Assembly (NCBI GenBank): GCA_963766735.1
Contig: CAVYBU010000010.1
Coordinates: 1-16,377 of the forward strand
Length of the DNA: 16,377 nucleotides
DNA from: an uncultured Chloroflexia bacterium
GTDB lineage: Bacteria; Chloroflexota; Limnocylindria; Limnocylindrales; CSP1-4
Direction: 5' to 3'
Shown here: one piece after another, positions 1 through 16,377 of the stretch
Position numbering within the stretch: the stretch's first letter is position 1
Layout: the number at the start of each line of letters is the position of its first letter
Translations under genes and position numbers: made by a program
Notes under the pieces: model-generated
What the model saw: only the letters and a program-made list of their open reading frames with translations
What the model was told of the DNA's origin: nothing
Databases searched by the model: none

Positions 1-572
1 AGGAACTCGGCGAGCTTCATGAACGCGGCCTTGATGGCGGTGTCGGCGTCCGGCTCTCCCTCCATGCCGAGCGCGGCGATGGTGACAATCTTCGAATCGC
101 CATCCGCGTGGATCTCGAAGATGGTGCTCGGCGCGTCGGCGACGAGCGGGTTCTGGTAGTCCTTCCGGGCCGCGGCGAGGCCACCCTCCGCCAGCGCGAA
201 CACGAGCAGGTCCTGGATCTGCGCCTCCGAGAGAGTGGCGGTGCGGACCGGGCTGCCCGTGATCACGTCATCGGCCGAGGGCGTGATCGTCGTCGAGTTG
301 CTGACGAACACGACGCGTCCGTCGCCGTAGAGCGTGAAGTACGGGACGTGGGCGGCAATCCACTCGACGGGCACGAAGCCGCCGGCCTCGTCGGCCCGCA
401 GGATGATCTCGTTGGGCCCGGTCGGGTGGGCCAGCCCTTCCGGAGTGGCCGTGGGCGGTGGCGTCGGGTCGGTGTCGGCGGGGCGCGCGGTGCCGGAGCC
501 CGTCGCGGTGCAGGCAGAGAGGGCGATCGCCAGGGTGAGGAGCGCGGCTGGGCGCCGCAGGCGGGTGGACAT
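1..572 (-). CDS. Putative lipoprotein, 3' end runs off the window
   Basis: Not in the ORF track. ATG at 572 reads MSTRLRRPAALLTLAIALSACTATGSG..., with a basic N-region, hydrophobic core and LSA-C lipobox, then a Pro/Thr linker and globular region (HPTGPNEIILRADEAGGFVP...FTLYGDGRVV). Open to the window edge. Confidence 0.8.
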   Translation of the reverse strand, partial: MSTRLRRPAALLTLAIALSACTATGSGTARPADTDPTPPPTATPEGLAHPTGPNEIILRADEAGGFVPVEWIAAHVPYFTLYGDGRVVFVSNSTTITPSADDVITGSPVRTATLSEAQIQDLLVFALAEGGLAAARKDYQNPLVADAPSTIFEIHADGDSKIVTIAALGMEGEPDADTAIKAAFMKLAEF

Positions 573-594
573 GTCGTCCGGGACGCGGGTCCGC

Positions 595-658
595 GCCGTG
601 CGGTTCCATCGCCGTTCGGTTCCATCGCCATTCGGCCCATCGCCGTTCGGCCCATCGC
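595..658. repeat. Imperfect tandem repeat, 4 units of 15-16 nt
   Basis: GCCGTGCGGTTCCATC (595-610), GCCGTTCGGTTCCATC (611-626), GCCATTCGGCCCATC (627-641), GCCGTTCGGCCCATC (642-656). Confidence 0.85.
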
Positions 659-722
659 GGGAGGCAGTCCAGTGGGGCGCTCCGTCGGTCAGGGCCCGCG
701 GACGCCCCGCCGCCGCGAAGCC

Positions 723-752
723 TATGCTGGCCACGACCCAACCACCAGGAGG
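723..752 (+). promoter_or_regulatory. Possible -10 box (TATGCT 723-728) and RBS (AGGAGG 747-752) for dodecin
   Basis: TAnnnT hexamer about 30 nt upstream of ATG 759, and a strong SD 6 nt before the ATG. Confidence 0.5.
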
Positions 753-758
753 AGCCCG

Positions 759-962
759 ATGGGCGTGATCATCATCCGGGAAATGGTCGGGACGAGCCCC
801 CGATCGTGGAGCGACGCCGCTCGCCAGGCCGTGGCGACCGCCTCGAAGACCGTGCGCAACATCCGCACGATCGAGGTGGTGAAATCGACCGCCCAGATCG
901 ACGACGGTGAGATCGTCGAGTACGAGGTCCAGCTCAAGATCGGCTTCGAGTACGAGGGCTGA
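759..962 (+). CDS. Dodecin family flavin-binding protein (67 aa)
   Basis: MGVIIIREMVGTSPRSWSDAARQAVATASKTVRNIRTIEVV...GEIVEYEVQLKIGF matches the dodecin pattern (E-x-V-G-x-S-x-x-S-W...A-x-K-T-(L/V)-R-N-I...Y-x-V-x-L-K-I-x-F). Good RBS. Confidence 0.92.
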   Translation: MGVIIIREMVGTSPRSWSDAARQAVATASKTVRNIRTIEVVKSTAQIDDGEIVEYEVQLKIGFEYEG

Positions 963-1281
963 TCCCAGATAAGTCGCGGGTGAGCGGCGCGCGGCACCAT
1001 GCCGCGCATGCCTGCGACGACCCATGGCTCCGACCGCCACGGAGCCAGATCCAACCACCCAGGGCCAACCGCCCGGGTTCCCGGGCACCCGCCGCTGGGC
1101 GGCCGGGTTGACGCTGCCGATCCCGCATCCCGTATCGTTCGCGCCATCAGACGGCGCCGCCACCGGCAGCAGTTCCCGGCCGAACCCGTCGACGTCAGGG
1201 CACGAGGGACATGCGCTGGTCGCGGTCGGGCCTGGGATCGCAGGTTCAATGCTGTTCGCGGGACCGATCGGGCGGCTGGGG

Positions 1282-4200
1282 ATGAACCCGCTGCCGATCC
1301 AGCCGGCGAAGATCCACCCGCCGCTGCTCCGCCACGATGTCCTCTCCCGAGAGCGCCTCAACGGCTGGCTGGACAACGCGGCGAACGGGCGCGTCGCGCT
1401 GGTCATCGCCGAGGCCGGGTTCGGCAAGACCACGTTCCTTGCGGACTGGGCGCGCCACACCCGACGCGCAACGGCGTGGTACCGCCTGGAACCGGATGAC
1501 CGGGACTGGCTCGCCTTCATCAGGCATCTGGTCGCAAGCGGCCGGGAGATCGACCCCGGGTTCGCTCCGGATACCTACGACCTGCTGGCCGCACTGGGGC
1601 CAGGTGGTCCGTCCAGGGATGACCTGATCGTCAGCGTCGCCCAGGAGATGGCCGAGCTCGCATCGTCGCTGCCCAACGGCCTGAGCCTCCTGTTCGACGA
1701 CTACCACTCCGTCGACGGCAGCCCCGAGACCGAGCCCGTCATGAAGGCCCTGGTCGATCGAACGGGACCCGAATTCTCCCTGGTCATCGCGTCCCGGGCG
1801 GCGCCATCGCTCGCCCTGGGCAGGCTGCGCGCCCGCGGCGCCCTCTCGCGGATCGACGGCGACGGCCTCTGTTTCGACGTCCCCGAGACGGAGCGCCTCT
1901 TCCGGGATGCCTACCACCAGCCCCTGGACGCGGACGTGGTGGTGGACCTGATCGCCCGGACGGAAGGCTGGGCCGCGCTCCTGTCGCTGGTCCACACGAG
2001 TATTGACGAAGAGCGGAACTCGGACGCCCGGACCCTTGTCGGCCAACTGAGTGCATCTCGGGGTGATCTGTACGACTTCCTCGCTGAGGAGGTTATCGAA
2101 GGCCTTCCGAGGAGACTCGAGGAGTTCGTGATTCGAGTCTCGATCCTGACGGCAGTTGCCCCGGAGCGCGCGGCTCTGGTCGATGCCGGACCCCGCACCG
2201 AGATTACGAGTCTCATTGAACAGGCCGAGGGACTTGGTCTTCTCATGAGGCCAGACCGTGATCAGCCTCACCGGTTCCATCCACTCGTCCGGGACTTCCT
2301 TCGATCACGCCTTGAAGATCAGGTAGGACTCCCGGAGATTAGGGCCCGGCATCGGGCGGTTGGCGCGGCTCTCGTCGGAGTCGACTGGGGTGCGGCCGCG
2401 TGGCACTTCGCCCAAGCGGGCGACTCGGACGAAGCCGGGCGTGTGATCGATGACGCGATACCAGAAATCATGGCGTCGGGTCAGTTCGATCTCGCAGTGC
2501 CCTACCTAGATGGTTCCGCTGGCGCGACTGATAGGCCTGGGGCGCTCGTTCTCCGGAGTCGTCTCGAGTTCGCCAGGGGGAATCTGGAGAGGGCGAAGGC
2601 CCTGGCGGAGTCCGCCATCCGCGAAAGCCGTGGAGGCAGTCTCGCTGGATCGAGTCTGCTCAACCTTGCCTCACTGCTAGGAGTTGCTGGCTCCGAGCAA
2701 TCCGCGGTCGAGTTCGCGAGGCAGGCCATGACGTGTGAACTCACACCCTCGCAGCAATTGATCGCCAAGGCCACCATCGCACTCAGGGAGGCTGCGGATG
2801 AGGGCGACCTCGAGGCGATCGCAGAAGACTTGCGGATCCTCGCCGCTCAGCAATCACATGATGGCCATCGGCGACACAGCGGGATCTCCAACCTCAACCT
2901 CGCCGCCGCCCTCCTTTGGATTGGCGATGCTCAAGGTTCGCTTGCAGCAGCCAATCGTGCCGACAGCGACCTCGCCGGATCTGCTGCAACAAGCGCGGAG
3001 CGCGTCGCAGCTCTCGCTGCCCGCGCTCGGGCATTCGCCCATTTGGGTCGCGTCGACGAGGCCGAGCGGATCCTGAACGCTGGCGGTTCACTGCCCTCTG
3101 CGCTCAGCCGAGATGAGGCGAGCGTCGAGTTGGCCTCGATCCTCAGCGATTTCGGTTCCGCCGAGAGTGCCGCTAGTGCTCTTGCCCGCATCGATCCAGA
3201 CCACCTGATCCCCGGCTTTCGCGCAATCTGGGTGATGGCGCGCGGCCACATCGCCATTCGGACGGGGGAAACCGACCTAATCGCGCAGATGTGCAAAGAA
3301 CTCTCCGAGGAACCGTGCCGCGACTGCGCCGGGAAGCTCCGGACCGAGTTGCTACGGGCACGATCAGCGATCGCCCTCGGATCCCAGGAGGCTGTTTCGA
3401 ACATACGGGAGCTCGGGAGGATTGCGGATGCACAGCGATCACGAGTTGGACGGCTGTGGGCGGATCTGCTCCTGAGCGTTGCGTGTCCGGGGCCCATCCA
3501 CGCGGAAGTGCTTCGAGTCGGCCCAGACGAGGGCTACTGTCTCTCGATGCTTGCCGACGAGCTCAGTCGCAATCTGCACCGAATGTCCGATGAAGCTAGA
3601 GCCCGTGTCGAGGCCGAGGCTCGGGTGGTGCCCGAGCGATGGCGAGAGGCACTTCGTCAGGCAACAGCTGAAGGAGGTCCCTCAAGCTCCGAGGGCGCAC
3701 GCCTACTTTCCGTCGTGGGATCCTCAGACGACGCCGACTACCTCCGATCGATCGCTTCGACGTGCAAGGCATTTCGGCCGTACGCGGTATCCATCACGCG
3801 AAGGCTCGCGCCTACTGTCTATGTCGAGGATCTGGGCGCGGTGCGAATCCGGCTGGGCGACTCGCAGGTCGTCCGAGTGCGGAGGAGGAAGGTTCTCGGG
3901 CTAGCGTGCTTTCTATCGTCGCGGCAGGGCATGGCCTCGACTCGGGATGAAGCACTCGACGCGCTCTGGCCGGAACTCGGGCCAGACACGGCAGCCAACT
4001 CGCTTCACCAGACCATCTTCTACCTGCGTCGCGTCTTTGAGCCTGGGTACCGCGAGGGCCTGAGCCCTGGGTACGTGGTCTTCGACGGCGAGGTCGTCAG
4101 CCTCAGTTCAGACTTGGTAGACAGTGCGAGTCGGCGATGCTGGAAGACCTTGGGCCAGTACTCCGCCGACAGCGAGGAGGGCGCGACTCGCCTTCTGCGG

Positions 4201-4521
4201 TTGTATCGGGGCAAGTACGCCCTCGATTTCGCCTATGAGGACTGGGCCTCGTCCTATCGAGAGAACCTGCACGCGGCAGTTCTGGCACGCGTGGAGGCAG
4301 CGATGGAGGCGAGTGCGTCGGCAGGCAGCACGGATGCTGCGATCGGGCTTGCCCATTCCCTGATGGCGATTGATCCCGCCGCTGATGGGATCGAACTGGC
4401 GTTGGTGAGGATCTACAAGTCGAGCAGACGACATGCCGCGGCTGCCGAGCAGTACGCACACTACGCCTCAGTCGTGCGCGATGAACTTGGCGCAGAGCCC
4501 CCGAGCTTCGATGAGATCTGA
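1282..4521 (+). CDS. MalT-like STAND ATPase / helical-repeat (TPR-like) / C-terminal wHTH-BTAD transcriptional regulator
   Basis: PAKIHPP...RERL, Walker A AEAGFGKTT, Walker B LLFDDYH, TEGWAA, LYDFLAEEV and RFHPLVRDFL are MalT-like. The C-terminal RDEALDALWPE...NSLHQTIFYLRRVFEP...LYRGKYALDFAYEDW...ELGAEP is SARP/BTAD-like. The start may be further upstream (in-frame ATGs at 1024 and 1249). Confidence 0.88.
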   Translation: MNPLPIQPAKIHPPLLRHDVLSRERLNGWLDNAANGRVALVIAEAGFGKTTFLADWARHTRRATAWYRLEPDDRDWLAFIRHLVASGREIDPGFAPDTYDLLAALGPGGPSRDDLIVSVAQEMAELASSLPNGLSLLFDDYHSVDGSPETEPVMKALVDRTGPEFSLVIASRAAPSLALGRLRARGALSRIDGDGLCFDVPETERLFRDAYHQPLDADVVVDLIARTEGWAALLSLVHTSIDEERNSDARTLVGQLSASRGDLYDFLAEEVIEGLPRRLEEFVIRVSILTAVAPERAALVDAGPRTEITSLIEQAEGLGLLMRPDRDQPHRFHPLVRDFLRSRLEDQVGLPEIRARHRAVGAALVGVDWGAAAWHFAQAGDSDEAGRVIDDAIPEIMASGQFDLAVPYLDGSAGATDRPGALVLRSRLEFARGNLERAKALAESAIRESRGGSLAGSSLLNLASLLGVAGSEQSAVEFARQAMTCELTPSQQLIAKATIALREAADEGDLEAIAEDLRILAAQQSHDGHRRHSGISNLNLAAALLWIGDAQGSLAAANRADSDLAGSAATSAERVAALAARARAFAHLGRVDEAERILNAGGSLPSALSRDEASVELASILSDFGSAESAASALARIDPDHLIPGFRAIWVMARGHIAIRTGETDLIAQMCKELSEEPCRDCAGKLRTELLRARSAIALGSQEAVSNIRELGRIADAQRSRVGRLWADLLLSVACPGPIHAEVLRVGPDEGYCLSMLADELSRNLHRMSDEARARVEAEARVVPERWREALRQATAEGGPSSSEGARLLSVVGSSDDADYLRSIASTCKAFRPYAVSITRRLAPTVYVEDLGAVRIRLGDSQVVRVRRRKVLGLACFLSSRQGMASTRDEALDALWPELGPDTAANSLHQTIFYLRRVFEPGYREGLSPGYVVFDGEVVSLSSDLVDSASRRCWKTLGQYSADSEEGATRLLRLYRGKYALDFAYEDWASSYRENLHAAVLARVEAAMEASASAGSTDAAIGLAHSLMAIDPAADGIELALVRIYKSSRRHAAAAEQYAHYASVVRDELGAEPPSFDEI

Positions 4522-4589
4522 CCCGAATTCTGGAATGGACCAGGCTGCGACGTGCCGAGCGGCCCGGTGGGCATAGGTAGGGTTGCGTA

Positions 4590-4619
4590 TTGACCGGTGT
4601 AGTCGGCCGTGCATATAGT
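4590..4619 (+). promoter_or_regulatory. sigma70/SigA-type promoter TTGACC-N18-TATAGT
   Basis: TTGACC at 4590-4595 and TATAGT at 4614-4619 each differ from consensus by one base. They lie directly upstream of the riboswitch. Confidence 0.7.
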
Positions 4620-4659
4620 CCGGCCCTGCACCAGTACTTTCGTACGGTGCACCAAGGAA

Positions 4660-4737
4660 ACGCTTGGACGCGCTGATGCCACCACCTGAAATGGGCACTT
4701 AGGGTGGAGGCGGAGCGAGTAGTGCAACCGACCGGCT
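4660..4737 (+). ncRNA. c-di-GMP-II riboswitch aptamer (Rfam RF01786-like)
   Basis: TTGGACGCGC-TGATG-CCACCACCTGAAA-TGGGCACTT-AGGGTGGAGGC-GGAG-CG-AGTAGTGCAACCGACC carries the class II hallmarks: kink-turn TGA.../GGAG, TGGGCACTT loop, pseudoknot GCACT (4695-4699)/AGTGC (4721-4725) and 3' GCAACCGACC. It lies upstream of a c-di-GMP phosphodiesterase gene. Confidence 0.9.
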
Positions 4738-4762
4738 TTCGAGTCAGGTCGGTTTTCGTGTT
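4726..4762 (+). terminator. Intrinsic terminator-like expression platform overlapping the aptamer 3' end
   Basis: AACCGACC-GGCT-TTCG-AGTC-A-GGTCGGTT stem with a UUCG loop, ending in a U-rich tract (TTTTCGTGTT). Confidence 0.75.
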
Positions 4763-4799
4763 CCTCGACAGGACACGGAGGCCGCAAGGAGGTACGAGC

Positions 4800-4832
4800 G
4801 TGGCACCGAGCAAGGGCCTCAAGGGCTGGTAG
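4800..4832 (+). CDS. Micro-ORF, 10 aa MAPSKGLKGW
   Basis: Near-perfect SD AAGGAGGT (4786-4793), 6 nt spacer, GTG start and TAG stop. The C-terminus LKGW mirrors LKGF of the next ORF. Confidence 0.6.
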   Translation: MAPSKGLKGW

Positions 4833-4858
4833 GACCAGGATCGCGGGAGGATCGACCG

Positions 4859-4948
4859 ATGAAGGATCGCCTCATGCGACTCCTGGCCACTCTCGGCGCA
4901 GTCGCCGCATTGGCGCTCGCCGGAGGCGCGTCGCTAAAGGGCTTCTAG
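4859..4948 (+). CDS. Small peptide precursor, 29 aa MKDRLMRLLATLGAVAALALAGGASLKGF (putative signalling peptide)
   Basis: SD GGGAGG (4845-4850) 8 nt before the ATG. It has a signal-peptide-like basic N-region and hydrophobic core, a small-residue GGA site and a short tail SLKGF. Confidence 0.8.
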   Translation: MKDRLMRLLATLGAVAALALAGGASLKGF

Positions 4949-4961
4949 AAGCAGGCAAGGG

Positions 4962-5033
4962 CCTCAGTACACAAGTCCTCTTCACCCGTTGTAGGTGGAA
5001 GGGGCTAGAGTCCCTACCGTTCGGGAACTGAGG
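4962..5033 (+). promoter_or_regulatory. Predicted three-way-junction RNA that pairs over the HD-GYP RBS
   Basis: CCTCAGT (4962-4968) pairs with ACTGAGG (5027-5033, includes the SD). Internal hairpins at 4974-5006 and TCCC/GGGA at 5011-5026. Confidence 0.45.
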
Positions 5034-5037
5034 ACGA

Positions 5038-6454
5038 ATGCCGACAAAGCTGAAGCTCTACATTATTGGAGTCGTGGCAACGAGCGCTATCGCGCTCGTT
5101 GCTACGACTCGTTTGATTCCAGTCGAGGACGGGATTGCCCTGACTGTCGCGCCGTTCGGAATCTCTCTCGACTCAGGCAGGCCTCGCATTCTGGTGTGCG
5201 GTGACCCTGATCGCGTCCGCGCTTCCCGTCCGAATGCCTCGCGGAACAATGGTAGGCGTTTCGATCGCGCCGCTGATTGCGGCCACGGTCCTGGGCGGTC
5301 CGACCGCCGGAGCCTGGGTCGCGCTCATCGGGACGACGGAGGTGCGTGAGCTGCGCGGCCGTGTTCCGTGGTACGGCTCGCTGGCCAACCACGCCGGGCT
5401 GATGATCCCCGCGATCGTGGCTGGCATGGTCATGCGCGTACTCGGCGTCCCGGGGAGCGAGGAGTACACGATCACCTTCATCGCGGCTCTGATCGGTGCG
5501 GCAGCCTTCTTCCTGGTCAACGCGACGCTCACCGCTGCTGCGGTGGCTCTCCAAACTGAGCAGCCATTTCGCAGCGTGTTGCTGGGCGACGCCAAGGTCT
5601 TCGCCACGAACCTCCTTGGGCTTGCCCCGCTCGCTTGGCTCATGGCCCAGATGTACGAGGTGGCTTGGTGGGCCAGCTCTGCTGTTCGCCGTTCCGCTCT
5701 ACACGACGCGGCTCGCCTACCACAACTTCATCGAGATGCGCGAGATGTTCACCCAGACCATCGGTGCGCTGGCAGAGGCCGTGGACAAACGCGACCCGTA
5801 CACCGAGCAAGCATTCGCGTCGGGTCAAGGAGATCGCGCGGCGACATCGGTCGGGTCATGCGCCTGGGGGAGAGTGACCTCGAGGCCCTGGAGTGGGGCG
5901 GCCTGCTCCACGACGTCGGCAAGATCGGCGTGCGGGACGCGGTGCTGCTCAAGCAGGACAAGCTCAACAAGGAGGAGCGGGCGCAGATGAACGCGCACCC
6001 GGTCCTCGGTGCGGAGATCATCGCGCCGGTGACGCGACTGTCCCGGGAGCTGCCGATCATCCGCCACCACCACGAGTGGTACAACGGCTCGGGGTACCCG
6101 GACCGGCTCATCGGGGACGAGATCCCGCTGCTGGCACGCATCCTTCACGTGGCGGACGCCTTCGAGGCGATGACCGCCGCCCGGCCGTACCGGATGACGC
6201 CGCTGACCTCGGAGCAGGCACTGGGCGAGCTGCGGAAGTTCGCCGGCGTCCAGTTCGATCCCAAGGTGGTGGACGCCTTCGTGAAGACGGACTGGGCCCA
6301 GGACGTGGCCGACCCGGGCCGGACGCTGCAGGCGCGACCGATCCCGCTGATCTCGCAGCACGCGAACCGGACTGCCAACGCCGTCTGCCACGCCCGACGC
6401 AACCTGAGCACTTCCGCCTCGCCGGAGCAGCCTCGGCGGCGGTCGCACTCGTAG
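5038..6454 (+). CDS. Membrane-anchored HD-GYP c-di-GMP phosphodiesterase with multi-TM N-terminal sensor region (frameshifted in this sequence)
   Basis: Joined across shifts at about 5180, 5675, 5810 and 5840: MPTKLKLYIIGVV...multiple TM helices...EMFTQTIGALAEAVDKRDPYT-HSRRV...LLHDVGKIG...HHHEWYNGSGYP...ADAFEAMTAARPYR...QFDPKVVDAF. The exact C-terminal end is uncertain. Confidence 0.9.
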
Positions 6455-6517
6455 CCGCGGCGAACCGCTGCGGCACTGGCCGCACATGGAGCGGGTCCCC
6501 GGCCCCACAATCTCGGG

Positions 6518-8680
6518 ATGCTGATCGGCGGTATCACGCTCGGGCTGGTGCTCGGCCTGCTCCTGGGCGGGCGCCTGGAGAACCTGGCCAACATCCGTCT
6601 GCGCTTCCTGCCGCTGCTGTTCGTGGCGGTGATCCTCCGGTTTGCGACGGAAGCGCTGCTCGGGATGGGCGTCGAGGTCGTGGACGCGCTGCGTGTGCCG
6701 CTGCTCGGGGGCGCCTACGGGCTCCTGCTCTTCACTCTCTGGCACAACCGCTCGTACCCGGGCCTGGCGCTGGCGTTCGTCGGGATCGCGTCCAACACCC
6801 TGGTGATCGTGTGGAACGGAGGCTGGATGCCGGTGTGGCAACCCGCCTACGACGCGTCCGGGCTGGCGGGACCGCTCTACTCGCAGCTCCACTTCCCGAT
6901 CAGTGGCACCGGCGCCGAGTTCCTGCTCCACCTGGGCCCGCTGGCGGACGTCATCCCGTTCCCTATCCCGCCGCTGCAGAACGTCGCCTCGGTCGGTGAC
7001 CTGTTCCTGACGGCCGGCCTGGCGTTCTTCCTGTTCGCCACCCTGATGAGAACGCCGGCCGAGACGCAGACGGCGATCGACGAGGCGAAGACGGGTCGCT
7101 ACCTGGGCCTCGTCGGGCACGGCCCGCCTGCCGAGGCGTGGCGAGGCCGCGGGGGACGCGGCGGGCCTGGGCGTCCGCCCGGGAACCGGCCTGACGCCCG
7201 GCCTGCAGGAGGCCGCGGCCCTCGAACGCCCGCTGATGATGGGCGCCGGCGGCATCGGGCATGGCATCGCCGTCCGGGTCGCTCCATTGCGCCAGAGGGA
7301 GCCACCGCCGGAGCCGGAGTCGCGGCCACCACCGCCACCGCCTTCCCCGGTGGCATCGCTGTCCCCCGCCCGCGTCCTCGCCGGCGGGCGCTCGGCCCGC
7401 GCGTCCGCCGCCACCCGTACGTGCGCCTGGCGCTCAACGGCTCGTTCTCGGCGCTGTGGGTGGGCCAGGTGATCAGCCTGTTCGGGGATCGCGTCAACCA
7501 GATCGCCCTGGGCGCCTTCGTCTACGAGCTGACCGACTCGCCGTTCGCCGTGGCGCTGACCTTCTTCATGGGGACGATCCCCAACCTGGTCTTCTCGCCG
7601 ATCGCCGGGGCCTACGTGGACCGCTGGGACAAGAAGCAGGTGCTGGTGGTCTCGGACATCCTCCGGGCGGCGCTGACCCTGCTCGTGCCGGTGGCCGTCC
7701 TGATCAACGTCTGGCTGGCGTACCCGCTGGTCTTCCTGATCACGACGGTCTCGATCTTCTTCCGGCCGGCGCGAGTTGCGATCCTGCCGCGCCTGGTTCC
7801 CAAGCGGGACCTGCTCTCCGCCAACTCCGCGATGTGGGTGGGCGAGACGCTGGCCGACGTCATCAACTACCCGATCGCCGGCCTGTTCGTGGTCTTCCTG
7901 GCTGGATCGCTGCCGATCGCGTTCTGGTTCGATGCCGCCACCTACCTGGTCTCGGCCGCCCTGCTGGCCTCGATCGCGATGCCGCCGCTGGCCCGCCGAA
8001 TCCGCGGCACGGACGCCGCCGATGGTCCGGAGGGAGCGAACGAGGGCGAGGGCGGGACAGACTCCCAGACCTCGATCCTCACCGACATGAAGGTGGGATG
8101 GGCATTCCTCCGCCACGAGACCGTCCTGCTGGCGAACACGATCCAGGGGACGGCCGGCCAGTTCGCGGTCGGCATCGTCACGGTGTCCGCCATCATCCTG
8201 GCGAGGCAGATCACGGGTTCGGATGGCAACGAGTACCGCGCGACCTACGCGTTCATGGAGACGGCCATCGGCCTCGGCAACCTGATGGGCGGCTTCGCCC
8301 TGGGCATGGTGGCCACGCGTGTCCGCAAGGGGCGGCTGGTGATCGCCGCCTACACGGTCTTCGGCGTGCTGATCTTCCTGGTCGGCCTGACAGACTCGAT
8401 CCCGCTGATCCTGGGGCTGCTGTTCGGGGTCGGCGTGGCGAACATGGCGTTCGTCATCCCCAGCCAGACGATGTTCCAGGAGCGCACGCCGCCGGAGCTG
8501 ATGGGGCGCGTGGTCAGCCTCCGGTTTGCCCTCGTGTTCGGCGGTATGTCCGTGGCGATGGCCGTGGGCGGCCTCCTGGTGGGGGTCTTCGGGCCGAGCC
8601 CGGTGATCGCGGCGGCCGGGCTGCTGTCGATCGTCGCCGGCCTCGCGGGGCTGGGCGTCAAGGCGCTGCGGGAGGCGTGA
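6518..8680 (+). CDS. DUF5317 domain fused to an MFS transporter (MFS_3/DHA3-like)
   Basis: The N-terminal ~180 aa carry DUF5317 motifs (GGRLENL..IRLR, SNTLVIVWNGGWMPV, LADVIP...SVGD). The C-terminal part is MFS-like (LWVGQVISLFGD, AGAYVDRWDKKQVLVVSDILR, FQERTPPELMGRV). The linker at ~7120-7290 probably has compensating indels. Confidence 0.85.
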   Translation: MLIGGITLGLVLGLLLGGRLENLANIRLRFLPLLFVAVILRFATEALLGMGVEVVDALRVPLLGGAYGLLLFTLWHNRSYPGLALAFVGIASNTLVIVWNGGWMPVWQPAYDASGLAGPLYSQLHFPISGTGAEFLLHLGPLADVIPFPIPPLQNVASVGDLFLTAGLAFFLFATLMRTPAETQTAIDEAKTGRYLGLVGHGPPAEAWRGRGGRGGPGRPPGNRPDARPAGGRGPRTPADDGRRRHRAWHRRPGRSIAPEGATAGAGVAATTATAFPGGIAVPRPRPRRRALGPRVRRHPYVRLALNGSFSALWVGQVISLFGDRVNQIALGAFVYELTDSPFAVALTFFMGTIPNLVFSPIAGAYVDRWDKKQVLVVSDILRAALTLLVPVAVLINVWLAYPLVFLITTVSIFFRPARVAILPRLVPKRDLLSANSAMWVGETLADVINYPIAGLFVVFLAGSLPIAFWFDAATYLVSAALLASIAMPPLARRIRGTDAADGPEGANEGEGGTDSQTSILTDMKVGWAFLRHETVLLANTIQGTAGQFAVGIVTVSAIILARQITGSDGNEYRATYAFMETAIGLGNLMGGFALGMVATRVRKGRLVIAAYTVFGVLIFLVGLTDSIPLILGLLFGVGVANMAFVIPSQTMFQERTPPELMGRVVSLRFALVFGGMSVAMAVGGLLVGVFGPSPVIAAAGLLSIVAGLAGLGVKALREA

Positions 8681-8779
8681 CGCGACGAACCGGCCCGAAG
8701 CGGGCGGGGCTAGGTACACTGGCGGCCGCGTGAGGCGACGCCTGAAGGCGACGCCCGCGGAGAGGAGATCGATCACCGG

Positions 8780-9443
8780 ATGACCGACAACGAGCGCGAC
8801 CCGGAGGCCGTTGGCCCCGAGGGCGCGACGGACGAGACCGAGGCCGCGGACGACGCCGCCTCCGACACCGACGAGACGACTGCCGACGAGACGACTGCCG
8901 AGCGGGGCGGACGACGAGAGCGCGGACGACGCGGGCGAAAGCGCCGACGAGAGCGCCGACGGGGGTACGGACGACAACGTCGACGAGTGGGCCGCTGCCG
9001 TATCCACCGGCCCTGCCGCACCTGCCGCTGCTGCCGCCGGCACGACGGGGAAGCCGGCCCGCGGCCGGAAGGCCAAGGCGGCTGCACCTGCCGCGGCACC
9101 GACGATCTCCGAGCAGGCCGTCCACATCGGCGACCGCGCGTCCGCCTGGTTCGTGATCGTGACGATCGGCGTGTTCGTGGCGATCTTTGCCAGCGCGATG
9201 CTGTTCGGCAAGGGCGGCTTCGTGACTGACGTGCTGGCAACACCGACGCCGGTCGTGACGCCTGCTCCCGTTGTCACGCCGGCCCCGACCGCGGCACCGA
9301 CCGCGGCGCCTTCGACAGAAGCTACCGCGGCACCCACCGCAGCTCCCACGGCGGCGCCGAGCCCCAGCGAGTCGGTTGCTCCTTCTGCCAGCCCGGAACC
9401 GTCCCCCAGCGACGCCGCCTCGCCGAGTCCGTCGGCGAGCTAG
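8780..9443 (+). CDS. Hypothetical single-pass membrane protein with acidic N-terminus and Pro/Thr/Ala/Ser-rich C-terminal tail (frameshift ~8905)
   Basis: GAGGAG SD upstream and possible -10 TACACT at 8715-8720. [12 protein letters not shown]... joins the frame of the 8811..9443 ORF, giving TM segment [20 protein letters not shown] and then PTAA repeats. Confidence 0.7.
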
Positions 9444-9453
9444 CCCTCCGGCG

Positions 9454-10135
9454 ATGGACGAGCCCCGGGCGCGCACGAGCGAGGCCCGGGCGCGCACGAG
9501 CGAGGCCCGGGCGCGGATGGTCGCGGACCAGCTCCTCGGCCGCGACATCCGGGACGAGCGGGTCCTCAAGGCCATGGACACCGTCCCGCGGGAGGCGTTC
9601 GTGCCGGCGAAGGAACGCGACTATGCGTACCTCGATGGCCCGCTGGCGATCGGTGCCGGCCAGACGATCAGCCAGCCGTACATGGTGGCTCGTATGGCGG
9701 AGCTGCTCCACGTGGCGCGCGGCGACCGTGTCCTGGAGGTCGGTACCGGCTCCGGGTACGCCGCGGCGGTGCTGGCGGAGATCGGGCTGCCGCGTGACGA
9801 CGATCGAGCGGGAGCCGGGACTGGCGGCGGAGGCGCGCGCACGCCTGGCGGACCTGGGCTACGCGGACCGCGTGGACGTGCGCACGGGCGACGGGAGCCT
9901 GGGCCTGCCCGAGGAGGCACCGTGGGACGGCATCGTGGTGGCCGCGGCCGCCCCGGAGATCCCGGACGCCCTGCGCGAGCAGCTGGGCGACGGGCGGCGG
10001 CTGGTGATCCCGGTCGGATCGCGCCGGCAGCAGCAGCTCATGGTGGTGGAGCGGCACGGCGCCGAGTGGCAGGAGCACTCGGACGGGGCCTGCGTCTTCG
10101 TGCCGCTGATCGGCGGCGGGGGGTGGCAGCGGTGA
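9454..10135 (+). CDS. pcm: Protein-L-isoaspartate O-methyltransferase (frameshift ~9787)
   Basis: [48 protein letters not shown], then in the second frame [21 protein letters not shown]...GRRLVIPVG...CVFVPL. Confidence 0.93.
9464..9515 (+). repeat. 21-nt tandem repeat (~2.5 copies) at the pcm 5' end
   Basis: CCCGGGCGCGCACGAGCGAGG x2 plus CCCGGGCGCG, encoding RARTSEA repeats. Confidence 0.85.
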
Positions 10136-10201
10136 CGAGGTACCTCGCAGACGTGACCACGGGCCGGTGAACCGACCTTTCGGGAGCCGATCGCGCCCGG
10201 A

Positions 10202-10219
10202 TATACTCGGCCGGCCATG
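10202..10219 (+). promoter_or_regulatory. Probable leaderless or near-leaderless promoter (-10 TATACT)
   Basis: TATACT at 10202-10207 lies 9 nt upstream of ATG 10217, with no SD sequence between them. Confidence 0.55.
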
Positions 10220-11294
10220 ACCCATGTGTTCGTTGCCCCCCACCCGGACGACGTTGCGCTCTCGTGCGGCGGGCTGATCGCCAGCCTGCGCGAGCTCGGC
10301 CAGAACGTCACGATCCTGACGCTCTACTCCGGCTCCGGGCAGCGCTGACCAGCTCACGCCGTACCAGCGCGAGGCACTGGGCTTCGGGTCCAAGGCGGTC
10401 TGGCCGGTCAGCGAGGCGTTCAACCGCGCCCACCTGCAGGCCGACTTCCCCGAGGACGCCGCTGCCGCCCCCTGGCAGGCGACGAAGGAGGGCCTGGACG
10501 CCACGCAGGGCGAGGCGGACGCCGCCGCCAAGCGGTTCTGGCAGCGCTCCTCCTGGTACCGCCGGGCGAGGATCCACAACGAGTCCCTGGCGGGCCAGCC
10601 GGTCATCGACGACCTGGCCACGCAGGGCGCGGTCATGACGTCCGAGCGGACGGACGCGGCCGCCGCGGGCGACACCATGGCCGAGCGGCGTCTGGAGGAC
10701 GAGCGATACGCCGCCTTCGCCGAGGTCTCGGTCGTCTGGCTGGACCTCCCCGACGCGGTCTTCCGCGGCTACGAGGGCGACGACCAGCTCCTGGGCACGC
10801 CGCGTGCGGACGATCCGGCGCCGGTGGACCTGCTCCGCCGCGAGATCGCGCGCCTGGAGCCGTCCCGCATCTACCTGCCGCTGGGCATCGGCGGCCACGT
10901 TGACCACCAGCTGGCCCGCGACGCCGGGATCGCGCTCATGCACGACGCCCAGGCCTGGGTGATGCCCGGCCCGGACAACGCGGACATGACCGTCTTCTAC
11001 GAGGACTTCCCCTACGCGTGGTGGGAGGACTTCGGCCGCCTGGAAGACCTGCCTCCGGACGCGCTGGCCGGGCTGCCGGAGGGCGTCTCGCTGACCGCGG
11101 ACTTCGGGGACGTGGGCGACGTGCTGGAGCGCAAGATCCAGGGGATCCTGCTGTACGAGAGCCAGATCGAGCGGCTGTTCGACGACAAGGCCGCTGCCGC
11201 GGCCGCCGTGCGTGCGTACGCGGCGCGGGTGGCGGACATCGGCTCCGTCGCGAGCGGCGCCGCCGAGCGGTACTGGGTCACGACGCCGGCCTGA
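10217..11294 (+). CDS. PIG-L/LmbE family N-acetylglucosaminyl deacetylase (frameshift ~10340)
   Basis: MTHVFVAPHPDDVALSCGG, RRLED, LDLPDAVFRGY, PLGIGGHVDH, FYEDFPY, K...YESQ and ERYW motifs. Confidence 0.9.
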
Positions 11295-12172
11295 CGGTTG
11301 TGATTGGGCGCATCGCCGCGCGGACCGGGTGGTCACGACCCGGCGGTGCTGACAGTCTCCTAAGGATCACGGCCGTCGGCGCGATGAACAGGACGAACGA
11401 AGCCCAGTAGAAGGCGGGAATGGCGACGACGGCGGCCGCCGCTCGTGACCAGGGACGCCACAGGGCGAGCAGCGCAAGCGCGATGGCCGCCCGGACCAGG
11501 TACGGCACGGGGATCTGCGGTCCGATCCCGACCTTGCCATAGGCCTCAACGAGGATGCTCAGCCAGGCGGGCCACAGCGCGAGCCATGGCAGCGTGATCA
11601 AGACGCCGATGACGATCACCGGCACGATCGGACGCCAGTCTCTCGGATCGACGGCGAAGAATTGGTGAGATCTTGGCAAACGCCGTGGCAGCGGCGAGGC
11701 GCGGCTCCCCCTGCACGGCCATGACGATGCCGGCCGCGATCACCAGGTTGAAGTGACCTGACGTCAGCTCCCATGGCATGACCGGGAACGCAAGCGCGAG
11801 ACAGAAGCCGAACCAGCTTCCACCCAGGTAACGCAGAGCAGCGATCTCCGCCACCAAGACGAACCCCTGCTGCACCCCGGTGGGCAGCCAGGATGTGGCT
11901 CCGTAGAGAACCGCGATCGGCGGCGAGTAGAAGAAGGCGCCGTCGAACGCGGACGTGTAGACAGGTGTCCCGTTTCGGAGAGCGTCTCCGGCGGGATCGA
12001 AGATGTTGGTGACGTCCAAACCCGGCCACGGGAGCTGGCCCTGCCGGATGAGCATCCCCAGCTGGACCAGGAACCACACCACACATACGACTGCCAGAGC
12101 AAACCGCAGGAGCGGCCGGGCATCCAGGGCGGCGCCGAGGCGGGCAGGCAAGCTATGCGCGTGAGTGGTCAC
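11278..12172 (-). CDS. GT87/DUF2029-like integral membrane glycosyltransferase (frameshift ~11660)
   Basis: GGAGG SD before GTG 12172. A TM segment is followed by D...F..AG..LRNG.PVY...FFYSPP, then GHFNLVI and AKISP, continuing into the 11278..11679 frame with further TM helices. Confidence 0.7.
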
Positions 12173-12374
12173 AAGCCCGCCTCCAACTCGACCGGTAGGG
12201 GAGCCAGATCACGCCGCCGGAGTCCTCGTCGACAACTGGCACAATTGGCCAGGAGGAGGTCGGAGCCGGCGGAGCGCACCTACAGTCGATCCTCCCGCAT
12301 GGCTGCGCCCGACGATAGCAGGGCAACGAGCGGCACACCCGGCAAGGCCGTAGCATCACCGTCATCACCTTCAT
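12153..12374 (-). CDS. Possible small Cys-rich protein (73 aa)
   Basis: CRVCRSLPCYRRAQPCGRIDCRC cluster. Its ATG overlaps the upstream stop (ATGA) and its 3' end overlaps the start of the GT87-like gene. No recognised family. Confidence 0.3.
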   Translation of the reverse strand: MKVMTVMLRPCRVCRSLPCYRRAQPCGRIDCRCAPPAPTSSWPIVPVVDEDSGGVIWLPYRSSWRRACDHSRA

Positions 12375-13896
12375 CGAAGCACGCTCGAGATCGCCGCATC
12401 ATCCCGGGCGATGCGTTCAACTGCCTGGCCGCCGGCGAGCGGCTCAACGCCCGCCACCAACTGTGTGCGCTCGTGCCCGGTGATCGGCCGGTCGACCTCG
12501 ACCGGGCCTCGCACCAGGATCGCGCCGTCGGTGTCCTCGTAGACCACCGTCCAGCCGGTCAGGTCCAGGTGCGTGCCGGCCGGGAGCACGAGGAGGTCGA
12601 CCTGCCACCGGGCGAGGGCCTCGTCCGCGGCCGGGTCCGCCCGCGGCGATCGTCGCCCGGTCCGCCCAGACCTCCGCCGGGAACAGCTCGAACCGGGAGT
12701 CCAGGAAGTAGCAGGGCATCTGGCACGGCCCACTCGAGGAACGAGGTCCAGGTCTGGGCCGCAAGCACGCGGGTGCCAGCGGGGCCAGCTCGCGGAGGTC
12801 CGCCGCGATCCCGGACGGGGCGTAGGACAGGATCCCGGCGCGGCCGGTGATCGGGTCCGCTGGGCGCCACCACGGCAGGGCGGCCACCACCAGCCCAAGA
12901 GGAGGCCGCCACGACCACCGGAAGGCGGGACGCGCGTCGCGGGGTCGAGCTGTCCGGGAGGCGCTGGACACAGCGCGTCCGGCAGGCCGCCCAGCACGAA
13001 GACAGCGCCGAACGGCCACCAGGCGAGGCCGCGGACCGCCCAGACGCCGATCGCGAACAGCGCCGCCAGGAACAGCCAGTCCGGCCATCGCAGCGCCGCG
13101 CGTCCACGGACGGCCAGGACGAACGCCGCCGCGCCCGAGAGGTAGAACAGCAGGCCCGGAACGGTGAACGGGGTCGTGCGCTGCCACTCGCTGACCTGGC
13201 CGGAGATGACGGGGTTGGCGCCGATGCCCGGCGGCGTACGCCCAGACGCCCACCCCGAACGGGTTCACGAGCGTGGCGGCCGTGCCGGCCACGAGCACGG
13301 CGAAGGAGGCGCGCGCCGGTCGACCGCGGACGAGGTCGTCCAGCCAGGCGTAGCCCAGGAGGATCGGCGCGAGGACGAAGGAGCCGTGGATGTTGGCCCA
13401 CGCGATGACAAGGAGGGGCGCCAGCCAGAACGCCCGCGGGTTGCGGTGTCGGCGCGCGACCAGCAGCAGCAGGGCGGCGAAGATCGCGATCGCGAACAGC
13501 TGCGGCCGCAGTGCCAGCGCGGGCGCAGCCAGGGCGAAGGCCACGAGCCCGAGGATCGACGCCGTCCTGGCCCGGGCACCGCGCGCAATCGCCGTCGCCA
13601 CCAGCAGCCCGATCGAGAGCGAGACCAGCGCGGCCCGCAGGACCACCAGCAGCTCCCAGCCGCCGGCCCGGAACCCGAGCGCCAGGAGCACCTGCGCCAG
13701 CCACTGCTGGTCCGTCCACGGCGTCCCGGCCACCGTGAACGTGTAGGCGTCCACCGCCGGGATGACGCCGGTCCGCAGGATCTCGTCGCCGGCGCGCACC
13801 TGGTACGCGAGGTCCACGGCTGGGCAGCGGGACGAGCAGCGAGACCAGCGCAGGCAGCGCGACCGCCAGGAACAGCCAGAGACGTTCGAGGGTCAT
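12371..13896 (-). CDS. Uncharacterised polytopic membrane protein, probable GT-C fold glycosyltransferase (several frameshifts)
   Basis: Joined frames: MTLERLWLFLAV...DLAYQVRAG..I.....IPAVDAYTFTVAG.PW.DQQWL...LRPQLF...WANIHGSF...VNPFG...VSEWQ...FLDSRFELFP...W.VVYED. The exact stop is uncertain. Confidence 0.7.
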
Positions 13897-14247
13897 CGAG
13901 GCATGTTGAACGGGCGACCGGTCTGGAGCGTCGCATCGCGCTCATGCTACGGGCCGCTTGGCACGGGCGCCACGCGGGTACCGCCCAGTACGAGTACACA
14001 TCGACGTCGTGGCCCAAGGCGCCAACCCGAGCGGACGAAGCGAGCGTCGCCGCTCCGAGCAGCACGTTGCCGTCGCGCGCGAGCCGCCGGGGTACCTGCA
14101 ACCCGAGGAACGGCGCGCGGGCCCGATGCTACGTGCCGGATCCGGGCAGGTACAGTCCGAAGGTACGGTCGAACAGCATTGGGGCCGGGACTACCCTGCC
14201 CCAACCACTGGCGTGGACCGACCCGGGACGCCAAGGGAGGAGGACGC

Positions 14248-16363
14248 GTGTCCGACGACAGCGAGCCGCACAGCGACGGCCCATTCCTCCTGCCTCCGGT
14301 GAAGCGACTTGCACGACCCGCGACACGGCTCCTCCTCGTCAGCTCCACGGTCCTGTTCGCGGAGTTGCTGGTCATCCGATGGATCCCGGCGAACGTCATC
14401 TACGTCGGCTTCTTCCGGAACTTCCTCCTCATGGCGAGCTTCCTGGGGATCGGCCTCGGGATCCTGTGGGGCCGCAATCCACGGCCGCATCCAGATCTCC
14501 CCGTTCGGTCCGATGCTTCTCGCCATCGCGTTGCTCGTGACCACGCAACGGGTGAGCATTCAACTCCAGTCCCCGGGGGAGATCTTCTTCGGGCTCAGCG
14601 AGAGCACCGCCGCAGACGTCAACTTCATCGTGCTGCCGGTCATCGTGGCGCTGGTCGCGCTCCTGATGGCTTCTCTCGCGGTGCCATTGGGCGGCCTCCT
14701 GTCATCGATGCCCCCGTTGCGGGCCTACAGCTGGGACATCCTCGGCTCGATGGCCGGAATTGCCGCCTTCACACTCCTGTCTGGACTTGGGACGCCGCCC
14801 ATCGTGTGGTTCGCGGTGCTGGGCGCTCTTCTGGTGCTCGGCGGTCTGGCAGTCGGAATCCGACGCTCCTCAGTGGTCACGGCGGTCACCATCTCCGCGA
14901 CGCTGGCGGTCGTCCTGCTCGCGACGAAACCCGACCAGACATGGTCGCCGTACTACCGCATCGACCGCTACGCCGCGCAGGGCATCGAGGCACTGGACGT
15001 GAACGGGATCCCCCACCAGGCGATGTGGCCGGTGGACATCGCGCTGGAGGACCCGATCTACAACCAGGTCTACCGCTGGTTCCCGGAGCGGACTTTCGAC
15101 AACGTCCTCATCATCGGCGCCGGAAGCGGCACGGACGTGGCGGTCGCCCTCGAGAAGGGGGCCAAGCACGTGGACGCGGTCGAGATCGATCCGGCGATCC
15201 AGCGGATCGGCGTCGAGCGCCACCCGGACCGCCCATACGATGACCCGCGCGTCACCCGAATCGTGGACGACGGCCGCGCCTTCCTGCGCAAGACCGACGA
15301 CGCAGTACGACCTCGTGATCTTCGCCCTGCCCGATTCGCTGACGCTCGTGAGCACGTCGGCGAACCTCCGGCTCGAGTCCTTCCTGTTCACGCGTAGAAG
15401 CGTTCGAGGACGTGCGCCGCGCACGTCGGGCCGGACGGGTTGTTCGTTCTCTACAACTACTACCGGGAGGACTGGCTGCCCGCCAAGATCGGCGGCATGC
15501 TCCAGGAAGCCTTCGACGCCAAGCCCATCGTGCGCCTTCACGGACAGGCCGCCGCGACGCTGGCCGTCGGACCGGCGATCGAGGCCGTGGGCGGCCGCCC
15601 GCCGGGGGACAGCGTGGACGAGATCGACCTCGCTTCCGCCCCGCAACCTGCGACCGATGACTGGCCGTTCCTCTACCTGATCGAGCCGTACATCGCCCCG
15701 TACTACTTGGGCGCGCTCGCTCCTGATCCTCGTGTTCGCAGGCCTCATGGTCTGGCGCGCGGCGCGCGGTAGCGGAACGTCCCTCCGGCGGTTCAGCCCG
15801 CACTTCTTCCTGCTGGGCGTCGCGTTCCTCCTGCTGGAGACCCGGAGCCTCGTGACCTTCAGCCTGCTGTTCGGCAGCACGTGGCTCGTCAACTCACTCG
15901 TGTTCTTCGCCGTGCTCGCGAGCGTGCTCGCGCGCCATCGCCATCAACGCCCGCTTCCGATTCGGAACCCGGTACCACTCTATGCGGCGCTGCTCGTCTC
16001 GATCCTCGTGGCGTACGTCCTGCCGCCTGCGTCGCTCCTGGTCGAGCCGGTGTGGCTACGGTACGGCTGGCAGCCGTCGTGGCGTTCGCCCCGGTGTTCT
16101 TCGCCAACCTCGTGTTCAGCCACTCGTTCCGGGATACGTGGACCGCGGACATGGCGTTCGCGTCCAACCTGCTGGGCGCGATGGTCGGCGGCGCGGTGGA
16201 GTACCTGGCGCTGCTCACGGGCTACCAGGGCCTGCTCGTGATCGTCGCGGCGCTGTACGTGACCGCATGGCTGGCGTCGTCGAAGGTGCGCATCCTCGCC
16301 GACAAGGACCTGGTCAACGACGCGGAAGCGCCACCGTCATCTCAGGCCGCGGTGGTCAGCTGA
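14248..16363 (+). CDS. Membrane-fused spermidine-synthase-like SAM-fold protein (multiple frameshifts)
   Basis: GGAGGAGG SD and GTG start. TM region ELLVIRW...FLGIGLG, then WSPYYRI, VNGIPHQ, VLIIGAGSGTDV, VDAVEIDP, DDGRAFL, YDLVIFALPDS, ESFLFT, PATDDWPFLY, and a C-terminal TM region HFFLLGVAFLLLET...SNLLGAMVGG..EY. Confidence 0.85.
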
Positions 16364-16377
16364 CCGCCGTCGCCACC

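Follow-up and report, generated by a model that had tools for sequence, protein, structure and literature searches.

A class II c-di-GMP riboswitch with the architecture of a transcriptional ON switch in the leader of a conserved HD-GYP operon of Chloroflexota

Class II c-di-GMP riboswitches have been described mostly from Clostridia, and the appearance of such an element in the leader of an operon from a Chloroflexota-type genome raises the questions of whether it is a genuine member of the class, in which direction it would switch and what it would control. A sequence-only reading of the window, by which we mean the whole stretch of 16,377 nt that was analysed, had placed the element at 4660–4762 and proposed a transcriptional ON switch with negative feedback on c-di-GMP. 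The named relatives of the genome are Chloroflexota, and neither Clostridia nor Actinobacteria, Limnocylindrales being an order within that phylum. An element is present where it had been placed, but the full unit is larger and extends from the promoter at 4590–4619 to the end of a second hairpin at 4780 (Table 1). We consider it probable, taking the account as a whole, that this is a class II ON switch in the leader of a conserved operon, with feedback exerted through an HD-GYP phosphodiesterase.

Table 1. Features of the riboswitch leader and the downstream genes in the window
Feature	Coordinates	Strand	Basis or remark
Sigma-70-type promoter, TTGACC, 18-nt spacer, TATAGT	4590..4619	+	10/12 consensus matches
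Palindrome or 5' leader hairpin, GTAC-4-nt loop-GTAC core, between -10 box and aptamer	4628..4650	+	Conserved inverted repeat
c-di-GMP-II aptamer	4657..4740	+	RF01786, 59.5 bits; paired columns over 67 sequences
Aptamer P1	4664-4667 with 4732-4735	+	RF01786 alignment; 67-sequence pair count
Aptamer P2	4669-4671 with 4715-4717	+	CGC with GCG
Aptamer P3	4678-4686 with 4703-4711	+	67-sequence pair count
Aptamer pseudoknot (predicted)	4695-4698 with 4722-4725	+	GCAC complementary to GUGC
Terminator hairpin, 5' arm being aptamer 3' core and P1 3' strand	4726..4754	+	Scan, folds, conservation in 67 loci
U-rich tail TTTTCGTGTT	4753..4762	+	U counts in 67 loci
Second hairpin, 5' arm being the U tract, partner CACGGAG	4754..4780	+	Folds in 68 sequences
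sORF1, 10 codons, GTG start, TAG stop, peptide end K-G-W	4800..4832	+	AAGGAGG at 4786-4792
sORF2, 29 codons, preceded by GGGAGGA (4845-4851)	4859..4948	+	ORF list, conservation
Structured spacer from sORF2 to HD-GYP start, with TAGAGT	4949..5037	+	Single-sequence folds
Membrane-domain HD-GYP gene, c-di-GMP phosphodiesterase type	5038..6454	+	HD_5, 3.4e-34
Perfect 19-bp hairpin in HD-GYP ORF, codons ~11-24, then GTTTGATTCC	5069..5110	+	Terminator-like in scan
DUF5317 membrane protein (~6590-7033) and MFS transporter (~7439-8650)	6518..8680	+	Domain matches

When the whole window was compared with Rfam release 15, RF01786 (c-di-GMP-II) was the single family matched at gathering level, at 4657–4740 of the forward strand and over model positions 1–84 of 84 (E = 2.7e-11). 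The covariance-model comparison that the sequence-only reading had proposed as a check thus came out in its favour, the score of 59.5 bits lying above the gathering score of 53.5 by a modest margin of 6 bits. Around the leader (4560–5060), matches at E ≤ 10 other than RF01786 were restricted to chance-level hits to CRISPR-DR20 (15.6 bits) and MIR2907 (15.5 bits). Every letter of the conserved core UGA, GGAG, AGU and GUGCAACCG.C, including the kink-turn motif, was matched in the RF01786 alignment, and the same kink-turn and core letters are invariant or nearly so in 67 sequences from related loci. All highly conserved (upper-case) core positions match outside the P3 loop, where the window has CUGAAAU against the Rfam consensus UgUAUuU and three upper-case U differ. 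The earlier remark that GGACGC (4666–4671 by a check of the letters) is a 5' junction deviating from GGAAAC, with a possible effect on affinity, did not hold: the Rfam consensus at this place is GGAggC, not GGAAAC, and CGC is the 5' strand of P2, whose pairs are retained in 61–66 of the 67 sequences. Because CGC is a helix strand with a compensating partner, GGACGC offers no basis for an altered affinity. By every sequence-level criterion applied, the window aptamer is a genuine and ordinary member of RF01786, and as such the riboswitch itself adds one more case to an already known class.

To collect orthologues of the downstream HD-GYP gene, 28 aligned orthologues served as the query against a genome set in which each species is represented once, and the best 80 of 546 relatives were retained. 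A search of these 80 loci with nhmmer, using window positions 4657–4765 as the query, located the aptamer and hairpin ahead of the HD-GYP orthologue in 67 of them; sufficient upstream DNA is available in 71 loci, and these include all 67. All matches lie on the strand of the HD-GYP gene, beginning approximately 350–410 nt and ending approximately 230–280 nt before its start, and the arrangement as such is placed some 270–380 nt ahead of the gene. Nine of the 13 misses have less than about 310 nt of upstream sequence or lack the 5' end of the gene (L003, L026, L036, L050, L066, L069, L072, L074 and L080), and the remaining four (L065, L068, L070 and L073) gave no match to this query despite ample upstream DNA. 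With the exception of L071 (Dormiibacterota), the riboswitch-bearing loci belong to MAGs whose labels read Chloroflexota or begin with Limnocylindr. Twenty-two of the 23 riboswitch-bearing loci submitted to Rfam passed the gathering score, namely all 20 of a first batch (55.9–72.1 bits) and, in a second, L053 (63.5 bits) and L021 (53.6 bits), L075 being the one that failed. The view that a Clostridia-type switch is notable in a high-GC genome is correct as regards base composition, the window having a G+C content of 69 %, but the switch is less of an oddity than had been suggested, because it is a lineage-wide feature of the Chloroflexota relatives and reaches Rfam's own threshold.

The aptamer helices were further assessed by counting pairs in an alignment of 67 sequences (L028, whose copy is cut by the contig end, being excluded). 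Overall, 96.8 % of 1246 cells were paired and 9 of the 20 pairs showed compensatory change; none of 500 shuffles was as good, and sliding the partner by 1–3 columns left just 22.6–39.3 % of cells paired. The proportion of paired cells was 96.6 % for P1, 97.5 % for P2 and 94.9 % for P3, with compensatory change in eight of nine P3 pairs and one of four P1 pairs and variation on one side only in the three P2 pairs. The pseudoknot strands GCAC and GUGC are complementary in 67 of 67 sequences, and since their four pairs are invariant the alignment is neutral on the pseudoknot. Conserved P1 comprises only 4 bp, UCGG/CCGA, for which the window has UUGG/CCGG with two G-U wobbles where the relatives have U-A and C-G; the riboswitch carries no indel relative to its closest relatives. 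Two candidate pairings around P1 were rejected: the outer pairs that Rfam adds (GAAA/UUUC) are confined to the closest relatives and so are not part of conserved P1, and a 5' 'anti-P1' hairpin, CCAAG/CUUGG (4652–4667), taken from the MFE fold lacks its upstream arm in the relatives and is not a conserved part of the leader. The assignment to class II made from the letters of the window is therefore upheld by an RF01786 score above the gathering score, by gathering-level matches in the relatives and by covarying helices.

The direction of switching turns on the strand AACCGACC (4726–4733), which is common to the 3' core of the aptamer and the left arm of the hairpin that follows, as the sequence-only reading had recognized; the letters, the scan and the folds agree on this. 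A consensus scan of 4300–5400 returned two terminator-like sites against a shuffle mean of 0.6, one of them at 4730–4754 with the tail TTCGTGTTCC. Folded alone, 4720–4765 gave −16.1 kcal/mol (z = −2.44, 1 of 200 shuffles being as good), and the hairpin at 4726–4754 is also present in the MFE fold of 4650–4770. All 67 loci have the hairpin, its energy averaging −15.1 kcal/mol, and 98.8 % of the 735 cells in its 11 pairs are paired in the 67 sequences. None of the 11 pairs changes on both sides in these sequences, so that the support is that of conservation and not of covariation, as is to be expected because the 5' arm consists of the invariant aptamer core and the 3' strand of P1. The 3' arm GGTCGGTT (4747–4754, letters likewise checked) and the U tract lie outside the aptamer and yet are conserved in 67 of 67 loci, the loop varying freely. 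The last two U residues of the stem and the next 8 nt contain between five and eight U in all 67 loci (seven in 35, six in 23, five in 8 and eight in 1), the tract of the window being interrupted (TTTTCGTGTT / UUUUCGUGUU). In sequence, then, the pattern of an intrinsic terminator is present, a G+C-rich hairpin being followed directly by a U-rich tract.

Nearest-neighbour energies were −30.5 kcal/mol for the terminator together with P2 and P3, and −12.8 to −14.8 kcal/mol when P1 was formed instead, as in the aptamer state, with the pseudoknot and the ligand not counted. The terminator state being the more stable, the default fold would be that of termination, and it follows that only a ligand-stabilized tertiary structure could hold the shared strand. 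The proposal that aptamer and terminator exclude each other by way of the shared AACCGACC(GG) strand thus stands on the folds, the energies and the conservation in 67 loci. Class II switches of C. difficile are transcriptional ON switches according to the available text of two reports (PMC11477304, PMC9495366), and the transcriptional ON logic claimed for the window agrees with its architecture and with the C. difficile switches as set out in the first of them. An ON switch in this leader is well supported in silico.

In the mechanism that we propose, a canonical class II riboswitch occupies the 5' leader of a conserved operon, in which transcription would start at about 4626, after the conserved promoter. 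Without ligand, the strand AACCGACCGG(CU) would pair with (AGUC-A-)GGUCGGUU to give an intrinsic terminator, and RNA polymerase would stop in the U-rich tail at approximately 4755–4762. With c-di-GMP bound, the shared strand would be kept in the aptamer as core junction and short P1, no terminator would form and transcription would continue, so that the bound state would be ON. The read-through RNA would carry the two micro-ORFs, one of 10 and one of 29 codons, followed by the gene for a membrane-anchored phosphodiesterase of the HD-GYP type, whereby high c-di-GMP would raise the level of an enzyme predicted to degrade c-di-GMP, giving negative feedback.

The leader in which the switch is embedded is unusually layered: the promoter is followed by a 5' hairpin, by the aptamer with its terminator and by a second hairpin, after which come the two micro-ORFs, a structured spacer and, within the HD-GYP coding sequence, a hairpin that covaries. 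The promoter at 4590–4619 was the sole promoter-like site detected by the consensus scan in 4300–5400 (shuffle mean 0.1), and nearly all of the 64 upstream regions compared, those of the window and 63 loci, show the same hexamers at the same distance. Between it and the aptamer, an inverted repeat of the type TAGTAC-N4-GTACTA occurs at the same place in related loci with a variable loop, and could be either an RNA 5' hairpin or a DNA operator. Of 68 sequences, 67 form the second hairpin, at 4754–4780, with 5 bp or more and −4 kcal/mol or lower; letters of its stem change between loci with retention of pairing (e.g. CGUG/CACG and CGCG/CGCG). It sits just before the ribosome-binding site of sORF1. 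The spacer at 4949–5037 folds in most loci into a long irregular hairpin beginning at the sORF2 stop codon when sequences are folded singly; RNAalifold on a MAFFT alignment gave no consensus structure for it. TAGAGT is conserved within this spacer and could be the −10 box of an internal promoter, the scan of 4300–5400 having returned no promoter-like site there under its criteria. By eye, the end of sORF2 had suggested a long-range pairing with the spacer TAGAGT; this was rejected, as the variants TAAAGT and TACAGT are not compensated.

The two micro-ORFs followed by an HD-GYP protein were correctly named as the downstream genes, as judged from the Pfam HD_5 match and the conservation in 68 sequences. 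Each micro-ORF has a strong Shine–Dalgarno sequence in front of it. sORF1 is present in 64 of the 68 as a frame of 9–11 codons, with a GTG start in 60 of the 64 and a TAG stop in 54; among the 53 copies of ten codons, Lys8 is invariant, Gly9 occurs in 45 and Trp or Phe at position 10 in 52. sORF2 is found in 61 of the 68 and has exactly 29 codons in 60 of those, and its entropies of 0.85, 0.50 and 1.57 at codon positions 1, 2 and 3 constitute a coding signature. Where the sORFs are missed, the reading frames are mostly broken or run together. The predicted sORF2 peptide has a basic N-terminus, a hydrophobic stretch and the C-terminal sequence G-G-A-S-L-K-G-F, and it resembles a signal-peptide-type precursor, the residues at −3 and −1 relative to its last eight being small. 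A C-terminal [K/R]-[G/P]-[W/F]-stop motif is common to sORF1 and sORF2. Neither peptide matched a family in Pfam or NCBIfam, a Pfam match of sORF2 to NAGPA (E = 0.23) being dismissed as noise. A 12-nt direct repeat, GCAAGGGCCTCA, lies at 4810–4821 inside sORF1 and again at 4955–4966 just after sORF2.

The closest relatives of the HD-GYP gene product are intact at 454–460 aa, and the named ones are HD-GYP or HDIG-domain proteins of Chloroflexi or Candidatus Limnocylindrales MAGs. The residues of the HD, HHE and GYP motifs are invariant in 28 relatives, so that the family appears to be catalytically competent. The MASE9 domain reached 23.4 bits in P0002, an intact relative, just under the cut-off of 24.3, and some relatives carry a precomputed PF20972 assignment. 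In the window, four +1 frame changes, near 5161, 5678, 5804 and 5838, interrupt the gene, which runs in frame 1 to ~5160, frame 2 to ~5678, frame 0 to ~5803, frame 1 to ~5838 and then frame 2, so that the start of the HD_5 domain falls in other reading frames; identity to an intact relative is very high inside each piece. Elsewhere in the window at least two further genes have broken frames: a PCMT gene (within 9544–10114) passes from one frame to another at ~9784, and the ORF of a PIG-L deacetylase (10157–10345) covers no more than the first 39 positions of the profile. As such breaks occur window-wide, in HD-GYP, PCMT and PIG-L, we favour indel-type assembly errors as the likelier cause over a specific pseudogene, the alternative being a decaying locus. 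An intact HD-GYP gene in the window presupposes that all four of these changes arose in assembly.

Gene order around the switch is conserved across loci, in the sequence dodecin, 1165-aa MalT/SARP-like regulator, operon, DUF5317 and MFS transporter: the regulator is present in 64 of 80 loci, DUF5317 follows HD-GYP in 76 of 80, and the MFS gene is found in 75 of 80. The regulator of the window (1024–4521) begins with a MalT-like ATPase region and has a BTAD/TPR (SARP-like) part at its C-terminus, and it ends 70 nt before the riboswitch promoter; at ~1980–3700 its third-codon-position GC is unusually low for the genome. The DUF5317 and MFS domains share one uninterrupted frame of 720 codons (6518–8680), which may be a true fusion or an effect of assembly.

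The claim of negative feedback is one that we can endorse only with reservations. It is plausible, and a conserved HD-GYP gene lies downstream, but in the window the frame of that gene is broken four times and a second conserved, terminator-like hairpin falls within its first 25 codons. The comparisons show the identity of the aptamer, the shared strand and the conservation of both folds and of gene order; binding of the ligand, termination, the direction of switching, the activity of the enzyme and the share of HD-GYP message that would pass the hairpin at 5069–5110 are inferred from these, and we regard the feedback as plausible and less secure than the ON logic. It is the simplest reading of the operon, although the principal cargo may be the micro-ORFs.

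The four more distant loci that have ample upstream DNA and gave no nhmmer match are of interest in their own right. L065, L068, L070 and L073 have, at the orthologous position about 200–450 nt upstream of the HD-GYP start, a diverged class-II-like aptamer, which in L070 (5670–5754) scored 30.8 bits against RF01786, far under the gathering score, with changes to the kink-turn and core letters. These loci lack the 3' arm of the terminator, contain between one and three copies of the sORF1 decapeptide, in tandem and in frame, and have an sORF2 that ends Y-R-P-F. Theirs may be a riboswitch of variant specificity that works through another expression platform.

Several other explanations of the switch have to be weighed against this account. 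That the aptamer is a chance resemblance without a functional RNA would find comfort in the 6-bit margin above the gathering score, but the E value, and above all the retention of the element in 67 loci with compensatory helix changes, make this so improbable that we regard it as already refuted. It is very unlikely, if somewhat less so, that the ligand is another cyclic dinucleotide or a linear breakdown product instead of c-di-GMP. Moderately conserved positions of the P3 loop do deviate, CUGAAAU standing for UgUAUuU, and a more diverged aptamer variant occupies the same position in four related loci; the upper-case core outside that loop is nevertheless fully matched, canonical RF01786 outscored the remaining families of its clan, and the gene downstream is of the c-di-GMP phosphodiesterase type. 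We would likewise give little credence to the proposal that 4726–4754 is no terminator and that the switch acts instead at the level of translation, RNA stability or Rho, one conceivable route being the hairpin at 4754–4780 together with the ribosome-binding site of sORF1. The interrupted U tract, its use as the 5' arm of a conserved second hairpin and a terminator stem without covariation speak for this proposal. However, the Shine–Dalgarno sequence of sORF1 (4786–4792) lies outside both the aptamer and the hairpin, in all 67 loci the stem together with the U tract conforms to the pattern of an intrinsic terminator, and published class II switches act by termination, as far as the accessible text of PMC11477304 goes. 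A c-di-GMP-responsive terminator remains the reading that we prefer.

A different kind of alternative accepts the switch as real and ON and concerns its output. The hairpin at 5069–5110 is conserved and covaries strongly: in 71 sequences, 13 of its 15 pairs show compensatory change and 94.1 % of 1064 cells are paired (0 of 500 shuffles as good), with L070 as an exception noted by eye, and 60-nt folds of the region average −35.6 kcal/mol over the same number of sequences. It may be a second, translation-sensitive terminator or attenuator setting the amount of full-length HD-GYP message, and either this hairpin or the spacer TAGAGT could uncouple the enzyme from the riboswitch. The main product might then be a short micro-ORF transcript ending at 5069–5110, with peptides as the output and HD-GYP expressed by regulated read-through or from a start of its own in the spacer. 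The terminator-like scan result, the covariation with a U-rich tail following, the conservation of the micro-ORFs (64 and 61 of 68) with the coding signature of sORF2, and the conserved TAGAGT all speak for such a transcript, but the hairpin lies within a translated region, where ribosomes could melt it, and by the criteria of the scan the spacer contains no promoter-like site; we consider this possible, and clearly the less likely outcome. More doubtful still is an extension in which the riboswitch is the entry gate of a layered peptide-signalling module, c-di-GMP turning on two micro-peptides that would act on or through the membrane-sensor HD-GYP protein encoded on the same transcript, DUF5317 and MFS, and an attenuator at HD-GYP codons 11–24 gating the full-length message. 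The peptides would be a free decapeptide from sORF1 and a signal-peptide-type precursor with an 8-residue tail from sORF2, and if this were true, c-di-GMP inside the cells of Chloroflexota would be tied to a peptide signal that is secreted or resides in the membrane.

Whichever output applies, the switch is a fixed feature of one conserved locus in a widespread, uncultured, high-GC soil and freshwater lineage, and extends the class beyond the Clostridia from which it is mostly known. With the HD-GYP enzyme as its target, it would illustrate cleanly, in a natural setting, how a second messenger can induce the phosphodiesterase that degrades it. In our view the riboswitch itself is of less interest than the micro-ORFs, the possible second attenuator and the variant aptamer, and the variant aptamer and layered leader provide material on micro-peptide function and on the evolution of riboswitch specificity and expression platforms.

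A search of open-access text (by titles, and in part of PMC2864571) returned no report of a c-di-GMP riboswitch in Limnocylindria or Chloroflexi; no report of a c-di-GMP-II aptamer with HD-GYP was evident among the open-access papers listed, and none related to c-di-GMP-II-GAG was found in open-access text. Association of class II switches with c-di-GMP turnover genes is mentioned in the accessible part of PMC12564702. Among known systems, class I (GEMM-I) switches such as Vc2 share the ligand and the general association with c-di-GMP-related genes, but have an unrelated fold, and the window matches RF01786 and not the GEMM model. Upstream of CD3246, a class II aptamer is joined to a group I ribozyme (Lee et al. 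2010, according to the available text of PMC12564702); the aptamer class is the same, whereas the window has no intron and no further Rfam family, and its terminator hairpin directly follows the aptamer. As regards the enzyme, the MASE9-HD-GYP phosphodiesterases (bioRxiv 10.1101/2021.11.05.467447) have, in the text available, an N-terminal multi-pass membrane domain followed by HD-GYP, as here, with MASE9 marginally below the cut-off in the relative P0002; the word riboswitch does not occur in the text of that paper. The closest counterparts are the class II ON switches of the C. difficile type IV pilus, adhesin and cmrRST genes as presented in the accessible text of PMC11477304, which are alike in Rfam family and, under the mechanism proposed here, in a ligand-bound aptamer that blocks a terminator, and which have the same helices and kink-turn motif and the pseudoknot that is predicted for the window. 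They differ from the window in host (Clostridia as against high-GC Chloroflexota-type MAGs) and in cargo, which in C. difficile is adhesins or pili and here is two micro-ORFs and HD-GYP, and the switch of the window is further set apart by its very short P1 of 4 conserved bp and by the extra conserved hairpins before and after it.

Follow-up and report, generated by a model that had tools for sequence, protein, structure and literature searches.

A ten-codon micro-ORF behind a putative c-di-GMP-II riboswitch in Limnocylindria and the co-variation of its C-terminal tail with that of a 29-residue neighbour

In an abundant, uncultured lineage of soil and sediment, the first open reading frame behind a putative c-di-GMP-II riboswitch is a micro-ORF of ten codons, MAPSKGLKGW, which on comparative evidence is held by selection across a bacterial class, and whose C-terminal tail tracks that of a second tiny gene (ORF2) through at least 10 tail sequences. 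Annotation does not see genes this short, and hardly any gene of ten codons is known to yield a working product. Ten co-varying tails are hard to explain without a common binding partner, and they point to an undescribed peptide layer on second-messenger signalling; control by a c-di-GMP riboswitch, ahead of an enzyme that destroys c-di-GMP, may reveal a peptide input into second-messenger control. The reading we favour, to which we assign slightly less than an even chance, is that the micro-ORF encodes a translated, trans-acting and leaderless twin of the secreted ORF2 peptide, which would share a partner with ORF2 and would probably be exported by the DUF5317-MFS protein of the operon. As a method, co-variation between the tails of adjacent micro-ORFs can be used to argue that a micro-ORF is functional.

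The micro-ORF and its leader RNA

The window, by which we mean the whole stretch of 16,377 nucleotides that was analysed, holds a predicted operon in which the riboswitch is followed by the micro-ORF as first cistron, ORF2, a membrane-sensor HD-GYP phosphodiesterase and a DUF5317-MFS gene, with a STAND/TPR/BTAD regulator upstream (Table 1). Translation of the micro-ORF would begin at GTG 4800 and pass through the residues A P S K G L K G W to a TAG stop at 4830-4832. The original prediction had given it an excellent Shine-Dalgarno (SD) sequence with a 6-nt spacer, and had called it signal-less and the first ORF past the riboswitch terminator. These descriptions hold: AAGGAGGT at 4786-4793 is separated from the start codon by the six nucleotides ACGAGC, no other SD-led ORF stands between the micro-ORF and the c-di-GMP-II aptamer with its terminator-like hairpin, and the ten residues include no hydrophobic stretch and thus carry no export or processing signal. 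We considered and rejected a longer, 24-aa form from an in-frame GTG 43 nt upstream; this codon has no SD and falls within a hairpin, and in the second, near-identical copy of the locus its frame is not that of the micro-ORF.

Table 1. Features of the locus, with positions in the window.
Feature	Position	Strand	Evidence
STAND-type regulator: MalT-like NTPase arm, TPR repeats, C-terminal winged-helix/BTAD	1024..4521	+	Pfam, NCBIfam
Sigma-70-like promoter, TTGACC - 18 nt - TATAGT	4590..4619	+	consensus scan
c-di-GMP-II riboswitch aptamer (putative)	4657..4740	+	RF01786, 59.5 bits
Terminator-like hairpin, then GGTTTT	4730..4756	+	pattern scan
Second hairpin, GGUUUUCGUGUUCC...GGACACGGAGGCC	4751..4783	+	RNAalifold, 108 unique leaders
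SD of micro-ORF, AAGGAGGT	4786..4793	+	unpaired in RNAalifold prediction
Micro-ORF MAPSKGLKGW, GTG start + nine codons + TAG	4800..4832	+	conservation, codon pattern, tail co-variation
SD of ORF2, GGGAGGA, 7 nt before ATG 4859	4845..4851	+	
ORF2, 29 aa, MKDRLMRLLATLGAVAALALAGGASLKGF	4859..4948	+	conserved tail
Structured spacer; CCUCAGU pairs with ACUGAGG, which holds the SD of the HD-GYP gene	4961..5033	+	single-sequence fold
Membrane-sensor HD-GYP c-di-GMP phosphodiesterase	5038..6454	+	HD_5 3.4e-34
DUF5317 membrane domain fused to DHA3/Mef/EntS-like MFS transporter	6518..8680	+	Pfam, TIGR00900

A scan of the whole genome (3.6 Mb, 70.6% G+C) for GGAGG, 5-9 nt, a start codon, 6-8 further codons and K-(G/A/P/S)-(W/F/Y)-stop returned 2 matches, namely the present locus and its near-duplicate on another contig (C6), which argues that the micro-ORF is no chance ORF. 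Eight other c-di-GMP-II-like leaders of the same genome carry no such micro-ORF. The antisense ORFs at 4103-4822 and 4461-4787 match no Pfam family.

The promoter is the only site found by the consensus scan, against 0.1 expected; its region is nearly invariant in an alignment of 20 loci of the genus, and the promoter is immediately preceded by an invariant element, ATAGGTAGGGTT.CGTA. The aptamer matches RF01786 over its full length (1-84), at 59.5 bits against a gathering score of 53.5 and with an E-value of 2.7e-11. In the Rfam alignment, the 5' arm of the terminator-like hairpin at 4730-4754 shares 4730-4740 with the 3' strand of aptamer helix P1, which is the layout of a competing expression platform, and because of this overlap we infer an ON switch, with both its direction and its ligand binding putative. 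The terminator-like stem pairs are kept in 104-108 of 108 leader sequences (RNAalifold). In the second hairpin, which ends 3 nt before the SD of the micro-ORF, the U-tract pairs with GAGGCC; its pairs are kept in 90-108 of the 108 leaders, with several pair types per position, and RNAalifold found no conserved pairing over the micro-ORF itself in these 108 unique leaders. Nucleotide identity of the whole leader within the genus is unusually high, at 79-89%. A search for a further RNA family in 4740-5060 gave only a chance-level match to CRISPR-DR20 (E 1.6). A structure that would sequester the SD of the HD-GYP gene was also considered and set aside: the single-sequence fold of the spacer in front of this gene reaches -39.3 kcal/mol with a z of -1.52, and its stem, kept in 18-19 of 20 genus sequences, has no compensatory changes and no family-level consensus.

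Metatranscriptome contigs from four runs cover 4638-4956, the micro-ORF included, and one of them, of 289 nt, spans 4666-4956 with 2 differences; such contigs may derive in part from contaminating DNA, and neither the strand nor the ends of a transcript can be read from them. In two runs, near-identical RNA contigs stop at 4955/4956, in a variable spacer, where contig ends are not to be read as transcript ends, and cover is absent over 4560-4635 and past 4960.

Conservation of the peptide and co-variation of the two tails

The leader DNA is present in 221 of 401 genomes and in 37 of the 49 genera of the family, and RF01786 is found in 37/44 genomes of family f1 and 37/50 of family f4. Detection anchored on the SD, with no filter on the tail, recovered an ORF of 9-11 codons in 116 of 135 unique genome loci and, among the matches listed, one of 8-12 codons in 91 of 101 new unique metagenome loci. 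All seven f4 loci that were read have an ORF of 8-9 codons ending in K-(G/S)-W, followed by ORF2 and the HD-GYP gene. A check of whether SD, start, tail and stop are conserved as a unit had been proposed with the original prediction; the unit recurs after the riboswitch terminator in two families of the class Limnocylindria (Chloroflexota) and is, by these counts, conserved far beyond the genus, across the class.

The consensus of the micro-ORF is M-x-P-E/D...K-(G/P/A/S)-(W/F/Y)-stop, with AGGAGG or GGAGG mostly 7 nt (range 4-9) upstream of the start in loci of the family. Lysine at -3 is found in 205 of 207 micro-ORFs (114/116 and 91/91). Third codon positions of the conserved Pro and Glu vary: Pro3 is encoded by CCG in 53 loci, CCC in 25, CCT in 5 and CCA in 4, and Glu4 by GAA in 32 and GAG in 24. 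Gly at -2 is GGC in 69/77. Starts and stops also differ among 136 loci (GTG 111 and ATG 25; TAG 113, TAA 19 and TGA 4). The length is 10 aa in 113 of these loci, 9 aa in 16 and 8 aa in 2, and in family f1 it is held at 10 codons. In the genus alignment, the variable middle codons are free of indels, and the spacer past the stop has them. Seven tandem expansions were found, all in frame, with units of 21-33 nt that each end in K-(G/P)-(W/F); one locus (L170) has an expanded micro-ORF of 37 aa. The micro-ORF persists in two families that differ in its N-terminal half and in the SD context. Codon and indel patterns of this kind show purifying selection on the micro-ORF at the level of the peptide, as far as such comparisons can, and the earlier suggestion of a remnant of a duplicated precursor is not compatible with selection of this kind in two families of the class. 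Detection based on the tail left 15 of 135 unique loci without an intact short ORF: they consist of frameshift-like and read-through forms, one form with a premature stop, two expansions and a contig that is cut. Because many loci of this sort come from long-read MAGs with evident indel errors, loss and sequencing error are indistinguishable among them.

ORF2 runs from ATG 4859 to a stop at 4946-4948. By eye, it has a signal-peptide-like N-terminus, followed by an A-x-A motif and GGASLKGF. An identical sequence has been recorded as a called gene without a name, and a 32-aa ORF2 from the second family matches unnamed clusters of the Atlas (score 0.90). The ORF2 tail, L-A-G-G-A-S-L-(K/R)-G-F, is conserved with free synonymous variation (102 unique tails), and the residue aligned to Lys -3 of the micro-ORF is K in 43, R in 55, Q in 3 and T in 1.

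In the window, as had been pointed out, the micro-ORF ends in LKGW-stop and ORF2 in LKGF-stop, with different Leu codons (CTC at 4818-4820 versus CTA at 4934-4936). The similarity at protein level that this was thought to hint at is borne out in several lineages, in which identical last five residues change together and the codons differ. Among the matches listed, these five residues are identical between micro-ORF and ORF2 in 27/218 loci (11/136 genome loci and 16/82 metagenome loci), and none of 20000 shuffles reaches either count (maximum 5). The identical tails are of 10 distinct types, against 0.45 expected: SIKGF, SIKGW, SLKGF, SLKGW, SLKGY, SVKGF, SVKGW, TLKGF, TLKPF and TLKPW. Of 14 loci with T at -5 of ORF2, 13 also have it in the micro-ORF; I at -4 of ORF2 (10 loci) recurs in the micro-ORF in 9; and of 8 loci with P at -2 of ORF2, 5 have P there in the micro-ORF and none has G. 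All 11 of the identical-tail loci that were checked use differing codons in the two tails (Ser AGC versus TCN), and because of this, gene conversion and RNA-level explanations are excluded. In most lineages, the genus of the window included, the tails agree only in K/R-G-aromatic (here GLKGW versus SLKGF), and the commonest pairing of last residues, in 138/218 loci among the matches listed, is W in the micro-ORF with F in ORF2. The alignments present an asymmetry, between an invariant Lys -3 in the micro-ORF and an ORF2 that tolerates K or R, which a simple model of one and the same ligand leaves unexplained.

Neighbouring genes and candidate partners

The regulator matches BTAD (1.3e-10), TPR_19, AAA_16 and, weakly, Trans_reg_C in Pfam, and MalT in NCBIfam (3.6e-51, residues 94-475). 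It is a syntenic upstream neighbour, with its C-terminal 400 aa matched by tblastn in 121/178 loci. The MAG contains two alleles of it. From alignment position about 350 to the end, these share roughly a third of their residues, or about 16-52% in each 50-residue block, and both peptides are meanwhile identical. This divergence speaks against the regulator's variable sensor arm as the receptor.

A frame change near 5160-5200 breaks the HD-GYP gene of the window in two. The near-duplicate on contig C6 is intact (HD_5 3.4e-35), with a weak match to MASE9 at 23.8 bits, under the cut-off of 24.3. A partial Mantel test of the variable positions of the micro-ORF against sensor loop 1 of the HD-GYP protein, given the core, yielded r 0.13 (8/2000 permutations), a weak association confounded by linkage; loop 2 gave r 0.07 (93/2000) and ORF2 gave r 0.06 (295/2000). 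We do not use the association with loop 1 as evidence because physical linkage could produce it.

The DUF5317-MFS protein matches DUF5317 (2.5e-22), MFS_1, MFS_3 and TIGR00900 (3.2e-59). Its gene is syntenic in 76/178 loci, which are those with enough downstream flank, and in 5/5 genomes of the second family it follows the riboswitch at a distance of 1.6-1.8 kb. Two invariant G-D motifs in DUF5317 raised the idea of a hidden peptidase; no other Pfam family matches the domain even at E 10, and its AlphaFold2 model (pLDDT 80.2, pTM 0.72) has 0 Foldseek matches in the PDB at E <= 0.001.

Possible roles of the decapeptide

According to the reading we favour, at high c-di-GMP helix P1 would hold the 5' arm of the terminator, and transcription would read through. 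Ribosomes would then load at the unpaired SD and start just past the second hairpin, an arrangement visible in the leader alignment, and selection keeps the peptide M-x-P-E/D...K-(G/P/A/S)-(W/F/Y)-COOH, as the codon patterns given above show. Its C-terminal tail is a twin of the ORF2 tail, co-evolving with it residue by residue in several lineages, and because the tails co-evolve, both probably serve one common, lineage-tuned partner, for which the outer face of the HD-GYP sensor and the DUF5317-MFS module are candidates. In the weakest step, the decapeptide would be a leaderless second form of a peptide signal and would leave through the MFS of the operon, with ORF2 leaving through Sec, and high c-di-GMP would thus be reported or fed back through peptides. 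Export of the decapeptide through the MFS is something we purely infer, and a free peptide of 10 residues may be short-lived in the cytoplasm, which counts against the explanation as a whole. Where the gap is only 2-14 nt, translation of the micro-ORF would also hand ribosomes to ORF2.

This could be taken further, to a c-di-GMP-gated module with two routes, in which a bare 10-codon gene product leaves through DUF5317-MFS, a 29-aa precursor leaves by Sec, and the outer face of the HD-GYP sensor domain recognises the common tail. Internal c-di-GMP would then be coupled to a diffusible, lineage-specific signal, with a pherotype-like co-evolution of tail and receptor. We regard this extended form as doubtful. 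If true, it would be the first quorum-type peptide system of Chloroflexota and the first case of a peptide signal under the direct control of a second-messenger riboswitch; its micro-ORF would be among the smallest genes known with a functional product.

What speaks for a real peptide with a shared partner holds equally if the decapeptide stays inside the cell as a mimic or antagonist, its tail competing with or replacing the ORF2 tail at a common site, such as the cytoplasmic face of the HD-GYP or MFS protein, a tail-recognising protease or the repeat arm of the STAND regulator, and thereby setting the threshold of the secreted signal. A micro-ORF that lacks a signal sequence and a TPR-repeat regulator that is a constant neighbour agree with such a role, and a tail with W and strict K beside one with F and K/R would suit two related, non-equivalent ligands. 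However, the positive-inside rule, applied by eye, puts the ORF2 tail outside the membrane, where a cytoplasmic decapeptide would miss the same site, and the sensor arm of the regulator is strongly divergent within the MAG with no change in the peptide; we consider this role unlikely. It is also conceivable that translation itself matters, in cis: loading of ribosomes could shield the long leader from Rho or RNases and feed ORF2, and a nascent K-G-W could slow termination. A role of this kind, which the original prediction had left aside, is partly supported by the spacing of the two ORFs, with ORF2 starting 2-14 nt past the micro-ORF stop in 31/98 loci, 15 of which have no SD-like sequence of their own for ORF2. 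The micro-ORF is the first ORF past the terminator, with a near-perfect SD at a fixed spacing from the start; its length is held in f1, and the conserved K-(G/P/A/S)-(W/F/Y) stands directly before the stop, as arrest would demand. Its stops are TAG or TAA in 132/136 loci, with the genome's long open frames ending in TGA 2048, TAG 824 and TAA 53 times, and in lineages with a short gap TAG-GAG forms an SD-like word. We rejected this stop-codon bias as proof of a termination mechanism, as it may be inherited and TAG-GAG doubles as the SD of ORF2. Arrest systems keep the geometry from stall to regulated element fixed; here, however, the distance from the stop to the next element, the ORF2 start, ranges over 2-32 nt in 98 loci, in the least conserved and most variable part of the leader, with no conserved pairing. 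The ribosome is the same in all lineages, and an arrest motif therefore gives no reason for co-variation with ORF2 at -5, -4, -2 and -1; expanded forms shift or lose the N-terminal M-x-P-E but retain the tail unit, and coupling alone needs no conserved peptide. As the main function of the micro-ORF, we consider this role unlikely too. In its favour, ribosome binding at the 7-codon mccA can control termination and RNA stability (PMC4231749).

The remaining alternatives fare worse. Streptide-type peptides carry a Lys-Trp cross-link, and a RiPP-like precursor, in which the invariant Lys and terminal Trp are chemically joined or decorated and the product is exported by the MFS, would account for a Lys that is nearly strict in the micro-ORF while ORF2 tolerates Arg, for multi-unit forms that resemble multi-core precursors and for an exporter in the operon. 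We nevertheless hold it to be very improbable: many lineages end the peptide in F or Y instead, the conserved cassette consists of only the HD-GYP and DUF5317-MFS genes, and a scan of 25 ORFs of the window revealed no radical-SAM, ATP-grasp, YcaO, cyclase or similar enzyme, a search in which most ORFs past 8.7 kb have no Pfam match, the contig has indel errors and DUF5317 has no known fold. That the ORF is not a gene, its conservation belonging to an RNA platform or the ORF being a decaying remnant of a duplicated ORF2 3' end, is close to refuted by the comparisons and seems to us scarcely credible. High leader identity within the genus, a GGC bias at Gly -2 and a few loci with a broken ORF could be cited in its favour, but Pro3 and Glu4 are free to change at the third codon position, start and stop codons differ from locus to locus, pairing is not conserved over the ORF, Ser -5 is retained through AGC and TCN codons, every expansion is in frame and the ORF survives in two families with different N-terminal halves and SD contexts.

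Among known systems, the closest in size is mccA, the first cistron of E. coli mccABCDE, which encodes the microcin C precursor and, like the micro-ORF, has at most 10 codons, its own SD and no leader or signal sequence. The MccC protein of the mcc operon is an MFS pump, and an MFS gene is thus found in both operons. Two papers describe mccA as a directly translated 7-codon gene, conserved in length but not in much of its sequence, at which ribosome binding matters for the transcript (PMC4231749, PMC6495379). However, MccA needs adenylation by MccB and ends in Asn, whereas the micro-ORF ends in W, F or Y; an MccB-type adenylyltransferase is absent among the 25 scanned ORFs of the window. The mcc operon also has no riboswitch, twin ORF or phosphodiesterase, and it is a plasmid-borne antibiotic operon as opposed to a chromosomal signalling cassette.

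Firmicutes pheromones (Phr/Rap, PapR/PlcR and SHP/Rgg, and agr) have a short functional C-terminus, with anchor and variable residues, and a repeat regulator next door; their variants differ between close relatives, and their precursors are 20-50 aa long with a signal for export or processing. The present locus resembles these cassettes in the short C-terminal part that would be active, the conserved anchors, the variable residues, the peptide variants among close relatives and the adjoining repeat regulator. It differs from them in that the micro-ORF has no export signal, the signal-like part sits on ORF2 and two genes share the same tail. Unlike the regulators of RRNPP systems, the regulator here is a MalT-like STAND protein with a SARP-type tail, and gating would be by a c-di-GMP riboswitch. 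Very short leader ORFs with conserved residues near the peptidyl-transferase centre are known from TnaC, ErmCL, SecM and MsrDL. The micro-ORF shares with leader and arrest peptides its position in a 5' leader upstream of controllable genes and its conserved residues where the ribosome would stop, and with the mef/msr leaders a Mef-like MFS downstream. It is unlike them in having no conserved distance or structure from stop to element, a tail that co-varies with ORF2 and tandem expansions of its unit.

Our literature search found no work on c-di-GMP-II riboswitches in Chloroflexi, on c-di-GMP in Limnocylindria or on DUF5317. It also found none that links riboswitch, micropeptide and c-di-GMP, and within their accessible parts the listed papers on c-di-GMP-II riboswitches together with HD-GYP describe no such operon. 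Like other RF01786 operons, the present one has a full-length aptamer above the gathering score, followed by a terminator-type platform. Unlike the known c-di-GMP-II operons, its first two genes are of 10 and 29 codons, and the phosphodiesterase comes only third.

The micro-ORF and its distribution

The Shine-Dalgarno sequence, 6-nt spacer, start, peptide and stop of the ten-codon micro-ORF lie exactly where the original prediction had put them, and its leucine codon does differ, as had been pointed out, from the corresponding one of ORF2, the 29-aa signal-peptide-like frame further downstream (CTC 4818-4820 vs CTA 4934-4936). By its score, the riboswitch of the locus is an ordinary member of RF01786.

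Features of the micro-ORF locus (window positions) and riboswitch-like motifs elsewhere in the same MAG (contig positions)
Feature	Position	Strand	Remarks
MalT-like STAND regulator	1024-4521	+	1165 aa; TPR repeats, winged-helix/BTAD tail; ends upstream of promoter
Sigma-70-like promoter	4590-4619	+	
c-di-GMP-II aptamer, full length	4657-4740	+	RF01786, 59.5 bits (gathering score 53.5)
Terminator-like hairpin	4730-4754	+	
Micro-ORF Shine-Dalgarno AAGGAGGT	4786-4793	+	followed by spacer ACGAGC
Micro-ORF (MAPSKGLKGW)	4800-4832	+	GTG at 4800, nine further codons, TAG 4830-4832; direct sequence reading
ORF2	4859-4948	+	29 codons, own Shine-Dalgarno; by eye, signal peptide then GGASLKGF
HD-GYP gene	5038-6454	+	membrane N-terminal domain
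DUF5317-MFS fusion gene	6518-8680	+	
Sub-threshold RF01786 motifs (eight)	C2:353897-353982, C8:11144-11226, C7:8174-8259, C7:5530-5616, C7:2913-2999, C3:312819-312903, C3:389397-389481, C8:345705-345790		

Of 401 genomes in the family (f1), 221 hold the leader DNA (4640-4960), as do 37 of its 49 genera; in the class as a whole, 75 of 151 genomes have RF01786 (37/44 in f1, 37/50 in a second family, f4, and 0/6, 0/49 and 0/1 in f2, f3 and f5), with two genomes flagged as unpublished counted in each tally. When the ORF after the first Shine-Dalgarno past the terminator was taken without any sequence condition, 135 unique loci gave 10 codons in 102 cases, 9 in 11, 11 in 3, other lengths in 14 and no ORF in 5. 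Another 101 unique loci of an independent metagenome scan, among the matches listed, gave 10 codons in 85 cases, 9 in 3, 8 in 2 and 12 in 1, the remainder being extended or expanded (4), absent (2), and long or off-target (4). All seven second-family loci read carry an 8-9 codon ORF (e.g. MREFTKGW, MARKVIKGW, MSREIIKSW, MARQSVKGW) followed by ORF2 and an HD-GYP gene, and a DUF5317-MFS gene lies 1.6-1.8 kb 3' of the riboswitch in 5/5 genomes of that family checked. The succession of Shine-Dalgarno, start, 6-8 codons, K-(G/A/P/S)-(W/F/Y) and stop is found in the window's own genome only at the micro-ORF locus and its duplicate. A Shine-Dalgarno-start-short ORF-stop unit of the kind that was to be looked for in homologous loci is kept across two families, far beyond chance, and on this comparative evidence we regard the micro-ORF as a real, class-wide micro-gene. 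Tail-based detection found no intact short ORF in 15/135 loci (8 frameshift-like, 1 premature stop, 3 read-through, 1 cut contig, 2 expansions), long-read indel errors being common in MAGs that lack it.

Metatranscriptome contigs from four runs in four studies span 4638-4956, reaching from the riboswitch to shortly beyond ORF2; among them, a 289-nt contig shows two differences over 4666-4956 and a 151-nt contig one over 4779-4929. RNA libraries thus contain molecules that run through the terminator, micro-ORF and ORF2, although DNA carry-over is possible and the contigs do not inform on strand, ends or translation.

Selection on the peptide and matching of the two tails

Across 103 unique 10-codon sequences, Pro3 is encoded by CCG (53), CCC (25), CCT (5) and CCA (4), and Glu4 by GAA (32) and GAG (24), with codon positions one and two held. 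Counting back from the last residue, Lys stands at -3 in 114/116 unfiltered genome ORFs and 91/91 metagenome ORFs (among the matches listed), followed at -2 by G, P, A or S, where Ser is written both TCC and AGC, and at -1 by W, F or Y. Start codons are GTG (111) and ATG (25), and stops TAG (113), TAA (19) and TGA (4). The leader varies most in the three or four codons in the middle of the ORF, yet these are free of indels, which abound in the spacer 3' of the stop. Seven tandem expansions (L170:1021-1131, L145, L217, L141/L079, L250, L283, L290; 2-4 units, 17-37 aa), four of them from genome loci with units of 21, 27, 27 and 33 nt and three from metagenome contigs among the matches listed, are all in frame, and every unit ends K-(G/P)-(W/F); some unit copies are recent, being identical at the nucleotide level. 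RNAalifold on 108 leaders recovered the terminator and a second hairpin pairing the U-tract with GAGGCC, and left the Shine-Dalgarno and the micro-ORF unpaired. Judged from these patterns, what is conserved is the peptide and not the RNA, and the micro-ORF is under peptide-level selection. ORF2 itself is clearly coding: the tail L-A-G-G-A-S-L-(K/R)-G-F is kept across 102 unique tails, and most of its Gly, Ala and Ser positions draw on all four codons.

Micro-ORF and ORF2 have identical final five residues, which change together, in a portion of the tree that takes in the second family. Identical tails occur in 11/136 genome loci and 16/82 metagenome loci (among the matches listed), as against means of 0.58 and 0.93 and a maximum of 5 in 20000 shuffled pairings, a test inflated by the relatedness of loci; after collapsing to states, 10 distinct identical tails were observed vs 0.45 expected. 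Each of these ten states needs at least one double change, and the result was replicated in an independent sample. Where ORF2 has T at -5 (14 loci), the micro-ORF has T in 13, T being found there in 17/218 micro-ORFs overall; I at -4 of ORF2 (10 loci) meets I in 9, and P at -2 (8 loci) meets P in 5, V in 2, A in 1 and G in none. Further pairs are TLKIY with TLKVF and GLKSF with SLKSF. All 11 identical-tail loci checked show at least one synonymous codon difference between the two tails, and in six of the 11 the micro-ORF uses AGC for Ser -5 where ORF2 uses TCN. This excludes gene conversion, a recent duplication or a constraint at the RNA level as causes of the match. The suspected protein-level similarity is thus borne out, and the micro-ORF tail co-evolves with that of ORF2. 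Some points fit this less well: most lineages, including that of the window (GLKGW vs SLKGF), agree only in K/R-G-aromatic; micro-ORF W opposite ORF2 F is the usual pairing (138/218); and position -3 of ORF2 takes K (43), R (55), Q (3) or T (1), against a near-invariant Lys in the micro-ORF.

Two genomes carry double cassettes, which may be paralogues or two binned strains: TLKPF/TLKPF and DLKGY/SLKGF in G263 (L083, L084), and VFKGW/SLKGF and IIKGW/SIKGF in G014 (L228, L231).

Possible roles of the decapeptide

Because the tails of the two ORFs have stayed matched while changing many times, they would have to be presented to a single partner whose specificity drifts between lineages. The reading we tentatively favor is a trans-acting peptide that would share this partner with ORF2 and probably leave the cell via the operon's DHA3-type MFS. 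Such export would fit the missing signal sequence of the micro-ORF, the constant presence of an exporter fused to a conserved unknown-fold domain, and an ORF2 tail expected outside the membrane. That the decapeptide instead stays intracellular and works there as mimic or antagonist seems unlikely to us, and a cis-acting leader ranks next. The latter has partial support in the micro-ORF-ORF2 gap, which is at most 14 nt in 31/98 loci; 15 of these 31 have no Shine-Dalgarno-like word, so that their ORF2 would have to rely on ribosomes coming from the micro-ORF. TAG-GAG itself forms the ORF2 Shine-Dalgarno in some lineages, and this may also explain the avoidance of TGA at the micro-ORF stop (long frames of this genome end in TGA 2048, TAG 824 and TAA 53 times). 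However, a ribosome cannot be a lineage-drifting partner, and downstream geometry is not fixed, with gaps of 2-32 nt in the 98 loci, both of which argue against a pure arrest peptide. A modified-peptide precursor appears improbable, and the conservation described makes it hardly credible that the micro-ORF is not a gene.

In its way of working, the closest likeness is mccA, described in two papers as a directly translated 7-codon first cistron of conserved length, in which ribosome binding shapes the transcript (PMC4231749, PMC6495379). Unlike mccA, the micro-ORF lacks a C-terminal Asn, and the window scan found no MccB-like enzyme, which places it outside the mccA family. Pheromone precursors are similar in having a C-terminal tail with variable neighbors, but differ in their export signal, which the micro-ORF lacks; arrest peptides are similar in place and size, but not in geometry. 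The micro-ORF belongs among known kinds, namely tiny directly translated peptide genes and peptide signaling cassettes, and a search of the literature brought up no account of an operon like this one. If the bare peptide is exported via DUF5317-MFS and ORF2 via Sec, with one common tail, the system would be categorically new.

The duplicate locus, neighboring elements and related motifs

The MAG behind the window comprises 35 contigs (93.85% complete, 4.22% contaminated); the window, its contig C10, is a second version of C6:184974-197621, 95-99% identical to it. Related records belong to MAGs labelled Chloroflexota / Candidatus Limnocylindrales. The HD-GYP gene is intact on C6 and split in the window by a frame change near 5160-5200, within 5140-5210 (from the 5038 ATG frame to the 5201 frame). 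The two versions are separated by 61-65 gaps over 5.6 kb, which point to assembly indels in this contig and make mutation and assembly error equally likely causes of the split. The regulator alleles (window 1024-4521, G000:C6:185951-189490) are identical at alignment positions about 100-350; from about 350 to the end, identity drops to about 16-52% in blocks of 50 residues, and to roughly a third over that whole stretch. The DNA on either side, with the leader from 4559 onward, is 95-99% identical. One sharp mosaic boundary therefore lies within the regulator gene and a second at the promoter. Because both peptides are unchanged between the copies despite this divergence, the variable arm of the regulator, a protein suggested earlier as a possible target of the peptide, is unlikely to be the receptor of the tail.

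Abutting the -35 hexamer on its upstream side, the element ATAGGTAGGGTT.CGTA (4572-4589) hardly varies among 20 loci of the genus, whereas the DNA 5' of it is unalignable; it is a likely operator for the adjoining regulator. Between ORF2 and the HD-GYP gene lies a conserved structured spacer (4961-5033) with no match in Rfam, in which CCUCAGU pairs with ACUGAGG, the strand holding the HD-GYP Shine-Dalgarno, and GGGCUAGAGUCC is nearly invariant. The DUF5317 domain (6518-7117) has R41, R59, W75, N77, R78, N100, G102, M104, P105, D144, P147, P149, S158, G160 and D161 invariant in 22 sequences, and its confident AlphaFold2 model (pLDDT 80.2) matched no solved structure. Elsewhere in the window, the first open frame (3-962) ends in a dodecin domain and a 299-aa frame (9271-10170) has a partial protein-L-isoaspartate O-methyltransferase match (residues 92-171); of the remaining long frames past 8.7 kb, the majority had no match in a Pfam scan.

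Eight mutually similar motifs in the MAG match RF01786 below the gathering score (28.5-44.8 bits), each ending 13-42 nt 5' of a long-gene start, and no micro-ORF was found behind any of them. Seven of the long genes, all except that at C8:345705, have a signal-peptide-like or lipoprotein-like N-terminus, and at C3:389397 an 18-aa ORF comes first. By appearance, the motifs form a divergent class of c-di-GMP-II type that would act on translation. A metagenome contig (L292) with a riboswitch-core-plus-terminator pattern before a 1569-aa repeat-rich surface-protein-like ORF represents an unrelated c-di-GMP-II operon and was excluded from the counts. Relatives, too, show multiple weak RF01786 matches.

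Follow-up and report, generated by a model that had tools for sequence, protein, structure and literature searches.

A fusion of the widespread domain DUF5317 with an MFS transporter, found in DNA from an uncultured Chloroflexia bacterium, sits inside an undescribed peptide/c-di-GMP cassette, and the linkage between the cassette's parts is solid. The window, meaning the whole stretch of 16,377 nucleotides that was analysed, is the entire contig C10 of its assembly. It carries, in this order, genes or elements for a regulator, a riboswitch, a mini-gene, a small peptide, a MASE9-HD-GYP enzyme and the DUF5317-MFS protein (Table 1). We modestly favour the reading that DUF5317 is an aspartic peptidase related to lipoprotein signal peptidase II (LspA), cutting the small peptide in a c-di-GMP feedback loop.

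As proposed, DUF5317 would be a membrane peptidase that has its catalytic core in common with LspA and differs from it in the N-terminal half. It would bind the membrane-anchored peptide and cut it near a Gly-Ala motif on the outer face, freeing a tail of 5–7 residues. The cut would alter how the peptide acts on the neighbouring c-di-GMP enzyme through the enzyme's MASE9 membrane domain and, in Limnocylindria, c-di-GMP riboswitches controlling the peptide gene would close the feedback loop. The MFS transporter, apparently recruited more than once, probably moves a peptide species inward or outward, be it the precursor tail, a mini-peptide, or a returning product or remnant. Fold, topology and binding enter this scheme as predictions, and cleavage, cut site, receptor role and transporter substrate are what we infer.

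If true, the proposal would give a function to DUF5317 and supply MASE9 with a concrete candidate ligand. Cell-to-cell peptide signalling would, moreover, be tied directly to c-di-GMP. Since to our knowledge no non-lipoprotein relative of signal peptidase II is established, DUF5317 would be the first. The parts of the cassette are all small and testable. The literature searched, in which subscription journals were mostly uncovered, held no account of DUF5317 or of the peptide/c-di-GMP cassette; the supplements of 10.1101/2021.11.05.467447 may show gene neighbours.

Table 1. Features of the cassette, with positions counted from the first letter of the window
Feature	Position	Strand	Remarks
MalT-like AAA-TPR-BTAD regulator	1024..4521	+	conserved upstream neighbour in families f1/f4; cassette membership uncertain
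Sigma-70-like promoter match	4590..4619	+	10/12 consensus positions; pattern match only
c-di-GMP-II riboswitch aptamer (predicted)	4657..4740	+	RF01786, 59.5 bits, gathering 53.5, full model 1-84
Terminator-like hairpin	4726..4762	+	overlaps aptamer 3' strand; candidate ON switch, direction inferred
10-codon mini-gene	4800..4832	+	GTG start, strong ribosome-binding site; K-G-W/F tail, no hydrophobic part
29-aa precursor-like peptide	4859..4948	+	begins basic, then hydrophobic core, Gly-Ala and tail of five residues; cysteine-free
MASE9-like membrane domain + HD-GYP phosphodiesterase	5038..6454	+	broken by extra bases in C10; intact 454 aa in C6
DUF5317 domain, residues 1-177	6518..7048	+	Pfam E 2.5e-22; AlphaFold pLDDT 96.7; candidate LspA-related aspartic peptidase
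Asp144, first candidate catalytic aspartate	6947..6949	+	164/164 aligned; at LspA D124/D118, aligned to LspA VVDF
Asp161, second candidate catalytic aspartate	6998..7000	+	164/164; at LspA D143/D136
Cytoplasmic linker	7049..7417	+	7111-7282 off-frame in C10 through three extra bases
MFS transporter domain, DHA3/MFS_3 type	7418..8680	+	MFS_1 E 2e-19, MFS_3 E 7e-17

The fused gene and its neighbourhood

The sequence-only reading had seen DUF5317 and a full MFS domain in one ORF, and Pfam bears this out. The 720-aa ORF at 6518-8680 (+) comprises DUF5317 at residues 25-172 (PF17248, 79.9 bits against a gathering score of 25) and MFS_1/MFS_3 at residues 308-710. PF17248 and MFS families occur together in all 120 homologues listed (396-1260 aa; the window and its own-assembly twin counted), those with names being Candidatus Limnocylindrales, and a second copy of the region on contig C6 of the same assembly encodes an intact 719-aa DUF5317-MFS protein. 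The fusion is thus real and conserved; it is spread across the class Limnocylindria. Some lineages carry its two halves as neighbouring genes, and it appears again in Actinomycetota.

Relative to C6, contig C10 has many single extra bases. In the linker, the stretch 7111-7282 runs off-frame between three of them, which are missing from independent contigs; because the three cancel out, the ORF stays open. Codon-position GC in this stretch is 0.93/0.84/0.67 in the ORF frame, as compared with 0.70/0.44/0.93 in the DUF domain, and homologues have a conserved linker at the same position. The extra base at 7111 is absent from public-run contigs of three of the four runs compared (X1, X4, X15), those at 7257 and 7282 from one (X4), in a 644-base piece bridging 6959-7605 from the DUF end to the MFS start; one of these runs is possibly the source sample. 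Contigs from the RNA run X15 cover the DUF-MFS gene and, being contigs, cannot demonstrate transcription. An indel artefact as the cause of the fusion is ruled out by the homologues, the conserved linker, the C6 copy and the public-run contigs together.

In the C6 copy of the HD-GYP gene, the HD, HHExxxGxGYP and RxY[K/R] motifs are intact (HD_5 E 1e-37), and MASE9 (PF20972) scores 23.4 bits (E 6.4e-5), just under the cut-off of 24.3. Conservation of the neighbourhood was surveyed in three sets of loci. The Limnocylindria sample comprised 60 loci picked for their frame length, 50 of them long and 10 short, together with 20 stand-alone loci. Among the 60, DUF5317 and MFS lie in one frame in 49 and are neighbours in 11, an HD-GYP gene is directly upstream in 57, and BTAD is found in 33; none of the f3/f5 loci has BTAD. 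The second set, 80 loci retrieved with a Euzebya query, is mostly Actinomycetota with two Bacillota; it is query-biased, and its domain profiles were built locally from the same loci. It yielded 68 MASE9-like domains, 52 rule-based peptides, 14 DUF-MFS fusions and 12 adjacent MFS genes. Third, among 151 evenly drawn Actinomycetota genomes, 59 contain DUF5317; of their 87 matches, 40 were taken by stepping down the ranking and gave 23 loci with MASE9, 19 with a peptide at 10 bits or above, and one with MFS, not adjacent. From this draw it follows that peptide and sensor are the general partners of DUF5317 and the MFS transporter is accessory.

Gene order is shuffled in several ways and peptide, sensor and DUF5317 remain together. 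A peptide gene and a MASE9-type c-di-GMP enzyme accompany DUF5317 in three phyla. Neither partner is nearby in 7 of the 20 stand-alone Limnocylindria copies (L208, L214, L218-L220, L222, L224), nor in about 16 of the 40 even-draw loci. Cultured carriers among the fetched loci are Solirubrobacter and Euzebya.

That DUF5317 usually stands alone, as had been claimed, is true outside Limnocylindria and fails inside the class: there, 101 of 121 genomes have DUF5317, and in 75 of these a match lies in a frame of 540-800 aa, a length that serves as a proxy for fusion only. Open-frame length as proof of fusion is unreliable, given that three frames of more than 530 aa among the 40 even-draw loci were not fusions.

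Some tallies include unpublished genomes: G087 and G106 in the Limnocylindria genome and riboswitch counts, with G087 also in the LspA-comparison alignment (as L027); G128, equal to L050 and L138, in the Euzebya-query, peptide-profile and alignment sets and as one example of tandem peptides; and G160, G207, G247 and G279 in the 151-genome draw tally only. No conclusion rests on unpublished genomes alone.

Conserved aspartates, predicted topology and predicted fold of DUF5317

The polar motifs to which the sequence-only reading had pointed are all present in the window's DUF5317, namely N93..NGG.MPV (100-106), D144-V-I and S158-V-G-D161. D144 and D161 are invariant in the 164 aligned DUF5317 sequences, which come from three phyla, and G89, N93, M104, S158 and G160 are conserved alongside them. 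Read by eye, the second aspartate is also present in 38 of 40 further Actinomycetota loci and absent in two divergent ones.

AlphaFold models the domain as five helices, the last two separated by a small sheet. Lys/Arg density is 0.19 in loop 1 and 0.15 in loop 3, as opposed to 0.05 in loop 2 and 0.03 in loop 4. In the forward fusion, the DUF5317 C-terminus is joined to the MFS start, and in a reverse-order fusion the MFS end is joined just before helix 2. The charge bias and the two fusion orders consistently place the sheet and the aspartate pair on the outer side; the aspartates of LspA likewise face outward, according to PMC6952399. Fixing this topology is the main contribution of the MFS fusion; as clues to DUF5317, the peptide gene, the riboswitches and the MASE9-type c-di-GMP enzyme tell more.

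The order helix-helix-strand(Asp)-strand-(Asp)helix in DUF5317 is that of the second half of LspA. A stand-alone homologue was therefore taken and its C-terminal 115 residues, which share 32% identity with those of the window, were folded separately (pLDDT 95.5); the boundaries of this fragment were chosen to match LspA, after the LspA hypothesis was already held. When the core was compared with 48,161 chains by structural alignment, the lipoprotein signal peptidase entries 5DIR and 6RYP came out on top (Z 6.0, 82 aligned; rmsd 2.5 and 2.7; identity 23% and 16%), with the next unrelated chain at Z 5.3, a tie by the tool's own reckoning; the superposed part of LspA was residues 67-158, helices 2-4 only. 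In Foldseek, LspA chains filled the first four ranks (E 1.1 at best, with prob 0.69 and TMq 0.56). These scores would not convince by themselves; what carries the likeness is the ranking of LspA, the higher sequence identity within the aligned region and the coincidence of the aspartates with the dyad positions.

The suggested fold search put LspA first, at modest scores, for the C-terminal core and not for the whole domain. With the whole 179-residue domain, Foldseek gave no match at E<=0.001, and VIA-align returned generic helical bundles (best Z 8.8) with LspA outside the best 50 rows, an absence that is not exclusionary. A sequence-profile search of the PDB with DUF5317 gave 0 matches at E<=10, a search of the ESM Atlas with DUF5317 clusters left out gave no usable match, and hhalign against 29 LspA sequences was not significant (P about 0.06). 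Peptidase_A8 (PF01252) matches at E<=1 occur in 5 of 114 DUF5317 members; the best, at 21.1 bits (E 3.9e-4), stays below the gathering score of 25 bits, and the window's own domain has no match. For the 14 conserved residues of LspA as given in the accessible part of PMC6952399 (S. aureus numbers), DUF5317 has plausible counterparts of G102, N106, D118, N133 (Ser), A135 (Gly) and D136 and none evident, partly as judged by eye, of D21, K25, N52, G54, D109 and R110. DUF5317 falls outside family A8 by these measures and yet may work like LspA. The loose resemblance to LspA-type Asp motifs noted from the sequence has become firmer, with an invariant aspartate pair, its predicted outer-face position and LspA ranking first for the core, and as a candidate function peptidase activity is likely.

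The small peptide, the mini-gene and the transporter

The peptides of the family, 25-35 aa long, begin with basic residues, continue as a hydrophobic helix and, after Gly-Ala, close with a tail of 4-6 residues in which Lys/Arg precedes an aromatic end; the search rule demanded Gly-Ala/Gly and W/F, and the lysine was not demanded. The suspected tie between DUF5317 and a small peptide was borne out by a profile trained on 54 Actinomycetota and Bacillota peptides only, that is, on phyla other than the window's. Among 58,619 stop-ended frames of its own genome, the window peptide and its twin rank at the top with 22.0 bits (next 13.7). At 10 bits or above, this held-out profile matches in 45 of 59 MFS-linked loci, one of which (L188) is not a peptide by eye, and in 11 of the 20 stand-alone Limnocylindria loci, whereas none of the control loci, in sets of 30 and 24 that are about half as long, reaches this score. 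Tandem peptide genes are present in L044, L050, L206, L210, L216, L256, L257, L273 and L278. A lipobox-type Cys in the last 10 residues occurs in none of the 101 linked peptides, and of six peptides compared with Pfam and NCBIfam none matched a known peptide-signal precursor family (AgrD and others), NCBIfam giving no match at E<=1 and Pfam two unrelated ones (E 0.12 and 0.23).

For locus L147, the natural 32-aa peptide was modelled together with the DUF5317 of the same locus; the predicted complex scored 0.38, with the best control at 0.02, which lends weak support to binding. Of 157 solved complexes, 116 attain this mark, as do 2 of 215 mismatches, but at 0.60 or lower it is attained by only 18 of the 157 and by both mismatches; between the L147 runs, at least 98% of contacts agree, and partner pLDDT is at least 66. 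Whether the cut would fall before, within or after Gly-Ala is a guess, since on this the complex prediction gave no contacts.

Predicted binding of this kind cannot separate a substrate from a partner, and the peptide might never be cut. It would then act intact, as a single-helix partner of MASE9 in the membrane, and DUF5317, with its LspA-like core, would serve for binding, chaperoning or sequestration and catalyse nothing. The peptide gene lies most often directly upstream of the MASE9 gene and co-oriented with it, even where DUF5317 is divergent; the tails vary little, unlike those of many pheromones; ligand binding by MASE9 within the membrane is proposed in the accessible part of 10.1101/2021.11.05.467447; and C. 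difficile has c-di-GMP-riboswitch-controlled small membrane proteins, an unrelated 58-aa family (PMC13724677, as far as its accessible text goes). The two invariant aspartates at LspA dyad positions nevertheless suggest chemistry, the small-residue Gly-Ala motif lies exactly at the helix end, and some loci have peptide and DUF5317 but no MASE9 neighbour, namely 6 of the 80 Euzebya-query loci as fetched (some on short contigs) and L211, L212 and L221. On balance we regard an uncut partner as unlikely.

Given that DUF5317 is a peptidase, it might also switch the signal off or have another substrate, destroying an active membrane peptide or clipping the sensor, with maturation left to the housekeeping signal peptidase; the Gly-Gly-Ala of the peptide could presumably suit signal peptidase I as well. 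The structural evidence is identical for this possibility, in one Euzebya case DUF5317 and a membrane GGDEF-EAL enzyme form a single protein, and orphan DUF5317 paralogues exist without a peptide. Against it, the tail after Gly-Ala is conserved in its length and K-W/F end and a similar tail, standing by itself, is the product of the mini-gene, both of which point to a function of the free tail; we hold this alternative to be improbable and keep to the LspA-related peptidase that cuts the peptide as part of the loop.

A gene of 6-10 codons with a ribosome-binding site lies between riboswitch and peptide gene in all 34 f1/f4 loci examined. Its product ends in K/R-x-W/F, like the tail of the cognate peptide, with 73 tail identities compared with 58.9 in shuffles (p 0.0002; the kin sequences are not independent). 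Genome-wide, 6 of 1,906 such mini-frames end in this way, two of them being the mini-gene itself. The last codons are nearly invariant and often pair with downstream bases as a hairpin, and a role in translational coupling is conceivable on such sequence features.

The c-di-GMP-II match recurs 1.2-2.0 kb upstream of 52 of the 69 listed f1/f4 DUF5317 matches, many of the misses being near contig ends, and a separate, paralogous cassette has a riboswitch of class I immediately ahead of its peptide gene in 12 of the 15 loci chosen. No riboswitch was found in 16 Actinomycetota/Bacillota loci, nor in 39 f3 genomes. Since the terminator-like hairpin overlaps the aptamer 3' strand, high c-di-GMP may turn the operon on. 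Taken together, these elements would outline a new class of peptide signalling in several Gram-positive-type phyla. A Cys-less precursor would be cut by DUF5317, its tail would be the MASE9 ligand that tunes c-di-GMP turnover, two unrelated riboswitch classes would feed back on the peptide gene, and the signal-less gene of 6-10 aa would encode the tail alone, as a possible MFS substrate or competitor. We put this wider proposal forward tentatively, as plausible without calling it probable.

The MFS half passes the Pfam gathering scores (MFS_1 70.2 bits, MFS_3 61.5 bits) and misses the NCBIfam cut-offs, with TIGR00900 as the best model (200/319.6 bits), followed by MefA (72.7/675), EntS (61.5/324), Tap (28.1/625) and LplT (33.5/297). 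In the MFS tree, which omits 40 of 120 rows as near-duplicates or by thinning, the Limnocylindria cassette domains form one clade with fused and split members mixed (26 rows, SH-aLRT 96), and those of Actinomycetota form a fused clade (11 rows, SH-aLRT 87) and an adjacent one (6 rows, SH-aLRT 100). A single origin of the 43 core cassette rows is neither shown nor rejected (AU p 0.43). The reverse-order MFS-DUF5317 fusion, one case in a metagenome-assembled genome (L178), combines a different MFS with a different DUF5317 clade, and placement of its MFS in the Limnocylindria clade is disfavoured (AU p 0.00075, a test chosen after inspection of the tree).

Confinement of the MFS link to Limnocylindria is ruled out by the fused and adjacent genes of the Euzebya-query loci, and MFS as an obligatory part by the many DUF5317 loci outside Limnocylindria that lack it. 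The fusion might accordingly be uninformative about DUF5317, a generic downstream DHA3-type efflux or lipid-flipping gene having been fused whose small-molecule cargo is unrelated to the peptide; this would be compatible with any reading of DUF5317. The single, non-adjacent MFS among the 40 even-draw loci, the alternation of fused and split forms, the lack of a recurring alternative transporter family downstream in 34 MFS-less loci and the missed NCBIfam models all agree with it. The link is, on the other hand, found in 60 of 60 chosen Limnocylindria loci and in 26 of the 80 query-biased loci of other groups, and it arose in reverse order in L178. We find a generic transporter somewhat doubtful, and the repeated linkage suggests functional coupling. 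The earlier idea of a peptidase coupled to transport thus stands as regards the recurrent linkage, whereas export is doubtful, since an outward-facing cut would free the product outside and 'exporter of mature peptide' is not the natural reading; moreover, most DUF5317 loci outside Limnocylindria have no MFS. Candidate roles are translocation of the precursor tail, export of the mini-peptide, or re-uptake of the product for the upstream TPR-type regulator. The mini-gene was not seen in 15 f3/f5 loci that retain MFS and hence cannot be the sole reason for the transporter.

Comparison with known systems

MASE9-HD-GYP phosphodiesterases such as T. maritima TM1467 and S. venezuelae HdgA were described by Galperin and Chou (10.1101/2021.11.05.467447) and in PMC6205966. 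The gene upstream of DUF5317 has the same architecture with intact HD-GYP motifs, whereas a ligand, a peptide gene or a DUF5317 partner is not given for MASE9 in the accessible parts of these sources. The CD1980.2 family of C. difficile, according to the accessible part of PMC13724677, consists of 58-aa proteins without homologues outside C. difficile that are controlled by class I OFF switches. It resembles the cassette in that genes for small membrane proteins lie directly under c-di-GMP riboswitches, and differs in that the same text gives no peptidase or sensor partner.

LspA (PF01252 Peptidase_A8; 5DIR, 6RYO, 6RYP, 9EMZ) and the modelled core of DUF5317 superpose in three helices with outer-face strands. 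Both have two aspartates, 17 apart in DUF5317 and 18-19 in LspA, at the outer surface (by prediction in DUF5317), and Gly-x3-Asn in the helix before, and the putative DUF5317 substrate begins with basic residues and runs through a hydrophobic helix that ends in small ones. Unlike in LspA, where a helix and the first strands make up the N-terminal half, this half consists of two helices in DUF5317; an insert following helix 4 supplies its extra strands, several of the 14 conserved residues have no evident counterpart, and the linked peptides are without the lipobox cysteine. A separate true LspA is kept in 32 of 37 genomes.

With DHA3/MFS_3 transporters (MefA, EntS, Tap, LplT), the MFS half shares MFS_1 and MFS_3 scores above cut-off and TIGR00900 as its best NCBIfam model; it differs in reaching the cut-off of no named model, and the cassette members stand in clades of their own.

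In the Agr (AgrD/AgrB/AgrC), RRNPP (Phr/PapR/SHP) and enterococcal pheromone systems, a short precursor with a hydrophobic leader, a membrane peptidase, a transporter and a receptor act around a product of 5-7 residues. The cassette is alike in that precursor, candidate peptidase, transporter and candidate receptor are encoded together. It is unlike them in that its peptide has no Pfam/NCBIfam match, its peptidase would be LspA-like, its expression is riboswitch-linked, and its receptor would be a one-component c-di-GMP enzyme in place of a histidine kinase or a cytoplasmic TPR protein.

Two alleles of the upstream regulator and the genes downstream

The AAA-TPR-BTAD regulator upstream of the cassette is present in two copies in this assembly, one in the window and one on the contig that carries the second copy of the region (C6). 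Counted from MNPLP, the first ~250 residues of the two copies are identical, and beyond this point identity amounts to just 18–51% per 100 columns. The divergent part is also of lower GC content: two strains or haplotypes differ here by an allele swap that covers the sensor and output region. Downstream, C6 contains an additional gene of 423 codons between the PCMT and PIG-L-like genes, which is absent from the window, and comparison of the window beyond position 11298 with C6 gave no match.

Coordinates of the features in the window, C6 and the Euzebya plasmid
Feature	Location	Strand	Remark
AAA-TPR-BTAD regulator	window 1024-4521		second copy on G000:C6 (L034:2967-6491)
10-codon gene	window 4800-4832		without annotation
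Other genes interrupted by extra bases in the contig	window 8780-9443, 9455-10135, 10219-11294, 11278-16363		Pro/Thr/Ala-rich membrane protein; protein-L-isoaspartate methyltransferase (PF01135); PIG-L-like deacetylase; glycosyltransferase-like membrane proteins; spermidine-synthase-like protein (the three "-like" names assigned by eye)
Extra 423-codon gene	G000:C6:195131-196402	minus	AAA-family ATPase-like, by eye
Euzebya pacifica plasmid NZ_CP031166.1 locus	L033:3727-8394		peptide gene, membrane GGDEF-EAL gene, DUF5317 fusion gene

Riboswitch matches and the mini-gene

Ten RF01786 matches at E<=0.001, mostly under the gathering score, were obtained in the own assembly, and several relatives hold 6–12 per genome; variant class II-like aptamers have possibly been expanded. 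Among the five small genomes (1.0–1.4 Mb) of one Limnocylindria family, those searched yielded no match to DUF5317 or to the riboswitch. The 10-codon mini-gene is kept in 34 of 34 related loci.

DUF5317 copies in other gene contexts

Orphan DUF5317 paralogues (L214, L218, L220, L222, L113) are directly preceded by a DinB-family gene, with HPPD-like and proline-metabolism genes close by, and no peptide gene was found near them. The divergent copies L291 and L292 have lost the second aspartate, and their neighbourhood contains neither peptide nor sensor.

In two loci (L206, L216), a single MASE9-GAF-GGDEF-EAL gene sits between two DUF5317 genes, followed by two peptide genes of differing type. 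Since the second type, Glu-Ala-Gly, also accompanies DUF5317 alone (L211, L212, L221), there is a hint that DUF5317 proteins and peptide types form cognate pairs.

A second type of fusion occurs in the cultured Euzebya pacifica, in which DUF5317 is joined to a membrane GGDEF-EAL protein; the fusion gene is the last of three, after the peptide gene and a separate membrane GGDEF-EAL gene.
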